From an uncultured Candidatus Woesearchaeota archaeon (GTDB lineage Archaea; Nanobdellota; Nanobdellia; UBA10117), in the NCBI GenBank assembly GCA_903864915.1, contig CAIPHS010000007.1, positions 15,146 through 79,145 on the forward strand: a stretch of DNA of 64,000 nt, given 5' to 3'. The translations under genes were made by a program, and so were the position numbers. The number at the start of each line of letters is the position of its first letter. The first letter of the stretch is position 1. Below the pieces are notes generated by a model, which was not told where the DNA came from, searched no databases, and saw only the letters and a list, made by a program, of their open reading frames with translations. Of the stretch, positions 1 through 64,000 are shown in pieces.

Positions 1-490
1 AGCTTTCGGAATTGTCTGTAGCGCTGCAACTGAAATCTGCAGACGTCAATGTGTCTCCAACATAAATTGTGCTGGTTCTTGTGCTTACAAATGAAACTAT
101 TACTGGAGCAGTATTATCTATATGAAAAGCTACTGTGTTGTTACCACGCATGCCAAACCGGTTTGAAGCATTAACCAGCAGCGTATAATTTCCATCAGCT
201 AGTGAGGATATATCAAAACTTTTGGACCAAATACCGTTGCTGGCATGGGTCATGTTCACGTAAGAACCATTTGCACTTGAATTTCTCCATTGATAGGTGG
301 CTGTGTGTGCTGTGCCGCTAATGTTTGCAGTTACAGTAAGGGCTGAACTGTACCAGCCATTTAGAATTGGAATATTTATGGCAACTATTGGTGGCGAGGC
401 TATGGAAACCCTGCCTGCTATGGTATCTCCTGTCGCATATGCTGCTGTAAAAAGCAACAGGCATGCCGCAATTAAAACTAGAACTTTCAT
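1..490 (-). CDS. secreted S/T/N-rich surface protein (partial; C-terminal part lies beyond window start)
   Basis: ATG at 490..488 (minus) opens MKVLVLIAACLLLFTAAYATG signal peptide, then N-x-S/T-rich sequence open to the window edge. 4-nt ATGA overlap with the upstream gene. Not in the ORF track because it is truncated. Confidence 0.5.
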   Translation of the reverse strand, partial: MKVLVLIAACLLLFTAAYATGDTIAGRVSIASPPIVAINIPILNGWYSSALTVTANISGTAHTATYQWRNSSANGSYVNMTHASNGIWSKSFDISSLADGNYTLLVNASNRFGMRGNNTVAFHIDNTAPVIVSFVSTRTSTIYVGDTLTSADFSCSATDNSES

Positions 491-1305
491 CCTTCCGCCG
501 CCGAAAATGTAATAGCATTTGAACAGAAACCGCCAACTCCGCTGTCTGGGAGCTTTATTTTCCAATAAACATATTTGCTGGAAACTTCGCCATCTGATTT
601 TGCAACATTTAGATCCAGAGTTGTTTCATCTGCGGTAAGCTCGGTCATGCTGCTGTAAGACTGACCTGAACTTGAACTATAACGTGCCGCTTCAGGGGAT
701 ATAACGCCTGAAGAGCAGGTAAAAGCAGTTCCAGACAGGTTTGCATCAATCTTCACATTTCCCACATTTCGTACTGTTGTATTGACGTCATCCGAAGATG
801 TATTACCTAATGCCAATGTCCCAAAATCCACTTCACTCTCCACCACATCCAATGCGATAAGCGACTTTACGTTTGCATTATCCGAGTTGCTGGCTGCGTC
901 ATTTGTTGCATTATAACTATAAATTTTGCAAGTCCACTGGCTAGGATTTGCATAATACTGCAGGGGAAAACTACATGTTACTGGACGTTCTGTCGAAGAG
1001 GTATTATCACCTAAACTGCAGGATGTATTCGTATAATGGTTGGAACCATTGTTTTCCGAAGATTCATTATAATCCAATGCATCCCAAAACACAGCACTAA
1101 CATTGCTTATGTTTTCCCAACTATTAGAATCTGATATTGTCGCTGAGCATTCAACTGTTTTGGTGCTATCTAGCTTCAAATCAATCGGGCTTGGGTTTAT
1201 TGTTACGCTGCCAACAGTCTGGCTGCCTGCATGCGCAATAGGTATCACTAGCAGCAGCAAGATTGCCAAAAGCAATCTCACTTTTTCCTTCTTAAGAAAA
1301 CCCAT
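487..1305 (-). CDS. secreted S/T/N-rich surface (glyco)protein, paralog of 1925..2788
   Basis: N-terminal signal peptide (LLLAILLLLVIPIAHA). Many N-x-S/T sequons. Shares the 'VTCSF' motif region with 1925..2788. Confidence 0.6.
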   Translation of the reverse strand: MGFLKKEKVRLLLAILLLLVIPIAHAGSQTVGSVTINPSPIDLKLDSTKTVECSATISDSNSWENISNVSAVFWDALDYNESSENNGSNHYTNTSCSLGDNTSSTERPVTCSFPLQYYANPSQWTCKIYSYNATNDAASNSDNANVKSLIALDVVESEVDFGTLALGNTSSDDVNTTVRNVGNVKIDANLSGTAFTCSSGVISPEAARYSSSSGQSYSSMTELTADETTLDLNVAKSDGEVSSKYVYWKIKLPDSGVGGFCSNAITFSAAEG

Positions 1306-1805
1306 GCCACACCAATTAATGCAATAATAGCAATTACAATGATAACTCCAACGCTGCTAATTCCGCTGGAGATTGCAGGTAAAACAGTAATAGCCACCTT
1401 AACCGAAACACCTGTTGAAATTACGCTGCCAGAACCTCCGCTTACACTTCCAGTTCCAGTCGTTTTTACAGAAATCGTGCCGCTGTAGTTTCCTAATGCT
1501 GTTTTTCTGGGCACAGACACCTTTATGGTAAGATCATAAGGCTCGCCAGATTTCATTTGACCAGTGTCAGATGATAATGTAACATAATTCGCTATGCTTG
1601 ATGATGCCTGAAGCGTAAATCCTACAGAAGTTCCGGAATTCGTGCTTATTTGCAATGTTTTTTCAACAGTGCTTCCTTTGGGAACTTCAAAGCTCAGGGT
1701 CGCAGGGCTTGCGCCTATCGCAACTGCCTGCACTGCTGGAATAAGCAATAGGATTAATGCTGCAATTATCAGTAAAACAGGTAGTTTTTTTATCATTTCA
1801 AGCAC
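1278..1805 (-). CDS. secreted protein with C-terminal transmembrane anchor (signal peptide plus TM-RRKK tail)
   Basis: N-terminal hydrophobic signal. C-terminal VGVIIVIAIIALIGVAWVFLRRKK. G/S/T-rich. Start uncertain because of a 28-nt overlap with 487..1305. Confidence 0.55.
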   Translation of the reverse strand: MLEMIKKLPVLLIIAALILLLIPAVQAVAIGASPATLSFEVPKGSTVEKTLQISTNSGTSVGFTLQASSSIANYVTLSSDTGQMKSGEPYDLTIKVSVPRKTALGNYSGTISVKTTGTGSVSGGSGSVISTGVSVKVAITVLPAISSGISSVGVIIVIAIIALIGVAWVFLRRKK

Positions 1806-1832
1806 CTAAATATGCACATATTCAATTATTTA

Positions 1833-1851
1833 TAGAATTTTTTTATTCTCT
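1833..1851 (-). promoter_or_regulatory. conserved A/T promoter element (tagaRtttttttattMtct) upstream of surface-protein gene; second copy at 2833..2851
   Basis: Near-identical 19-nt motif exactly 1000 bp apart, each about 30-70 nt upstream of a minus-strand surface-protein start. Archaeal TATA-like. Confidence 0.35.
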
Positions 1852-1924
1852 AACAGATAATAAAACGATAAACGCCACAAGCTAAATAATTAAAAATGAA
1901 AAGAAAAAGAAAAAAGTTTCTTCA

Positions 1925-2788
1925 CTATGCCGTTGCGGCAATGGTTACGGTATTATTACAGGCTCCAACAGCTCCACTACTTGGTGTCAAGATAGTGAAG
2001 AATTCTTGATCTGTAATATTCGTACCACTACTTACAGCTAAGCTAAAGCCTGTATCTTTCGTTGCGGTTGCGTTCAGCACATTACTAGACATCGAGTCAT
2101 AGTTTCCAGTATTAGCGCTGTATCTTGTGTTGTTAACATCTATGCTTCCGACGTCACAGGTATAATCATCGCCTTTGTACGTTGTTCCTAGCACTAAATT
2201 ACCTAAGTTTTGTATGGTTACATTTGCCGGATCAGTGCTATTTGTACCGGGTGCCATGTCGCCAAACTCTATGGTGCTATCCAGTACATCAAAAGCCAAC
2301 AATATGCTCACATCCCGATTAGCTGTTGCGTCCGAAGCGCTATGTGTACCATCTGTTGCAGTTATGTTTGCTGTCCATGTTCCTGGCATAGCCATGTATC
2401 CAATTGTAAATGAACAAGTAACAGTTTTATTGTAGTCACCCGTACCATTTGTTATAACACAATCACTGTCGGATGTGTGGTTGTTCGCATTATCGGATTC
2501 GCTATCAGAGCCGGTAAGATATAATGTTGCACTTGCGCCAGTGATATCTGCACCGCCGTCATAGTCTGTTACAGTTGCATTTGCCGTCACTACTGCGCCG
2601 GTTTGGCCTGTTTCCATAGTTATATTCGCATCTGCACCATGCTCGTTCCATACCATCACGTCAGCAATTGTAGGCGCGAAACCGCTTATTGTAACCTTGC
2701 CCGCAGGTGTTGTTGTTGCATATGCTCCAGCCGTAAAAATTGCTATAGCTAAAGCTAAAATCACAAAACTTATTGCTATTTTTTTCAT
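1925..2788 (-). CDS. secreted S/T/N-rich surface (glyco)protein, paralog of 487..1305
   Basis: Signal peptide MKKIAISFVILALAIAIFTAGAYA. N-x-S/T rich. Shared 'VTCSF' block. Confidence 0.6.
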   Translation of the reverse strand: MKKIAISFVILALAIAIFTAGAYATTTPAGKVTISGFAPTIADVMVWNEHGADANITMETGQTGAVVTANATVTDYDGGADITGASATLYLTGSDSESDNANNHTSDSDCVITNGTGDYNKTVTCSFTIGYMAMPGTWTANITATDGTHSASDATANRDVSILLAFDVLDSTIEFGDMAPGTNSTDPANVTIQNLGNLVLGTTYKGDDYTCDVGSIDVNNTRYSANTGNYDSMSSNVLNATATKDTGFSLAVSSGTNITDQEFFTILTPSSGAVGACNNTVTIAATA

Positions 2789-2887
2789 GTTATTTTTTGC
2801 CTCCTTTGAAATTTAAAATAATAAAATAAATATAGAGTTTTTTTATTATCTGCTAGAAGATGTAACTATACTCTGTGGCAAGGATAA

Positions 2888-3529
2888 TCAGGCCTTGAAC
2901 TCGCCCCAATCTTCAAAGCCGTCGAGTCCTTTTGCTTTGACGAAAAGTTTCCCATTCTCGCGCTTGACGAAGACAATGTAATCCATCATGTGCTCCATCA
3001 TGACTATGACATCAGGGGTATGCATACCTTCTTCCAATGTAAAGAAGGCGGAGCCGCCAGCCTTCTTGATCTTGGCTATGACCACCTGTACAAAACGACC
3101 TATGGCTTGCGGGTTTGAATACATCAGCATGGTGGAAAGGGAGTTGAAAACTATGCAGTGTTTCGGGCTTTTCCTGAAAAACTCCTTCTCTATGTCTGAA
3201 AGCGCCACTGAAATCTCATTTAATGCCAAAGGACCAGGCACCCGCTTGATAGAAGAAGTGTTCTTCACAGCCTCGCCAACATGCATGGAATAGCAGTCTA
3301 TAAACGCCAGCAAGCCCTTTGATTCTGCGTCACCGAAGAAAATCTTTTCCTTTACCAGTTCGTTCTTGAAATCTTCTGCGGACTTGTCGGTGGAAATTAT
3401 CAGCACAGGCACTTTTTCTTTCAAATCATCCTTTATGCTGCTACTTACGAGAACTTCTTTGCCCTCCAGCGGCGGGCTTATCACAACCACTGCCGAGTTT
3501 TGCGGTATTTTTTCAAGTATCATCGTCAC
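2888..3529 (-). CDS. KaiC/RecA-like domain protein with degenerate P-loop (no Walker A)
   Basis: Shares blocks with the N-domain of 5132..6409 (LAFIDCYS vs FAFFDAYS; CIVFNSLSTM vs LIFDALSTL). No GxxxxGKT. 4-nt overlap with the PAS gene. Confidence 0.5.
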   Translation of the reverse strand: MTMILEKIPQNSAVVVISPPLEGKEVLVSSSIKDDLKEKVPVLIISTDKSAEDFKNELVKEKIFFGDAESKGLLAFIDCYSMHVGEAVKNTSSIKRVPGPLALNEISVALSDIEKEFFRKSPKHCIVFNSLSTMLMYSNPQAIGRFVQVVIAKIKKAGGSAFFTLEEGMHTPDVIVMMEHMMDYIVFVKRENGKLFVKAKGLDGFEDWGEFKA

Positions 3530-4764
3530 CTTTTTGTTTTTTCAGCTGTGATGTCACGGACTGTTGCCTGAAGGAGTTTTTTGCCGCCGATTTCCAGCCG
3601 AGTCAGCAGAACTGTGGCTAGGAAATCTTCGCCACCAAGTCTCTTGTGCATCCATTCAAAGAAATTCCTGCCAGTCTTCATCGCCTTGAGTATCATCTTC
3701 TTTGCCTTGACAGAAGAAAGCTGCCCATCAAGCTGGTATTTTGGGGAGAATTCCCAGGGCGCTCTTGAAGCAAAATCTTTTTCGTTTTTTGCCCCGAACA
3801 TGTTTATTGCAGCAGGATTTCCCTCAGTAAATTTCCAAGTTGGAGGAGCCAGCGTCATGATTGCATCGCTTGACGACTCAAACAAGGCGCGGTATTTTTC
3901 CTCGCCTTCATGGATATACCTCTCAGCCATCTTTTCTTTGGTAATGTCCCTTACTATCCCCATAACTGCTACAACTTTTCCTTCACTATTTTTGACTGGG
4001 TTCAAGCTGGTGCTGTTATAGAACATCTTTCCACCAACAGCCATTTCTTCTTTTAGGAACTTGCTCTTGCCAGTTTTGATAACTGCATTAATGTTTTTTG
4101 CGAACCTAGTAAAAGTCTCTTTTGGGAATGTGCTCGCTATAGGTTTACCAATTACTTCATTAGGCGATACGTGCGACATTTTTGCTGCAGCCATGTTCAG
4201 AGAAATATATCTCAATTTTGTATCCAGCAAAAATATCTGATCTGATGCGCTTTCTACAATAGTTCTGTATTTTTCCGCGCTTTCTTTCAAAGCTTCTTCA
4301 GCTTTCTTTAGTTCAGTCACGTCCCTGAAGACGCCCGCAAGATACTTTTTCCCATTTAGCATAAGAGGGAAAGAATTTACATCTGCGTAAAAAACGGAAC
4401 CATCCTTTCTTTTGACGGGTAATCCAGGTGCAATTCCTATCTCTTTTCTGGCCTGCTTCTCAAACTGGCGTATAACATACGGCAAATCTTTCTTAGGATG
4501 TATGTCAGTCACACCAAGTTTCTTCAGTTCATCTAGGGTATAGCCCAACATACGTAATATTGCCTCATTGCCGATGCTAAATTTCATAGTGCTTGTATCT
4601 GCCAAAATAACACCATCTGGAATACTTTCAAAAATTGTCTCGAATTTTTCCTCGCTTTCCTTAAGCGCTTCGATTTTCTTTTTTAAAGTATGCACTAATG
4701 TTACGTTCAAACCAAGGTATCCTTCCTTTGCTCTGTCTTCTTCGTGTTTTTCCATGTTCATCAT
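3526..4764 (-). CDS. multi-PAS-domain sensor protein (no output domain)
   Basis: Repeated PAS/PAC-like blocks across 412 aa. Operonic overlaps on both sides. Confidence 0.65.
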   Translation of the reverse strand: MMNMEKHEEDRAKEGYLGLNVTLVHTLKKKIEALKESEEKFETIFESIPDGVILADTSTMKFSIGNEAILRMLGYTLDELKKLGVTDIHPKKDLPYVIRQFEKQARKEIGIAPGLPVKRKDGSVFYADVNSFPLMLNGKKYLAGVFRDVTELKKAEEALKESAEKYRTIVESASDQIFLLDTKLRYISLNMAAAKMSHVSPNEVIGKPIASTFPKETFTRFAKNINAVIKTGKSKFLKEEMAVGGKMFYNSTSLNPVKNSEGKVVAVMGIVRDITKEKMAERYIHEGEEKYRALFESSSDAIMTLAPPTWKFTEGNPAAINMFGAKNEKDFASRAPWEFSPKYQLDGQLSSVKAKKMILKAMKTGRNFFEWMHKRLGGEDFLATVLLTRLEIGGKKLLQATVRDITAEKTKR

Positions 4765-5132
4765 CCAAGCAAGTGCTCAGCCTGCTTAGCTGCCTTGTTC
4801 AGCTCTAATCTCATCAAACCAAGATTGACACTGCGTTTTGCCAGACATACGAGAATTGCAAGCTCGCCAGCCCCGATAGAAACTATTTTACCTCTTTCAG
4901 CATCAAGTGTTATTTCATTTAATTTGCCACAACCAAGCTCAGATACAGCAGTCTCTGCTGCGCCCTGCATGGCTGCAGACATGGCGGCAAATGTCTCTTC
5001 ATCCACTTCTTTCGATATGTCTGCTGCAATTATTAGGCCGTCCCGGCTGACTACCGCAGAACTTTGAATGTCGCTGACTTTTCTCAGCCCTTTTAGAATC
5101 TCAACCAGCTTGTCTTGTTTTGTTTCTGCCAT
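4761..5132 (-). CDS. Roadblock/LC7 (MglB-like) domain protein
   Basis: SAVVSRDGLIIAADI...ETFAAMSAAMQGAAE is the classic Roadblock fold sequence. Start taken at MAETKQ (5132..5130), which overlaps the upstream stop by ATGA. Confidence 0.7.
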   Translation of the reverse strand: MAETKQDKLVEILKGLRKVSDIQSSAVVSRDGLIIAADISKEVDEETFAAMSAAMQGAAETAVSELGCGKLNEITLDAERGKIVSIGAGELAILVCLAKRSVNLGLMRLELNKAAKQAEHLLG

Positions 5133-6409
5133 CACACAACAACCTCTAACAATGCGCTGAACACTTTTTGCACGTCTTCGCTTTTCAATTGGCAAGGCTT
5201 GCCTTCCTTTACATCTGCCATATTTTCTGCAACAACAGGAATTACTGGAACATTTGCAGGCAACTTCATTTGCTTCCGGATTGCATCAACAGTCAATGCA
5301 CCTTTCATGTTGGCTTTATTCGCCACCACAACAACAGGCAAGTCTACGGTATTTGACAACTTCACCATCTCCTTAGCCCTGCCAAAATCTTTGGGCATGG
5401 TGCTGTCAATTACAACAACGACACCAAGGGATTCCCCACCCAGAAGTTCAAGTATCGGATCAAATCTTTCCTGCCCCGGCGTGCCAAACAGGTCCACTTC
5501 ATAGCCTTTGTACTCCACATGGCCGTGGTCCAAGGCAACAGTAGTGCCGAGCCTGTTGACTGATACTGCTTTAGTGGATGCAGAATGCACAAAAGAAGTC
5601 TTGCCTGCGTGATATGGCCCAGTTACCAGAATTTTAGGAATAAAGACCCTGACGCCGCCAGGTTTTATGATTTTGAAAGGTATGTCCTTCCGCTCAAAAG
5701 CCTGTGGGGCCTTGACGACGCTGAAATATTTCTGCAAAATCACGCTTCTTTCAAGCGCCTTTATCTCGATAACACATTCGAAAAGAGATTTTATCTTGTT
5801 TGTCAGCGACTTTGGATAAAGCCATTCGGTAAACAGGAAAAAGGATATGGTGTTGTATTTGCGCACCTCGCTTAGGAATTTCTTTATTCCAGCCAGAACT
5901 TCATCTTCGTTTTTTGTGCTGTCAATAAGTGTGGATAGGGCATCAAAAATCAGGATTATATTATCATTCTCCAGTTTTGCAAGCACTTCAGGCATAACCT
6001 CGCTCAGCTGCTGCATATTCTGCGGCTCGCTGGAGTAATATTCTGTGCCAGACTTCAAGGAAAGCATGGCTGAATAAGCATCAAAGAACGCGAACGTGCC
6101 CTGCCGCTGGTAATCTCCCAAATCCCAGCCATATTCTTCAGCAAGCAACTTTACAGAATTAGGCAATTTATTATTCACTAAATAAACACCATGGTCGCCT
6201 GCTTTCAGCCTGTTGAAAAGCGTCTGTAAAGCGAATTCCACATTCTCCACCCCTGGTTGAGAACAGAGCAGCACTGTGCTTTGCGGCTTTAACCCACCAC
6301 AAAGAACATCATCCAGTTTTGGGACGCCAGTAGCAACCATATTATACTTTTTCCCTTCCGTAAAATCTAATTTATGCTTTCTTGCTATTTTTTCTTTGGA
6401 GAATGCCAT
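5132..6409 (-). CDS. fusion protein: degenerate KaiC/RecA-like N-domain plus C-terminal Ras-like small GTPase domain
   Basis: C-terminal P-loop VTGPYHAGKTSF, DLFGTPGQERF (DxxG-Q), ANKAN (NKxD-like). N-terminal GVPKLDDVLCGGL...CSQPGVENVEF (KaiC-like, Walker A lost). 5' end overlaps 6385..7515 by 25 nt, so the start may be internal. Confidence 0.65.
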   Translation of the reverse strand: MAFSKEKIARKHKLDFTEGKKYNMVATGVPKLDDVLCGGLKPQSTVLLCSQPGVENVEFALQTLFNRLKAGDHGVYLVNNKLPNSVKLLAEEYGWDLGDYQRQGTFAFFDAYSAMLSLKSGTEYYSSEPQNMQQLSEVMPEVLAKLENDNIILIFDALSTLIDSTKNEDEVLAGIKKFLSEVRKYNTISFFLFTEWLYPKSLTNKIKSLFECVIEIKALERSVILQKYFSVVKAPQAFERKDIPFKIIKPGGVRVFIPKILVTGPYHAGKTSFVHSASTKAVSVNRLGTTVALDHGHVEYKGYEVDLFGTPGQERFDPILELLGGESLGVVVVIDSTMPKDFGRAKEMVKLSNTVDLPVVVVANKANMKGALTVDAIRKQMKLPANVPVIPVVAENMADVKEGKPCQLKSEDVQKVFSALLEVVV

Positions 6410-7515
6410 CTTCCCCCACGAGTGGATAGCTTGCGCTTAGGTCGCTTTGCAACGAAAAACAAAACCAGACCGATAACAGCAAAAAGCAGCAGGGATATTG
6501 CGCTTAATGAAAGCGGCACTGCTTTCTGCGCTTCTACATTGATTTGCTGCTCCGCTGTTGCTGATTTGTCAAATATGACATAACCCCTAATCTCATAATT
6601 TCCAGATGCAGATGTTGTAAAGTATGTTGTCAGATTTGCAGTCTGGCCTGAAGCCACAATAACCTTATCACTTTCCACTTGTTCAGTTTGCAAATCATTT
6701 TTTACATTGGCTTTAAGTTGTGCTAGCACAGCATTTGCGCCCGTATTTTCAAAAACTGCGGTAATTATTGCTGGCTTGCCAACTTCCAAGCTTGAAATTT
6801 GAAGATTTTGCAGTTTGCCATCAGAAGATTTTCCTAGGCTTACAGGTATGCTTTCCTGCCTCAAAAGCTCGTTTCCAACATAAACTGAAGCTTTTACAGT
6901 GTAAACGTTACTAGATAATGAGTTTGCTGGAAGTTTGGTCTCTATCGTTGCAGTTCTGCTAGGTAAGATTTCAACATCAGTCGTATCGGCGCTTAGTTGC
7001 GCATCTTGCAATTCGAGAGATAACTTTGGAGTTATGTTTAAATTGCCAGTATTCTCAACATCTGCCAGGCCAACAATCTTGCCATCTTGCTCAAAAACTT
7101 CTATGCTATTGACTTGTGCCTGAATAATCTGCTTTTGAGTAACTTCGATTAGAACTTTTGTTGTCTGCGCAGGCCCGATATAGCCTGTTGCGCTATCAGA
7201 ATTTGGCTGGTCTGTAATTACGTACGCGATGTAAGTTCCGGGCAAGGCTTCTGCAGGAGGCTTCACCATGACTCTGGCCTTTAGCGGGAAGTTGGCATTT
7301 GCATAACCTTGCGACGGACTTACAACAATCCATTTTGCTGCGGGACCTGCGGTTGACAGAATAATAGCGGTAGACTCGTTAGAAGTTATTGGAAGTGTGA
7401 TTTCTGAAAATCCACCAGGCAAAACATTCTCAAATCTCAAGTCCACCGGAGCTGTTAAGGCGTAACTGCTGCCAAAAATAAAAAGGAGAGCTAGCAATGC
7501 CCAGTACTTTTGCAT
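6385..7515 (-). CDS. cell-surface protein with signal peptide and C-terminal TM anchor (S-layer-like)
   Basis: N-terminal MQKYWALLALLFIFGSSYALTA. C-terminal LSAISLLLFAVIGLVLFFVAKRPKRK. Confidence 0.55.
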   Translation of the reverse strand: MQKYWALLALLFIFGSSYALTAPVDLRFENVLPGGFSEITLPITSNESTAIILSTAGPAAKWIVVSPSQGYANANFPLKARVMVKPPAEALPGTYIAYVITDQPNSDSATGYIGPAQTTKVLIEVTQKQIIQAQVNSIEVFEQDGKIVGLADVENTGNLNITPKLSLELQDAQLSADTTDVEILPSRTATIETKLPANSLSSNVYTVKASVYVGNELLRQESIPVSLGKSSDGKLQNLQISSLEVGKPAIITAVFENTGANAVLAQLKANVKNDLQTEQVESDKVIVASGQTANLTTYFTTSASGNYEIRGYVIFDKSATAEQQINVEAQKAVPLSLSAISLLLFAVIGLVLFFVAKRPKRKLSTRGGRWHSPKKK

Positions 7516-7731
7516 ACAACTAATTTTTTCTAAAATATTATATGGGTTTTTTGCGAACTATGTTAGGATTAAGCCATTATTCTCCTTAAACAGAGAGAAA
7601 AAAGCGTTTAATAAAAACAGAAAAAAACTCTTCTTGATGGCTACAATAGTACCTTTGACGGATATTGCGAGTGTCGTCATTGGCGTGATTTTGCTTCTTT
7701 ACGTCTGGAAAACCAGATCGAAATTGAAAAA

Positions 7732-8340
7732 ATGGATATTGAGAGGTTCTGCCAAATGGACAAAGTAAAGAAGTATGCAATCATGGGATTCGTAGGGGCC
7801 CTGATTTTGATTTATGTAATGGTTTTTAATTTTCCGGACCAGATGGCAAGATTTGCGCTGTTTCCTGAAAAGCTTGCATCCGGCGAATACTGGCGCATCC
7901 TGACGTTCCAATTTTCACATCTCAACAGCACACACCTGCTCGAGAACATTGCAGGTGCAGGGCTTGCAGCTGGGATTGCCACGCAACTGAAAATGCGGGT
8001 AAAAGTCTTCTCATGGACATATCTTCTTGCTGGAGTTCTTGCAGTGATACCTGTTTACCTTGTTGCGCCATTTGTAGCGTTGGGCGCATCCGGTGCAATT
8101 TACGGCGTATTTGGCGCAGTATCTATGGATGCAAAAAAATTTGGCATGGACAGCAGAATCCTGATTGGCCTGCTTGCTGCAGCAATACTTACTCCAATCC
8201 TATTCGTCAAAGACATAGCAAACATACAGCAAGGTGCTGCACACTTTGCCGGCCTGGTCATAGGCATTGTGCTATTTTTGTCTTATGATAAAGTAATGGG
8301 AGCATTCACGAAAAAAAGGAGGCGCGTATTGCGAGGTTAA
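7732..8340 (+). CDS. rhomboid family intramembrane serine protease
   Basis: Multiple TM segments. GASGAIYGVFGA (GxSG) and downstream AHFAGLVIG (catalytic His helix). Confidence 0.75.
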   Translation: MDIERFCQMDKVKKYAIMGFVGALILIYVMVFNFPDQMARFALFPEKLASGEYWRILTFQFSHLNSTHLLENIAGAGLAAGIATQLKMRVKVFSWTYLLAGVLAVIPVYLVAPFVALGASGAIYGVFGAVSMDAKKFGMDSRILIGLLAAAILTPILFVKDIANIQQGAAHFAGLVIGIVLFLSYDKVMGAFTKKRRRVLRG

Positions 8341-8341
8341 C

Positions 8342-9061
8342 ATGGAACGTGTAAAAACAGGTATAATTGGTTTGGACAAGATGTTAAACGGCGGATTTTT
8401 GCAGGGCAGGAATATTTTGCTTTCAGGGCCTGCCGGCACCGGCAAGACAACATTCGCTGCACAATTTCTGTATAATGGTGTCATGAAATTCAAGGAGCCC
8501 AGCCTTTACGTAACTCTTGAAGAATCCGGCGACAAGATCTTCGAGGACATGGCCAAGTTTGGTTTCAACCTGAAAAAGGCGGAGAAAAAAGGATTTTATG
8601 TGATAGGTGGGCCAATCGCCAACCTCACATCATACATGGAGAAAGTTGACGCCAAGGTTTCTGACATAATTGCAGAGATAAAAGAAGTCATAGAGCAGAA
8701 GAAAATAAAGCGTGTTGTAATAGATTCGATAAACTTGTTTACAATGCTGCTTGAAAAAGAATCTAACAGAAGGCGTGCGCTTGCCGCTCTGGGAAACATG
8801 CTTTCTTCATCGGGCTGCACATCAATCATGACTTCAGAAACCAAGGAAGGCAGCATGGCGCTTTCCAGATACGGAATAGAGGAGTTTGTTGTTGACGGCG
8901 TCATAGTATTATATCTGGCAAGGCAAGGCCCACAATTTGTGCCTGGCGTCGCCATCAGGAAGATGCGTGGCACCGCGCATGAAAAAGACATCAAGCTGTA
9001 CAGAATCACAGATAAGGGCATAGTTGTATATCCAGATGAAACCCTGTTCACAGGAATCTAA
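8342..9061 (+). CDS. KaiC-like RecA-superfamily ATPase (single domain)
   Basis: GIIGLDKMLNGGF...SGPAGTGKTTFAAQF (Walker A). RVVIDSIN (Walker B). Confidence 0.8.
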   Translation: MERVKTGIIGLDKMLNGGFLQGRNILLSGPAGTGKTTFAAQFLYNGVMKFKEPSLYVTLEESGDKIFEDMAKFGFNLKKAEKKGFYVIGGPIANLTSYMEKVDAKVSDIIAEIKEVIEQKKIKRVVIDSINLFTMLLEKESNRRRALAALGNMLSSSGCTSIMTSETKEGSMALSRYGIEEFVVDGVIVLYLARQGPQFVPGVAIRKMRGTAHEKDIKLYRITDKGIVVYPDETLFTGI

Positions 9062-9843
9062 TGCATACCTAAATTATAAAGAGCCTCAAGTGACTTCACA
9101 AAACTCTTGTTAGCTATCCAGATTCCCAAGTCTCTGCCATAATGCATGCTGTCATCATCAGGCACAGGCTCAATAAACAATGCATTCTTGTCATCTGCCA
9201 CAATCAAAGTGCTGTGTGCCTTGTCCACATGCTTGCAAGTGCAGCCATTCAGATGCGGGAAAGACTTGTCAACTCCGAACGGAGCCATGATATTTACTTT
9301 TACACCACGGGATTTGGCAGCCTGGATGTGCTGTGCCATGAGCTGCAATCTGTCAAGCCCTGCGGCAGTCGTGACTATGCAAACTTTTTTCTGGGCATTC
9401 TCTATAATTTCCTGAGCTTTCTGATTTACCGCAGACCTGCCGTTCAGTATCCAAAAATTATTTTGCGGCTCGTTGAATTTCTTGTGCTTGCTGAACAAAG
9501 GCTCCAGCTGGTCAATCAGCAATGATTCTATTTTTGAAAGCTTGTCCTGCGTAGTTTTCTTGATTCGCACCAGGCTCTCCTTCGGAGAAATTGCAGAATA
9601 TTTTGCAGGCTTGGTGGGCAAGATTTGAACAAAACCTTTTCTCGCCAAGCTGTCGATAACCTCATACACCTTGCCGTAAGGTATGCTCGTTATACTACTG
9701 ATGGTTTTTGCAGTTGTCACACCTTCAGAAATCAATGATAAGTAAACCCTGGCCTCATAGCGATTCAATCCCAATTCTAATAATGTGGATTCTACCGCCT
9801 GCTGGCCAGATTTGACGCCAATCTCAGATAAGTTCTGGGCCAT
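9058..9843 (-). CDS. TrmB family transcriptional regulator
   Basis: N-terminal LGLNRYEARVYLSLISEGVTTAKTISSITSIPYGKVYEVIDSLARKGFV is the TrmB winged HTH. Confidence 0.8.
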   Translation of the reverse strand: MAQNLSEIGVKSGQQAVESTLLELGLNRYEARVYLSLISEGVTTAKTISSITSIPYGKVYEVIDSLARKGFVQILPTKPAKYSAISPKESLVRIKKTTQDKLSKIESLLIDQLEPLFSKHKKFNEPQNNFWILNGRSAVNQKAQEIIENAQKKVCIVTTAAGLDRLQLMAQHIQAAKSRGVKVNIMAPFGVDKSFPHLNGCTCKHVDKAHSTLIVADDKNALFIEPVPDDDSMHYGRDLGIWIANKSFVKSLEALYNLGMH

Positions 9844-9903
9844 TTTACCTCCAAGGATTAGCTGCGAGTGGATAAACTTTTTTTCAAGACTGAGGAGTGT
9901 TGT

Positions 9904-9933
9904 AGGTATTACCTCCTATTAGAAGGTAATACG
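9904..9933. promoter_or_regulatory. inverted repeat AGGTATTACC-N11-GGTAATACG upstream of trmB (candidate operator)
   Basis: 8/9 complementary arms about 60-90 nt upstream of the minus-strand TrmB start at 9843. Confidence 0.3.
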
Positions 9934-9991
9934 CGATTTTATAGTGATAGTGTCATGCAACGACAAAATTTGTCATTAAGAAAAAGAAAAT

Positions 9992-10009
9992 AAGCTGCCC
10001 AATGGCAGC
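9992..10009 (-). terminator. perfect palindrome AGCTGCC-CAAT-GGCAGCT followed (minus strand) by a T-rich tract; terminator-like
   Basis: Lies immediately after the stop of the 10021..10506 gene on the minus strand. Confidence 0.35.
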
Positions 10010-10020
10010 TTCACAAGCAC

Positions 10021-10506
10021 TTACTCAGCGTCAGCTGCTACAACCGGTAATAACATATTGCAAACCGGCACGGCAAAGGCTGTGCATGATTGAGCTGTTA
10101 CAACATTTACTCTCGCAACATCGCCGAATTGCAGGTCACAGGAATAACTTGCTGCGCCAGTAACCGTCAATTCCGCGCCACTTATGTCCATATATTTGGT
10201 ACCTTGGTAACTAGATATAGTTTGTACTCTCATTCTCAGCTGGTTTACGTAAATTGTGTCTGTCGCGCTATTTATTTGGCTTGGATTCACGTATGGCTTA
10301 TCAACGTTAACGAGGCCGTTATAGCTTACTGTGGTGAAACCGTCTGTTAAATAAAATGTGCCAACTACTACATTTCCATTAAATAACACTTCGCCTCCGC
10401 CACCGTCACAAGCAAGCACTGGCGCTGCACTAAATGCAAAAACAAGCGCCATGACTAAACTTCCCAATAAAATTTTTCTCTTTTCCATAGCAAAGAAAGT
10501 ATTCAT
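10021..10506 (-). CDS. secreted hypothetical protein
   Basis: Signal peptide ...LGSLVMALVFAFSAAPVLA. Confidence 0.5.
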   Translation of the reverse strand: MNTFFAMEKRKILLGSLVMALVFAFSAAPVLACDGGGGEVLFNGNVVVGTFYLTDGFTTVSYNGLVNVDKPYVNPSQINSATDTIYVNQLRMRVQTISSYQGTKYMDISGAELTVTGAASYSCDLQFGDVARVNVVTAQSCTAFAVPVCNMLLPVVAADAE

Positions 10507-10549
10507 AAGAACAAAATAAGCTTGCTTTATAAAACAAAAAAAGAGAAAA

Positions 10550-11767
10550 CTATTCTCTACTTTTCACAGATAATCTATCTAATTCTTGTAAATATTTTCT
10601 AGAATCATATTTCCAGGAAGTTGTTTTTGGGTCAAAAAGCTTGTGGTAATGTTGTTTAAGCCAGCCTTTAGTTTTGCCTTCCCAAAAATTCGAAGAATCT
10701 GCGTAGTCAAATAATATTGCCCTATTTACCCTCGTTTTTAACATGGCTTTGCTTATGTCCATAAATACATCTGCAACTAGTTTGCCGTTAGTAACTAATT
10801 CTATCGTAAAAAGATTACGAGGGTCTAAGCAATAAACTACAACGTGCAGAGATTTTTTTGAAATGGTTCTAATCAACTCTAATAAAGTCTGCTCATCTTT
10901 AAGTTTCAATATAAACTGCAAATTGATATTTTCGCGGTATAATGGCCCATAAGCAATACGTATCTGCTGAAGAAAATCTTCAGAGTTTTCGTGTAAATAC
11001 TTCAAAACTTGCTGAATACAACTTACACCTACACCTATCGTGTTTTTCCGTATTTTCAAGCCCTTAACAGATGGGCATTTTTTTGGCAAATAACATACAT
11101 CTTCTCCGAATTTCTCGTTCAATCTTTCCCAAATCTTACGCGGAGATGCAAAGTCTTTCAAGTATTCTGCAGCTGTTAAAACTACGAAAGGTGCGCTAAA
11201 CTTTGTTTTGCGCTCATTGTGCAAATTATCTTTTAGTAAATTTATGAAGCGATCATCGCATGTTTTGATAGCTTTAATGGTGCCGTTTGACGAAATCATT
11301 TCATGAAAAGGTGAATATAAAGCAGTTACGTGCTTAACTTTAAACACTGTGAAATCTTCTATGAGTTTTCTGCTTTTGGCGTCTCTCCAAAAATTACAGA
11401 ACTCTTGAAACATTTCATTAGGTATCTTATAATTAACAAAAAAGCATTCTTGGTGTGTTCTAAAATCAACACCTTTCATCAAGTATATTTTGTACGGGAT
11501 CACATCTAAAAGGGCAGGATTACGTAAGCCGTATACTGTTAAAGCCACACTACTCAAACCTAGCCGCTCAAATTTGATGCTTAGATGATATGTAAAATAA
11601 TGGTTTTCCCTTAGATGTTTGAGCCAACGTTTAATCGTTCTTTCAGAAACTTTTTTGCCCCGTATTGTTATGTTCTGGGCCATCTCCCGCGAATTCATCA
11701 GCTTTTTGTGTAAAGTCAGCCGGTAGATAAATTCGAGAAGTCGCTTATCAAATGCGTGAAGCACCAT
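10550..11767 (-). CDS. hypothetical protein with N-terminal HTH; markedly low-GC gene
   Basis: 405-aa intact ORF. MAQNITIRGKKVSERTIKRWLKHL is HTH-like. About 35% GC versus 42-45% in the flanks. Confidence 0.5.
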   Translation of the reverse strand: MVLHAFDKRLLEFIYRLTLHKKLMNSREMAQNITIRGKKVSERTIKRWLKHLRENHYFTYHLSIKFERLGLSSVALTVYGLRNPALLDVIPYKIYLMKGVDFRTHQECFFVNYKIPNEMFQEFCNFWRDAKSRKLIEDFTVFKVKHVTALYSPFHEMISSNGTIKAIKTCDDRFINLLKDNLHNERKTKFSAPFVVLTAAEYLKDFASPRKIWERLNEKFGEDVCYLPKKCPSVKGLKIRKNTIGVGVSCIQQVLKYLHENSEDFLQQIRIAYGPLYRENINLQFILKLKDEQTLLELIRTISKKSLHVVVYCLDPRNLFTIELVTNGKLVADVFMDISKAMLKTRVNRAILFDYADSSNFWEGKTKGWLKQHYHKLFDPKTTSWKYDSRKYLQELDRLSVKSRE

Positions 11768-11856
11768 CCCTCCATTACTAGCATGTACGGCGATTTAAGC
11801 CTTTAGTTTAGTCTTGCAAATAAATTCTTATATATGTGTTCTAGGAGAGTAGCAGC

Positions 11857-12288
11857 ATGATGTTTGATTCATTCAGAGCGAGAGTAGGCATAATTCTGAT
11901 ACAAGGCAGGGATATTCTCCTGCTTAGGGATACAAAAGGAACGCCTCCGACGTTTTTCCTGCCTGGCGGAGTTGTAAAGCTTGGGGAAACTCTGGAAGCT
12001 GCTGCCAAGAGAGAAACCAAAACGCAAACGGGCGTGGACATAGAACTGTCAAAACTTCTGTATATTTATGACAACATCAAGGAAGACGGCAAGCACAGGC
12101 TAGATATTTTCTTTTTGGGAAAAGTTGCTGAAGAACAGCTGGTCGTGCCGGGCATCCAGAACACAAAACTGGACTGGGTGCGCATAGATTTGCTGCCATC
12201 AATGAATCTGAACCCGCTGATTTTGCGCGAGCAGATCCTGAAAGACTGGAAAAACAAGTTCAAAACCGAATCGGTTTACTTAAAATAA
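11857..12288 (+). CDS. NUDIX hydrolase
   Basis: Nudix box GGVVKLGETLEAAAKRETKTQTGV. Confidence 0.8.
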   Translation: MMFDSFRARVGIILIQGRDILLLRDTKGTPPTFFLPGGVVKLGETLEAAAKRETKTQTGVDIELSKLLYIYDNIKEDGKHRLDIFFLGKVAEEQLVVPGIQNTKLDWVRIDLLPSMNLNPLILREQILKDWKNKFKTESVYLK

Positions 12289-12312
12289 CTCAAACTTAAT
12301 CGTAAGTTTGAG
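12289..12312 (+). terminator. 10-bp perfect stem-loop CTCAAACTTA-ATCG-TAAGTTTGAG directly after the NUDIX stop
   Basis: Perfect inverted repeat. No strong U-tract follows. Confidence 0.25.
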
Positions 12313-12433
12313 GGATAGAAAAATACGAATTATCGGCTTATAATTTTTCCATAATCAGATTTTACATCCGTAATTTCAAGACGTAAAAGTTTATATACTT
12401 CTATTTGTAGAAACACTTATGGAGGTCTTGTAA

Positions 12434-12583
12434 ATGGCAACAAAAAGAAAACCCTTTGGTGGAATGTTAATCAAGCCAGACAGCAAGCTAGCTGCGGTGA
12501 TTGGTAGCGGAGCAGTCGCCCCGTCCCAGATGACAAAGAAGATTTGGATATACATCAAGAAGAACAAATTACTGAAGAAGTAA
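12434..12583 (+). CDS. small basic protein (49 aa) resembling the N-terminal half of a SWIB/MDM2 domain
   Basis: GGAGGT 7 nt upstream. MATKRKPFGGMLIKPDSKLAAVIGSGAVAPSQMTKKIWIYIKKNKLLKK. TATA-like TTTATATA about 40 nt upstream. Oligo-T after the stop. Absent from the ORF track (<60 aa). Confidence 0.5.
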   Translation: MATKRKPFGGMLIKPDSKLAAVIGSGAVAPSQMTKKIWIYIKKNKLLKK

Positions 12584-12683
12584 GCAGACAGAATTTTTAC
12601 TTTTCTTTTTATTTTAATTTTCAACTCTTAGAATAAGAAACTTTAAATACAACTTGTCATAGATGTAAATGGAGGTCTTAATA

Positions 12684-12842
12684 ATGGCAACAAAGAAAAA
12701 AAGATTACCATTCGGTGGAATGGTTATGTGGTGTGATTGCGACTGCCCAATGTGTGATGTTTTCGGAAAGAAATTACCACCATCGGCACAGACAAAAGCA
12801 ATGTGGGTACACTTCAAGAAACACGGACACATTAAGAAGTAA
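12684..12842 (+). CDS. small basic protein (52 aa), paralog of 12434..12583 with CxCxC..C insert
   Basis: Same upstream GGAGGTCTTA-ATAATG context. MATKKKRLPFGGM...C-D-C-D-C-P-M-C...AMWVHFKKHGHIKK. Oligo-T after the stop. Confidence 0.5.
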   Translation: MATKKKRLPFGGMVMWCDCDCPMCDVFGKKLPPSAQTKAMWVHFKKHGHIKK

Positions 12843-12902
12843 ATTAGTTTTTTAGTTTATTCTTCTTTTTATTATATTTTTAAAATCAATATAAAAAAGA
12901 AA

Positions 12903-13292
12903 TCAGTATTTTCTTACTGCTGAAACTACATTATCACTGAAGGCAATCTGCCAAGTGCCATCTTTTTGATAGTACCAGTATTCTACGATGTTGCCCTTTG
13001 GTGTAGTTATGGTCTGCTTGTCAACAGGCTCACCAGCAAGTTCTTTGACCTTGTCCGCAGTCATGCCTTCCAAAATCTGGTCCGGGTAACCGTTGGTTTC
13101 AGCTTGTGGTTCTGCAACCTGTTGTGCTGTTTCATTTGGATTTATAACAGTCAGGTTGACTTCCGCACCTTTGGTGTCCAGAACTGCGCCTGTTGCCAGG
13201 TCCTTCTCGGCTGGCAAAAACTTGAAAGCCAAAAATGTTGCAGATAACCCTATTGTAACGACAATAATTCCTAGCAAAAGCAATTTGTTCAT
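12903..13292 (-). CDS. membrane-anchored/secreted hypothetical protein
   Basis: N-terminal TM/signal LLLLGIIVVTIGLSATFLAF. Confidence 0.5.
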   Translation of the reverse strand: MNKLLLLGIIVVTIGLSATFLAFKFLPAEKDLATGAVLDTKGAEVNLTVINPNETAQQVAEPQAETNGYPDQILEGMTADKVKELAGEPVDKQTITTPKGNIVEYWYYQKDGTWQIAFSDNVVSAVRKY

Positions 13293-13624
13293 ATTTCCTC
13301 CTTCATACGCTCATATAGCTGTACCGCACGCTCGCTCTTGTTAATTATAAATTTTGTGCCACTTGGCAATACAAATGCAAGTTCGGAAAATGTGGGGCAG
13401 GAATTCAGGAATTTTTTCAAATCTACTGCCAATTGCAATGTAATTTCCGGCACGTCCCATTCCAGATAAAATTTGTATGGGTCAATCTCATGCATCAGCC
13501 CTTCAACCCATTGCGGCTTTATCCTTTTGCCGCCCCTGTAGCCATATTTCTGGAAAAATTCTTTCAGGACCATCATATTCAGCTGGAATTTTTGACTGTC
13601 TGGAATGTCAAAACGAAGTAACAT
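13289..13624 (-). CDS. hypothetical protein
   Basis: Intact ORF with ATGA overlap with the downstream gene. Confidence 0.45.
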   Translation of the reverse strand: MLLRFDIPDSQKFQLNMMVLKEFFQKYGYRGGKRIKPQWVEGLMHEIDPYKFYLEWDVPEITLQLAVDLKKFLNSCPTFSELAFVLPSGTKFIINKSERAVQLYERMKEEI

Positions 13625-13674
13625 ATACTATTATAGGGTAGAAAAAGAATTTAACTCTGTCGCTATTACCATAT

Positions 13675-13745
13675 TGCTAACAGCAGTTAGCAATCGCCAA
13701 ACATGGTTTGGCATATAGTATATTTAATAAACAGGGTTGCTAACT
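13675..13745. promoter_or_regulatory. palindrome TTGCTAAC-AGCA-GTTAGCAA plus a third GTTGCTAAC half-site upstream of the aminotransferase gene
   Basis: Perfect 8-bp inverted repeat at 13675..13694. Extra copy at 13737..13745. 50-120 nt upstream of the ATG at 13796. Confidence 0.4.
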
Positions 13746-13795
13746 GCCCCAGGGTATAACAAAGCTATTATAGTTTAGCGTCCTTCCAAAACGCA

Positions 13796-15031
13796 ATGGC
13801 AATCAGGCTAAAGCAGGTGCCAGGCCCAAAATCTTCTAAGTTGTCTGAGTTCTACAGACGGTATAATGCCCTCTCGACACACGAATATCCTCTTGCAATA
13901 AAAGACGGCCAGGGCGCATACCTGCAAGATGTTGATGGCAACTGGTTCCTCGATTTCAACTCACAAATAGCATCTGCAGCCCTTGGCTACAAGCATCCGG
14001 AAATCATGCGCACCATAAAAGAACATTCCGAAAATGGCGCAATGAAGATTGCTGGGCAGTTCTTCTATTGCGAGGAAGCTGCAGAGCTCACAAGAAACAT
14101 CTTATCTATTGCGCCGAAAAAATTGCGGCGTGTTTTCCTGGCAAATTCCGGCACAGAGGCTATTGAAAACTGCCTGAAACTTATTTGGAGAAAAGTGGGC
14201 CCGTTGCCTGGCGTCTCCTGCAGCGGCGCATTTCATGGTTCAACCATCGGCGCATTATCAATCACACATGCAAAAGCCGCGTACAAGAAAAATTATCCGG
14301 AAATCAACCACCATAGCATAAAGTTCTGCACAAGGGATGATGACGCTGAGATTGATGAACTAGAAAAATTCATCTTGACCGGCGGCAAGCCATCATTCGT
14401 GATTGTTGAACCTGTGCAGGGGAACAGCGGCTATTACCCCGCGAGCAAGAAATTCATGCAAGTTCTAAGCAAAATTACAAAGATAAACAAAGTTCCCCTG
14501 ATTTGCGATGAAGTGCAGTCCGGAATGGGCAGGACTGGCAAATGGTGGGCATTCCAGAATTACAATATCGAGCCAGACTTCATAGCGGCAGGAAAGCATT
14601 TGCAGGTCGGAGCGGTGATTTTCCCCAGCGAATTTAATCCTACTGAAAAAGGTGCTGTGCTTGGCACATGGAATGGCGGACACAGGCTTGACATGGCGAT
14701 TGCATCAACTGTGATAAGAACTATAAGAAAACAGAAATTACTGGATAATGCTGTAAATATCGGCGAGCACATAAGGAAAAGATTGCGGGACTTGGCGAAA
14801 GAAATGCCAAAATTCATCATAGACACGAGAGGTATCGGCCTGATGCAGGCCATCGAATTTCCAAGTGCTGAGATCCGCGACAGGATAATACAACAGGCTT
14901 TCAGGAACGGATTGTGCCTGCTGCCTGCGGGCGAGCGAACCATCCGCATAGCACCCCCTCTGATAATAAAAAAAGAGGAAGCTGAGGAAGGACTTAATGT
15001 CTTAGAGAAAGTTATAAAAAATTCAAAATAA
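13796..15031 (+). CDS. class-III (omega) aminotransferase, PLP-dependent
   Basis: DEVQSGMGRTGKWWA PLP-lysine region. Overall AcOAT/GABA-AT-like architecture. Confidence 0.8.
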   Translation: MAIRLKQVPGPKSSKLSEFYRRYNALSTHEYPLAIKDGQGAYLQDVDGNWFLDFNSQIASAALGYKHPEIMRTIKEHSENGAMKIAGQFFYCEEAAELTRNILSIAPKKLRRVFLANSGTEAIENCLKLIWRKVGPLPGVSCSGAFHGSTIGALSITHAKAAYKKNYPEINHHSIKFCTRDDDAEIDELEKFILTGGKPSFVIVEPVQGNSGYYPASKKFMQVLSKITKINKVPLICDEVQSGMGRTGKWWAFQNYNIEPDFIAAGKHLQVGAVIFPSEFNPTEKGAVLGTWNGGHRLDMAIASTVIRTIRKQKLLDNAVNIGEHIRKRLRDLAKEMPKFIIDTRGIGLMQAIEFPSAEIRDRIIQQAFRNGLCLLPAGERTIRIAPPLIIKKEEAEEGLNVLEKVIKNSK

Positions 15032-15115
15032 GCAAAAAAATCTGAATTTTCTAAAACTGACGTTATTAAAAATTCAAAGTAGAAAACAAAACTTTTTATA
15101 CCCCTGATTTTTTTA

Positions 15116-15364
15116 ATGAGTTGCATGGCCAAGAAGGTTAAAATATATTCAACGCCCTACTGCACATACTGCAAGCTTGCCAAAAATTTCTTTACCAAAA
15201 ACAGCGTGGCTTTTACAGAAGTTGACGTCTCTGAAGACGAGAAAGAACTTAATAGCATGGTGAAGAAGAGCGGGCAGATGGGTGTCCCCGTAATTGAGAT
15301 TGACGATAAGGTCATTGTAGGCTACAACGAGGCGAAGATAAAAAAACTTCTTGGGCTAAAATGA
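15116..15364 (+). CDS. glutaredoxin/NrdH-like thioredoxin-fold protein
   Basis: CTYC (CxxC) at the N-terminus. 82 aa. ATGA overlap with trxB. Confidence 0.7.
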   Translation: MSCMAKKVKIYSTPYCTYCKLAKNFFTKNSVAFTEVDVSEDEKELNSMVKKSGQMGVPVIEIDDKVIVGYNEAKIKKLLGLK

Positions 15365-16305
15365 TTTATGACATAATTATCATTGGTGCTGGCCCCGCAG
15401 GCCTCACTGCTGCAATCTATGCTTGCAGGCGCGAGCTCAAGACACTGATTATTAGCAAGGACCTGGGCGGGCAGATTGCAAAAGCCCCAGATGTCAGGAA
15501 TTTTCCAGGCTTTGAAGAAATCTCAGGTGCAGAACTAACTCAGAAAATGATGGACCAGGCGCAGAAGCTTGGTGCCGAAGTTGTTTTTGAAGGAATAAAA
15601 TCTGTCACAAAGGAAGGAAAAAACTTTGAAGTGCAGGCTTCTGCAGGAAAATACAAAGGCAAAGCCCTGATACTCGCATACGGCAAGACACCCCGAAGTC
15701 TGGGTGTGGATGGGGAGGAAAAATTTGCCGGCAAGGGCGTCAGCTATTGCGCGACTTGCGACATGCCTGTCTTCAGGAACAAAACGGTTGCAATCCTTGG
15801 TGGAGGAAACTCCGCATTGGATGCTGCAATCTATGGCTCAAAGATTGCAAAACAAATCTACATAATTCACAGACGGGATGAATTTAGGGCTGATGAAATT
15901 GAATTAAAAAATGCAAAGAAGGCAAAAAACATTGAGTTCGTACTGAATTCAATCCCAAAGGAAATCAAAGGAGACAAATTTGTAAAATCCCTAATTATAG
16001 AGGATGTAAACACCAAAAAAACAAGAGATATTCCTGTTGATGGAATATTTGTCGAAATAGGCTACGAAGTCAAGACAGACATTGTTGCGCATCTGGTGAA
16101 ATTAGACGAATTGAAGCAAATTATAATTGACAACACCTGCTCGACATCCCAGCCAGGAATTTTTGCTGCCGGCGATATTACAAACACGCCGATGAAACAA
16201 TCCATAGTTGCAGCTGGCGAAGGTGCAAAAGCTGCATTGTCCGCATACCATTATCTGCAAGGATCCAAGCCCACAGTTATGGTGGATTGGGGCAAGAAAA
16301 CTTAA
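15361..16305 (+). CDS. trxB: thioredoxin-disulfide reductase
   Basis: IIIGAGPAGLTAAIYA FAD motif. CATCD redox-active CxxC. Second NAD(P)H Rossmann GGGNSALD. Confidence 0.85.
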   Translation: MIYDIIIIGAGPAGLTAAIYACRRELKTLIISKDLGGQIAKAPDVRNFPGFEEISGAELTQKMMDQAQKLGAEVVFEGIKSVTKEGKNFEVQASAGKYKGKALILAYGKTPRSLGVDGEEKFAGKGVSYCATCDMPVFRNKTVAILGGGNSALDAAIYGSKIAKQIYIIHRRDEFRADEIELKNAKKAKNIEFVLNSIPKEIKGDKFVKSLIIEDVNTKKTRDIPVDGIFVEIGYEVKTDIVAHLVKLDELKQIIIDNTCSTSQPGIFAAGDITNTPMKQSIVAAGEGAKAALSAYHYLQGSKPTVMVDWGKKT

Positions 16306-16329
16306 TAGCTTAACTTCTCATTAAATCAT

Positions 16330-16662
16330 ATGCCTATTACGCAAGAGGGGGTAACCCCTGAATACGAGCTGGGTAATCTCGTAATAACCGCGTGGCCAGA
16401 CAATACTTATTCTTTTGAGAACATAAACCTAACAATCGCGCGATGCGCTGACGGCGGGATAAAGGACATCTATGATGCTCAATGGAAGCGCTCCGACCTA
16501 ATCGCAAAGCTGAAGGGCGGCAGCATAGAGGATGTCCTGAAGGGCCTGTCGAAGGAAGATATCGCTCTGCTAGAAACAGAAAAGACAGACATAATAAAGT
16601 ACGTTGAAGACGTTAAGGATTTGTATGAATGTAGTAAAAAAACTGAGTCACCTGCGCCTTAG
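16330..16662 (+). CDS. hypothetical protein
   Basis: Intact ORF. Confidence 0.4.
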   Translation: MPITQEGVTPEYELGNLVITAWPDNTYSFENINLTIARCADGGIKDIYDAQWKRSDLIAKLKGGSIEDVLKGLSKEDIALLETEKTDIIKYVEDVKDLYECSKKTESPAP

Positions 16663-16959
16663 CAGCTTCTTTTCAGCCTTTTTTACTTCTCTTTCTGTTT
16701 TTGCAAACCTGCGTGGGATGTAAACCCAGTTAGTGACTGCCAGAACGGCTACGATTATGCCAAGAACAATGAATATCATCTCTCGGTTATGCAGGAATTG
16801 CAATATGCATAAAGTTACTGAGCCGAGCATGAACAGCAAAGTCGCTAACGGGTCTGTGGTGCTTTTGCCCTGGTAAATATCCTTTGCAACAATTACGCAC
16901 CATGCGGCCAGGAAAAATATTGTGGCTAGCAAATCAAGATAATCTATGAACGCAGCCAT
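16648..16959 (-). CDS. small membrane protein
   Basis: Three predicted TM helices. Basic C-terminus. Confidence 0.45.
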   Translation of the reverse strand: MAAFIDYLDLLATIFFLAAWCVIVAKDIYQGKSTTDPLATLLFMLGSVTLCILQFLHNREMIFIVLGIIVAVLAVTNWVYIPRRFAKTEREVKKAEKKLLRRR

Positions 16960-17034
16960 GCCAGCTCTTTATTTTCCAGCTATTAAAATCTTTCCGGGCA
17001 CAAGGCTTTAAAGAATAACGGATTTTACCAGAAC

Positions 17035-17583
17035 ATGTTCACGTTTACGCTCTGGGAAATTATCCAGATAATAATAACCATACTTGCTGTCGGCGTAATT
17101 TTTTCCGGGCTGGTAAAAAAGCCACAGACTTACGAAGACCTGCTTGAAGGCAAAAATAATGTTTTGCAGGACTTGAAATTTGCAATTGCCGTTGCAGCTC
17201 CTGCAGTAATCTTTCATGAGCTTGCTCATAAATTCCTTGCTTTGTATTACGGTTTCTCTGCAACCTATGTTGCAAGCTGGTGGGGCCTCGGCATAGGCCT
17301 AGTGCTGAGATTCCTTGCGCCAGGCTGGATATTCTTCATTCCCGGCTATGTTTCAATCTCAGGCGCAGGAACCGCTTTACAGTATGGCCTGACAGCCCTT
17401 GCAGGCCCGCTGACAAACCTGATTTTGTTCGGAATTTTCTGGCTCTTATTAAAGAAAGATATCGCGCCAAAGTATTCTGCAATCTGGCAAGTTGCAAAGC
17501 AAATCAACCTCTGGCTCTTTGTATTCAACATGCTGCCAATCCCTGGCCTGGATGGCTTCAAGTTCTACAGCTCATTTTTCTAA
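17035..17583 (+). CDS. M50-family (site-2 protease-like) membrane metalloprotease, minimal form
   Basis: HELAH (HExxH) in a TM helix. NMLPIPGLDG (LDG motif). Confidence 0.6.
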   Translation: MFTFTLWEIIQIIITILAVGVIFSGLVKKPQTYEDLLEGKNNVLQDLKFAIAVAAPAVIFHELAHKFLALYYGFSATYVASWWGLGIGLVLRFLAPGWIFFIPGYVSISGAGTALQYGLTALAGPLTNLILFGIFWLLLKKDIAPKYSAIWQVAKQINLWLFVFNMLPIPGLDGFKFYSSFF

Positions 17584-19208
17584 AGGTGCATGCTGAAAGA
17601 GCCAGAATATACTGGTCCAGAGTACATCGGCAATTTGCTTGGGCTTATTTCAGTTATCGTAAATACGACAAAGTTACCATTATCTTTTTTGGTGTATTTG
17701 ATCGCGTCTTTAAGCAAACTGCTTTCGAGGGAGTTGACGCTCGTAAGATAATCGCCAACTTTCTCGACTGCAACTTCCGCATTTAAAACATATTCACTTT
17801 TTACTGTCACAGAAATAATATACGCGCCGCCATTTCCAGAAGTTGTGACATAATACATATCGCTAACCGGCACAGCGCCAGCATACGTGGAAAACTTGGT
17901 TTCAAATGTTCCTACGCCGCTTTTGTAAATAGATATGCTCTTTTTCAAATCCGTAACGCTGCCAATAAGTAAATATTTATCATCTATGATAGCATAGCCT
18001 GTCAAAGATTCATCCATTTCAGGTGTTGTTGGTGTTGGAGTTTTAATCATCTGAGCCTGGAATGCATCCACTTCAACAATATGAAATCCTTCATTTTTAG
18101 TGTTTCCTTCGCCTGCGTAGCGTATGTAACGAACATCTATCGGGGCAATCATATCAACTTGTCTCCCAGAAACATAAGTGTCTAGCTTATTGACCACTCT
18201 ATTCCAATTAACACCATCTGTTGAAACATCTATCAAATATCCATAGTAATACCTAGCAGTATCATATTGCTGGTTATCGAAATCCCACAAGTATGTATCT
18301 ATCTCATCTAAGTTCGTTCGTACCGTTCCCAAATCAATCGTTATCTGGCATGTACTGCTGCCTGCTGTGCATGCGGTAAACCCTGAAGAGCCGCTAGCAT
18401 AATAAGAATCATCAACAGCGGCATTTGGTGTGCCGTAATCGCATGATTCGCCAGCGCTTTGTATATCGCCTGAATAGCACACTTTTTGTGCAAGGGTTCT
18501 GGCGCCTTGTGAAGTTGATGCAACGTCACCCGGCTTTGGCTCATTAACAATCGGAATAAATTTTTGCTGCCCATGAATTAAAACCCCTTGCGTGCTTGTT
18601 GTTAAGTTTGCGCTGTCGTAAGTATAACCTAAAGCTGCTTCCAAAACAGCAACGCCAGGTGCAGATTTCAACCTCAGAACTCTAACACTATTTGCTTCCG
18701 ATATCCAATTAACTTCGCCAGAAAGCAAGGCGCTTGCCTGATCATTAACTAATAAGAATTTTCTGACATTTTCACTCATTTGCATATAATTCATGCTGGT
18801 CGTATCGAATGAATAGAATTTTGCTGCCTCTTTAGCCCCGCCTCCACCCACATTTACATTTACCCCGCCCATGAGGAATATTGCACTCAAGATGCTAATA
18901 ACCACAGCCACCGCGATGATGATGCCAATCCACAGTAATTTTTTCTGCCCTCCGCCTGCAGGCGCAATTGGCGCAGCCACGGGATTTAATTTACCCAAAA
19001 GCATGATGGCAAATATTATTACCACACCCAAAACTAAAAAGTTTAAATCCAAACCTTGTGAACCTTGTGCAGCTCCGGCAAAACCAGTTATCTGCAATAA
19101 ACCCAATGCAGGTATCGCGACTAAAATCAACAAAAGTATTAGCAATTGTTGAGAAATCAAATTCTTTTGACGTACCATGGTGGCCATTTTTAAATGGCCA
19201 GATATCAT
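17580..19208 (-). CDS. membrane-anchored extracellular protein with discoidin/F5-8 type C-like C-terminal domain
   Basis: N-terminal TM helices. G-rich linker. C-terminal ...WDFDNQQYDTARYYYG...VRYIRY... resembles carbohydrate-binding discoidin. Confidence 0.45.
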   Translation of the reverse strand: MISGHLKMATMVRQKNLISQQLLILLLILVAIPALGLLQITGFAGAAQGSQGLDLNFLVLGVVIIFAIMLLGKLNPVAAPIAPAGGGQKKLLWIGIIIAVAVVISILSAIFLMGGVNVNVGGGGAKEAAKFYSFDTTSMNYMQMSENVRKFLLVNDQASALLSGEVNWISEANSVRVLRLKSAPGVAVLEAALGYTYDSANLTTSTQGVLIHGQQKFIPIVNEPKPGDVASTSQGARTLAQKVCYSGDIQSAGESCDYGTPNAAVDDSYYASGSSGFTACTAGSSTCQITIDLGTVRTNLDEIDTYLWDFDNQQYDTARYYYGYLIDVSTDGVNWNRVVNKLDTYVSGRQVDMIAPIDVRYIRYAGEGNTKNEGFHIVEVDAFQAQMIKTPTPTTPEMDESLTGYAIIDDKYLLIGSVTDLKKSISIYKSGVGTFETKFSTYAGAVPVSDMYYVTTSGNGGAYIISVTVKSEYVLNAEVAVEKVGDYLTSVNSLESSLLKDAIKYTKKDNGNFVVFTITEISPSKLPMYSGPVYSGSFSMHL

Positions 19209-19298
19209 ATATAAACCTTACCGAATGGAGATTACTCTCCACAATTTTCTGAACAAGTTTTAAGAAACTATCAGCCAAAACAAAAGCGGTGCTCAAAC

Positions 19299-19994
19299 AT
19301 GAAACAAGTTCCTCTAAAATTAAAAAAACTTCCAAGCATTCTAGCTTTGAACAAATTTAACAAATATGGACTAGTCAGCGAATGGCTACCCAATAATAAA
19401 GATGACAAAGGAGTGCACGTAGTCCATCTAAAAGAGGGACTTATATTTTCAAGCAATAAATATGATTCTTTTGTACCTGCTTACGTTGCAAGCCAGCTTG
19501 GATTCAACACGCCCGGAAAATACTTCCTGCAAGAATTTTTCTATCCTGCGCTGTTAGAACGCGGCGTTCTGCCATTGTGTCCTTTTGCGGCCTGCGAGGA
19601 ATATCTTGATCAAAAGGTTTTCAACGAGAATTTATCTGTAAAGAAAAACAAGCAATTATGGACAGATTTTAACAAAAACATAGTTCCAGAAGTAAATTAC
19701 AACACTTTAATGCCTAAAGCAAAATTCCTTATTGCAATCCTTGATGGCGGACATGCTGCAGATGATGGCGTTTGCGCGGAAATAGGATATTATGCAAGGG
19801 AATTTCCGATGAGACCAATTATCGGCATAAGGAGCGACTTCAGGCTTTCAGAAAATCCTGCAGCAACAGTTAATCCTGCTGTCAGCCATTTCGTAACACA
19901 ATTATTCGAAGGTCCAGAAGCTTATCAACATGCACTGACTTCGACAAAAACTCTGTCTGAAAAAATCAGGGAGTATGCACGAGTAAGCAAATAA
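19299..19994 (+). CDS. nucleoside 2-deoxyribosyltransferase-like protein (tentative)
   Basis: FLIAILDGGHAADDGVCAEIGYYAREFPMRPIIGI resembles the NDT-family D..G...E.G.A motif. Confidence 0.35.
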   Translation: MKQVPLKLKKLPSILALNKFNKYGLVSEWLPNNKDDKGVHVVHLKEGLIFSSNKYDSFVPAYVASQLGFNTPGKYFLQEFFYPALLERGVLPLCPFAACEEYLDQKVFNENLSVKKNKQLWTDFNKNIVPEVNYNTLMPKAKFLIAILDGGHAADDGVCAEIGYYAREFPMRPIIGIRSDFRLSENPAATVNPAVSHFVTQLFEGPEAYQHALTSTKTLSEKIREYARVSK

Positions 19995-19997
19995 ATC

Positions 19998-20846
19998 TTA
20001 TTTTTTCCTTCCAACCATTAAAATATGGGCTGATTCTGCGACGGCATTTGGATTTGTGCAAAGTTTGTAATGTGCATCAAGCCAATTTTTCCAGGCTTTC
20101 TTGTCTTTTGCCAGCTTGTTTACTGTTCCCTTTGCGCTATAACTGCTAGAACTCTCTAATCCGACTAATTCCAAAACCTTGAAATTTGGTCGCAAGAATT
20201 TATTTCTAAATTCTTCTGGCTCAAAGTAATGAGAGTAGTATTTGCCATGCCACAAGTAATCATCGCCAGTCTCCACAAATCTCCTGAAATGCTTGGTGTT
20301 GCGCACCTCTTTGGGAAGTTCAGGAAATATAGGTAGTACGCCATATTTGCCCATGATAGAAACAAAAACTGGTGCACCTTTCTTTGCAACACGGATTAAT
20401 TCGGAAACCGCTTTTGTCCTGTTTTTCTCGCCTTCGACATGAGATAACGGTCCACCAAGGCAAATCACAGCATCAAACATATTATCTGGAAACATAGGCA
20501 TGTCTGTTATCGAACCGCAGATTATGTCCTTAACATGCTTTTGCACTTTTGCTTTCCGAATTTGCTTTTCTGCAAACTTCAGATTTTCTGGAGTTATGTC
20601 TAACAAAATAATATCATAACCTTGTTTCGCTAATTCAATTGTATATCTCCCAGGACCGCCGCCTGCATCAAGAATCAAACCTTTCTTTGGAAAATATTTT
20701 TTAAGATAACGCAGAGTGGTATTTAGCTCTATGGTATGAAATGGATCTTGAACTAACCGATTCCATTCTTTTTTTACAATCCCACTGTAGCATTTTGAGA
20801 TGTGTTTCATTTCAGTAATTTTGCCTAGCTTTTGCCTCTTGCCCAC
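19998..20846 (-). CDS. class I SAM-dependent methyltransferase
   Basis: LILDAGGGPGRYTIELAKQGYDIILLD (motif I and post-I acidic). Confidence 0.7.
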   Translation of the reverse strand: MGKRQKLGKITEMKHISKCYSGIVKKEWNRLVQDPFHTIELNTTLRYLKKYFPKKGLILDAGGGPGRYTIELAKQGYDIILLDITPENLKFAEKQIRKAKVQKHVKDIICGSITDMPMFPDNMFDAVICLGGPLSHVEGEKNRTKAVSELIRVAKKGAPVFVSIMGKYGVLPIFPELPKEVRNTKHFRRFVETGDDYLWHGKYYSHYFEPEEFRNKFLRPNFKVLELVGLESSSSYSAKGTVNKLAKDKKAWKNWLDAHYKLCTNPNAVAESAHILMVGRKK

Positions 20847-21319
20847 GTATCATCTGACAAGTGGCTGTAAATGCCAAATTCATCTGCCTGCTCTTCTTGT
20901 TTGTCTTTCAGCGCTTCAAAAATGTTACGATAATCCCACACCCAGTAGTGGAGGCTCCAGTTTTTCTGGTACATTCCTCCATCTTTGCCAAATATAAGGA
21001 ATGGACCATCTTCTCTTTCGACCCTCAGCAAGCCAATATCATTCAGACGGACAAAAATAGCCCTGGCATCCACATCACGCTTTAATCGGTTGTCTACAAC
21101 GTGATTATTTGTTCCGAAATACTCAATGAGCAGTCCTGCATTCTTTTTTGCATCTTCGTCAGATATTGCTGCATCCATCTTTGGCATAATATGCGCAAGC
21201 AGGTTTTCAGATAGCACGAGAGAATACTTACTTCTGTAGCCACCTTCTACGAGTTTTACCTGCTCTTTGAACCCGGCAACTTCTTCTTCAATGATTTTTG
21301 CCAGGGATGTCTTTACCAT
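20825..21319 (-). CDS. hypothetical protein
   Basis: Intact ORF. Confidence 0.4.
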   Translation of the reverse strand: MVKTSLAKIIEEEVAGFKEQVKLVEGGYRSKYSLVLSENLLAHIMPKMDAAISDEDAKKNAGLLIEYFGTNNHVVDNRLKRDVDARAIFVRLNDIGLLRVEREDGPFLIFGKDGGMYQKNWSLHYWVWDYRNIFEALKDKQEEQADEFGIYSHLSDDTWARGKS

Positions 21320-21364
21320 AGCTAATATTAGAAAATTAAAGCTATTAAGGCTTTTAGCAGTGTT

Positions 21365-22795
21365 TCATTTTTTCAGCAATTCAATTATTTTCTGGGGGTT
21401 GGCCTTGCCCCTGAACTTGCCTATGGCAACGCCAATTAGCTTGTCTGGCGGGCCTTTGAATTCCTTCTGCAGCTTTGCAATCTCTTTTTTCAATTCTGCA
21501 TCTGACATCAGCTTGTATTTTGAGATTATGGAATCTACATCTTTCTGCTTGCTTTTGGCAAGCTCTTCCATGATTGCAGAAACAGATTCCTTGACAATTG
21601 TTCCCTCGTCCAAAGCAGAAATTACCTTATCCATAATATCTTCATGTAGTTCAAATTCCTGCAACTGCAATTTCCTCTTGACCTCTTTCGGAGTTACAAG
21701 CATGGTTGTTGCAACAAGGTTTGCATTCAATTTAGGATATTTCTTTGTAAATGCCAAGAACATTGGCAGCTCTGCTGATGAGGCCAGCTGATTTACAAGG
21801 TCAGGACTCAGGCCAAGCTCCTGCAACTTACCCTTAACAGATTCTACAGATTCTGGCAATTTAATATTTGAAATGTAATTGCTGTCCAAAAATATCAGAG
21901 GCAAGTCAGTCTCTGGATACATCCTTGCAGCGCCAGCCATCGGGCGCAGGAATTTGCTTGTCAAATCTTCTTTGACATTACGAACTTGTGGCTCAATTTT
22001 CTCGCCTTTCTTTATTACATCCTGCTGTCTTTCAATTTCAATATCAACGATTTTTGGCATGTGTGGCAGTTCCTGCACACCTTTTAATTCAACCCGTGGG
22101 TGTCCTGTTATCGAAACATTGACGTCTTGTCTTATTGTTCCGATTCCGCGCCTTACTTTGCCTGTTGACCTTAACAGCATACCAAGTTTCTCTGCAAGTT
22201 CTTTCACTTGTTCCGGAGTCTTGCAGTCTGGTGCTGTTGCAATTTCAACTTCTGCAATTCCCAACCTGTCAAGTCTGAATGTAACAGATTCGGGAGTTTC
22301 AGCTGTTCGCCTGCCTGCATCTTCCTCGAGATAAATATTTTGTATTCCCACCTTGCCAAAACTTGTTTCAATAAAACCACCATAGCCAATCAAGGCAGTT
22401 CTTTGGAAGCCAGATGTATTGGAACCATTGACTACAGTTTTTCTCATGACCTGCACAATATCTGGAAATTTGCAGTGAAGCATTTTTGCAATGAGCAGGG
22501 CGATGTGAAGAGCTTCCGGATTTATCAAATGAGGCGGCTCTTCATCGAGTTCTACAAGGCATGTCGTGTCATCGTATGCTTCGTAAATGTAATATTTTCT
22601 CTGCTTCCTTTCAAAAATTGCGGCGGGATCAATCTCGCCAAGCTCGCCGGCAAGCGGCCTCAGCTCTCGTTTGACAGTAAAATCTGGCTTGTTTTGCCTA
22701 AGTTCAGAAGGGCAGGGGCAGAACAGTTTGTGTGTTGCAAGATGCTGATGGATTTCAATTCCGGATTTCAAGCCAATTTCCTGATAGTCAGTCAT
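21365..22795 (-). CDS. gatE: glutamyl-tRNA(Gln) amidotransferase subunit E (short form)
   Basis: N-terminal MTDYQEIGLKSGIEIHQHLATHKLFCPCP is the GatE signature. C-terminal YqeY-like tail. Adjacent gatD. Confidence 0.7.
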   Translation of the reverse strand: MTDYQEIGLKSGIEIHQHLATHKLFCPCPSELRQNKPDFTVKRELRPLAGELGEIDPAAIFERKQRKYYIYEAYDDTTCLVELDEEPPHLINPEALHIALLIAKMLHCKFPDIVQVMRKTVVNGSNTSGFQRTALIGYGGFIETSFGKVGIQNIYLEEDAGRRTAETPESVTFRLDRLGIAEVEIATAPDCKTPEQVKELAEKLGMLLRSTGKVRRGIGTIRQDVNVSITGHPRVELKGVQELPHMPKIVDIEIERQQDVIKKGEKIEPQVRNVKEDLTSKFLRPMAGAARMYPETDLPLIFLDSNYISNIKLPESVESVKGKLQELGLSPDLVNQLASSAELPMFLAFTKKYPKLNANLVATTMLVTPKEVKRKLQLQEFELHEDIMDKVISALDEGTIVKESVSAIMEELAKSKQKDVDSIISKYKLMSDAELKKEIAKLQKEFKGPPDKLIGVAIGKFRGKANPQKIIELLKK

Positions 22796-22798
22796 TTC

Positions 22799-23176
22799 TT
22801 AAGTTACATTTGTAGCTTTTTTCATTCCTTTTGCAAGCCACAGTGCGACAAGCGGGTTATCCTTGCTTGTACCTTCCGCTTTCATGATGTTTAACTCCTT
22901 AAATATCACATTTAATCTTTGATGAATATCAAGGGATGTTTTTGATGTCAGCACAGTAACGATATTAGCAATCTTTTGTATGTCTTCGCCTATCCTTTCC
23001 GCAGTAGCATCCTGCCGCGCTCCGTGCTCCAAAAGTGCTACAGATTCATTCAGGTTTTTAATATCTTCAAATAATCGTTTAGCCAATTTTTGCGGTTCAC
23101 CCTCTGTCGACTTGATTATGGCTATAACTTCACTTTCTATTGTTGGAATTTGCTTTTTCATTTCAGATATGGACAT
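22799..23176 (-). CDS. hypothetical protein between gatD and gatE
   Basis: 125-aa ORF tightly packed (4-nt gap to gatE). Confidence 0.4.
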   Translation of the reverse strand: MSISEMKKQIPTIESEVIAIIKSTEGEPQKLAKRLFEDIKNLNESVALLEHGARQDATAERIGEDIQKIANIVTVLTSKTSLDIHQRLNVIFKELNIMKAEGTSKDNPLVALWLAKGMKKATNVT

Positions 23177-23186
23177 TTTTGCCTCC

Positions 23187-24488
23187 TTAATCAGAGAACG
23201 CCTTAGGCAGTATCTGCTCTATCAGCTCGCCAGCCATGTTTGTAAGCATCAGCTTCTTTGTTTCTTCCAGGTTTTTGGAATGTGCAAGAACCCAGCCGAG
23301 CTTTGTATAAGCTGTTTCTGACAGCATGTTGCCAAGATAACAGACGCCTGCCTCGTTAAGTATGCGGCCGGCAGAATAAACAAACGGGTCTATTCTTCCA
23401 TAGATTGTCTGCGGCGTAAAGCCGACAAAAACTCCTGCTTTTATGAGTTTCTTGAGAGTTGGTGTCCAGACTGTCTTTTGTTTCTCGTTTGTTGAAACCT
23501 GCCCCAGGCCCGCAGCCTCTATGATGAGGCCTTTGTACTTCTTTTCCATGAAATATTCCAGGATTGCAGGGTCTGCGCCGGGGAAATATTTTATCAGGGC
23601 TATTTTCGGCTCAAACTTGACATCAGCTTCAACTTTCCCTTTGTCACTCCTCAGATTGAGAATTTTATTCATGCGCTCAATCCTGCCGTCTGGCAGGATT
23701 TTTGCCAAAGGAAGTTCGTTGATTGGCCTGAAAGCATCTCTTCGGGAGGTATGCATCTTCCTTACATTCGTTCCTCGGATAGCATAGCAGAAATTATCCT
23801 GTGTGCTGCCATGCATTACGACAGCAACCTCTGCAATGTTTGATTTCAGATAGTGTGCCGCGCAGATTAAGTTCATTCCCCCATCGAAGCTTCCTCTGTC
23901 AGAACTTCGTTGTCCGCCAACGATTGCAACTGGCTTGTTAAGACCTTTCAGTATGAAAGAAAGTGCAGAAGCAGTGTAGTGCAGGAAGTCTGTGCCATGC
24001 GTCACCATAACGCCCGAAACTTCTGGATCGTTAAGCTCTTTGGCAACTTCTTTTGCAATAACTTGCCACTCTGCTGATGTCATGTCCTCAGACCAGATTG
24101 CAAAAGGCTGCACAATCTTCTTGATATTTACAATATCTAGCAGTTCGGGGGTTGCCAGGAAGACTTCTTCCGGCTTTATCAACGGAGAGACTCCGCCTGT
24201 TGAATAGTCCACTTTTGATGTTATGGTTCCGCCAGTCGTAATTATCGAGATTGACGGCAAATTCTTGCGGAAAGGCGGCTTTATCGAAGGTTGCTTGCCT
24301 TTCTCAGCTTTTCCGACATGTTTGACAGAAACCTCTTTGGTTAATTTGATGCCAAGGTTGTAACCTGAAGCTAATTTTATGATCAAAACGTCTTCCTGCC
24401 CCTCAAGCGTCGGCATGACTATGCCTTCATACTTCGAGCCTTTGGTTTCAACAAGAACTTTGTCATTAACAGAGAACTTCGCAGCCAT
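23187..24488 (-). CDS. gatD: glutamyl-tRNA(Gln) amidotransferase subunit D
   Basis: Asparaginase-type ISIITTGGTITSKVD motif. N-terminal GatD-specific domain. Confidence 0.8.
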   Translation of the reverse strand: MAAKFSVNDKVLVETKGSKYEGIVMPTLEGQEDVLIIKLASGYNLGIKLTKEVSVKHVGKAEKGKQPSIKPPFRKNLPSISIITTGGTITSKVDYSTGGVSPLIKPEEVFLATPELLDIVNIKKIVQPFAIWSEDMTSAEWQVIAKEVAKELNDPEVSGVMVTHGTDFLHYTASALSFILKGLNKPVAIVGGQRSSDRGSFDGGMNLICAAHYLKSNIAEVAVVMHGSTQDNFCYAIRGTNVRKMHTSRRDAFRPINELPLAKILPDGRIERMNKILNLRSDKGKVEADVKFEPKIALIKYFPGADPAILEYFMEKKYKGLIIEAAGLGQVSTNEKQKTVWTPTLKKLIKAGVFVGFTPQTIYGRIDPFVYSAGRILNEAGVCYLGNMLSETAYTKLGWVLAHSKNLEETKKLMLTNMAGELIEQILPKAFSD

Positions 24489-24530
24489 TTCGTTTAAAGT
24501 GCACTATTGGTTTTAAAGCGTTTTGTGCTT

Positions 24531-24893
24531 TCACTTCAACAAAACTTTGAGGTTGCGCGCACCCATAGAATTCCTATGCTCCTCTGCAACTAAAGTCAGA
24601 TCATGAACTATTTTATTGACATCCACTCTGAATTTTTCCATCGGTCCTTTGTAAATGATAAATACCGAATCATCCACGTATCGCGGTGGACCAGATGACT
24701 TTCTATCCAGTAAAACCACTTTAGGCTTGAAGAAACCAGTGTTTAGCGCTAAAATGTATTTAAGTCCCCACATTACCTGTTCAACTATTACTTTAACGCC
24801 GAGCTGCCTTTCAAGATAAGGTGCTAAAACTTTACGAACAAGTTCATCAATGTACTTTTTTTCTCGTTGCATTCCTTCTTGAATTTCATCCAC
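24531..24893 (-). CDS. hypothetical protein
   Basis: Intact ORF. Confidence 0.4.
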   Translation of the reverse strand: MDEIQEGMQREKKYIDELVRKVLAPYLERQLGVKVIVEQVMWGLKYILALNTGFFKPKVVLLDRKSSGPPRYVDDSVFIIYKGPMEKFRVDVNKIVHDLTLVAEEHRNSMGARNLKVLLK

Positions 24894-25214
24894 GTTATTT
24901 CAATAATCGCATCAGTTTTAAAATATTGTGATTAAAAGTTTGGTTGCCATACTGCTTTGTCTGTTACTTCCAGTTGCGATTTGACTTTTGTTACGCTTTC
25001 AATGCGAAATGCTATGGACATAAATTTTTGGGGCTAAACTTCCAAGTGAAACAGTGGTTTCAGTTATGAAAACACTACTCAATCCATAGTTTGCAAAACC
25101 GACCTGCAGAAAAAATTAACATACTCTTCTTATGCAGAGCACATGGAGTTCATTTGCATTTCAACTGGAAAAATCGCACAGCATAGCATTTGTATTCTTG
25201 AGTATACGAAGCCT

Positions 25215-25224
25215 TTTATAAAAG
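25215..25224 (+). promoter_or_regulatory. TATA box (TTTTATAAAA) about 80 nt upstream of ftsZ
   Basis: Sits in a 410-nt non-coding leader. GGAAGGAAGGAGGT SD-like run precedes the ATG. Confidence 0.3.
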
Positions 25225-25303
25225 GCGTTACATAATTGAAACACCAATCCAAAAAGGAAGGAAGGAGGTAAGTGGGTGCTTAAAGCATACTACTTAACTG
25301 GCC

Positions 25304-26371
25304 ATGGAATTTATCGTACAAGACGCATTGAAAAGTGCAGCAACAAGAACTAGTGACGACTTTATCATTGGGAGTGCCAATATAAAAGTAATAGGATGCG
25401 GCGGAGCCGGCATTAATATGGCCGACTGGCTGTACAACAAAGGCATCAAGGGTGCCGAGATCATCGGCATAAACACAGACAAATTACACCTTGATAACAG
25501 AAACGCAGACAAAAAGATTCTAATCGGCCGCGATTTAACAAGAGGCTTAGGCTGTGGTGGAGACCCATCAAAGGGACACGAAGCAGCAAAAGAAAATGCT
25601 TCTGAGATAAAAGAAGTGCTGAAGAACGGAGACATGGTTTTCGTTTGCGCAGGAATGGGCGGAGGAACAGGAACAGGTGCCGCTGCAGTAGTTGCACAAA
25701 TTGCAAAAGAACTGGGCGCAATAGTCATAGGCGTTACAACGATGCCTTGGAACATTGAAAAGGCAAGAATCGACAAAGCTGAATTCGGCCTTAAGCAGTT
25801 AAGGCAAGTGGCTGACACAGTAGTTGTAATAGACAACAACAGGCTGTCAGACATAGCAGGCAACCTGCCAATCCAGCAATCATTCGCTGTTGCCAACGAA
25901 ATAGTTGCAACAATGATCAAATCGATTGTTGAAATTATAGCAGTTCCGAGCCTGATAAACCTGGACTATGCTGATGTAAAGGCAATAATGAGCAAAGGCG
26001 GAGTCTCGGTAATAGGATTCGGCGAATCCGACTCTGAAAACAGAGTTGAAGAATCTGTACATAGAGCATTAAGCAATCCATTGCTTGATGTGAAGTACGA
26101 CGGAGCAACTGGTGCAATCATCCACATAACTGGTGGACCAGACATGACTCTAGACGAAGCTGAAAAGGTAGGCGAGCTGATAACAGCAAGCATGGATCCT
26201 GAAGCAAACGTCATTTGGGGCGCAAGAATCGACCCGAAGATGGCAGGCAAGATCCGAGTAATGACTATAATTGCTGGCGTCAAATCACCATATGTGATCG
26301 GCAAGCAAACGTACTCGGCAGCGAAGTCTTCAGAGTTCAACTCAGAACTCGGAATAGACATACTTAGGTAA
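25304..26371 (+). CDS. ftsZ: cell division GTPase FtsZ
   Basis: GCGGAGINMADWL. GGGTGTGAAAVVAQ tubulin signature. T7 loop NLDYADV. Confidence 0.9.
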   Translation: MEFIVQDALKSAATRTSDDFIIGSANIKVIGCGGAGINMADWLYNKGIKGAEIIGINTDKLHLDNRNADKKILIGRDLTRGLGCGGDPSKGHEAAKENASEIKEVLKNGDMVFVCAGMGGGTGTGAAAVVAQIAKELGAIVIGVTTMPWNIEKARIDKAEFGLKQLRQVADTVVVIDNNRLSDIAGNLPIQQSFAVANEIVATMIKSIVEIIAVPSLINLDYADVKAIMSKGGVSVIGFGESDSENRVEESVHRALSNPLLDVKYDGATGAIIHITGGPDMTLDEAEKVGELITASMDPEANVIWGARIDPKMAGKIRVMTIIAGVKSPYVIGKQTYSAAKSSEFNSELGIDILR

Positions 26372-26391
26372 GGAAGGAGGTAATATCCATA

Positions 26392-26504
26392 CCTGGGGGC
26401 GTTGCCCCCATATTTTACACTCTCCCACAAGCACCTCCACGTTCCCTTCAGGGGACAAAGCGTGGGTTCTGCGGCCCACAATGGGCCGCTTTTCTATTTT
26501 TTTA
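26392..26504 (+). ncRNA. candidate structured small RNA / terminator module downstream of ftsZ
   Basis: TGGGGGC-GTT-GCCCCCA hairpin (26394..26410). CCACG...CGTGG enclosing CCCT/AGGG. GCGGCCC-ACAAT-GGGCCGC hairpin (26471..26489) followed by T-tract TTTTCTATTTTTTTATTT. Confidence 0.3.
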
Positions 26505-26553
26505 TTTCGTTAAGCAAACAAATCCTTATTAAATTGCCACTCTTTCGTAAAAC

Positions 26554-27075
26554 ATGAATGGTCTTAACGGCAATAAGTTTACTTCACCTCAAGAACTTCT
26601 AGACGACTTGATACAACGAGGAGGAGTAAAAGAAGATGAAACTATCACACAAGAAGAGCTTCTTGACAGGTTAAGAAAGGACCTAACTAATCCAACTACT
26701 CAGTATAAAGCTGAAGGCTGGTATGCCTTCCATGGAGAAGGGAACCCTTTCACCGGCTTGCTCGAAATAGATGGAAATGGAAAATTCACTGGCGAAATTA
26801 AAGACCCTGCTTCGGTAATTGCCAGGCACATTGTATGCGGCAGGCAAATTGCTATAAAAACCTACCAAACGCTGCGGTTTGTAAAGATTCCTACGGGCGG
26901 GTTAATGAATATCTATTACACTTACACAAAATCAGACGGCAAAAAAGAGATTGAAGGAAACTACATTGGTTGCTGGGCATTCGGCAACGAAGGCATTCCT
27001 TTCAAGATAGATAGGTGTGAATTTGAAACTGAAAAAACGAACAAGTCAGAAATAACCCTAAAATTAATTAAGTAA
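26554..27075 (+). CDS. hypothetical protein
   Basis: Intact ORF. Confidence 0.4.
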   Translation: MNGLNGNKFTSPQELLDDLIQRGGVKEDETITQEELLDRLRKDLTNPTTQYKAEGWYAFHGEGNPFTGLLEIDGNGKFTGEIKDPASVIARHIVCGRQIAIKTYQTLRFVKIPTGGLMNIYYTYTKSDGKKEIEGNYIGCWAFGNEGIPFKIDRCEFETEKTNKSEITLKLIK

Positions 27076-27106
27076 TCGTTTTAAACAACCTTTTTCTTTT
27101 ATTAAC

Positions 27107-27484
27107 ATGCGCAAATTCTCAATAGACAACTTGAAAGTCCCGAAAGGATTGAAGATAATCATAGCAATCGGCGCAATACTTCTGGTCGTTACCATGGCTG
27201 CATTCCTGCTTGTAAGGGTTATTACAACAACTGCAGACCTTACTGGCTTGAAACAACAAATCGTGACAAATTGCACAGATACTGATAATGGCAAAGTAGC
27301 TATGACGTTTGGAACATGCGCAGATTATACGAGGAAAACTTATTCGGACACTTGTGTACTAACTGGTGTAAGGGAACCGTTGAAGCTGCAGGAATGGTTC
27401 TGTGAAAACAATACCTGCAAATCAGAAATAATTTATTGCGAATCAGGCCAGGCTTGTGTTGCGGGTCAGTGCATTATAGCCTGA
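27107..27484 (+). CDS. small membrane-anchored Cys-rich extracellular protein
   Basis: N-terminal TM. 8 Cys in the C-terminal half. Confidence 0.45.
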   Translation: MRKFSIDNLKVPKGLKIIIAIGAILLVVTMAAFLLVRVITTTADLTGLKQQIVTNCTDTDNGKVAMTFGTCADYTRKTYSDTCVLTGVREPLKLQEWFCENNTCKSEIIYCESGQACVAGQCIIA

Positions 27485-27947
27485 GTTCCTTGAAAGCTTC
27501 GCTGATTAATTCCTGTGGCCATCCTTTTTGCACCAAGGCCATCCAAATCTTTTCCTTGGGCTGTCCTGAAGAATATGAATTCAAGATGTATACCCTAACT
27601 TGTTCTTTGATAAAGCCGACAGGCCACATTGGCTGGGGCATCATCCTTGATTGTGAAAACTGCGGCCTGAAAACTGCCGCTGCAGTCCCTATGATAAAAA
27701 CTCCGGCAATTACCGTTATTATGAGCCATTTTAGCTGCGATGCAAACAACGTCTGCACTCCTACTGCGAACTGAGTCATGCCAGTCAGGCCTGCTTGAGT
27801 TTCATTTGACTCATTTCCGCCGAATATCGCACCGCCTGTCAGAATATTCTGCGATTCAAGCGAAGTCATCGTGATAAAAGCTGTGACAATCATGAAGAAA
27901 ATCGCACTTATGAATACGAACAGCAGGATGCTCTTGTTTTCCGCCAT
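27474..27947 (-). CDS. membrane protein
   Basis: Three or four TM helices. Confidence 0.45.
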   Translation of the reverse strand: MAENKSILLFVFISAIFFMIVTAFITMTSLESQNILTGGAIFGGNESNETQAGLTGMTQFAVGVQTLFASQLKWLIITVIAGVFIIGTAAAVFRPQFSQSRMMPQPMWPVGFIKEQVRVYILNSYSSGQPKEKIWMALVQKGWPQELISEAFKELRL

Positions 27948-27989
27948 GGCCGTATTAATAACATAAAAGGCGTATAAAAAGCTTTCAAA

Positions 27990-28682
27990 TCACTTCTTCT
28001 TTTTGGCCTTTGGAATCCGCTTTTTGACTTCCTTCTTCACTTTTTCAATAACTTTCTTTGTGGTTTCCTCTGCAAGCTCGCCAAACCTGATTTCTTCCTT
28101 TTCAGGGTAAACTAAAGCTGAAATCAATCTTCTTTCTTTTCTTATTTTCTTGTTCCATTCTTCTATATGTGTGCAATCTTCAATGCCTGCTCTCCCCAAA
28201 GGCCTGCTAATCTCTACAGGATAGCCCAGTGGGATTATTGCGTGGATCTTTATTGCTGCAGGTATCTTGAACTCCTTCCTTAATCTTGATTCTGTGAAAC
28301 TGCCGACAAACGTGCTCCCTATGCCCAAATTCCATGCAGCAAGAATTAGGTTTTCAGCAGCCAGCATGGTATTTTGGTTATCATAAGTGTCCCCGACTTT
28401 GTCACCGAACTCTGCCTTAGTCATATTGGGATTTGACAGCAATAAAATAACTGTTGGCGCAGTTGCAATCCAATCCTGCTCCAGGGCGGCTTCTGCAATC
28501 ACTTTCTTCTTGGCCTCATCCTCTACGATCAAAAACTGCCATGTCTGCAGATTTCCGGCACAAGGTGCAAGGTTTGCAGCATCAAGAACTGCATAAAGGG
28601 CTTCCTCAGGAATTTTGGTATGGTGGAATTTCCGGATAGACCTCCTGGTCCTTATGCAATCAAAAGTGTCCATTAACAACAT
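27990..28682 (-). CDS. nitroreductase family protein with Lys-rich C-terminal tail
   Basis: CIRTRRSIRKF N-terminal nitroreductase signature. Confidence 0.75.
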   Translation of the reverse strand: MLLMDTFDCIRTRRSIRKFHHTKIPEEALYAVLDAANLAPCAGNLQTWQFLIVEDEAKKKVIAEAALEQDWIATAPTVILLLSNPNMTKAEFGDKVGDTYDNQNTMLAAENLILAAWNLGIGSTFVGSFTESRLRKEFKIPAAIKIHAIIPLGYPVEISRPLGRAGIEDCTHIEEWNKKIRKERRLISALVYPEKEEIRFGELAEETTKKVIEKVKKEVKKRIPKAKKKK

Positions 28683-28710
28683 TTATATTTGAGGATATAA
28701 AAACCTATTC

Positions 28711-30414
28711 ATGCGTTACGAGCTGCTGGCGGACACTTATGGCGAGCTTGAGTCCACTACAAAGAAGCTTGCAAAGACAGAAATCGTTTCTAAGCTGATA
28801 AAGAAAACACCCATAGAAAATTTAGAGGAGGTTGTCATGCTGTTAACCGGCAAAGTATTCCCGCCATGGGCGGAGCATGAAATCGGTGTTGCAAACCAGA
28901 TGATGATCAAAGCTATCGCAAAAGCGACTGGCGCTTCTGACAAGGAAGTCGTTGATAAGTTCAGAAAAAGCGGCGATTTGGGATTGACAGCTGAAGCCTT
29001 CACAGAAAAGAAAAGGCAAAGGACTCTTGGCAGCGAGGAACTGACAGTTAAGAAAGTCTTTGCCAATTTCAGGGAAATCGCGGAGCAGAGTGGCTCTGGT
29101 TCCCAAGACAGGAAGCTAGGACTTCTTGCAGAATTATTATCATCAGCAAAACCAAAGGAAGCACTTTACATCGCGAGGACTGTTCTGGAACAACTAAGGG
29201 TTGGCGTCGCTGAAGGCTTGATAAGAAACGCCATTGCACAGGCCTTCGAACTGAAACCTGAGGATGTTGAGAATGCCTGGAACTTTTTGCCCGATTATGG
29301 CGAGATTGCAAAGATTGCAAAGGAAAAAGGCGCGAAAGGCCTGCAAAAGATCGATTTGAAACTTGGCACGCCATGCAATGTGCTGCTTGCAGAGAAAGCA
29401 CCTGACCTGAAGACTGCTATCGAGTCTTTTGAGCATGTCCTCCTGCAGTACAAATACGATGGCATGCGCTCATTGATTCACAAGAAAGGTGAAAAGATTT
29501 GGATATTTACGAGGAGGCTGGAAGATGTTACAAAAGCTTTCCCGGAAATCGCTGATTATGCAAAAAAGGCATTGAAAGCAAAAGAAATTATTATTGACGG
29601 GGAAACGCTGGCTCTCGACGCCAAGACCGGCAGGCCAATACCATTCCAAAAGCTTTCTACTAGAATAAAGAGAAAATACGACGTTGAAAAAGCGATGAAA
29701 GAAATTCCAGTCCAGATAAATGTATTTGATATTCTGTATTTGGATGGCAAGACTTTGTTTGACAAGACGCAAAGGGAAAGATTTGAAATTTTGAAGGAAG
29801 AAGTTAAGGAAATCAAGGACAAATTCAGGATTGCTGATTCCCTAATCACAAAAGATTTGGAGAAAGCAGAAAAATACTACAAGGAATCCCTGGCTGCAGG
29901 CCACGAAGGTCTGATTGTAAAGAATCTGGATTCGCTTTACATACCTGGCAGGTCTGTTGCCGGCGGCTGGCTGAAAATCAAACCAGTTATGGAGAACCTC
30001 GATTTAGTCATAGTTGGCGGCATGTGGGGGTCTGGAAAGAGGGCAGGCACAGTCGGCTCACTGATTCTGGGAATACGTGATGCGGATACAGGCAAATTCC
30101 TCGAATGCGGCATGCTGGGCACAGGCCTCAAGGAGAAAGAATCTGAGCAGGAAGGTTCAATTACGCTAAAAGAAATAACAAAGATGCTAAGACCTTTGAT
30201 AATATCGGAAGATGGCAATAACCTGAAGATAAAGCCGAAAATCGTGATTGAGGTTGGCTATCAGGAGATCCAAAAATCACCCACATACGCTTCCAACTAT
30301 GCCTTGAGATTCCCAAGATTTATCAGAATGAGGCCAGACAAGGCAGCTGAAGAAGCTGATGATACTGAGAGACTAAAGAAACTTTACGAAATGCAAAAAA
30401 TAACAAAAAAGTAG
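28711..30414 (+). CDS. lig: ATP-dependent DNA ligase
   Basis: KYDGMR adenylation motif I and downstream ligase motifs. 567 aa. Confidence 0.9.
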   Translation: MRYELLADTYGELESTTKKLAKTEIVSKLIKKTPIENLEEVVMLLTGKVFPPWAEHEIGVANQMMIKAIAKATGASDKEVVDKFRKSGDLGLTAEAFTEKKRQRTLGSEELTVKKVFANFREIAEQSGSGSQDRKLGLLAELLSSAKPKEALYIARTVLEQLRVGVAEGLIRNAIAQAFELKPEDVENAWNFLPDYGEIAKIAKEKGAKGLQKIDLKLGTPCNVLLAEKAPDLKTAIESFEHVLLQYKYDGMRSLIHKKGEKIWIFTRRLEDVTKAFPEIADYAKKALKAKEIIIDGETLALDAKTGRPIPFQKLSTRIKRKYDVEKAMKEIPVQINVFDILYLDGKTLFDKTQRERFEILKEEVKEIKDKFRIADSLITKDLEKAEKYYKESLAAGHEGLIVKNLDSLYIPGRSVAGGWLKIKPVMENLDLVIVGGMWGSGKRAGTVGSLILGIRDADTGKFLECGMLGTGLKEKESEQEGSITLKEITKMLRPLIISEDGNNLKIKPKIVIEVGYQEIQKSPTYASNYALRFPRFIRMRPDKAAEEADDTERLKKLYEMQKITKK

Positions 30415-30903
30415 TTAATATTCATCATTAGCATCCAATCTATTTTCTAAGTTCGGGTCTACTGGGCTTTCCATAAGACGGTTGATATAAAATTCATCCA
30501 GCCCGAGCACGTCCTCTCTTTCAAATTCGCTTAGCTGGTCAATCGTCAAGATTTGCCAGCCATATGTGCGCATTGCTGTTATCGCAGTTCTTTCTAGATG
30601 CTTATCAATTGCCGACAGAGACTTGTAACGGACAAATAAACCAATGATTTCATCAGCACGCTCCTCAGCGTAAAGTCTTCCGATGTCTTTGCTAAATTTA
30701 TTTCTTTTGCCACAAATCGTCAAACCTTTGGCATAATAATGCTTGCTGATTCCATCATCATCCGTGACTGTTAGTTCTTTCAAACAAATAGTTTTTCTCG
30801 GCACGTTTGTCTCTAATTCGCCGATGCCTAAGTGCTTAACTTGCTTACATTTCTTATGCTCGTAATAGAAATTTTCTCTTGTGATTTTATAGTCTGCCAT
30901 CAT
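30415..30903 (-). CDS. hypothetical protein
   Basis: Intact ORF. Confidence 0.4.
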   Translation of the reverse strand: MMADYKITRENFYYEHKKCKQVKHLGIGELETNVPRKTICLKELTVTDDDGISKHYYAKGLTICGKRNKFSKDIGRLYAEERADEIIGLFVRYKSLSAIDKHLERTAITAMRTYGWQILTIDQLSEFEREDVLGLDEFYINRLMESPVDPNLENRLDANDEY

Positions 30904-30935
30904 GCATCAAAAATAAGAAAGTAATATAAAGTGTT

Positions 30936-31610
30936 CTATTTCGCAACTAGTTTGGCTTTTTTAATGATAAAAATGCCCGAATCTTCCTTTGCTTTTATTT
31001 CTGATTCTAAAATCTCAATCTTTTTGTTGAAAAAGGGCGCATCTAACACAGTGGTTTCAATCTCCCCACCCTCTCCTGCAGGATTAATCTTGTATTTTTC
31101 TTTTAATGAAACTAGTTTGTCAATCATTTTCCTGTCAAGCTCTTTTCCAAGCAAACTTTTATCCAAACCGTACGCAAAAACCCCGGAAATTATGACTTTG
31201 AATTTATGTTCAATTAATTCGTTCAGCAATTCTTCCTGGTCTTTATGCCACAACGGATTAACACATTTCAATTTCAAGTCGTCACAGATTTTTTGTATCC
31301 TGTCTGCCTGATATTTTGATTCTATAGCGCCTGTGACGATACCAGCAAGCTTGAATTTTTCTTTCGCCTCTTTTATCACAGTTTTCAAATCTTCCAGCTC
31401 TTTCTCTTTCTCGCCTTCTGTGGTTTTTTGCAGCAATGGCAGGCCAATTGCCTCTGCTTGTAATTCAACCATGTGTATGTTTGGCGTGTGGAACATGAAG
31501 CTCTCTTTATTTTTTGAAATAATAGAAATCAGGCAAACCACATTATGCTTCTCTTTGAGTAAAGCATAGTTAGAATCTTTCCCGCCAGAATACAAAACAC
31601 CAAGCCTCAT
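30936..31610 (-). CDS. PP-loop ATP pyrophosphatase, diphthine-ammonia ligase (Dph6/MJ0570) family
   Basis: LYSGGKDSNYAL PP-loop. EGGEIETTVLD. Confidence 0.7.
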   Translation of the reverse strand: MRLGVLYSGGKDSNYALLKEKHNVVCLISIISKNKESFMFHTPNIHMVELQAEAIGLPLLQKTTEGEKEKELEDLKTVIKEAKEKFKLAGIVTGAIESKYQADRIQKICDDLKLKCVNPLWHKDQEELLNELIEHKFKVIISGVFAYGLDKSLLGKELDRKMIDKLVSLKEKYKINPAGEGGEIETTVLDAPFFNKKIEILESEIKAKEDSGIFIIKKAKLVAK

Positions 31611-32050
31611 TTCTGTTCTAAACTTACGTCTACTTCCTCATATTCCTTTCTAGTCTTTCTGAAAACCCTTGATGTGACTAGCAAATCCAGCTTTTCACCA
31701 ACCATTGTGTCATACAATTGGTAAAGGAAAAAATTAAACTCGCTTTTTGGAAGTTGGATTTCATAAAAAACAGACCCTTTTGCAATATCACTTTGGATAT
31801 TGTGCAGCTTGTCCGTAAGGTCTGCCATTGCCGGCAGCGGCTTGACCTGCTGCTTTCCTTTCTTCAGAAAAAATCTATCTGCATTTACTTGGCCATTGAA
31901 CGTTCCGCCAAGCTCGACTACTATATCCTTTACCCTATTAACAAGAGAAGGGTCCTGTGACAGGTACTCGTTTACCAAGAGGTAAGTTTCTCCATTTTCC
32001 ATTACCAAAGGATTCGCGAAAGCCATAAAAAGCTTATTCTGAAAGTCCAA
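31607..32050 (-). CDS. hypothetical protein
   Basis: ATGA overlap with the downstream gene. Confidence 0.4.
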   Translation of the reverse strand: MDFQNKLFMAFANPLVMENGETYLLVNEYLSQDPSLVNRVKDIVVELGGTFNGQVNADRFFLKKGKQQVKPLPAMADLTDKLHNIQSDIAKGSVFYEIQLPKSEFNFFLYQLYDTMVGEKLDLLVTSRVFRKTRKEYEEVDVSLEQK

Positions 32051-32193
32051 ACATGAAGCTGCTTGAAAAGCTTGGAATCGACAAACAAACCCTCATCGTG
32101 GGCATAATTTTCATAGTTTGCGTGATAGCCATGCTGGCATGGGCCATACATGCTGTTGATATATACAACGGAACTTTCCCATAATTATTTTCT

Positions 32194-32604
32194 ATGACCG
32201 ATACCGAGTATTGGGGCAAGATTAATCCGGAAAATGCCAAAGAGCTAGAAGGTATTCTTGATGATTTAGTTAAAGATGAGGGTCTTTGCTTGAAAATAAA
32301 GGGGAAAAGTTTTGTGCAAAAAGACGGCTCTGAACATGGGCTTTGCGAAGGTTATACGCTTGAATGGGAGCATAATGTCTGCTATTATTTAGGTAAAAAG
32401 AACCCAAAAATCAAGATATTGCTAAACTGGAGCACAATACCTCTTTGTAGTTTCGGTTCAATAGTCATGGATTACAAGGGTAATGTTAGTTATGAAAAGA
32501 AATGGTACCATTTCGGAGATGATTACCGTAAGAATGTCATAAGAACATCTCTTGAGGAGAAAGGCCTGTTGAAGACAAAGAAGCCAAATCTGGCAAAGTT
32601 TTAG
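32194..32604 (+). CDS. hypothetical protein
   Basis: Intact ORF. Confidence 0.4.
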   Translation: MTDTEYWGKINPENAKELEGILDDLVKDEGLCLKIKGKSFVQKDGSEHGLCEGYTLEWEHNVCYYLGKKNPKIKILLNWSTIPLCSFGSIVMDYKGNVSYEKKWYHFGDDYRKNVIRTSLEEKGLLKTKKPNLAKF

Positions 32605-32649
32605 CGCCAGCTGGCAAGATTTTTAAGACTATGTCGAGGGAAATCATTC

Positions 32650-33351
32650 ATGTCAGGAAAAGAGATTGACCTGGAATCTTCATTCAGAGACAGGTATGAT
32701 GTAGCCAGGCAAACATCGCTTGGAGGTTTCATGGTCGGCGTCCATTTTGTGCCCGACAAGTCATTTGATCTCGATTTAGACATACCACTGGCAAACCACA
32801 TCGCAACCATGCTGGATGCGAAAAACGGCAAAACCATAACCAAGAATCTTTCACAGGAGATCTGCGTTTTCAACGGCATAGACTCAAAAGCCATCGAAAA
32901 AAAGCCGCTCGAAATGGTCATCCTGGAAAGCCAGGCTGAAGTCCATTATTTCAGGGAGTTCAAGGAAAACGAACTCACCAAGTACAATCTGTTGGGCTTA
33001 TTTAATGCGGGCAAGGCCTTCACAGCCAGCCTCATGTATCCTGTTCAAAGAGCAAACAAAGACAAAGAGTCCTATCCTCTGGCTTTCAGATATGGCCTGC
33101 ACAACAAAGAAATAGAAGTATACTTCATGGGCGGAACAAAAAAACTGAAAGAGCTGCAAGTTGAGGCGAGAAAGGAAATATTCAGCATGGCTCAGGAACT
33201 TTACAACAAGGTCAACAGCAACGTAGAGCTGGAAATCAAGGAAGACAAAAGGCTCTTCAGGCTGAACGAAAACGAGGTTTATCAAAGCGGCTCATTGAAA
33301 ACAAGAGTTTACCCAAAACGCTGTGATTTGCCCCTTGATGCGCTGGATTAA
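32650..33351 (+). CDS. hypothetical protein
   Basis: Intact ORF. Confidence 0.4.
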   Translation: MSGKEIDLESSFRDRYDVARQTSLGGFMVGVHFVPDKSFDLDLDIPLANHIATMLDAKNGKTITKNLSQEICVFNGIDSKAIEKKPLEMVILESQAEVHYFREFKENELTKYNLLGLFNAGKAFTASLMYPVQRANKDKESYPLAFRYGLHNKEIEVYFMGGTKKLKELQVEARKEIFSMAQELYNKVNSNVELEIKEDKRLFRLNENEVYQSGSLKTRVYPKRCDLPLDALD

Positions 33352-33363
33352 GGAATAAGCACC

Positions 33364-33780
33364 ATGTCAACCCTAGAAGATTTATTTCCCAAAAAATGTT
33401 CTGGCTATGAACATTTTGGATTTGCAAAGGGAGCGAAATTACGCAAGGATACTGAGAGCATCAAAGTAATTGGCTCGCTTAAGGATTTCAAGCTGCCAGA
33501 CAAGCGAATCGAGATTATCATTACAGATACGAATAAGCTGGCAGATGCTGTTGAATATTTGCCCAAAGACATTCTGCTGGTATACGCAAAGCCTTTGCCC
33601 ATCAAGATAAGGGAAGACAAAGCTATTCGCTCTATCATCCGCAAGCCCATAACATATTGTGATGAAGCGGTTTTTGCAGAACCGGAGCAGTTCAAGGATG
33701 GTAGAAGGAATTTTGATCCCGTAACTTACGTTGGCAAAGTATATGTTGCTGTCTGCGCACCCTTAATCATATTGGGTTGA
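33364..33780 (+). CDS. hypothetical protein
   Basis: Intact ORF. Confidence 0.4.
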   Translation: MSTLEDLFPKKCSGYEHFGFAKGAKLRKDTESIKVIGSLKDFKLPDKRIEIIITDTNKLADAVEYLPKDILLVYAKPLPIKIREDKAIRSIIRKPITYCDEAVFAEPEQFKDGRRNFDPVTYVGKVYVAVCAPLIILG

Positions 33781-33820
33781 ATGAGTAAGGCGCAAAGCTT
33801 ATTAGTTTTGATTTTGGGGT

Positions 33821-34150
33821 TTGCTTATGTTATTCAAGAAAAAGGATGAAAAGCAGGAACCGCAGGTCATGCAAATCAACCTAGTTGATGTTGTCAAGCA
33901 GGCAGCTGTGCAGATGAAGTATGAGGAAATAGGCAGCTGGCTTGCAACCCACAAGACACCGTTGTTCTGGTGCCATGAAAAGGGATTTACTATTGTTGAC
34001 AAGGCCTTTATCGACAAGAGGCCCTGGGTAGGCAAGGCCATGAGCAAGCTGGTAAAGGAAATAGAGGATGCCAAGCTGCAGGCTGCGCAGCCACAGACAC
34101 CAGAAAAAACACCTAAAGAAGAGAATTCAGACCACGCTTACATTGGCTGA
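33821..34150 (+). CDS. hypothetical protein
   Basis: Intact ORF. Confidence 0.4.
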   Translation: MLMLFKKKDEKQEPQVMQINLVDVVKQAAVQMKYEEIGSWLATHKTPLFWCHEKGFTIVDKAFIDKRPWVGKAMSKLVKEIEDAKLQAAQPQTPEKTPKEENSDHAYIG

Positions 34151-34153
34151 TTC

Positions 34154-34567
34154 TTAGCGCCATGAATCAACAAGCGACTTATTTTGCTGTATTGCATATT
34201 TGATTTCTTTTACAAAATACACTTTGCCTGTCTCTAAACCTAATGATTTTGCAACGTAGGTATCTGTTCTGCGCTTATCAATGCTTGTATCATCAAAGCA
34301 TGCCGTTTTTCTAAACTCTTCTGTAAAACTAGTACAATTATCACAAATCTGGTCTGGAATATTCTTAACTAACATGATTTTCTGCTCCTCGTTTTTCAAA
34401 ATGCTTTCTAAGAATTTTATGTGCTGGCTTTCTATCGTTAAAGCCAACCTTTCCTGCGTCACTTGAACGCCATCTGAACGTGTGTGGATATAATACTGTG
34501 GGAATACGAGATAACTTAGTAATTTGAGGTGGTGTCCTCTTAGTTTGATTGTTTTTGGTGTTTCCAT
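34154..34567 (-). CDS. hypothetical protein
   Basis: Intact ORF, 2-nt gap to the upstream gene. Confidence 0.4.
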   Translation of the reverse strand: METPKTIKLRGHHLKLLSYLVFPQYYIHTRSDGVQVTQERLALTIESQHIKFLESILKNEEQKIMLVKNIPDQICDNCTSFTEEFRKTACFDDTSIDKRRTDTYVAKSLGLETGKVYFVKEIKYAIQQNKSLVDSWR

Positions 34568-34568
34568 A

Positions 34569-35564
34569 TTACACCGGCTGAGCTGCTTCTTTAGTTCTGT
34601 ACTCTTTCAGTTCTCCAAGTTTCTTGTGCATTTGGTACACGAGACTGATTGTTGCATGCACGCGATCTTTGCCCCATTTTTGCTCACTTCGAAGAAACTC
34701 ATTTGTTGTCTCTATGAGCGCAGTAGTATAATGAATACAAACGTCTTCGAGCGCTTTTCCGTAATCCCAATTTATACATTGTGGATTGAATGATATAGTG
34801 TGCTCTTCTCCTTTAGCATACTTTTCCACATCATCTTTGAAAATTTTCCAGGCACCATCATTCGGGTCAAATAGATTGAATGACACATACTTGTTTCCCT
34901 CGTAGCAATTCCATCTGTTCATTTTCGATATGACTTTATCTGCAAACCATAAATACGGCTCAACAGTGGACAGAAACTGCGCTTCAAATTTCTCGTTGAG
35001 CAATTTTCCACTGATTCTTTCTTTCGTAGCGGAAAGCAACGCTGTCCTAGCTGCTTCCCCATATACCATCTGTGCGCTTGATAGCCAAGAGTCGTAGAGA
35101 CTTTTAATCTCTGCTTGGAAATCAGTTCTATGCTCTCTTATATTGTTCTCAAGTTTTGTAAGCAATTCCCTCGGCTTACCGTTGTATGTTGCATCAAACA
35201 AAGACGTGATATTGGAAAGTAAATTTATTGTGCCAGTATCTTTCAGAAGTTTTGCTTTATCATTAGCCTCATTGAGTCTTTTCCTTTCCGCTTCAAATCC
35301 GTCTAAGCGCGTTATCGCAGTTTCCTGCGATAGTGCAAGCAATATTTCTTCAAGCAACCCAGAGACTTCAAGCTGAACTTTAGGTTTAGGCATGTATTCT
35401 AAATCTCCACCCGCAAGCCAAACGCCCAATTTATCGCAAGCTTTTGGGCTAAGTTTTTCTCCGGTCAGCTCTTCATAAACATCAATTATTTTTTTCTCTA
35501 CCATTTTAGGCAGCCATTGGCACATAATAGGACTTGTTCTGTTCGTCAAAAGAGTACACGCCAA
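34569..35564 (-). CDS. hypothetical protein (331 aa)
   Basis: Intact ORF. Overlaps the upstream HTH gene. Confidence 0.45.
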   Translation of the reverse strand: MACTLLTNRTSPIMCQWLPKMVEKKIIDVYEELTGEKLSPKACDKLGVWLAGGDLEYMPKPKVQLEVSGLLEEILLALSQETAITRLDGFEAERKRLNEANDKAKLLKDTGTINLLSNITSLFDATYNGKPRELLTKLENNIREHRTDFQAEIKSLYDSWLSSAQMVYGEAARTALLSATKERISGKLLNEKFEAQFLSTVEPYLWFADKVISKMNRWNCYEGNKYVSFNLFDPNDGAWKIFKDDVEKYAKGEEHTISFNPQCINWDYGKALEDVCIHYTTALIETTNEFLRSEQKWGKDRVHATISLVYQMHKKLGELKEYRTKEAAQPV

Positions 35565-35874
35565 GTTGAATTAGCAAATCAAGCTTGCCTTGCAAGTCCT
35601 TTGCATCAACGCCATTCAAATCCTGCTCTTCTCTTATTCTCGTGATTAGATTTTCAATAGTAAGCTGCTCGCCAGGCTTGATTACGCCTTTCATGAGGTA
35701 TGGAAGTTTGACTTTGGTCTGGTGACCTTTTGATTTCAAGCCATATTCCATGAAATAATGCATAATTGTTCTCTGGTCTACCCCTGCATACCTGGCAGCT
35801 TCCCTTACTGTCATGTTCTGCAGGCCAGCATCCTTGATTAGGCACTTCTTGGCTTCTGAAAGTTGTCGTGACAT
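35506..35874 (-). CDS. HTH DNA-binding protein (MerR/excisionase-like HTH)
   Basis: MTVREAARYAGVDQRTIMHYF HTH. Confidence 0.45.
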   Translation of the reverse strand: MSRQLSEAKKCLIKDAGLQNMTVREAARYAGVDQRTIMHYFMEYGLKSKGHQTKVKLPYLMKGVIKPGEQLTIENLITRIREEQDLNGVDAKDLQGKLDLLIQLGVYSFDEQNKSYYVPMAA

Positions 35875-36323
35875 GGGTTTCTATTGCCAAAAGGGCAATA
35901 TAAAGCTTGCTATATTGCAAATATAACTTTGGTAATCCGTTGGGATCTTAAGGGTGGAAAAAGGAAAAAATCTAACTGACGAGCGTCATTGTGGTAGTTG
36001 TGGGGTTGTTGGTTGTTGCTCTTGGGTTGGCTGAACTGGCTGTTGTTCAACTTTCTTTTTTCTTGGCATATCAAATCCACCTCCGGAATTTGGGCAAGTT
36101 TGGCAACTTAATAAAGATTTCTTTTGCCATAGTGAAAGTATCAGAAAGGCAAAGTTGGTGGCTTGCAGGTAGGGTCCAACTGCCAAATTGGGCACACTAT
36201 GGCAACTTTTACACTATAGTAAATTGATTTTCGTTTCCAGGTTTGAAACACCACCCCTTTATTTCCTATGGAGGGCGGTTTTTGCATTTCTTGCCATATG
36301 ATTGAAAAGATGTACAGATTTTG

Positions 36324-36351
36324 GAACAGCGTTTCAGGAACAGTGTTTCAT
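36324..36351 (+). repeat. tandem 14-nt direct repeat GGAACAGYGTTTCA x2 upstream of wHTH regulator gene
   Basis: Perfect tandem duplication with one mismatch. GTTTACGAAAC palindrome and a TATA-like run follow. Confidence 0.4.
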
Positions 36352-36437
36352 TTACTAACGAGCGTTCGGTTTACGAAACATTTATATTCAAGTACATCGT
36401 ATGAATAACTATTCCATGGTCAGCCCCGGCGAACGGA

Positions 36438-37001
36438 TTGGTAAGTTTGCCGGGAACCTCTGACCTTTTGTCAGGGCATATGGAAGAAAAAACACAATTA
36501 CTTGCTAGTCTTTTTGACAAGAAAACAGTCGAAGTTCTAAAACGATTAATGGTCAAGCCAGGGAATTTTTACATCAGGGACTTGTCCAAGGAATCTGGCG
36601 TTCCCCTGGCAACAACATTCAGGATCGTCCAGAAGCTTACGGCATTAAACCTAGTGCAGAAAAAGGAAATGGATAAGTTTGTTTTCTATAGCGTCAACAA
36701 AGAGGCATCAATCTACAATGAAGTTCATACGCTGGTCTTCGGGACAAGTTCTGACCCGATAGAACTGTTCAAGAAATCCCTGCACGAAAGATACTCCGGC
36801 GCATTCACAGCTTACCAGGACAAAGACAAAAAGATTTTTGTCGTGTCAGACCTATTGAAAGAAGCGGAAGTCGCCGAACTCGCGACCTTTGTTTACCAAA
36901 AGACAGAGGTAAAACCAAATTATATAATGATAACGCGAGAATTCTTCCAGAAGATGCAGGATATGGGCTTGATCCAGAAGGACAAGCTTCAAATAGGGTA
37001 A
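36438..37001 (+). CDS. winged-HTH transcriptional regulator
   Basis: FYIRDLSKESGVPLATTFRIVQKLTALNLV recognition helix region. Start may be the internal MEEKTQ. Confidence 0.55.
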   Translation: MVSLPGTSDLLSGHMEEKTQLLASLFDKKTVEVLKRLMVKPGNFYIRDLSKESGVPLATTFRIVQKLTALNLVQKKEMDKFVFYSVNKEASIYNEVHTLVFGTSSDPIELFKKSLHERYSGAFTAYQDKDKKIFVVSDLLKEAEVAELATFVYQKTEVKPNYIMITREFFQKMQDMGLIQKDKLQIG

Positions 37002-37365
37002 TAATGCAATAAAGAGAAAATATGTCAACGTTCAATATGCTTTGGCAGACGGTCAGGCACTGGTTAGACCACCAGATGTTCTTCATAGTCAACAAAATCA
37101 GGAAGCCGAAGGAAGTTCTTGTCATCGTTGCAAGGGCTCCGCCGAGACGAATGATGATGAACAAGTCATCAAGGCTTTATTGATAATTTTTGCAATAATC
37201 CTAAAATCAGACTGCTGCGGCATAAATTGTGTAACTAACAAATTACATTCTAGAATTTGACACCCCATAGTCTAAAATCGCACAACGTCGCTATATAGGG
37301 GCAAAACAAACGTAACATATATTAAGTAGTAAACCCCTAATTTTTTTAATAAGGGGGAAGGCCAC

Positions 37366-38172
37366 ATGATTGTAAATGAAGAGTTCTTGAACAAGCTACG
37401 CAGAGCCTTCGGGCTAAATTTGTACGAAGTAAAACTTTGGGCCGCACTTCTTTCCCGTGGTGTCTCGACTGCAGGAGAATTGTCCGACATCGCAGATGTG
37501 CCGCGCTCCAGAACTTACGATGTTCTTGAATCCCTGGAAAGGAAAGGATTCATCATTGTAAAGCCTGAGAAGCCAATAAAATACCTGGCGATTCCGCCGT
37601 CCGAAGTCCTCGACAGGGTCAGGAAGAGACTGACAGAAACAACTGACGAAAGATTGAAGAGACTCGGTGACTTGAAAGAGTCTGATGTCTTGAAAGAGCT
37701 TGGACAATTATACAAGCAGGGCATTGAACCTTTGCAGCCAACTGATTTTTCTGGCGCACTAAAAGGCAGGCATAACTTGTACGACCACATGGCTTACCTG
37801 ATCAAGGAAGCACAGAACCAGGTTTGCATCATGACCAGCGAGGAAGGACTAATCAGAAAAGTGCGTGCTCTGAAACCATTGCTCGAAAAAGCCAAAGGCA
37901 AGGGTGTGAAAATCAGGATTGCAGCACCTATTACTGAAAAGACAAAGGAATCCATTGACAAGCTTGATGGAATTGCTGAAGTCAAGAGCATAAAGGACAT
38001 GGATGCAAGGTTTGCTATTGTAGATGGCAAGCATGTCTTGTTTATGCTGATGGACGACAAGGATGTACACCCGACATATGATTTGGGAATGTGGGTACAT
38101 TCGCCATACTTCGCAACAGCAATGCAGGAAATGTTCGACACAAGCTGGAAGACAAAAGCCAACGGGAAGTAA
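37366..38172 (+). CDS. TrmB family transcriptional regulator
   Basis: LNLYEVKLWAALLSRGVSTAGELSDIADVPRSRTYDVLESLERKGFI. C-terminal TrmB effector domain. Confidence 0.8.
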   Translation: MIVNEEFLNKLRRAFGLNLYEVKLWAALLSRGVSTAGELSDIADVPRSRTYDVLESLERKGFIIVKPEKPIKYLAIPPSEVLDRVRKRLTETTDERLKRLGDLKESDVLKELGQLYKQGIEPLQPTDFSGALKGRHNLYDHMAYLIKEAQNQVCIMTSEEGLIRKVRALKPLLEKAKGKGVKIRIAAPITEKTKESIDKLDGIAEVKSIKDMDARFAIVDGKHVLFMLMDDKDVHPTYDLGMWVHSPYFATAMQEMFDTSWKTKANGK

Positions 38173-38196
38173 TTTCCCGTTTTTTAATTTTTTTAT

Positions 38197-39180
38197 TTAA
38201 TCCAGAAGATTTACTTTTATGCCCTTGTCATGCTTTGTTTTCATGCTTTTCAGAAGGCCCCTGTATTCTGCGCTGACTTCGCTAAGCCTGTAAACAACCC
38301 CTTCTTCAAGATATTCGGGGTCTACAAACCGCCACTTGTTTCTTGAATAAATCTGCGGGTTTTCCTCAACAAATTCATACTTTATTTTCCCCGACAACGT
38401 CTTCAGCAGGCCCAGAATCTCAGCATTCTTGCTTTTTTTCAATTTACTGATGACATAGCTGTCTGTCTCGTAAAAATCCTCTTTTGAAACGATTCTGTTA
38501 TCAAGCGCAATCCTCAAAGCCTGCGCAAACAAGTTCCACCGGATTTTCGGCTCTGGCCCGCTCCAGTGCTCCATCTGGCATTTCATATAACCAAATCCGA
38601 ATTTTTCCGCTGCTTTTTCTGAGGCAAAAATCAGTTTCCCGTCATAGGCAGTCAGATTATCAAGGCAAGGCCGGACCGCGCCCCTGTCAAACACAAAATC
38701 CCGTAGTGCATAATCTATCCTGTCCGCGCACAAGTCCGGGGCGTCCCTTTCCAGAAGCCCAAATTTATGCACATCAATAACACGTCCAGTATCAATGCCA
38801 TTTTTAGACAAAATCCGGGGAATTTCAGAGTTTAGGATGAATTTTTCATGGTTGTTATCCTGGAAATCCTCTTTTTCCATGTTGCCCATAACCAAATCAA
38901 TAAGATGTGAAAACGCGGTATGGGATGCGTCATGAGTGAGGCCTGCAATCTGCTCTTCAAGGCCAGCACCCATCTTTTTCAGCAAAAGCATCACACCTAC
39001 CGAATGAACATATCTGCTGAAACCTTTCATTGCATACAGGTCATCAGGCAAGCCATATTGGGCAATTCCCTTAAGCCTCTGTATCGATTTTGAATTTATC
39101 AACTCAACGAGAACGGGCTCTTCAATAGAACAGCACCCATAAACCGCATCCTTAACCTTCATAAAATTGCAGACTTGCAA
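38197..39180 (-). CDS. HD-domain phosphohydrolase
   Basis: RYVHSVGV...HDASHTAFSH HD motif. Confidence 0.65.
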   Translation of the reverse strand: MQVCNFMKVKDAVYGCCSIEEPVLVELINSKSIQRLKGIAQYGLPDDLYAMKGFSRYVHSVGVMLLLKKMGAGLEEQIAGLTHDASHTAFSHLIDLVMGNMEKEDFQDNNHEKFILNSEIPRILSKNGIDTGRVIDVHKFGLLERDAPDLCADRIDYALRDFVFDRGAVRPCLDNLTAYDGKLIFASEKAAEKFGFGYMKCQMEHWSGPEPKIRWNLFAQALRIALDNRIVSKEDFYETDSYVISKLKKSKNAEILGLLKTLSGKIKYEFVEENPQIYSRNKWRFVDPEYLEEGVVYRLSEVSAEYRGLLKSMKTKHDKGIKVNLLD

Positions 39181-39210
39181 AGTTTAATAAGGCTTTATTT
39201 TCTGCAAGAA

Positions 39211-39651
39211 TCAGCGCCAAATAAAATACCACGATAAAATAGCCACGGCTATGCAGAAAATATAACCCCAAGGAATTATCTTCTTGTTTCCGATTTTTAG
39301 CCAGGGGTAATAATCTGAAAACTTTGTCCAGAACTCTCTTAATTTAACCACAGGGCTCACGACAAACCAGCCAAAATCTTCTATCACCATTCCCGAGAAA
39401 TATGCGCTCACTAAAATTCCAAATAGTTTTGTATCCCATCCGTAAATTACTAGTGGAAGTATGAGGAGAAGAGGCCACATTACACAAAAAACATAAAAAT
39501 GATACGCAGTTAAAACAAAATTTTTCCCAAGTCTTATTTTCCAGCCAAGCGTTCTTCTGGCCCATGGATTTCTACCTTCGACATATGCTTCCCAAAAAGA
39601 CATTGCGAGCATTGCCGCATAAATTACGCAGAATATTAATAACACATTCAT
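39211..39651 (-). CDS. membrane protein
   Basis: Four TM helices. W/Y-rich. Confidence 0.45.
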   Translation of the reverse strand: MNVLLIFCVIYAAMLAMSFWEAYVEGRNPWARRTLGWKIRLGKNFVLTAYHFYVFCVMWPLLLILPLVIYGWDTKLFGILVSAYFSGMVIEDFGWFVVSPVVKLREFWTKFSDYYPWLKIGNKKIIPWGYIFCIAVAILSWYFIWR

Positions 39652-39684
39652 TGTTTACTCACCACAAGCATTTGGGTTCTTCAA

Positions 39685-40611
39685 TTAGGCTGTAACGTCT
39701 GGCAACTTTTGCTGGCTTGCTGTTGAAATAAGCTCTGAGCCTATGCCCTTGCCTGCCCAGTATGCTGCAGAATTGACTGCCGCACCCGTAGTAGCACCAA
39801 ACAAGCTTTGCTGGCCCATGATAACTATGCGCGAATTTTCTATGCCTGCCAGCTGTTCTGCAAGCTTCTGTGCATCAGAGCCTCCGCCCAGGACATCAAC
39901 CATGCCATAATCCTTAGCCTCTGTGCCCAGCCACACACCGCCGTCTGCTAACTTATCAACGTAATCAACAGAAAGGTTGCGGTTCTGGGCTATTGCGTAC
40001 ACAAACATGTTCTTCAGGATGGTTATCTTCTGTAGTAAATATTGCTTCTCGTTTGGCGTTAACTGCGTGTACGGTGATCCAATATCCTTGTATTGCCCGG
40101 TAACTAGTTGATTGTAGGTTATGCCATATTTCTGCATGAGATTTTCAAAACTCAAGTAAGATGCTGTAACGCCGATGCTTCCGGTTATAGATGCAGGGTC
40201 TGCAACAACCTTGTCTGCAGAAGTTGCAATCCAGAATGCGCCGGATGCTCCGACTTCCCGTATTATAGCAACTGTTGGTTTTTTTGCATTCTTGACAGCT
40301 GATGCGATAGTTTCAGATGCAACAACGCCGCCACCTGGCGAATTGATATCGAAAATGATTGCTTTTACTGTTGTTTCTTTTTCAGCATCCTCTATGAGCT
40401 TGCTGATTGTTTGAGGGTCAGCAGGCCCGCCAATTCCAATCTCACCTTTTATCGGTATGACAGCAATTGCTGGGTTGAATAACTTCTGGTTATTTGCGCT
40501 TACAAGCATCCAGCCAACTATTAAAATTAGGAAAATTACGCTCACGCCAATGACAATTCTCGCAGCAATATTCTTTTTAGGCTGCTCTGTTTTGATTTGT
40601 TTAATGGCCAT
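39685..40611 (-). CDS. sppA: signal peptide peptidase SppA (S49 family)
   Basis: DINSPGGGVVASETIASAV. N-terminal TM anchor. Confidence 0.8.
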   Translation of the reverse strand: MAIKQIKTEQPKKNIAARIVIGVSVIFLILIVGWMLVSANNQKLFNPAIAVIPIKGEIGIGGPADPQTISKLIEDAEKETTVKAIIFDINSPGGGVVASETIASAVKNAKKPTVAIIREVGASGAFWIATSADKVVADPASITGSIGVTASYLSFENLMQKYGITYNQLVTGQYKDIGSPYTQLTPNEKQYLLQKITILKNMFVYAIAQNRNLSVDYVDKLADGGVWLGTEAKDYGMVDVLGGGSDAQKLAEQLAGIENSRIVIMGQQSLFGATTGAAVNSAAYWAGKGIGSELISTASQQKLPDVTA

Positions 40612-40688
40612 AACGCATTATTTTGCCGTTGCATTATAAAGCTTGCCCACTATGAAAGCCTTTTAAATCAAATTTATGGTGCTGAAGT

Positions 40689-42254
40689 ATGAAATTCATC
40701 TCTCAGGAAACAATGCCGCAGGAAGCTATCAGGAAGCTGGCATTATCGCTCCTGAAATTAAACAAGCAGACCAAAGATGAAATTGAAAAAGCAAAATTAA
40801 AATGGGCTGCAAAATACGGGGCAAAAATTCCTCTCAACTCTTCCCTCTTATCTGCCGTAAATGAAAAGGAAAGAGAAAAATTGCGGACTATTCTGAAGAT
40901 AAAGCCAACGAGAACTTTGTCAGGCGTTTCAACGATTGCAATCATGACAAGGCCAATGGGCTGTCCCGGCAAGTGCACCTACTGCCCAACATCAAAAATT
41001 GCTGCAAAATCCTACACAGGATTTGAACCTTCTGCGATGAGGGCCAAGTTAAATGGCTGGGATTCTTACAAGATTGTAAAAAACAGGCTTGCTCAGCTGC
41101 AGGCAGTCGGCCATTCCACAGACAAAAATGAAGTTATTATACAGGGCGGAACATTCACATGGCTGCCTTGGAAATACCAATACAATTTCATCAAGAGGGC
41201 TTTTGACGCTTTTAACAACAAAGATGCAAAAGATTTGGTTGAAGCCCAGAAAATCAATGAAACTGCAGACAATAGAGTTGTATCTCTGATAATTGAAACG
41301 AGGCCAGATTTCTGCAGCGAAAAACACATTCAGCAGTTGCTTCAGCTTGGAGCAACGAGAGTTGAACTCGGATTGCAGTCAGTTTACGATGATGTCCTCC
41401 TTGCGATTAGAAGAGGGCACAGCGTGCAGGAATGCAAGAATGCTATCAAAGAACTGAAAGATGCAGGATTCAAAGTTGACCTGCACATCATGATTGGCCT
41501 TCCAAAATCTACAAAGAAAAAAGATATTCAAATGTTTGAAATTCTTTTTGAAGACGAAGCCTTTAGGCCAGATGGCTTGAAGATATACCCTGTTGCATTG
41601 CTAGAAGGCACAGAATTGTACAAGCAATGGAAACGCGGCGAGTACAAGCCAATAAATGAGAAATACATTATTGATGTTTTGTCTGAAGTGAAGGCAAAAT
41701 ACATCCCACCTTACTGTAGAATCAAAAGAATAATGCGGGATATACCTTCAACAAAGATTGCTGCTGGCTATGACCGGTTAAACCTCCGGGAATTCGTGCA
41801 GCAAAACATTCATGGAAAAGGATTAGCATGCAGATGTATTCGCTGCCGGGAAGTAGGCCAGAAATACAAAATCGAAGGCAAGCTGCCAAAAAAAGTCCAG
41901 TTAAAAACAATAGAATACGAGGCTTCCGGAGGAAAAGAATTCTTCATTTCCTTTGAGGATGCAGAACAGGACATTCTGCTTGGTTTTGCAAGGTTAAGAC
42001 TAACTGGAGAAAAAGCATTCCTCAGGGAACTGCATGTCTATGGCGAGTCTGTTCCAATAGAAAGTGCAGAAACAACAAAAGCAGCAATGCAGCACAAGGG
42101 CCTGGGCAAGAAACTGCTTGCCGAAGCAGAGAAAATAGCAAAAAAGCACAAGTACAAAGAGCTCCTTGTCCTGTCAGGTGCAGGTGTAAAGGAATACTAC
42201 AGACACTTAGGGTATAAAGACAAAGATTTTTATGTGGCTAAAGAACTTAGCTGA
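40689..42254 (+). CDS. elp3: Elp3-family radical SAM / GNAT tRNA U34 carboxymethyl-modification enzyme
   Basis: CPGKCTYCPT radical-SAM cluster motif. C-terminal GNAT. Confidence 0.9.
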   Translation: MKFISQETMPQEAIRKLALSLLKLNKQTKDEIEKAKLKWAAKYGAKIPLNSSLLSAVNEKEREKLRTILKIKPTRTLSGVSTIAIMTRPMGCPGKCTYCPTSKIAAKSYTGFEPSAMRAKLNGWDSYKIVKNRLAQLQAVGHSTDKNEVIIQGGTFTWLPWKYQYNFIKRAFDAFNNKDAKDLVEAQKINETADNRVVSLIIETRPDFCSEKHIQQLLQLGATRVELGLQSVYDDVLLAIRRGHSVQECKNAIKELKDAGFKVDLHIMIGLPKSTKKKDIQMFEILFEDEAFRPDGLKIYPVALLEGTELYKQWKRGEYKPINEKYIIDVLSEVKAKYIPPYCRIKRIMRDIPSTKIAAGYDRLNLREFVQQNIHGKGLACRCIRCREVGQKYKIEGKLPKKVQLKTIEYEASGGKEFFISFEDAEQDILLGFARLRLTGEKAFLRELHVYGESVPIESAETTKAAMQHKGLGKKLLAEAEKIAKKHKYKELLVLSGAGVKEYYRHLGYKDKDFYVAKELS

Positions 42255-42257
42255 TTG

Positions 42258-42734
42258 ATGATTAAAATTGAAAAGCTCAAGCGGGCAGATATAACAAACG
42301 CCTACAAGTTTATTCAAAAAAACCTGATGGATTTTCCACTCTCGCCAAAGCACTCGCGAGTTCACTGGGCTGAGCGTTTTAATCCCAAATATGTTGCTGA
42401 TGATTTGTTTTGGAGCGAGGATTATGCCTGCGTTGTTGCCAAAAGCGACGGCAAAATAGTGGGGCTTGTTAATGGCTATCTTGACAGCGGAATTGTCTGG
42501 TTTAGCTGGCTTCTAATTGATAAGAAATTCCGGCGCAAGGGCCTGGGCTCGCAGCTTACGCTTGCCACGGAGCAGATTTACAAGAAAAAGGGCTACCACA
42601 AGGCTGTTGCCGAAACTCTGCCAAACAACACAAGGTCAAACAAGCTTTTGAAAAAAATAGGCTATGTCATTGAAGCAAAACTAAGGAAACATTACGCCAA
42701 GCAAGACTATTTCCAGTGGGCTAAGTGGCTCTAA
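42258..42734 (+). CDS. GNAT family N-acetyltransferase
   Basis: FRRKGLGSQL acetyl-CoA motif A. An alternative TTG start lies at 42255. Confidence 0.7.
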   Translation: MIKIEKLKRADITNAYKFIQKNLMDFPLSPKHSRVHWAERFNPKYVADDLFWSEDYACVVAKSDGKIVGLVNGYLDSGIVWFSWLLIDKKFRRKGLGSQLTLATEQIYKKKGYHKAVAETLPNNTRSNKLLKKIGYVIEAKLRKHYAKQDYFQWAKWL

Positions 42735-42761
42735 GTTAGACTTTTAAACACACAAATTTTG

Positions 42762-42834
42762 ATGGGCTTATAGCCCCATCGTCCAGCGGTCAAGGATACG
42801 AGGCTTTGGACCTCGGGACATCGGTTCGAATCCG
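42762..42834 (+). tRNA. tRNA-Gln (anticodon TTG)
   Basis: Hand-folded: acceptor AGCCCCA/TGGGGCT, D-arm GTCC-AGCGGTCAA-GGAT, anticodon arm CGAGG-CTTTGGA-CCTCG, T-arm ATCGG-TTCGAAT-CCGGT, discriminator A. No encoded CCA. Confidence 0.8.
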
Positions 42835-42844
42835 GTTGGGGCTA

Positions 42845-43531
42845 TTATTTACAAAAGCATACTTTTTGGTAAAGAGGCTCTTCTGCAATTAAGCCCATCA
42901 CCCTTATCCAATCTTCACATATCGCTTTGTAAGCTTCAGCGACCCTCTTATCAACTTTCAAATACGCTGAGTAAATCCTATGGCCTTTTTCCAAAGCCTT
43001 TTCACAATTTGGCTTACATGGCGTGAAGCCCCAAGTAAAATACACCAGCGGGTCTATCTTTCTTCCCGTTTCACGATACAATTTAACATGATCTGTGCCA
43101 CGAACGTCAAAATCGATGCCAGCAAGTGAGTCTTCTGTTGCCGACTTGGCACAGCAAACAGGATAGTCAAGCACTCTAGGGAGCTCCATCATGCCCTGCA
43201 AATCTATGTCAATGTTCTTGATTTTTTCAATTAACGGTTTATTGCTTTTCTCTGTTATAAAATACCAATCAATCTCCGGCCTTCTAAGGTCTTCATTCAT
43301 TGCAGTCCACGGTATCAAAACAAGACCAATTTCTCCAGCAATGCTCTTTTCTTCATTTGATAAACCACAAACATTCTTGCTAAACTCATCAAGCCTGTAT
43401 AAAGCAGCTGGCCTTAATTTTAGTGCAACGGGGAAATAAGCAGTAAGAAGCACATTCATAGTATTATTTGCGTTGTTTTCCCTGCACTCTGTCTCTTTTA
43501 TTATTTTAATAATAAGTTTTGATTCTAGCAT
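42845..43531 (-). CDS. hypothetical Cys-containing protein
   Basis: Intact 228-aa ORF. Confidence 0.45.
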   Translation of the reverse strand: MLESKLIIKIIKETECRENNANNTMNVLLTAYFPVALKLRPAALYRLDEFSKNVCGLSNEEKSIAGEIGLVLIPWTAMNEDLRRPEIDWYFITEKSNKPLIEKIKNIDIDLQGMMELPRVLDYPVCCAKSATEDSLAGIDFDVRGTDHVKLYRETGRKIDPLVYFTWGFTPCKPNCEKALEKGHRIYSAYLKVDKRVAEAYKAICEDWIRVMGLIAEEPLYQKVCFCK

Positions 43532-43561
43532 AAATTAAATCCAAAAAGAAGTCTTAAAAGT

Positions 43562-44092
43562 CTACTTCTTGGCCAGCTTTGCTTCTTCCTTTACCAGCTC
43601 TTTTTCCATCTCTTCAATCTCAGCCCTTAATTTCTTCGCAGTCACAGTTGCCTTCGCTTCTACCAGCGAAGATCCGCAGGTTGGGCACGTGAATTGGGTT
43701 TCAAGAGCATCCTCGTACGAGTATTTGGCATTGCAGGCCTTGCACTCGAAGGCGTAGCGCATCTCTGCCTCTAGTTCCTGCTTCTTCCTCTCTACCTGCT
43801 TGCGCCGGTATTCCAGGAATAGTTCCTGTATCCTTCCCCTGTCAAGGCTCCAGTTGTAAATATACCACCATTTCTTCTTGGGATCTGCTTTCTTCTCATA
43901 TGTGGCTAGCCTCTTCTCATACAATTTGTACAATAATTTCCTGGTGTCATTAATTTTGAATTTCAAAGCCTTGGCAATGCTTTCTTCCATTGCGCTTTTC
44001 TTCTTCTGTAAAATTGTAAGAATCTTTAGTGTTGGCTCATCGAGCTCGAGGCCAATTTCCCCCAGCATTACTTCAAGTTTCGTGGCTGCCAT
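43562..44092 (-). CDS. tfe: transcription factor E (TFIIE alpha homolog)
   Basis: N-terminal winged helix. Zn ribbon CKACN...CPTCG. Confidence 0.8.
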   Translation of the reverse strand: MAATKLEVMLGEIGLELDEPTLKILTILQKKKSAMEESIAKALKFKINDTRKLLYKLYEKRLATYEKKADPKKKWWYIYNWSLDRGRIQELFLEYRRKQVERKKQELEAEMRYAFECKACNAKYSYEDALETQFTCPTCGSSLVEAKATVTAKKLRAEIEEMEKELVKEEAKLAKK

Positions 44093-45268
44093 CTAGAATG
44101 CCATCCTTATGTATGGTCCTATCAAATTTGCCAGTAACAGCAACAGTGATAGGGCTGAGATTATTCCAAAGACCTTTTTAGCCCTTTTCCTGTTTTTAAT
44201 AGCCTGTTCCAGGCCGATTTTAGCCATCCTTCCACCATCAATAGGGCCCAAAGGAAGCACATTCATCAAACCTATTCCAAGGTTTAGCGTGAAAATCCAG
44301 TAAAGAAGCGTCAGGAAGTACCACGTGCACCAAGGCAGGTTGCCATATTTCGCTTTTACTTCTGGCTTGATTTGCATATCCTGCTTTACATTGACACCCA
44401 TATACGCCAAAGAAGCATTCTTCGGATTCGCTATTGTTGTCACAGGATAAATCGTGCTATTCGCCTTTATGTTAACCACGTTGCCTGGCGTAATCGTCTG
44501 CATGTATTTCAGAAAACTTGTTGAGTCATTTATGTTTTGATTATCAATCGCAGTTATAGTGATATCTTTTGACAAGCCAGCAAGCTCTGCAGGCTGGCCT
44601 TTTGTCACGGAATCTATGGTCAGGCCCGATGGTACTATCACCGCACCGACAATAGGGGTTATCAGGAATACTGCAAGTGCCAGAGTAATCGCTGCAGAAA
44701 CGAAATTTGACATTGCTCCTGCACCGAAAATTGCCATCTGGGTCTTCCAGTTCTGCTTTTTCAGTTGCTTCTCATCCGGCTCAACAAAAGCCAGAGGCAA
44801 TAACAGCAGAAGACCAACTCCTGAAGATTTGACTTTGTTCTTGAAAGCTTCAGATACTATTCCGTGCGCACCCTCGTGCACAACTATGACAAAAAAGAGA
44901 GCGATGATCCCATACCAGAACGGAACAAAGATTGAGGAACCGGGCACATGTACACCAGGCAATACTAAAGAAATCGTTGCAACTTCAGGCCTAACAAGAA
45001 TCAGCTTGATTAAAGCATAAGTAAGATAGCTAAAAATGAAAACCATGGCGCCAAAGCCAACTGGAATAGAAGCGTAACCAAACCACTTCCAGAAACGCGG
45101 AGTTTTGTTGGCGATGCGCTTCATCCAACTATTGAACCTCTTGGTTTTGTACAAAAAGAATATCTTGCTTTGAACCTCAACCCTTTTCCTTCTGATGAAA
45201 AGAAACAATGCAATAAGGCTGTAAAACACTACTATTGAGATTAGATTCCAATCTAAGTTCATAGACAT
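44093..45268 (-). CDS. site-2 protease (M50) with PDZ domain
   Basis: HEGAHGIVSEA (HExxH). PDZ segment. LNVLPLGPIDGG (LDG). Confidence 0.8.
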   Translation of the reverse strand: MSMNLDWNLISIVVFYSLIALFLFIRRKRVEVQSKIFFLYKTKRFNSWMKRIANKTPRFWKWFGYASIPVGFGAMVFIFSYLTYALIKLILVRPEVATISLVLPGVHVPGSSIFVPFWYGIIALFFVIVVHEGAHGIVSEAFKNKVKSSGVGLLLLLPLAFVEPDEKQLKKQNWKTQMAIFGAGAMSNFVSAAITLALAVFLITPIVGAVIVPSGLTIDSVTKGQPAELAGLSKDITITAIDNQNINDSTSFLKYMQTITPGNVVNIKANSTIYPVTTIANPKNASLAYMGVNVKQDMQIKPEVKAKYGNLPWCTWYFLTLLYWIFTLNLGIGLMNVLPLGPIDGGRMAKIGLEQAIKNRKRAKKVFGIISALSLLLLLANLIGPYIRMAF

Positions 45269-45269
45269 C

Positions 45270-45467
45270 CTAGTCCTTCTTGTATCGAGCCACGATGTCT
45301 ATTAAGTCTATGTGACCCAAAAACAGTGCTCGGCAGCAGTATCTCTTAATACCTAATTTGTCAAGCACTTCTTTTGCAGGCTCTCCTTTAGCAACTCTTT
45401 CCTTAAATTGCTCCCACAAATGCGCTACTGGTTTTCCGCAACTAAAACAACGAATCGGAATTATCAT
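45270..45467 (-). CDS. rpoN: DNA-directed RNA polymerase subunit N (Rpo10)
   Basis: MIIPIRCFSCGKPV...YCCRALFLGH zinc motif. 65 aa. Confidence 0.85.
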   Translation of the reverse strand: MIIPIRCFSCGKPVAHLWEQFKERVAKGEPAKEVLDKLGIKRYCCRALFLGHIDLIDIVARYKKD

Positions 45468-45509
45468 AATATTGTTGGTAAATTGCTGGCTTTTAAAAGC
45501 TTTGGTTTT

Positions 45510-45526
45510 AGGGGCTTTATAAAGCC
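45510..45526. promoter_or_regulatory. fully palindromic TATA element GGGGCTTTATAAAGCCC between divergent rpoN and cassette gene 1
   Basis: 16-nt perfect palindrome containing TTTATAAA. About 45 nt upstream of rpoN and about 105 nt upstream of the 45629 start. Confidence 0.4.
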
Positions 45527-45628
45527 CTTTTTAAGAGCCAAACCACCGAAACCCTTTTAAACACAATATAGCAATTAATGTATAACTAATACATACAATA
45601 TAGACAACACATCCATATTGAAACTAAA

Positions 45629-45934
45629 ATGGCAAACCCAAAAGACGCTGTAAAAGAAACGCTAAGTGCATTCTTAGCTGGTGCTATGCCTGCCCCACAG
45701 GCTGTTGCAACCATAGACAAAATGATTGGCGGGATTACAGGATTTATCTACAAAGATGGTCTTAAGTTCACTATTCAGAACCTAATGCAGCGTTTTTCTT
45801 GCCCACTCCCTCAAAGCAAATACGAACAGAAACTCTTTGTCGAAGAGCTAGTCCCTGAACTGCAAAGCTACTGCAACGGCATGGGACAGGCCCACATCTC
45901 AAAGTACCAATCAACAAAGCATCATTGCGCTTAG
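45629..45934 (+). CDS. cassette gene 1, hypothetical protein
   Basis: CTAAAATG start context. 101 aa. Confidence 0.45.
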   Translation: MANPKDAVKETLSAFLAGAMPAPQAVATIDKMIGGITGFIYKDGLKFTIQNLMQRFSCPLPQSKYEQKLFVEELVPELQSYCNGMGQAHISKYQSTKHHCA

Positions 45935-45942
45935 GAGAAAAA

Positions 45943-46350
45943 ATGGCAACCTCACAACTTCGAACACTGGAAAATTTGAAAACGCAGGTAGAACGTCCTA
46001 TAAACAGCCCGACTACGGAAGAGACAAAGTATTCTAGCAAGCAGCCTTTTGATCCTGTAAGCGCTGCTGCTTCATTCCACCGCGCTTTGCCTGAAGGTAA
46101 ATATAAAGATGCTACTTACTGCATACTAAAGACCCTTGCCAAAGGCGAGTATGATCTAGAATCTGTCGCAGGTAACTTAATGACGGATTTAGATTCAGCA
46201 GATCCTGGCAAATCTAGACCTGCACTCAACACCTTGCAGCACATTCTATCTTTGTACGATGTGAGCATACCCCCAACCGACCCGGATGGTCCGGTCATTG
46301 AGAAAATGCGTGAGGCTGTAGACATATACCAAATGATAAACGGAGACTAA
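45943..46350 (+). CDS. cassette gene 2, hypothetical protein
   Basis: AGGAG SD then ATG 45943. The ORF-track start 45925 is the alternative. Confidence 0.45.
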   Translation: MATSQLRTLENLKTQVERPINSPTTEETKYSSKQPFDPVSAAASFHRALPEGKYKDATYCILKTLAKGEYDLESVAGNLMTDLDSADPGKSRPALNTLQHILSLYDVSIPPTDPDGPVIEKMREAVDIYQMINGD

Positions 46351-46351
46351 A

Positions 46352-46891
46352 ATGTTAACTATCAAAAAAATCCAGCCAAGGAAAGCAAATAAAGGTGTTT
46401 TGCTAGATGCAAATGTCTTCATCGATGCTGAGCAAGATAAACCTTTAGCCATACAAATATTAAAAGCTGCAGAAGACAATTACTTTTCAGAAAATCCAAA
46501 ATTCGCATTTTACACAACAAATCAAGCCATACAAGAGCTTTATAGGCTAGAACCAAAAATCGAAAGCTTTGGAATTTTTATAACTCCAATAAATATTACT
46601 AATACCGATGCTGTTATTGATAGTATACGTAATGGCGCCAGCTCTACAGATAAGGGCTTGCTTCAAGCCTTAGCAACAAACAAAGACGTTGATACTTTAG
46701 TAACTGAGGATAGACATCTATGGAATCCAGATATTCTAAATTTTGTTAGAACTCATTATCAAAAACCAGTCCAAATTTTTAATCAAAACCGTTTTGTAGA
46801 AAAGTTTCTGCAACCCCAAGAAGTGAATCATCAGGGTTTTGAAAAGATTGAGGCCTATTTGCAGGCCAAAGGCAAATTTGTAGGAGGTTAA
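46352..46891 (+). CDS. cassette gene 3, PIN-domain-like protein
   Basis: VLLDANVFIDAE N-terminal acidic motif. LVTEDRHL. Junction CGGAGACTAAAATG. Confidence 0.45.
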   Translation: MLTIKKIQPRKANKGVLLDANVFIDAEQDKPLAIQILKAAEDNYFSENPKFAFYTTNQAIQELYRLEPKIESFGIFITPINITNTDAVIDSIRNGASSTDKGLLQALATNKDVDTLVTEDRHLWNPDILNFVRTHYQKPVQIFNQNRFVEKFLQPQEVNHQGFEKIEAYLQAKGKFVGG

Positions 46892-46892
46892 A

Positions 46893-47219
46893 ATGACAAC
46901 TGAAATGAAAACTGAAAATAAACAATGGGATGAAACGAGGGACCTTGTCGACAAGGTAACTCGAAATATAAAAGACGGCAAGAAAGACGAAGCCAAAACT
47001 TTGATTGGCGATTTTGCGAAATCTGGCAGTCTTGGCTATTTTACGGCGCACTTATTGAAGCGCGTTGGGGAACATAGATCTGCTGCTGTAAAAGGATTCG
47101 AAGCTGGCACGCCGCGCGACATAGCAAGAGAGATGTACGAAATGCTAGCACAAGAATTAGAACAGGCTGGCAGAACAGAAGACGCCCAGATTTATCGCAA
47201 CGGTTCAACTTACTTGTGA
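46893..47219 (+). CDS. cassette gene 4, hypothetical protein
   Basis: Junction AGGAGGTTAAAATG. Confidence 0.45.
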   Translation: MTTEMKTENKQWDETRDLVDKVTRNIKDGKKDEAKTLIGDFAKSGSLGYFTAHLLKRVGEHRSAAVKGFEAGTPRDIAREMYEMLAQELEQAGRTEDAQIYRNGSTYL

Positions 47220-47226
47220 GTTTGCA

Positions 47227-47568
47227 ATGACTGATTGGAGAGATATCGGGCACGAGTGCATGAAGCACAACGACTACCAGCACGCCATCATAGCCTATGC
47301 GAAAGCTGGTGAAACTAAACTACTCTACAATCTTGGAGATTATCTCATAAAAGAGAGTAATATTGATTTAGCTAAGGTTGCTTATCACTCTGCTCTAAAG
47401 TCAGAACCAGACGAAGTTCTTGAAAAAAAGTTAGAGTTGCTGTTGGATGAGGATGACAAGGTCAAAAACAACGGCCGCGACCCAATAACTCTCACACGCC
47501 TTGACACTTCGATAAATGTTATTCTCAAAATTCTTGACGAGCGCGATGGAATAAAGGAGGCCAGCTAA
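47227..47568 (+). CDS. cassette gene 5, TPR-like helical repeat protein
   Basis: HAIIAYAKAGETKLLYNLGDYLIKESNIDLAKVAYHSAL is TPR-like. Confidence 0.4.
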   Translation: MTDWRDIGHECMKHNDYQHAIIAYAKAGETKLLYNLGDYLIKESNIDLAKVAYHSALKSEPDEVLEKKLELLLDEDDKVKNNGRDPITLTRLDTSINVILKILDERDGIKEAS

Positions 47569-47569
47569 A

Positions 47570-48145
47570 ATGGTACTCGAAGATTTAATGCCTGTCTCTC
47601 GTGATGCTGAAAAATTAGCTCTGGCCAAGCAAGTGCAATCTCAAATAGATAGTATGTCTTATATCCCACATATTCTTAACCCAAAAGCAAAAGATACGAT
47701 GTATCGGTATCTAAGAAACGCTTTAGAAATTAAAAATGACCTGAGAGATGGAAAAAAGTACTCTAACTGTCTTGAAGGTGCTATTTATGCGGCATACCGC
47801 ATGTGGACTGAAGAGGGCATACAGCCAAGACTGTTAGTAATATACAACGATTTGGACCTTAAAGAATCTGCACATGCAGTTTGCATTTTTGAATGCGGTG
47901 GAAAATTTTACAGCGTTGGCCAGTCAAGACATCCAGAATTAAAGGGTAAATTAAAACCGTATGATTCTGTTGAAGAACTAGCTGATGTTTACAAGCAAGA
48001 ATTAACACTAAAAGGTTATCACCCTGTTGGGCACACCATCCGCAATCTCGATGTTAGCAAAAAAGAGATTGGACAGAAAGATACTGAATGCTGGCTAACC
48101 GGCAATGCAGAGAACCTGGTAACTGAAATATTGGAGGCCAGCTAA
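47570..48145 (+). CDS. cassette gene 6, putative papain/transglutaminase-like cysteine peptidase
   Basis: SNCLEGAIYAAYRMW (Cys) ... SAHAVCIFECGGKFY (His). Junction GGAGGCCAGCTAAAATG on both sides. Confidence 0.35.
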   Translation: MVLEDLMPVSRDAEKLALAKQVQSQIDSMSYIPHILNPKAKDTMYRYLRNALEIKNDLRDGKKYSNCLEGAIYAAYRMWTEEGIQPRLLVIYNDLDLKESAHAVCIFECGGKFYSVGQSRHPELKGKLKPYDSVEELADVYKQELTLKGYHPVGHTIRNLDVSKKEIGQKDTECWLTGNAENLVTEILEAS

Positions 48146-48146
48146 A

Positions 48147-48875
48147 ATGACAGTCAGCGGCCTTGAAGACAAGATAAATACTGCTAAGGATTTCCTTGTC
48201 AAGCTCGGCAAAGTCAGGAACCGTAAGTCTCTGACAGACCTAATTAATGATTATTTCAGCAACAGCACTTCGCAAAAAGCCATGCAGTCTGACATCCCTT
48301 ATGCAATTGCAAGGGTGATTGAAGCTTATGCAGATCTTAAGCCCGAAGAAAGAACAGTAAAACTAATAGTCATAGATGACCTAAACAAGCTTTACCTTGA
48401 TGTTATAAAGACAAAAAAATTCCTAGGAGTCAGCGCAGAAGATGTTGCCACGCAGGCAAGTGACGCCTACATTGTTTCGCGCAAGGAAGCCTTAACAGCC
48501 CTTGCAACTGAGGACTTGATGAGAGGCAATGCCCTTTCTGCAATAGAAAAATTCTGTGATGCTTACAAATCATCTAACCCTAAGCGCGAACAGTCAGCAA
48601 ATGACCTGAAAGCCGCTGTAATAGACTTCGAGAAAGACGGAGAAATAGGGATATTTATAAAAAAATACTGCCTTGCGGGCGGTAATGTTATCGATTATTT
48701 CAGCCAGGAGAAAAACAAGGAAATTCTCCAAAAGCTGCGCAAAGAAAGCGGCGATAATGTTGTTGAGGCTTGCCTGCACGACAATCAATTGGTGAATGGC
48801 AAAGCAACGCAATACTGGACAATCCAGCATGGGCTGGCCGACCAGCTTTACGAGCATCTGGAGGCTGCAAAATGA
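48147..48875 (+). CDS. cassette gene 7, hypothetical protein
   Basis: 242 aa. Junction CTGGAGGCTGCAAAATGA. Confidence 0.45.
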   Translation: MTVSGLEDKINTAKDFLVKLGKVRNRKSLTDLINDYFSNSTSQKAMQSDIPYAIARVIEAYADLKPEERTVKLIVIDDLNKLYLDVIKTKKFLGVSAEDVATQASDAYIVSRKEALTALATEDLMRGNALSAIEKFCDAYKSSNPKREQSANDLKAAVIDFEKDGEIGIFIKKYCLAGGNVIDYFSQEKNKEILQKLRKESGDNVVEACLHDNQLVNGKATQYWTIQHGLADQLYEHLEAAK

Positions 48876-49105
48876 TGTCTTCCGAAGATGATTGCAAGGA
48901 AAGTTTTGTAATGCCTTCAAAGAAAGAAGGCATCAGCGTATGTGCCAACAGAGCGATGTGCATATACCAAAGCAAGGACTATGCCGATGCTGAAAAGCCG
49001 CTGGAAGTCAAATACTGGAATGGCCCGATATCATACTCTTCATTGCCAATCTGCAAGATCTACAGCCCAGCCATCCAAAATAGCAACGGGAACGGTGCAA
49101 AATGA
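48872..49105 (+). CDS. cassette gene 8, small Cys-containing protein (77 aa)
   Basis: ATG 48872 overlaps the upstream stop. 4 Cys. The ORF track shows an N-terminally extended version (48770). Confidence 0.4.
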   Translation: MMSSEDDCKESFVMPSKKEGISVCANRAMCIYQSKDYADAEKPLEVKYWNGPISYSSLPICKIYSPAIQNSNGNGAK

Positions 49106-50184
49106 AACATACAAATGGCTTAGAGAACATAGCATCCTGCGCCATAATTGTGCCTGCTTACAACAAAGCACCATACATAGACAGGACATTTGAAAATTTA
49201 TCTGCTCTTGCTAAGCAAGGCTACAAGACAATCATAGTTGATGATGCTTCTACTGATGGTACAAGATCAAAGATACAGCAATATGCTGCAGCTCATCCAG
49301 AAATTCAGGCACTATACATGCAATCCAACGGCAAGAAAGTTGGAGCGCAGAAATATGCCCTTGAAAACTTGCCTGAAGGAATAGACACTGTAATAATGCT
49401 TGACTCAGATTCTTTTATCAAAAACCCAGAAGCCATACCAAGAGTCATCAATGGACTAAATGCAGACAGGAAACTAGCTGGCGGCGTTTTCAAGCTTGAA
49501 CCTGAGGGAAAGGGCTTTTGGAAACAGTTCCAGGACGTAGAATACGCTATGGCTTCCGGCTTCAAGCGCTGGACTTCGCAAATTGGCAAGTTGAGATGCG
49601 CTGCTGGAGCTGGTGCAATTTACAAGAGAAAACCACTGGAAGCTGCCCTGAGAAGCCACACTGGCGAATTCATAGGTGATGATTTCGAATTAACAACTAT
49701 CGTGCAAGACAAAGGTCACAGCATGAGGTATATCCCAAAAGTGAAAGTTGGAACATATGTTCCTGAAACTTACAAGGAAAAAGTCCTGCAACTTGAAAAA
49801 TGGCTCCGTGGCGGTTGGCGCGTATGGGCTGACAAGACCAACGAGCTAACAAAGCAGCTTGCGAGCACAGACAGGCTTTCGCTTACACTGGGCCTGGAAC
49901 TTTTGGCTCCGGCTACATTAAGCTCAACAATATACGGAATTGCTAATGCTGCCCATAACCTGGGCTTCAGCAAGACATACTTAGCATCAATGGCTGGATG
50001 GTCAGCACTTAACGCAGGCATAGCAAAATACGGCGGAGCAGACAACAAGACAATCGCAAAAACTGTTGCATTCACGCCAGTCTGGCCAGTATATGCAATA
50101 ACCACATACCTGCCAGCGGCAATAATGGCTGCAGGCAAGCTGGCAAAAGACAGGCTGTTCAAGCGCAAGAAGGTGGCAACATGA
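49102..50184 (+). CDS. cassette gene 9, membrane-anchored family-2 glycosyltransferase (synthase-like)
   Basis: IIVPAYNKAPYIDRTFENLSALAKQGYKTIIVDDASTDGT. LDSDS (DxD). GFKRW (QxxRW-like). C-terminal TM helices. Confidence 0.75.
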   Translation: MKHTNGLENIASCAIIVPAYNKAPYIDRTFENLSALAKQGYKTIIVDDASTDGTRSKIQQYAAAHPEIQALYMQSNGKKVGAQKYALENLPEGIDTVIMLDSDSFIKNPEAIPRVINGLNADRKLAGGVFKLEPEGKGFWKQFQDVEYAMASGFKRWTSQIGKLRCAAGAGAIYKRKPLEAALRSHTGEFIGDDFELTTIVQDKGHSMRYIPKVKVGTYVPETYKEKVLQLEKWLRGGWRVWADKTNELTKQLASTDRLSLTLGLELLAPATLSSTIYGIANAAHNLGFSKTYLASMAGWSALNAGIAKYGGADNKTIAKTVAFTPVWPVYAITTYLPAAIMAAGKLAKDRLFKRKKVAT

Positions 50185-50567
50185 AACCTACTTACTTCTG
50201 CGGCGTTATTGAAGATGAAAATGGCTGGAAATACATCTGCCCCATGTACAGAAAACTTGGCCCTGTTGCGATATGGATTGGGGAAGAAAAATCCCGCGAA
50301 GTAATCGATGACTTCGAAGACAATTTTACTAATTACAACGTAGAAACACTTCATGTTGACAAATCAAGGGTAAACAAATTCGGAATCATAGGATTTTCCA
50401 GAAACCCTAAAGCAAAACTTGAATTGCCAAAGAGAAATCTGGAAGAACTGATTAGCATGTTCGATGAAAGTGTTGCCCAGCAGGCAACAGGCCCAGACAT
50501 GCCGAGAAAATGGAAGATGCATTTCGAGGGCAGCGCAATAATCCAGGAGCCGAGGTACAAGACATGA
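50181..50567 (+). CDS. cassette gene 10, hypothetical protein
   Basis: ATGA overlaps on both ends. Confidence 0.45.
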   Translation: MKPTYFCGVIEDENGWKYICPMYRKLGPVAIWIGEEKSREVIDDFEDNFTNYNVETLHVDKSRVNKFGIIGFSRNPKAKLELPKRNLEELISMFDESVAQQATGPDMPRKWKMHFEGSAIIQEPRYKT

Positions 50568-50848
50568 TACTTTTTGCAGAACAAAAGCCAACTGTGCGGA
50601 AGCAAAAGAAGCTTGCTAAGTCTGAACTAGAAAAAATCTGCGCGGAAGGCTATGCCGTTCCAAGCTTTAACACCTGGACTAACAAGCCAGGAACATTTTG
50701 CAGAAAAGAAATAGGAACATGCATGGGCCAGTCAACGGAAAATGACAAAATAGTATCCTATGGCGTTGTCATAGACGGCGAACACTACTGCCTACCTCTT
50801 TGCATGTTTGCACCAGATTATCACCAAAGCAAGGGAGCCAAAAAATGA
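50564..50848 (+). CDS. cassette gene 11, small Cys-rich protein (94 aa, 6 Cys)
   Basis: Start at MILFAEQ by GAGGT SD and ATGA overlap. The ORF-track start 50510 is the alternative. Confidence 0.4.
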   Translation: MILFAEQKPTVRKQKKLAKSELEKICAEGYAVPSFNTWTNKPGTFCRKEIGTCMGQSTENDKIVSYGVVIDGEHYCLPLCMFAPDYHQSKGAKK

Positions 50849-51486
50849 CACCTTCTGAAGTAACAAGGCAGGATTTGGAAGCTCTAGTTAGCAAGGCTAA
50901 TGAGCTTGCCAAAGAAATGGGCTTGACTTTACACTTAGACCCATCAAAGATAAATCTTCAACCCGGCGATAATGTACATGGCAATTATAACGAAGATGAC
51001 AATAATATCACTCTAAATTACGACCAAAAAGGCATTTTTGACCAGGACTTAATCAAGATATTAGTACATGAAGGTACTCATGAAAAGTTCGATAAAGAAA
51101 TTGTCCCAAATTGTAAAAATTACATTACTAAATGCTATATTAGCGCGCTTTTTGATGAAAATCTGGCTTACGCAGTACAATTCTTTTTTGATGCTGAAAT
51201 CTATACTCAGGGATTAGGCTCAAAAAATCCCGAAGTATTCAGACAAACTAACTGCCATTACCCACAATTAGGATATGCAATAGCAAAAGCCTGCAAAAAT
51301 GGCATGAAGATGGATGAAATTTTTGACAAAGTAAAGACCATACAGCTTTCTGATGATCCAAAATATCCATCAGCTATTGTAGCCAAATTTATCAGAGATG
51401 ATTTAGGCATAAAGCTGACTGATGTTTTTGAAAAAGAAAATGCAAACAAATATGAGCGCTGTATTGCGGCGGAGGCTGCACAATGA
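50845..51486 (+). CDS. cassette gene 12, putative HExxH metallopeptidase-like protein
   Basis: LVHEGTHEKFD (HExxH). Start at MTPSEV by GGGAG SD. Confidence 0.4.
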   Translation: MTPSEVTRQDLEALVSKANELAKEMGLTLHLDPSKINLQPGDNVHGNYNEDDNNITLNYDQKGIFDQDLIKILVHEGTHEKFDKEIVPNCKNYITKCYISALFDENLAYAVQFFFDAEIYTQGLGSKNPEVFRQTNCHYPQLGYAIAKACKNGMKMDEIFDKVKTIQLSDDPKYPSAIVAKFIRDDLGIKLTDVFEKENANKYERCIAAEAAQ

Positions 51487-51620
51487 CAACCTTCAGGATT
51501 ACCAAGAGGATAGCCAAGCATGGCAAGCAGGCCATCATAGTTATTCCAAAGGTCCTGCAGCAGATGCTCAAGCCAAATACAATTGTCGAGCTGCAGATAA
51601 AGGTCCTGGAGGCCTGCTGA
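51483..51620 (+). CDS. cassette gene 13, AbrB/MazE-type swapped-hairpin DNA-binding protein (45 aa)
   Basis: MTTFRITKRIAKHGKQAIIVIPKVLQQMLKPNTIVELQIKV. Absent from the ORF track (the track lists a different frame, 51422..51625). Confidence 0.5.
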   Translation: MTTFRITKRIAKHGKQAIIVIPKVLQQMLKPNTIVELQIKVLEAC

Positions 51621-51621
51621 A

Positions 51622-52521
51622 ATGACAAAGAAAAAACAAAATAAGGATTTGGAAGAAATGATTGCTGAGCAAAGACCTTTAGATAAATTAGACCTGACAA
51701 TCAAATTACCCAATGATGTTTACCTAAATGTAAAAGACATATTAGAAAATAAAGCTGGATTTTTGTTATCAACAAGGTTGGGACAGCTTGAATATCGTCA
51801 ATTTAGATATGGATTAGGTAATGATGAGATAACATTCCCAGGTCAAACTTACTTAATGATGCCTCACCTGTTTAAAAACCCAAATAATCTGGAAGGCCAT
51901 AACTATAAAAAAATTCCGCCCTTTGACAACGGCGATTTAGCAAAAAAGATTGCACATAGTGATATTGTATTACTTATGAAATTGCCAGAAACAAAAGGCA
52001 ACAAACCATTCGTAGCTGCGTATTATTATCTAGGTCACGATTACAAATCAAGGCAGGCAATGGCAGCAAACATAATGTTTTTGAATGAGAAAGAATTTGG
52101 AGTTATTAGCAAGATTCTGAAAGACAATCCGGAATACGCACATGATATTTTCTATAAGATGCCAATACTGGCTGCCAAAAAATCTTTAGCAACTATGGAT
52201 GAGCAAACATTAAACCAAGTCTATAATGGTTATGGACATAGTGGAGCTAGCTTAGATGACAGAGCTGCACAGCTAGCCGCAATTTATTACGCAGATTACA
52301 AGGAATATGTATCCAAACTAAATCATGACTCAACTGCCGTAAATAAAATTCTTGACGACCCTAAGACGCCTGAATGGATGAAAGAAAGTTTAATGAAAAG
52401 TTATGGCGGCGTCAGGCCATCTATAGACAAAGGTTCACCAAGCCATAATAGAAAAATTACAGTAGTTGAATGGAAAGACGGCAAGCTGAATGTTTATGAG
52501 CAGAAGAAAGAGGGCAGCTGA
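51622..52521 (+). CDS. cassette gene 14, hypothetical protein
   Basis: 299 aa. Junction GGAGGCCTGCTGAAATG upstream. Confidence 0.45.
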   Translation: MTKKKQNKDLEEMIAEQRPLDKLDLTIKLPNDVYLNVKDILENKAGFLLSTRLGQLEYRQFRYGLGNDEITFPGQTYLMMPHLFKNPNNLEGHNYKKIPPFDNGDLAKKIAHSDIVLLMKLPETKGNKPFVAAYYYLGHDYKSRQAMAANIMFLNEKEFGVISKILKDNPEYAHDIFYKMPILAAKKSLATMDEQTLNQVYNGYGHSGASLDDRAAQLAAIYYADYKEYVSKLNHDSTAVNKILDDPKTPEWMKESLMKSYGGVRPSIDKGSPSHNRKITVVEWKDGKLNVYEQKKEGS

Positions 52522-52522
52522 A

Positions 52523-53236
52523 ATGGCACTTGAAGATCATATTCAAAAGGTGGGTACTAACCGAATAGAAATTACCAATATGACTGCTTTTGGTGCAGAG
52601 CTTACAAAAGCTCTATCTGAGTTATTTAACATAAAAGGGAATTACAAAATACCAATTTTAACAGAAGAGGAATATGCCGAACTTGAACCAGATCGTTGTA
52701 TGTACTGTTTAATTCGTTTCACCAGCTGTTTTGATGAGGATTTAAAATCCGTAATGCTTGTAAACACAGACAAACATAATCCGTGCGTATATGGTGAAGA
52801 ATTAACACACGGACTGGTATGTAATGCTAGACCAGGTACAGATTTGAGCGTAGATGAATTTTTTGGTTTTCTTGGACAGAAAGCAACATATAAAATACTA
52901 AGAAATTACCAGCCACAGTTGCACCTGCCATCATTAAACGATATCATAGACTGGTTCAATCGCAGCAAATGCAAATATGAACGTGATGAAATATATAAAA
53001 TTGATTTAGACCGCACAACAGGTGGTTTAGTGGCAGGCATAGCAGCCCCTGTTGCACTAGAAGATAAAAAACTGTTTAGCAGGTCTGACGAGGAAATAAA
53101 GCATATCTACTTTGAGCCGGTACTTAATTGTGATTGGCCAAAATATTGGGAAGGCAAGCCTGACTGGTGGCGTCTCGGAGAAAAGTGCGCAGAAATTAAC
53201 AGAGAGATAAAGAAGAGAATGCAAGAGGCCAGCTGA
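52523..53236 (+). CDS. cassette gene 15, hypothetical Cys/His-containing protein
   Basis: Start MALEDH by GAGGGCAGCTGAAATG junction. The ORF-track start 52490 is the alternative. Confidence 0.45.
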   Translation: MALEDHIQKVGTNRIEITNMTAFGAELTKALSELFNIKGNYKIPILTEEEYAELEPDRCMYCLIRFTSCFDEDLKSVMLVNTDKHNPCVYGEELTHGLVCNARPGTDLSVDEFFGFLGQKATYKILRNYQPQLHLPSLNDIIDWFNRSKCKYERDEIYKIDLDRTTGGLVAGIAAPVALEDKKLFSRSDEEIKHIYFEPVLNCDWPKYWEGKPDWWRLGEKCAEINREIKKRMQEAS

Positions 53237-53237
53237 A

Positions 53238-53711
53238 ATGGCACGAAGGATGACGCCTGTTGAAGAGAAAGAAATCAAGGACTTGAGGCGGCAAAATCTG
53301 TCATACGCTGAAATAGCAAAGCTGACTGGATTTGGCAAAGAAGTAATCCGCTATCATACTGACGAGAAAACGCAATCAAATGCAAAGCATTACGCAAGCA
53401 AATATTTTAGCCAAGAAAAAATCAGATCCAAGGAAAACGCCAGGCAAAAAGCAATTCGTCATCTCGATTCCCACGTAGTAAATCTGCTTGCTTCATGCAG
53501 AAGCGACATGAATATCCCTGAAATGAGGAAAAGCCTCGAGGAAAGGCTGGGCATAAAATTCTCTGAATATTTTGAGAACAAGATTGACGTCATAGTCAAA
53601 GATTTCATCAAATTGGGCAAAAACTCCCCAGTAGTCTGCACTGAAAATTACCGTTATAGGATAAACAGGAATTCCCCATACTACAAGGCATATTTGGAAG
53701 GGAAAAACTAA
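53238..53711 (+). CDS. cassette gene 16, HTH (sigma-70 region-4/LuxR-like) protein, paralog of gene 17
   Basis: RRQNLSYAEIAKLTGFGKEVIRYH. C-terminal YRYRIN block shared with gene 17. Confidence 0.45.
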   Translation: MARRMTPVEEKEIKDLRRQNLSYAEIAKLTGFGKEVIRYHTDEKTQSNAKHYASKYFSQEKIRSKENARQKAIRHLDSHVVNLLASCRSDMNIPEMRKSLEERLGIKFSEYFENKIDVIVKDFIKLGKNSPVVCTENYRYRINRNSPYYKAYLEGKN

Positions 53712-53712
53712 T

Positions 53713-54174
53713 ATGGCAAAGCTAATTGATGATACTTTGATGGAAAGGATACTAGAACTAAGGAAAGAAGGACTATCTGGCATAAAAATAGGTCGCACAT
53801 TGAACGTCAATGAAAAGAGAGTATACTATTACATGAATGCTGGAATGAGGCAGCACATAAGAGAAAGGATGGGCAATTACAATCACAAGTCAGAAGTCGA
53901 AAGGAAAAGAAAAGTCATAAACGATCTTCAGAACAGAATTATCGAAGCATTTGACGACGATTACATGTCAGCGTATCAGATTAGAACAAACATAGAAAAC
54001 AAATATAACCTAAGTCTTTCTGCTGACTTCGAAGATAAAATTGAAGAAGCGATAGTGGATTTCGCGAATGAACTTGGCAGAAACACACCAATAAAAATGT
54101 TAAGACCTTTTGGATATCGCATTAATACGAAATCAACTCATGCGCTCCTTTGTGGTGAGCCTGTTGAGGGCTAA
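53713..54174 (+). CDS. cassette gene 17, HTH protein, paralog of gene 16
   Basis: RKEGLSGIKIGRTLNVNEKRVYYYM. C-terminal FGYRINTKS. Confidence 0.45.
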   Translation: MAKLIDDTLMERILELRKEGLSGIKIGRTLNVNEKRVYYYMNAGMRQHIRERMGNYNHKSEVERKRKVINDLQNRIIEAFDDDYMSAYQIRTNIENKYNLSLSADFEDKIEEAIVDFANELGRNTPIKMLRPFGYRINTKSTHALLCGEPVEG

Positions 54175-54516
54175 ATGGTGATTGAAAACTTCCTTGGTAA
54201 TGCAAAAGTCATTGACGTACGTGATTTTCCGGGTTGGCTAGATGAATTCAGAGCATATGTTGCGAACTTGCCTGATGAAATCAGCAAGCTGAGACAAAGG
54301 GAAAGGGATGCCAGATACGCCCTTGAAATGAACGGCCTTTATGATGCTGTCGAGAACGTAACAGACCGTCAAAAGCGAGAAAGGCTTCAGGGCCTAGCCT
54401 TAATTCTTGGAGATTTGCACTTCAAGAGATGTGATGATAATAAAGCCTGGCAAAAATACGAAACATTCTTGGCAAAATACAAAGAACAGGTAGAAAAAGC
54501 AAAAGTTTATCTGTAA
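54175..54516 (+). CDS. cassette gene 18, hypothetical protein
   Basis: TAAATG junction. 3' end overlaps the convergent rpsI by 10 nt. Confidence 0.45.
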   Translation: MVIENFLGNAKVIDVRDFPGWLDEFRAYVANLPDEISKLRQRERDARYALEMNGLYDAVENVTDRQKRERLQGLALILGDLHFKRCDDNKAWQKYETFLAKYKEQVEKAKVYL

Positions 54517-54917
54517 GACTTCTGCCTCTTGGCCCTTGCTCTTGAGTGTGTGCCTGCCTTCTTTGGTTCTTTCCTTCTTGTGTCTGCAACCATCAAGAAC
54601 CTGTCATAATCAATGAATGTCTTCTTCAGCTGGTCAGAGCCTGTGTAAACAACAAGTGCCTTTGCTATTGCAAGCCGGGCAGCTTCTGCCTGTGAGCTCC
54701 AGCCGCCGCCAACAACATTGATGTCTATGTTAACATCTGCAGCCATCGGGCCTGCTATCAGCAATGGTTCCCTTAATCGCAAGCGCGCAAACTCAGGCTC
54801 GTACAAATCAAGAGGTATTGAATTTATCTTAATTATACCGTTTCCAGGCCTTGCGGTAGCCCTTGCTACTGCTTCCTTCCTCTTGCCTGAAACGTGTACT
54901 ATTTTAGTAGCTGCCAT
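54507..54917 (-). CDS. rps9: 30S ribosomal protein S9
   Basis: C-terminal ...KKAGTHSRARAKRQKSYR. Confidence 0.9.
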   Translation of the reverse strand: MAATKIVHVSGKRKEAVARATARPGNGIIKINSIPLDLYEPEFARLRLREPLLIAGPMAADVNIDINVVGGGWSSQAEAARLAIAKALVVYTGSDQLKKTFIDYDRFLMVADTRRKEPKKAGTHSRARAKRQKSYR

Positions 54918-55344
54918 GTTGTTTCAATAACTGAGATATTTCTCCGACTGTGACATAAAAGTGGGATTTAAGCTTATCTGCAGTAATCTCTGCAAAAGTT
55001 TCAATCTTCTGCGTCTTGTATTCATCAGGCACCCCGAGGAAACATTTCACTCTTCCGAAAGCCTGCCTGCCCCTGCTATCCTCAGTCCATTTGGCGTGAG
55101 GCAGCATGCCCTTGATTACCGAACGAACTATCCTATCAGGCATTCTTTTCTTGAAAGGCCCCTTGAAAGGCTGTACTCTTTTTTCCCTCACCTGGAACTT
55201 CAACAATACAATGTGCTTCTTTCCAGATATGATAGCATTTTCACAATTAAGTATGACAATTTCTTCGCCCATCAAGGCCATCTTTGCAACTCTAGCTGCA
55301 AGCCTTCCGAGCACCAAATCCGTCGCATCTATTATCTTAACCAT
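54904..55344 (-). CDS. rpl13: 50S ribosomal protein L13
   Basis: MVKIIDATDLVLGRLAARVAKMAL. Start chosen at MVKII (TAATG overlap with L18e); the ORF-track N-extension is rejected. Confidence 0.85.
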   Translation of the reverse strand: MVKIIDATDLVLGRLAARVAKMALMGEEIVILNCENAIISGKKHIVLLKFQVREKRVQPFKGPFKKRMPDRIVRSVIKGMLPHAKWTEDSRGRQAFGRVKCFLGVPDEYKTQKIETFAEITADKLKSHFYVTVGEISQLLKQHGSY

Positions 55345-55694
55345 TATCCAATCAACCTTATGCCAGTACCTTTCGGCTGTGCTTTTAATAATTCCTCGAT
55401 TGTCATTGTTTTTCCGCCGGCAGCCTTTATTTTTTCCTTGGCTGCTGCTGAAAAGTTCCAAGCAGCGACTGTGACCTTCTTGCTAAGCATGCCAGTTGAC
55501 AAAACTTTTCCTGGAACAAGCAAAACTTCATTGTTGTTTGCAACTCTTTGAATCCTTGACAGATTGACTTCGCGCCTTTTCCTTGTAACTCTTTCTAGTT
55601 CGTAAGCGACGCGCTTCCAAAGCTTTGCCTTCTGTGCTTTCAGCTGGGCAATCGTCTTCTGCATCACCATATTTGTTGGTCCTGTTCGTTTCAT
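55344..55694 (-). CDS. rpl18e: 50S ribosomal protein L18e
   Basis: 116 aa basic protein in the canonical position upstream of L13. Confidence 0.75.
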   Translation of the reverse strand: MKRTGPTNMVMQKTIAQLKAQKAKLWKRVAYELERVTRKRREVNLSRIQRVANNNEVLLVPGKVLSTGMLSKKVTVAAWNFSAAAKEKIKAAGGKTMTIEELLKAQPKGTGIRLIG

Positions 55695-55772
55695 CTTCGA
55701 CTTTCACCTTTGAAACCAGCGAAATCCGCGAGGATTTCAGCGCGTTTCATCTTCGATTCCTATGAGCTTGAG

Positions 55773-55856
55773 TGCGGGAGACAGGGTTCGAACCTGTGTA
55801 CCCACTAAGGGACACGACCCTCGATCGTGCGAGTTTGACCGCTCCTCCACTCCCGC
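55773..55856 (-). tRNA. tRNA-Leu (anticodon GAG), class II with long variable arm
   Basis: Acceptor GCGGGAG/CTCCCGC. Anticodon arm CACGA-TCGAGGG-TCGTG. Variable arm. T-arm ACAGG-TTCGAAC-CCTGT. Discriminator A. Confidence 0.75.
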
Positions 55857-55911
55857 ATTAGCGGACCAGCAAAGCTCGCCTTTGCGCTGCCCGCGTGAGT
55901 TTTAAGAGCAG

Positions 55912-56673
55912 TTACTTGAGTTTCACTTCTTTGAGCTTCTGCTGTAAGATGCTTACAGCTTCATTCAGTATCTTCTCTGGAGCTACCTGGCCCCAGCTCT
56001 CTATCGTGAGTATGAAATTCTCTTCGCTGTTTGTAATTTTGACTCCGTTCTTCTCGAGGGTTTCCTCGTAAGCAGGCAGCCATTTCGGGTAATCAGTAAT
56101 TTCTATTGTCTTGCCAGTCTTCTTTGCAACATTTGCAGGTATTTTCTCGAAAGCCTTGTCCAAATCTGCATTCTTCGTGTCGAATCCAGGTATTCCTCTG
56201 TAATACACATGACAGCCAGACCATTTCGTGTGCTCCATGCCTTTGCCCAAAACTGCAACGAAATCCAGTTCGATTTCCTGGCCTTCCAGAAGCTTCGTAA
56301 TCATCATCTTAGGGTAAATTGCCTTTACAGTTGGGTCCTTGAACTTCATGTCTTCAGCGTAAACTGTTGCAGGCCCTTTTGCCTTCAATGAGCCTTTGAC
56401 AGAACACTTTGCGCAAAGCTTGCCTTTGCAGCTGCACTCGGAAGGCAAGTTGTAAGATTTCAAGTCAGTCTTCAATGGTATCAAACCAAGCCTGTGTGCA
56501 ATAATTTCATCATAAAGTACTGAGGAGTTTTTCGTGTAGTAAACATCTTCGATTGCAAGTGCAGGCACTTCGTACATGGCTGTTCGTCTCAATGCGTTCA
56601 GGAAACCTGGGTGTGCACCCTCTATCTCGAATGTAACTTCATTATCTTCCTGTTTCAGTACGGATATTTTCAT
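55912..56673 (-). CDS. rpoD: DNA-directed RNA polymerase subunit D (Rpo3)
   Basis: Cys cluster CSCKGKLCAKCSVKG. Start at MKISVLK; the ORF-track start 56718 would overlap S11. Confidence 0.85.
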   Translation of the reverse strand: MKISVLKQEDNEVTFEIEGAHPGFLNALRRTAMYEVPALAIEDVYYTKNSSVLYDEIIAHRLGLIPLKTDLKSYNLPSECSCKGKLCAKCSVKGSLKAKGPATVYAEDMKFKDPTVKAIYPKMMITKLLEGQEIELDFVAVLGKGMEHTKWSGCHVYYRGIPGFDTKNADLDKAFEKIPANVAKKTGKTIEITDYPKWLPAYEETLEKNGVKITNSEENFILTIESWGQVAPEKILNEAVSILQQKLKEVKLK

Positions 56674-56674
56674 T

Positions 56675-57064
56675 TTAAACTCGCCTACCTCGCTTGCCGC
56701 CCTTCTTTCGGCAACCACCGTGAGGAATAGGAGTTACATCTTCTATGCCTATTACCTGCAGGCCAGACCTTGTCAAGGCTCTGATTGCTGGCTGTGCGCC
56801 TGGGCCTGGGAATCTCATTCCATTCTGTCCGCCCTTCGCCCTGACTTTAACATAAATCTTCCTTACGCCCTGTTCCAGGGCGGTTGCTGCAGCTTTTTTT
56901 GCAGCAAGCATCGCGGCAGTCGGGCTTCCTTCCAGCCTGTCAGCCTTGACTACTTGGCCACCTGATGCCAGAGCAATTGTCTCTGTGCCTGTCAGGTCAG
57001 TGATGTGTATGATTGTGTTGTTGTAAGTTGCCTGTATGTGTGCTATTCCTATTCGGTCAGCCAT
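56675..57064 (-). CDS. rps11: 30S ribosomal protein S11
   Basis: [18 protein letters not shown]...[11 protein letters not shown]. Confidence 0.9.
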
Positions 57065-57611
57065 TTGTCTTTACCTCTGCCGCAGGTTTTGCTTCTGCTG
57101 GCTTTTCCTTGACTTCTGTTACTGGCTCTTCAGGCTTTAATTTTGGCGTGAAGCCAGGCACGTAAGAAGCATCTTCGCCAACTTTCATCAGATAAGATGG
57201 TGAGTTCAATTTCTTTCCATTAACCATGATCTTGCCATGAACTATGAACTGTCTGGCCTGCAACGCTGTAAGCGCAAGGCCTTTCTTGAAAACAGCAGTC
57301 TCCAACCTCTTATCCATGACATCTTTCAATGTTATAGATAGAATATCATCAGCGTCTGCTTCTGCACCGGCAACTCCGTATCTCTGCAGCCTTTCTAATA
57401 AGATCTTGAGTACTTCATCTTGCTTTGGCCCGGCACGCATGCTTGTGATTTCCTTGGCCTGCCTGTGCCAGTTTCTGAGTATGGCCTTCATTCTCCAGAT
57501 TTCCCTCATCCTTCTGATGCCATACGCCTTGCCCAAGCCGTGCTCTTCCTCGATTCTCTCAGCACGCCATGGATGCTTTGGACCACTACGTTTCTTCTTT
57601 TGTCGCCACAT
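57057..57611 (-). CDS. rps4: 30S ribosomal protein S4
   Basis: [16 protein letters not shown]4 domain [13 protein letters not shown]. Confidence 0.85.
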
Positions 57612-57613
57612 GG

Positions 57614-58189
57614 TTACTTCTTACCCTCTTTCTTCCCTTCAGTCTTTGGAGCTGCTTTTGGCATCTCCTTCTGTCGGGTTACACCAACAGTAGTACCCTT
57701 TCTACCAGTTGTCCTTGACCTCTGGCCTCGGACTCTCTTACCCTTAATGTGTCTGATGCCTCTGAAACTTCGGATTTTCTTCAGGAACTTTATATCCAGA
57801 CTTTGCTGGAAGGTGAGATTAGAACCAACCAAATGCTTGTCAACGCCCGTTTCCAGGTCCTTTCTCCTGTTCAGCATCCAAATAGGAATGCCATATTTTT
57901 CAGGGTGCTGCATGCAATCTTCAATCTTGGCTATTTCAGGTTCTGACAAATTTCCAACCTTCTCATTCCTAACAAGGCCAAGAACATGGCAGATTGCATT
58001 AGAAAGCATGAAATCGATGCCTTTGACTTTAGTCAAGGCAAGATAAATAGACTCTTCACCATCTACGTCCTTGTCCACGATTCTTAACAGTGACCTGAAT
58101 TCCTTTCCCGGAACCGAAGCTTTGCTTTGGTGAGGCGCAGCTGAACTCTGTTCAGGTTGTGCTTCTTTTGGTTTGACTTCTTCAGCCAT
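57614..58189 (-). CDS. rps13: 30S ribosomal protein S13 (with N-terminal extension)
   Basis: EFRSLLRIVDKDVDG...RGIRHIKGKRVRGQRSRTTGRKG. Confidence 0.85.
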   Translation of the reverse strand: MAEEVKPKEAQPEQSSAAPHQSKASVPGKEFRSLLRIVDKDVDGEESIYLALTKVKGIDFMLSNAICHVLGLVRNEKVGNLSEPEIAKIEDCMQHPEKYGIPIWMLNRRKDLETGVDKHLVGSNLTFQQSLDIKFLKKIRSFRGIRHIKGKRVRGQRSRTTGRKGTTVGVTRQKEMPKAAPKTEGKKEGKK

Positions 58190-58299
58190 TTTGTAAGATA
58201 AAACTGCAAACAGAACACAAAGATTTTGTGCTGCGTTTACAGCAACCTACTGACGTAGGACTTCTAAAGTCAGCTCAAATGGTGGCTTTTTAAAGGTTT

Positions 58300-59316
58300 T
58301 TACTGCAATCCCACCATACTCAAAATTTTGTGGTTGATGTGTGGTATTCGTATTAATGCTGGCATAAGAAGATAACAGAGTTTTGTAAGATACGGTCGTG
58401 TCGCAATTATTTTGCGGGTTTTTTCCTGCGCGGCTTTAATTTTTAATAGCTCTTCGATTTGGGTGAAATCGTATTTAGAACTTAGAATTCCTCGTGCAAC
58501 TTCTTCCCCGCTGATGATTGCAGGGCCTATGCCTTTGCCCGTAAGGTCCATTATAAAACCTGCTGCATCTCCAACCAAAAACACGTTCTTGAACTTAAAA
58601 CCCTCATATGACATATTTAATGGTGCTGCAATCAGTTTCTTTCCTTTGATTTTATATCCTTTTTCAGCGCACCACTCATCTAAATTCGTTCTAATTTCTG
58701 CTGCCGAAATCTCATTTGAATAGCAACCAGCTCCTATCATTGCTGAATTTTTGTAAGGAAAAATCCATGCGAAAAGAGAACCGAAAAGCTTTCTGTTGAA
58801 TATAAATTCCAAGTCTTTAAAGCGACCTTTGACTTCGTACTCCATGCAGATAGCCCATTTATTGGATTTTAGGCCAAGGTATTCGCGAACAATTGACGCA
58901 CTTCCATCTGCGCCTATCAAGAATTTGAAAGGGATTTTTTCTTTTCCAACTTTCACAAAATTTTTGCTAATTTCTGTGACTTTTGCGTTGTATCTGATTT
59001 CAGCGCCTGCTTTTTGTGCTTGTTTCGCTTGAAATTTTCCCAAGTTTGTTCTGCGAACCGTGCACATTATTTTTCCAGAATCTTTTAGCGAGACTTCTGT
59101 GCCCTCAAGATTTAGTAATACTCGATTGAATTGCCGCTCTAGAATGGATTTGGGAATTCCGTAGCTGAGTTCCAAATTAGTTAGACCACCAGCACAAACT
59201 TTCAAGCCTGGAATCTCGTTTTTCTCTAGAACCAAAACGTCTTTTCCTGCTTCTGCCAGCATTTTTGCTGCAGCCAGCCCTCCAGGGCCTGCTCCCACTA
59301 TAACAATTTCTGGCAT
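58300..59316 (-). CDS. geranylgeranyl reductase family flavoprotein
   Basis: IVIVGAGPGGLAAAKMLAEAGKDVLVLEK FAD fold. GGR-like C-terminus. Confidence 0.8.
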   Translation of the reverse strand: MPEIVIVGAGPGGLAAAKMLAEAGKDVLVLEKNEIPGLKVCAGGLTNLELSYGIPKSILERQFNRVLLNLEGTEVSLKDSGKIMCTVRRTNLGKFQAKQAQKAGAEIRYNAKVTEISKNFVKVGKEKIPFKFLIGADGSASIVREYLGLKSNKWAICMEYEVKGRFKDLEFIFNRKLFGSLFAWIFPYKNSAMIGAGCYSNEISAAEIRTNLDEWCAEKGYKIKGKKLIAAPLNMSYEGFKFKNVFLVGDAAGFIMDLTGKGIGPAIISGEEVARGILSSKYDFTQIEELLKIKAAQEKTRKIIATRPYLTKLCYLLMPALIRIPHINHKILSMVGLQ

Positions 59317-59354
59317 ACAACCACAAATTGCAGGACTTTAATAAAAGTTGTGAA

Positions 59355-59480
59355 CGCCGAGGCTGGGATTTGAACCCAGACACCCTTGCGGGAACAAGCT
59401 CTCGAGACCTTATTCCAGGCGTACGCTCGTTTTAATTTCTTAAAAACGATTTGCGCGCTACCAGGTTACGCGACCTCGGC
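59355..59480 (-). tRNA. atypical tRNA-like gene (126 nt; intron-containing or degenerate; anticodon not assignable)
   Basis: Perfect 7-bp acceptor GCCGAGG/CCTCGGC. D-arm GCGT-AACCTGGTA-GCGC. T-arm CTGGG-TTCAAAT-CCCAG. Discriminator G. About 52 extra nt including a CGTTTT-TAAGAAATT-AAAACG hairpin. No contiguous 5-7-5 anticodon arm. Confidence 0.5.
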
Positions 59481-59496
59481 ATGCCTAACGGGTATT

Positions 59497-60225
59497 TTAG
59501 CCAGTTAAAAGACTTTCTTTCAGTCTTAAATATTTAACTTTGTGATTCAAACCTATTTCATTCAGAAATTTCTGTCTGCTCTTTTTCATAGATATTATCA
59601 AGATATGATTAACCGACCATTTTGGATTTTTGGGCGAATAACTATATATTTTAGATTCGATATGAAATAAAGACAAAAGTTTCTGTACATCTCGAATGCC
59701 TTTTTCATTTACGGTTTGCACCCTAATAACTTTACTAGTTATGTACCCTTCGGCATCAAAAAAAGCTCTTAGCCATTCCTTCAGCAATTGCTTACTATTC
59801 ATAATAAAACTCGGTATAGACCAGGTTTTAACACCAAAAGCAGCGTGTTTGAGTAAATCTTCGACCACTATTTTTGAATTAAAACGAACACTATAGAAAT
59901 TATTATGTTCTCTAATTGTTGGGGCTATATTATAAACTGTTTTAAGTGCGGCTATGAACGGCGATAACAATGATGAATGATCTGGATAAAACCCCACCTC
60001 ATTATGAAAACCGCGACCTTTCTCTTCGCGAATACCAACGTGACCATCACCTGCTAAATATCCAAATACTAGAGCTTTAAGACGTAATTTATTTTTAGAA
60101 TTATTATTTATCCGCGCTCGCTCTTTGGCTTGGCGTTTTTGCCAGTATGCAAGAACATTAGCTCTATTCCTCTCTCTAAATCGCATCTGATTATTAGGAA
60201 GGCGCAGTATTTTAATATAGCGCAT
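59497..60225 (-). CDS. double-motif LAGLIDADG homing endonuclease
   Basis: VFGYLAGDG (motif 1) and LRAFFDAEG (motif 2) about 95 aa apart. 242 aa. Confidence 0.65.
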   Translation of the reverse strand: MRYIKILRLPNNQMRFRERNRANVLAYWQKRQAKERARINNNSKNKLRLKALVFGYLAGDGHVGIREEKGRGFHNEVGFYPDHSSLLSPFIAALKTVYNIAPTIREHNNFYSVRFNSKIVVEDLLKHAAFGVKTWSIPSFIMNSKQLLKEWLRAFFDAEGYITSKVIRVQTVNEKGIRDVQKLLSLFHIESKIYSYSPKNPKWSVNHILIISMKKSRQKFLNEIGLNHKVKYLRLKESLLTG

Positions 60226-60265
60226 TACCAGCGAGTTAAGAAATTAATACTCAACAAAGTCGAGA

Positions 60266-60287
60266 TACCAGGTTATGCGACCTCGGC
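60266..60287 (-). repeat. 22-nt partial copy (21/22) of the tRNA-like 5' end (GCCGAGGTCGCATAACCTGGTA)
   Basis: Direct repeat of 59459..59480, flanking the homing-endonuclease gene on its upstream side. Confidence 0.7.
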
Positions 60288-60324
60288 ACAACATTACGTT
60301 CTAAAATCTGTTTAAAAGTCTTAT

Positions 60325-60978
60325 TTACAAAATTTCTGCCTTGGTTATTGTGACATTCGTTGCTGGCCTGTCATTTGCATCTGTCCTGACCTTGCCAATT
60401 TTATCGACAACATCCATGCCTTCTATGACTTTTCCGAAAGCTGGATGTTTTGAGTCGAGGAAATTATTATTCACCAAGTTTATGAAAAACTGGCTTCCAC
60501 CAGTGTTTGGGCCTGCATTCGCCATTGCAATCGTGCCTCTGTCATTCCTATTGTGGTTTGTAAACTCATCTTTGATCGTATAACCTGGGCCGCCCATGCC
60601 AGTTCCTTCAGGGTCTCCGCCCTGTATCATAAAGCCATCAATGACCCTATGGAAAATCACGCCATCATAGAATCCTTCACCTACTAGCTTCTCAAAATTG
60701 CCAGTAGTTATTGGCATGTCGCTATTCAGCTGAATTTTGATGTCGCCCATGTTTGTATGTAATACAACTACTTTTCCAGTAACAGATGTTTCCTTTTTTC
60801 CCATGATCATCCAGGCTCCAAACGCTAATATGATAATTATAATTGCTGCCGCAGCCCAAATAAGCTTGCTCTTGGGCTTGTAGTTTATTTTCCGGTCTTC
60901 TCCGCCTTTATCATTTCCGGCGGGAGCAGGATTGGAATCCCCTCCCGAATCGGGTACGGATACTTGCATGTCTTGCAT
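60325..60978 (-). CDS. membrane-anchored cyclophilin-type peptidyl-prolyl cis-trans isomerase
   Basis: Cyclophilin core [16 protein letters not shown]...GTIAMANAG...GSQFFI. N-terminal low-complexity region plus TM. Confidence 0.8.
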
Positions 60979-61094
60979 GTGAGTGTTTGTTTATCTTTGT
61001 TATAAATTAAATCAGACTTGTCAACAGGGCAGCATATGATTTCCAGCAGCTCCTTTGAAATCTCTTTTGTCATACTTGTCTTGGAAAAATACAA
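60885..61094 (-). CDS. Trm112-like zinc-ribbon protein
   Basis: [14 protein letters not shown]...[20 protein letters not shown]. Overlaps the PPIase N-terminal region by about 90 nt. Confidence 0.5.
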
Positions 61095-61105
61095 TCTTTT
61101 AAGTC

Positions 61106-61813
61106 TTACTTAGTGCCTTTCACGACCCAAAAGCCGCCACTTTTTGCAAGCACTCTTACTTCTGAAAAGAGCTTTTTCATTTCCTCAAACAGGACCTCTC
61201 CGCCTTTGGATTTTCTTGCAACTATCTGCAGGCTTCCGCCTTTATTCAGATGCTCTGGGGCGCCCTTAATCATGCACATCACTATTTCTCTGCCAGCAGT
61301 CATTGGCGGGTTCAGCAAAATCAGGTCAAATTTCTCATCCTTTATTGGTTCATAGGCATTGCCTTGCCTGGCTTTAGCATTCTTTAGCTTGTTAATCTTC
61401 AGGTTTTCAGCTGCAATCATCACAGCTCGCCTGTTGATATCTGTAAGAATCACTGAACAATTCGGGCAGGCTTTCGCGGCAACAACCCCGATCATACCAT
61501 AGCCGCAACCCAAATCAAGAATCTTGCCTTTTTCTGGCAATTCTGCGTTTTCTATCAGAAGTTTTGAAGCTGTGTCCACATCACGTGATGCAAAAATTCC
61601 AGAAGCGGACTTGAGTGTTAAATCAAAATCGCGAATGTGTGCCTTAATGGTACGTTCCCGATATGTAGATTTCGGCTCTTCAGTATAATAATATTCATTT
61701 TCGAATTCTTCATCTTTTGCCATAACGCCCATACAGCTGCTCAAGTATTTGCCTTTCGTATTCCGGCTTAAAAAATTTAAGGGGAAGTCCGATGTAGCCA
61801 TAGCTTCCATCAT
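61106..61813 (-). CDS. class I SAM methyltransferase (MTS/RsmC-type, NPPM motif), likely Trm112 partner
   Basis: [16 protein letters not shown] (motif I). [11 protein letters not shown]. True start probably the internal MAKDEEF (about 61723). Confidence 0.65.
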
Positions 61814-62033
61814 AACCTGTTGCTATTATTCCACTCTCTAGATTCCTCATGTTTTCGCAGTTGAAAAAAAGCGTTTTATCGTCGACAAGAATGTTAACCA
61901 GACTAATAGCGCCGCCGCCCTCTGTCCTGACAAAATCTCTCTTGTCAAGCTTGCTGGTCAGCAGCTTCCTTATTTTGCTAAACTCTGTTACAATCTGCAG
62001 TTTTGCACTTGGATTTGGTTCGTATTTTCGCAT
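61710..62033 (-). CDS. hypothetical protein
   Basis: 107-aa ORF. Overlaps the N-extension of the methyltransferase ORF. Confidence 0.35.
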   Translation of the reverse strand: MRKYEPNPSAKLQIVTEFSKIRKLLTSKLDKRDFVRTEGGGAISLVNILVDDKTLFFNCENMRNLESGIIATGYDGSYGYIGLPLKFFKPEYERQILEQLYGRYGKR

Positions 62034-62034
62034 A

Positions 62035-62976
62035 TTAAATCAGCACCACGTCTGTCTTGACGGCCATACCTTTTTGAGCTTTTTCCATTTCTCTGGCATC
62101 AAGCTGTGCAATCCCTATTGCAAGCAGGTTGCTATTTGTATCAAAGACCGCGACCTCTTTATCCTTGTGTAAATCAGAAGTGTAAGCCAGAACTCCTGGT
62201 GTAAAGACTGGCGAGCCGTGCTTTATTCGTTCTGCAACCCCTACATCCACATAAACTTTTGGCAAGTGTTCAGCACCTCTTTCCAAAGGCAGAATTATTT
62301 TCCTGATGTATGCATCTTTCTTGGTTTGCAGGTATTTACTATAATTTTTCTGCACTTGTTCTAACGTCACGGAACCTTTTATCTTAAATGGGCCTGCCTG
62401 TAGTCTTCGCAGCTCAGCCATATGCCCTCCTGTTTTGAGATATTCGCCCATGTCGTGGCATAATTTCCGAATGTAAGTGCCAGCCTCGCAGCCGACTTCA
62501 AATTCTACATCCTTGCCTTTGAATTTCTTTAAAGTCAGCCAGTAGATTTCCCTAGTGCGCAGCTTTCTGGCAACTGCCGAGATGCGGGGAGGCAATTGTT
62601 CTATCTTTCCGGTAAACTTGGCAAAAGCATCGAGAACTTGCGCTTTTGTAACGGCCTTGTGAATATGCATTCTTCCCTCATAGACCTTGCCTGCTTTTGA
62701 CATTAAAGATAAAACTTTCACACCCTTGCCAACGCCAATTGGCAACACACCTGTGACCATTGGATCAAGAGTGCCTGCATGGCCGACCTTTGGCTGCTCC
62801 AGCAAAGACCGTATCCTGTTGCCAACCTGTATCGATTTAGGTCCGCTTGGCTTGTCAATAATTATCAACCCGGCATTAAGCAACTCAGCTGCAGTTTTTG
62901 CCTTTAGTTTCTTGATTTTTGCCTTCTGCTTGAAAATCAACTTTCGTTCAACCAGCTCAAAAGGCAGTTTATTCAT
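62035..62976 (-). CDS. cbf5: H/ACA RNP pseudouridine synthase Cbf5 (TruB family with PUA)
   Basis: KVGHAGTLDPMVTGVLPIGVGKG TruB catalytic motif. C-terminal PUA. Start at MNKLPFEL; the ORF-track start 63051 is rejected. Confidence 0.85.
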   Translation of the reverse strand: MNKLPFELVERKLIFKQKAKIKKLKAKTAAELLNAGLIIIDKPSGPKSIQVGNRIRSLLEQPKVGHAGTLDPMVTGVLPIGVGKGVKVLSLMSKAGKVYEGRMHIHKAVTKAQVLDAFAKFTGKIEQLPPRISAVARKLRTREIYWLTLKKFKGKDVEFEVGCEAGTYIRKLCHDMGEYLKTGGHMAELRRLQAGPFKIKGSVTLEQVQKNYSKYLQTKKDAYIRKIILPLERGAEHLPKVYVDVGVAERIKHGSPVFTPGVLAYTSDLHKDKEVAVFDTNSNLLAIGIAQLDAREMEKAQKGMAVKTDVVLI

Positions 62977-63069
62977 AAAACCAAAACCAAAATTCCAAAT
63001 TAAAGCTTTGCCTATTGTAACCCAGCAAAAATAAATCATATTTATATGCAAAAAAACTGAGTTTATGCT

Positions 63070-63558
63070 ATGGCTAAGAGAAAAGAGAGAATCGGAGTAT
63101 TTGAGGCGAATCCCGAGAAGGCTTCTGCGAAAGTTAGCATCAATACATTCATGATTGGAAGCTTATTCATGATATTAACTATTGTTTGGACTTTGAACCC
63201 TGAGAAATTCAGCATATTAATAATGGCTCAGCTTGTTTTGGCAATTCCTCTTTTGTTTGTTTCCAGCCTTGCTTATGCAAAGATTGGCTATTGGAAAGAA
63301 CACAAACTCTGGGACACATATGGATGGTTTACTAACAACTTTGGCAATCTTCTTGTTTTAAACGTGGTTGGGCTGATGACTGCAACAATTTTTAGGAGCA
63401 TAGCGCTTGCGTATTTCGCACTGATAATAATGTTAATGTTCACCTACTCCATGATTAACATCAAATATAACCCGCACAAAATGACTGAAAAAATATTAAA
63501 ATTCCTCTTTTTGTTGGCAATAATATTTTTGGGCGGAGTTCTGCCAATATCAATTTGA
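63070..63558 (+). CDS. membrane protein
   Basis: Four TM helices. Confidence 0.45.
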   Translation: MAKRKERIGVFEANPEKASAKVSINTFMIGSLFMILTIVWTLNPEKFSILIMAQLVLAIPLLFVSSLAYAKIGYWKEHKLWDTYGWFTNNFGNLLVLNVVGLMTATIFRSIALAYFALIIMLMFTYSMINIKYNPHKMTEKILKFLFLLAIIFLGGVLPISI

Positions 63559-63562
63559 GAAT

Positions 63563-63913
63563 TTAGGCCTTGGCTTTCTTTGGCTTCTCTGCCTTGTGCT
63601 TGGCTTTTTTCTCTTCCTTCTTTGCAACAGGCTTTGCCGTGGCTTTTGGCTTTGGTGCTTTTGGCGGAGATTTCTTCTCCAGTTTAATGCCAAAGTTTTC
63701 AAGAGCTTTCAAAACTTCTTCGTGAGTCACACCTTTCTTGATGTCTGCCTTGTGCGGCAGGAGTTCAAGATGGGTGATGTTGCACTTCCTTCGCCTTGTG
63801 TTTCCATCAATCATAACAAAGTTCTTGTCTTGGATGTCAACAATTATACACTCTTTTCCGGCATCTCTGCCAGCAATTTTAACACATAATCTTCCAACTT
63901 CAATAGCTGCCAT
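63563..63913 (-). CDS. rpl14e: 50S ribosomal protein L14e (KOW) with Lys/Ala-rich C-terminal tail
   Basis: MAAIEVGRLCVKIAGRDAGKECIIVDI KOW motif. Confidence 0.75.
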   Translation of the reverse strand: MAAIEVGRLCVKIAGRDAGKECIIVDIQDKNFVMIDGNTRRRKCNITHLELLPHKADIKKGVTHEEVLKALENFGIKLEKKSPPKAPKPKATAKPVAKKEEKKAKHKAEKPKKAKA

Positions 63914-64000
63914 TTTACACCTTCACAAATTGTCTGTAATGTATCGGAACATCATCTGCTTTTGCAATCTTGTACTTCACCCGTGCTTTCCAGACCAATA

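Follow-up and report, generated by a model that had tools for sequence, protein, structure and literature searches.

A LAGLIDADG endonuclease gene between a displaced tRNA-Ser 5' remnant and a complete, intron-bearing tRNA-Ser(GGA) gene in a groundwater archaeon

The window, i.e. the whole 64,000-nucleotide stretch of DNA analysed here, contains a tRNA-Ser locus of a tiny groundwater archaeon. Read along the minus strand, the locus consists of the putative promoter of a resident tRNA gene, a 5' remnant of that gene, the probable promoter of a LAGLIDADG homing endonuclease gene (HEG), the HEG itself and a complete, presumably working tRNA-Ser(GGA) gene. All elements of the initial annotation, which had described a LAGLIDADG open reading frame between a tRNA-like gene and a 22-nt near-copy of its 5' end, are found at the same positions. 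GC content is reduced across the HEG-bearing cassette. The arrangement of the two 22-mers recurs identically in an independent metagenome assembly, where they are 807 nt apart, so that an assembly artefact is excluded. The features of the locus are:

60308..60318, minus strand: box CTTTTAAACAG, resembling a promoter and ascribed to the resident tRNA; it directly follows the PPIase stop codon (60325) and precedes the 22-mer by ~30 nt
60266..60287, minus strand: resident tRNA-Ser remnant, part 1, tRNA positions 1-21/22, GCCGAGGTCGCATAACCTGGTA (the 22-mer)
60232..60265, minus strand: 34-nt insert separating the two parts of the remnant; probable D-loop intron of the resident gene, in decay
60220..60231, minus strand: resident remnant, part 2, CTGGTAATGCGC, comprising the 3' part of the D-loop, the D-stem 3' strand ATGC, G26 and C27; end of the remnant
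60208..60219, minus strand: TATA-like box TATATTAAAATA, probable HEG promoter
59497..60186, minus strand: LAGLIDADG HEG, 229 aa if read from M14 (60225 being the start of the longest ORF)
59504..59513, minus strand: promoter-like box GTCTTTTAAC, putatively of the working tRNA, within the last HEG codons
59451..59480, minus strand: tRNA-Ser(GGA) exon 1, positions 1-29 (Rfam; comparison with intron-less homologues)
59421..59450, minus strand: intron 1, 30 nt, at the non-canonical position 29/30 (BHB motif)
59413..59420, minus strand: tRNA exon 2, positions 30-37, GCCUGGAA, with anticodon GGA at 59414-59416 (ARAGORN; comparison with intron-less homologues)
59401..59412, minus strand: intron 2, 12 nt, at the canonical position 37/38 (putative relaxed BHB; ARAGORN)
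59355..59400, minus strand: tRNA exon 3, from position 38 to discriminator G73, with the long variable arm and the T arm (Rfam, ARAGORN, homologues)

The 126-nt gene at 59480..59355, rightly recognised at the outset as tRNA-like, matches the Rfam tRNA model with 35.7 bits (gathering score 29), leaving 67 nt in its middle unaligned. As judged from the sequence, it is a normal class II tRNA-Ser(GGA) gene interrupted by two introns, one of the BHB type and one of a putative, relaxed BHB type. In-silico removal of both introns yields an 84-nt tRNA that matches intron-less homologues, is identified by ARAGORN as tRNA-Ser(gga), and has the cloverleaf, long variable arm and serine anticodon of a class II tRNA-Ser. 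The D arm, anticodon arm, variable arm and T loop of this 84-mer agree with those of the intron-less genes of L033, L049 and L070, and its acceptor and T stems differ from theirs by paired changes. The gene had been credited with about 52 extra nucleotides and no foldable contiguous anticodon arm. The actual excess is 42 nt (30 + 12), the mature form being an 84-nt class II tRNA-Ser; a contiguous arm is indeed missing, interrupted as it is by introns, but removal of the BHB introns restores a normal one. Since splicing in silico gives a perfect tRNA-Ser(GGA), the proposal of a degenerate tRNA serving as an attachment site is not supported. The GTCTTTTAAC box corresponds to a motif AAAG(N)CTTTTAA found at one common position before the tRNA in L001, L002 and the window; the HEG-less tRNAs of L056 and L069 are preceded by its shorter core, CTTTTAA.

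Intron 1 folds into a BHB motif with a central helix GCGC/GCGU of 4 bp, two opposite 3-nt bulges (AA|A and AC|G) that place the cuts after the second bulge nucleotide, and an inner hairpin of 7 bp. This 29/30 class of introns fits a BHB exactly in 45 homologues, with all four central pairs formed in 40 of them and with compensatory changes. Alongside an inner helix of 7 bp, the exon-side outer helix of most of these 45 introns is reduced to 0-1 bp. The strict hBHBh' form is thus not attained, and the host splicing enzyme must tolerate a missing outer helix. For intron 2 the anticodon stem acts as the outer helix, the central helix, drawn by hand in the case of the window, has three of four pairs, and the 5' site falls in a loop; ARAGORN reports it as i(37,12) once intron 1 has been removed. 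Its cut sites are ambiguous, a shift of 1-3 nt giving G37 in place of A37, and the 37/38 inserts of relatives (12-44 nt) show a similarly relaxed geometry. The two introns are separate, since relatives exist that carry just one insert: L022 and L008 have intron 1 only, and L069 has intron 2 only. The same relatives rule out a single 42-nt intron with anticodon CGA, as obtained in a hand model and also with ARAGORN -i; no BHB can be drawn for such an intron, and it is contradicted by intron-less genes reading CAAGC-CUGGAAA-GCUUG.

The ORF at 60225..59497, described from the beginning as a LAGLIDADG gene, matches Pfam LAGLIDADG_3 with 68.6 bits (cut-off 22.5; E 5.7e-19), and the profile matches of the endonuclease are PI-PfuI and I-DmoI. 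In motif 1 (GYLAGDG) residue D60 is invariant among 18 sequences, while in motif 2 (FFDAEG) D157 is nearly invariant and position 159 is E or D in 18/18 sequences. An AF2 model (pLDDT 91.6) has the pseudo-dimeric alpha-beta-beta-alpha-beta-beta-alpha fold, with PI-PfuI (E 6e-12) and I-DmoI (TM to target 0.77) among its Foldseek matches and WhiA at rank 38. By both sequence and model, the ORF is that of an I-DmoI-like two-motif LAGLIDADG endonuclease in which the catalytic acidic residues (D60 and E159) are conserved. Eight metagenome contigs encode the identical protein. Translation probably starts at the second ATG (M14 at 60186), as indicated by the starts of homologues, by the length of 229 aa obtained with gene callers and by a TTAAAATA box 29 nt upstream of this ATG, which L002 has as well. 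BRE/TATA-like GAAAcATTTAAATA boxes are present at the corresponding place in many relatives. The sequence "GGGTTAAAATAC" upstream of the L002 HEG, although reminiscent of part of a T arm, is this conserved TTAAAATA box at its distance of 29 nt from the ATG. The HEG is not placed as an intron- or intein-encoded gene: its ORF lies 16 nt upstream of tRNA nucleotide 1, and the introns, of 12-30 nt, are non-coding. The early suggestion of a tRNA with non-canonical introns supporting the endonuclease gene thus holds for the introns, one of which is a non-canonical BHB intron at 29/30 (accompanied by an intron at 37/38) at or just before which the remnant ends, but not for the position of the HEG, which is outside both. 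Within the window clade, HEG identities are 76% and 60%, housekeeping neighbours show 62-80%, and dN/dS of the HEG relative to L001 is 0.22. The similar divergence of HEG and neighbours, together with this ratio, fits long vertical retention, which could point to a host function rather than to active homing.

The 22-mer (60287..60266) is identical at 21 of 22 positions to the 5' end of the working tRNA (59480..59459), in agreement with the initial annotation, and shuffled versions of the window give 0 matches. It is identical at 22/22 positions to tRNA-Ser exon 1 of L056, a syntenic relative without the HEG, in which a D-loop intron follows. In the window, tRNA-derived sequence continues after the 34-nt insert as CTGGTAATGCGC (60231..60220), equivalent to tRNA positions 17-27 (local match to positions 17-28). 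Its ATGC pairs perfectly with GCAT of part 1, its sequence is conserved in L001, and its end adjoins the probable HEG promoter. The 34-nt insert shares TAATTTC(C)TTAAC...GG.AATGCGC with the D-loop intron found in the tRNA of L069, a syntenic and HEG-less locus; no BHB can be drawn for the insert, and it is regarded, with moderate confidence, as the probable decayed form of such an intron in the resident gene. The CTTTTAAACAG box is identical in L056, at the matching place upstream of its tRNA-Ser, and is taken to be the promoter of the resident tRNA. On these comparisons, the 22-mer is not a chance copy or a simple duplication, but part of a longer remnant reaching tRNA position 27. A fresh local duplication was rejected because the spacer between promoter box and tRNA start is unlike between the two copies, and because A12 is the allele present in L056 and has its pairing partner, U23, in part 2 of the remnant. 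The working copy has G12/C23 instead of A12/U23. Judged by its allele, the upstream piece stems from the resident gene, whose 5' part was displaced, and the downstream gene appears to be a different, complete allele which arrived together with the HEG. Of the explanations offered initially, HEG insertion with partial target duplication comes closest to the evidence as far as the insertion is concerned; the duplicate is not a copy made on the spot, given that the alleles differ. The initial annotation had also allowed for an ordinary BHB-intron-bearing tRNA with an unrelated 22-mer, or an ORF without the LAGLIDADG fold: BHB introns restoring the anticodon arm are indeed found, but the 22-mer is truly tRNA-related and the fold is confirmed. 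A split, trans-spliced tRNA of the Nanoarchaeum type was discarded, since the downstream gene is complete and a 5' half is not needed; a pairing reminiscent of split tRNAs, between 60236-60250 and 59429-59443 (inverted, 14/15), is not kept in L001 and is in the chance range for AT-rich DNA.

The HEG belongs to a family with 214 metagenomic relatives. Linkage was assessed at 94 HEG loci, comprising 80 from a metagenome scan in which loci were selected by protein similarity alone, loci from earlier look-ups and two genome loci. A tRNA-Ser gene follows immediately downstream of the HEG in 92 of the 94, starting -63 to +42 nt from the stop codon; the other two have too little downstream sequence. 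The expectation that LAGLIDADG genes at archaeal tRNA loci are rare fails for this lineage, in which the whole family is tied to tRNA-Ser. These loci occur in at least six different gene neighbourhoods. The distribution of the HEG is sporadic and mobile-element-like: it is found at 2 of 87 tRNA-Ser loci of species-representative genomes and is absent from the syntenic relatives L046, L056, L069 and L080. A 5' tRNA remnant is present within 130 nt upstream of the HEG in 24 of 56 loci, compared with 3 of 48 in a control region, and ends around Sprinzl positions 21-31, mostly 24-29. The remnant differs in allele from the working tRNA, with changes that are matched in the pairing partner (comparable differences occur in L155, L006, L160 and L162), and in L162 the 5' and 3' remnants of one resident allele flank a complete foreign tRNA. 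Introns at positions 25-31 are carried by 34/60 HEG-linked tRNAs versus 11/75 HEG-less ones, the latter drawn from a sequence-pattern search (p = 4e-7, with no phylogenetic correction); intron-free genes number 8/60 and 32/75, respectively. The generalisation that all HEG-linked tRNAs have an intron at positions 20-30, true for the first seven loci, was dropped, as it applies to 40/60 members of the family.

Taken together, these observations make it fairly probable that a homing cassette, consisting of promoter, endonuclease and replacement tRNA, has invaded a tRNA-Ser(GGA) gene here and cuts cassette-less alleles near the anticodon arm. The enzyme would cleave cassette-less tRNA-Ser genes in or near this arm, at about positions 27-44, a target site deduced solely from the end positions of the remnants. 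Repair of the break would use the cassette-bearing genome as template, with the displaced 5' remnant as the left homology arm and a right arm supplied by the body of the tRNA or, in certain lineages, by a 3' remnant, and would copy the endonuclease plus the replacement promoter and tRNA. Homology arms of 20-60 nt are short, which counts against the homing reading. The L001 remnant has lost its first part, and this copy would be unable to home by the proposed route. The introns of the replacement tRNA would interrupt the presumed recognition site and plausibly give immunity to the carrier, while the host tRNA splicing endonuclease would excise them from the RNA; as 8 of the 60 HEG-linked tRNAs have no intron, immunity of this kind is not universal. 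Later recombination between remnant and working copy might delete the HEG, leaving a tRNA with a 29/30 intron, the form found in relatives. A wider proposal, offered tentatively and with more doubt than confidence, is that HEG cassettes are a source of non-canonical archaeal BHB tRNA introns: the replacement tRNA would bring introns at 29/30 (and at 37/38 or in the D-loop) that block re-cleavage, and HEG loss by remnant recombination would then leave an immune, intron-bearing tRNA.

Other explanations of the locus were weighed against the homing cassette. The LAGLIDADG protein may have been domesticated as a host factor beside tRNA-Ser, either a WhiA-like regulator of the embedded tRNA promoter or a helper in processing the unusual introns, with the remnant as an old scar. 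The dN/dS of 0.22, the vertical retention in three syntenic genomes with a divergence near that of the neighbours, and the tRNA promoter inside the ORF are in line with such a role, as are the WhiA fold match and the naming of P0002 as WhiA in one source. Domestication is nevertheless unlikely, because both catalytic acidic residues are kept family-wide, unlike in WhiA, because the HEG is missing from the majority of genomes that have this tRNA, among them syntenic relatives that are just as close, and because the HEG occurs in many unrelated neighbourhoods with the tRNA as the constant partner, flanked by remnants of different alleles. The tRNA 5' repeat may alternatively represent attL/attR of a pNOB8-type recombinase element, as proposed for Caldiarchaeum tRNA-Thr, of which the LAGLIDADG gene would be the sole surviving cargo. 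The architecture of 5' fragment, element and a reconstituted tRNA bearing one more intron close to the crossover matches that case (PMC3293823), a direct tRNA repeat (21/22 nt) is present at both ends of the element, the upstream copy extending further, and in L006/L007 the remnant is immediately preceded by genes for a tyrosine integrase and pilins. Yet the interval from remnant to tRNA, of about 0.75-0.8 kb, holds the LAGLIDADG gene alone, which is the only minus-strand ORF of at least 50 aa between the repeats here and likewise in the inspected relatives. The L006 integrase lies outside the repeat pair, none is called beside the HEG in the other loci with inspected gene content, and the repeats are different alleles rather than identical att cores. 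Integrase-type integration is accordingly considered very unlikely.

A further alternative treats the upstream fragment as exon 1 and the following ~840 nt, as far as the 3' splice site of intron 1, as a BHB intron that contains the HEG and a spare exon 1, with both long and short precursors being spliced. Most remnants reach the 29/30 splice site or stop slightly short of it, many retain nucleotides 24-27, which form the central BHB helix, and LAGLIDADG genes are known from archaeal rRNA BHB introns. However, the window remnant lacks positions 28-29 and is broken by a 34-nt insert without a drawable BHB, its D-stem A12 mismatches C23 of the downstream exon, and CCUG/CUGG at the two junctions are unable to pair. 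With, in addition, a truncated remnant in L001 and a complete downstream gene that has its own promoter box, a giant intron is highly improbable. Coincidence, i.e. an ordinary intron-bearing tRNA beside an unrelated HEG with the 22-mer as a chance or assembly repeat, has nothing but the small size of the repeat in its favour, and is refuted by the shuffled sequences, the independent assembly and the linkage across 94 loci. The homing cassette remains the preferred reading.

No earlier description of LAGLIDADG genes linked to archaeal tRNA-Ser was found in the full-text literature, subscription journals lying outside this coverage. The tRNA-Ser(GGA) gene was not detected by ARAGORN without intron mode, nor by a fast-filter pass with Rfam; default tRNA finders miss it, and such genomes would seem to be without tRNA-Ser(GGA). 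The endonuclease, in turn, is annotated as hypothetical or "WhiA". If the proposed mechanism is true, this would be the first archaeal homing endonuclease family aimed at a tRNA gene, and a natural case of a nuclease transmitted jointly with a rescue version, resistant to cleavage, of the essential gene it attacks. The origin of non-canonical archaeal tRNA introns, and their protective role against mobile elements, would then become directly testable. Intron gain driven by the cassette, if true, would provide a concrete DNA-level route to tRNA introns via a natural cleave-and-rescue element, and the enzymes of the family would be new meganucleases with targets of roughly 20 bp in a conserved gene.

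Archaeal rRNA BHB introns carry LAGLIDADG genes, such as those for I-DmoI and I-Tsp061I. The present locus shares with these the fold, the two-motif monomer (TM 0.77 to I-DmoI), the archaeal host, a highly conserved stable-RNA gene as target and the association with BHB introns. Unlike those genes, the HEG is located outside the intron, between a displaced 5' remnant and a complete tRNA; the host gene encodes a tRNA and not an rRNA, and the cassette brings a promoter and a replacement gene. The proposed logic of the cassette is that of synthetic cleave-and-rescue gene drives, in which a nuclease destroys the resident essential gene and is tightly linked to a cleavage-resistant rescue copy. The system described here differs from these in being natural and in combining a protein-guided meganuclease with a tRNA, its resistance presumably being due to introns or allele differences.

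Group I introns with HEGs are present in bacterial tRNA genes, such as cyanobacterial tRNA-fMet. They are also found in tRNA genes of Patescibacteria (PMC13011429), where, as here, the organisms are ultra-small with reduced genomes and a HEG is tied to a tRNA gene that is interrupted. Those introns are self-splicing with the ORF inside, whereas the BHB introns of the present locus are spliced by protein, measure 12-30 nt and leave the ORF outside. T4 SegB, of the GIY-YIG family, is a free-standing phage HEG in a tRNA gene cluster, which favours inheritance of itself and of the flanking tRNA sequence by cleaving the HEG-less allele (PMC2330249). It likewise lies outside any intron or intein beside tRNA genes, but involves no displaced gene fragment, no intron-bearing replacement gene and no BHB splicing. 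Integrative elements of the pNOB8 type recombine with the 5' part of archaeal tRNA genes. Such elements, and the tRNA-Thr(GGU) locus of Caldiarchaeum subterraneum (Sugahara et al. 2012; PMC3293823), resemble the present locus in the succession of a tRNA 5' fragment, a mobile element and a reconstituted tRNA with a gained non-canonical intron near the junction, and in a mobility gene that adjoins the tRNA on the same strand. They rely on a tyrosine recombinase, whereas a LAGLIDADG endonuclease would act here through a double-strand break and repair, and the element of the present locus is of ~0.8 kb, with repeats that are diverged alleles and no att core. For the Caldiarchaeum locus, too, the intron has been proposed to protect against re-invasion.

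All elements that the initial annotation had placed on the minus strand are found in the window, in the following arrangement:

60287-60266, minus strand: 22-mer (GCCGAGGTCGCATAACCTGGTA), 21/22 identical to the tRNA start at 59480-59459
60225-59497, minus strand: endonuclease ORF, the sole long ORF on this strand between both 22-mer copies
59480-59355, minus strand: tRNA gene, Rfam tRNA score 35.7 bits (gathering score 29)

No match comparable to the 22-mer occurred in 100 shuffles of the window. An independent ENA assembly contains the identical arrangement, with both 22-mers 807 nt apart. The surrounding genes are all of the archaeal housekeeping type and encode ribosomal proteins S11, S4 and S13, Cbf5, a methyltransferase with Trm112, a peptidyl-prolyl isomerase (PPIase) and a geranylgeranyl-reductase-like flavoprotein. 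Woesearchaeota names are attached to homologues of the ORF. Between 60236-60250 and 59429-59443, an inverted match of 15 nt (14/15) ties the stretch behind the 22-mer to the intron 1 hairpin (see below); as a meaningful pairing it was rejected as chance, and it is not conserved in L001, an endonuclease-bearing syntenic relative.

In the Rfam alignment of 59480-59355 the acceptor, D and T arms are aligned and the central 67 nt are not. Removal by hand of nucleotides 31-60 and 69-80 from the 126-mer gives an 84-nt molecule in which CAAGC/GCUUG forms the anticodon stem, CUGGAAA the loop, and the variable arm is long. ARAGORN reports this product as tRNA-Ser(GGA) with a clean cloverleaf; after removal of the first insert alone it reports Ser(gga) and places a 12-nt intron at position 37. 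Species-representative genomes scanned for the variable-arm and T-arm sequence yielded 87 loci in Woesearchaeota and related Nanoarchaeia. Many of these are intron-less 84-nt genes (e.g., L033, L049, L070) that match the predicted product in the D arm, anticodon arm, variable arm and T loop. Others contain both inserts without an endonuclease (L024, L045, L047, L048, L059, L074, L077, L083, L094), and some have the first insert alone (L022, L008) or the second alone (L069). The gene described as aberrant is a tRNA-Ser(GGA) interrupted by two introns. For the precursor, ARAGORN -i proposes one intron of 42 nt and anticodon CGA; this is ruled out by the intron-less homologues that match the product and by the relatives with just one or the other insert. 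The introns are:

Intron 1, 30 nt, non-canonical position 29/30: BHB (bulge-helix-bulge), central helix GCGC (positions 24-27)/GCGU
Intron 2, 12 nt, canonical position 37/38: layout opposite to that of intron 1 and likewise relaxed

Intron 1 has bulges AA|A and AC|G and an inner hairpin of 7 bp. A set of 45 homologous introns at 29/30 or 30/31 includes 40 with a fully paired central helix (4/4), in which compensatory changes occur (GCAC/GUGU, CGGC/GCCG, CGUC/GACG), and 34 with an inner helix of at least 4 bp; the exon-side outer helix is nearly missing. In intron 2 the outer helix is the anticodon stem, the central helix has 3/4 pairs and the cut sites are ambiguous by 1-3 nt; this relaxed layout is typical for 37/38 introns of the clade. 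L001 has another class II tRNA at 6340-6462, with 42 nt inserted in the anticodon loop, ~2.5 kb 3' of tRNA-Ser and beyond the S13-S4-S11-RpoD genes. In this clade, tRNAs with introns appear to be common. The tRNA at 59355-59480 was missed by default-mode ARAGORN and by the Rfam fast-filter pass at the gathering threshold, and a tRNA-Leu at 55772-55856 found by ARAGORN is absent from the Rfam whole-window pass; tRNAs of such genomes will be under-counted by routine annotation.

Sequence, motifs and predicted fold identify the ORF as a genuine LAGLIDADG endonuclease with two motifs, as initially proposed. It matches Pfam LAGLIDADG_3 (E 5.7e-19); in the family alignment GYLAGDG is kept with D60 invariant, and FFDAEG is kept with E or D at 159. 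The family profile matches PI-PfuI (2e-15) and also I-DmoI in the PDB, and the AlphaFold model (pLDDT 91.6) superposes on I-DmoI with a TM-score of 0.77 (normalised to target). The dN/dS is 0.22 relative to the L001 copy (76% identical). The true start is probably M14 (ATG at 60186), since most homologues begin there, gene callers give 229 aa, and a TTAAAATA box, common to the window and the endonuclease-bearing relative L002, lies 29 nt before this ATG. Of the outcomes named beforehand as counting against the initial reading, BHB introns whose removal restores a normal anticodon arm are found, whereas the relatedness of the 22-mer and the LAGLIDADG fold are confirmed.

The endonuclease family is tightly linked to tRNA-Ser. 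Around six homologues (35-76% identity), five different neighbourhoods all have the same tRNA-Ser immediately behind the ORF. A metagenome scan by protein patterns alone found 214 relatives and returned 80 loci. In 92 of 94 endonuclease loci, tRNA-Ser, recognized by a structural heuristic, by Rfam (six more) or by eye (the rest, mostly with T-loop introns), starts -63 to +42 nt from the stop codon; the remaining two have too little downstream sequence. The anticodon is mostly GGA, and CGA or UGA in some. In the commonest layout the ORF enters the tRNA by 15 nt and its stop is the TAA of the D-loop; the protein-coding and tRNA sequences thus share these nucleotides, which requires a tRNA promoter within the ORF. 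More than 20 relatives have an ORF ending at this TAA (GCATAA), including L006, L102, L108, L110, L114, L122, L126, L130 and L131. A further large T-loop intron is present in the linked tRNA-Ser of L003 (3776-3960), L105, L113, L132 and L137, partly from marine lineages; L003 and L105 have an additional 13-nt intron at 8/9, which is missing from the upstream remnants of L003, L103 and L112. The endonuclease itself occurs at just 2 of the 87 tRNA-Ser loci of species representatives. It is absent from four syntenic relatives as close to the window as L001 and L002, in which tRNA-Ser is intron-less (L046, L080) or has a D-loop intron (L056, L069).

Comparison with these relatives bears on the origin of the 22-mer. 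The PPIase of L056 has 77% identity. Behind its stop codon come a box CTTTTAAACAGA, which the window has in the same place, and tRNA-Ser, with a first exon 22/22 identical to the window 22-mer and a D-loop intron of ~115 nt. The 34 nt after the window 22-mer resemble the 3' part of the L069 D-loop intron (TAATTTC(C)TTAAC...GG.AATGCGC), and CTGGTAATGCGC, which follows, corresponds to tRNA positions 17-27. The D-stem of this remnant pairs perfectly (GCAU/AUGC), versus GCGU/GCGC in the working copy. The D-stem difference and the L056 match therefore identify the upstream piece as the displaced 5' part of the resident tRNA-Ser in its original place. The proposed derivation of the 22-mer from a tRNA stands; a fresh copy of the downstream gene is ruled out.

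Similar remnants are found across the family. A match to the spliced 5' part of the own tRNA lies at most 130 nt upstream of the endonuclease in 24/56 loci, versus 3/48 for an adjacent control region. The matches end around Sprinzl positions 21-31, mostly 24-29; after them comes a BRE/TATA-like box (GAAAcATTTAAATA), some 25-30 nt ahead of the ATG. In L155 (G4 versus A4/U69), L006 (GCCGCGA versus GCCGCCA/UGGCGGC) and L160, the differences between remnant and working copy are compensated within each copy. The locus L162 contains two remnants of a single resident allele, one on either side of a block formed by the endonuclease and a complete tRNA from a different allele, with the anticodon arm as the sole missing part of the resident gene:

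1430-1460: 5' remnant, positions 1-26 (GCCCACATGCGACAATGGTACTCGG)
2285-2326: 40-nt 3' remnant, variable arm to ...CGTGGGCG

Repeats of the tRNA 3' end are also present in L008, L160 and L167, as exact 14-16-nt copies 45-100 nt 3' of the working tRNA (L008 3378-3392; ~100 nt after the tRNA in L160 and L167); these could be 3' remnants or T-loop-intron-like duplications. Two to three repeats of a (G)CACTGGACA motif 5' of the endonuclease gene (L003 2975-2990; L008 2265-2285; L009 2368-2435) may represent a decayed D-arm remnant (CTGGTAC) or a binding site. A tyrosine integrase gene lies directly 5' of the tRNA remnant in L006 (465-2328) and L007 (208-1399), with a T4SS pilin/TrbC-like gene also in L006; the same tRNA-Ser locus may therefore also have served an integrative element.

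The locus anatomy indicates a putative mobile unit consisting of the endonuclease promoter, the endonuclease gene, the tRNA promoter in the 3' end of this gene and a replacement tRNA-Ser; this unit would have entered the resident gene near position 27. The enzyme would cleave tRNA-Ser alleles without the unit in the anticodon-arm region, as suggested by the region missing between the L162 remnants and by where most 5' remnants stop. Repair would then copy the unit from the carrier genome, with the remnant as left homology arm and the tRNA body or 3' remnant as right arm. The introns of the replacement tRNA, in or beside the presumed ~20-bp recognition site, would protect the carrier. This is supported by intron counts that ignore phylogeny: introns at positions 25-31 occur in 34/60 linked versus 11/75 unlinked tRNAs (p = 4e-7), and intron-less genes are 8/60 versus 32/75 (p = 3e-4). 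The eight intron-less linked tRNAs imply that introns cannot be the sole route to immunity. Through recombination between remnant and working copy, the endonuclease would be lost while the tRNA kept its 29/30 intron; the ends of this intron (AUC...GAGCGUA), common to unlinked and linked introns, are compatible with such a loss, a similarity partly forced by structure.

Chance adjacency of tRNA and endonuclease is excluded. Adoption of the endonuclease by the host as a regulator or processing factor would agree with the purifying selection on the gene and its apparently vertical retention in the window clade, but is improbable: the catalytic residues are conserved, the distribution is patchy and the remnants stem from a foreign allele. 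Integration of integrase type would agree with the architecture, which matches the one described for the Caldiarchaeum tRNA-Thr locus (PMC3293823); with no recombinase between the repeats and a unit of just ~0.8 kb, this origin is highly improbable. The defective remnant makes a giant, still-spliced intron unlikely for the window. The mobile unit carrying a replacement tRNA-Ser is the preferred explanation.

The locus anatomy and the family-wide linkage to tRNA-Ser are solid and apparently unreported so far; a full-text literature search of incomplete coverage returned no account of such a tRNA-Ser-linked endonuclease family in archaea. Both findings are relevant to where non-canonical tRNA introns come from and to their role in protection. 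In sequence, motifs and fold the window protein is a LAGLIDADG family member. It is not one of the intron- or intein-encoded endonucleases, because its gene is located outside the two introns. In its working, the system may be likened to T4 SegB (PMC2330249), a free-standing homing endonuclease beside tRNA genes, and it appears to combine such a free-standing endonuclease with the gene-restoring layout of tRNA-targeting integrative elements.
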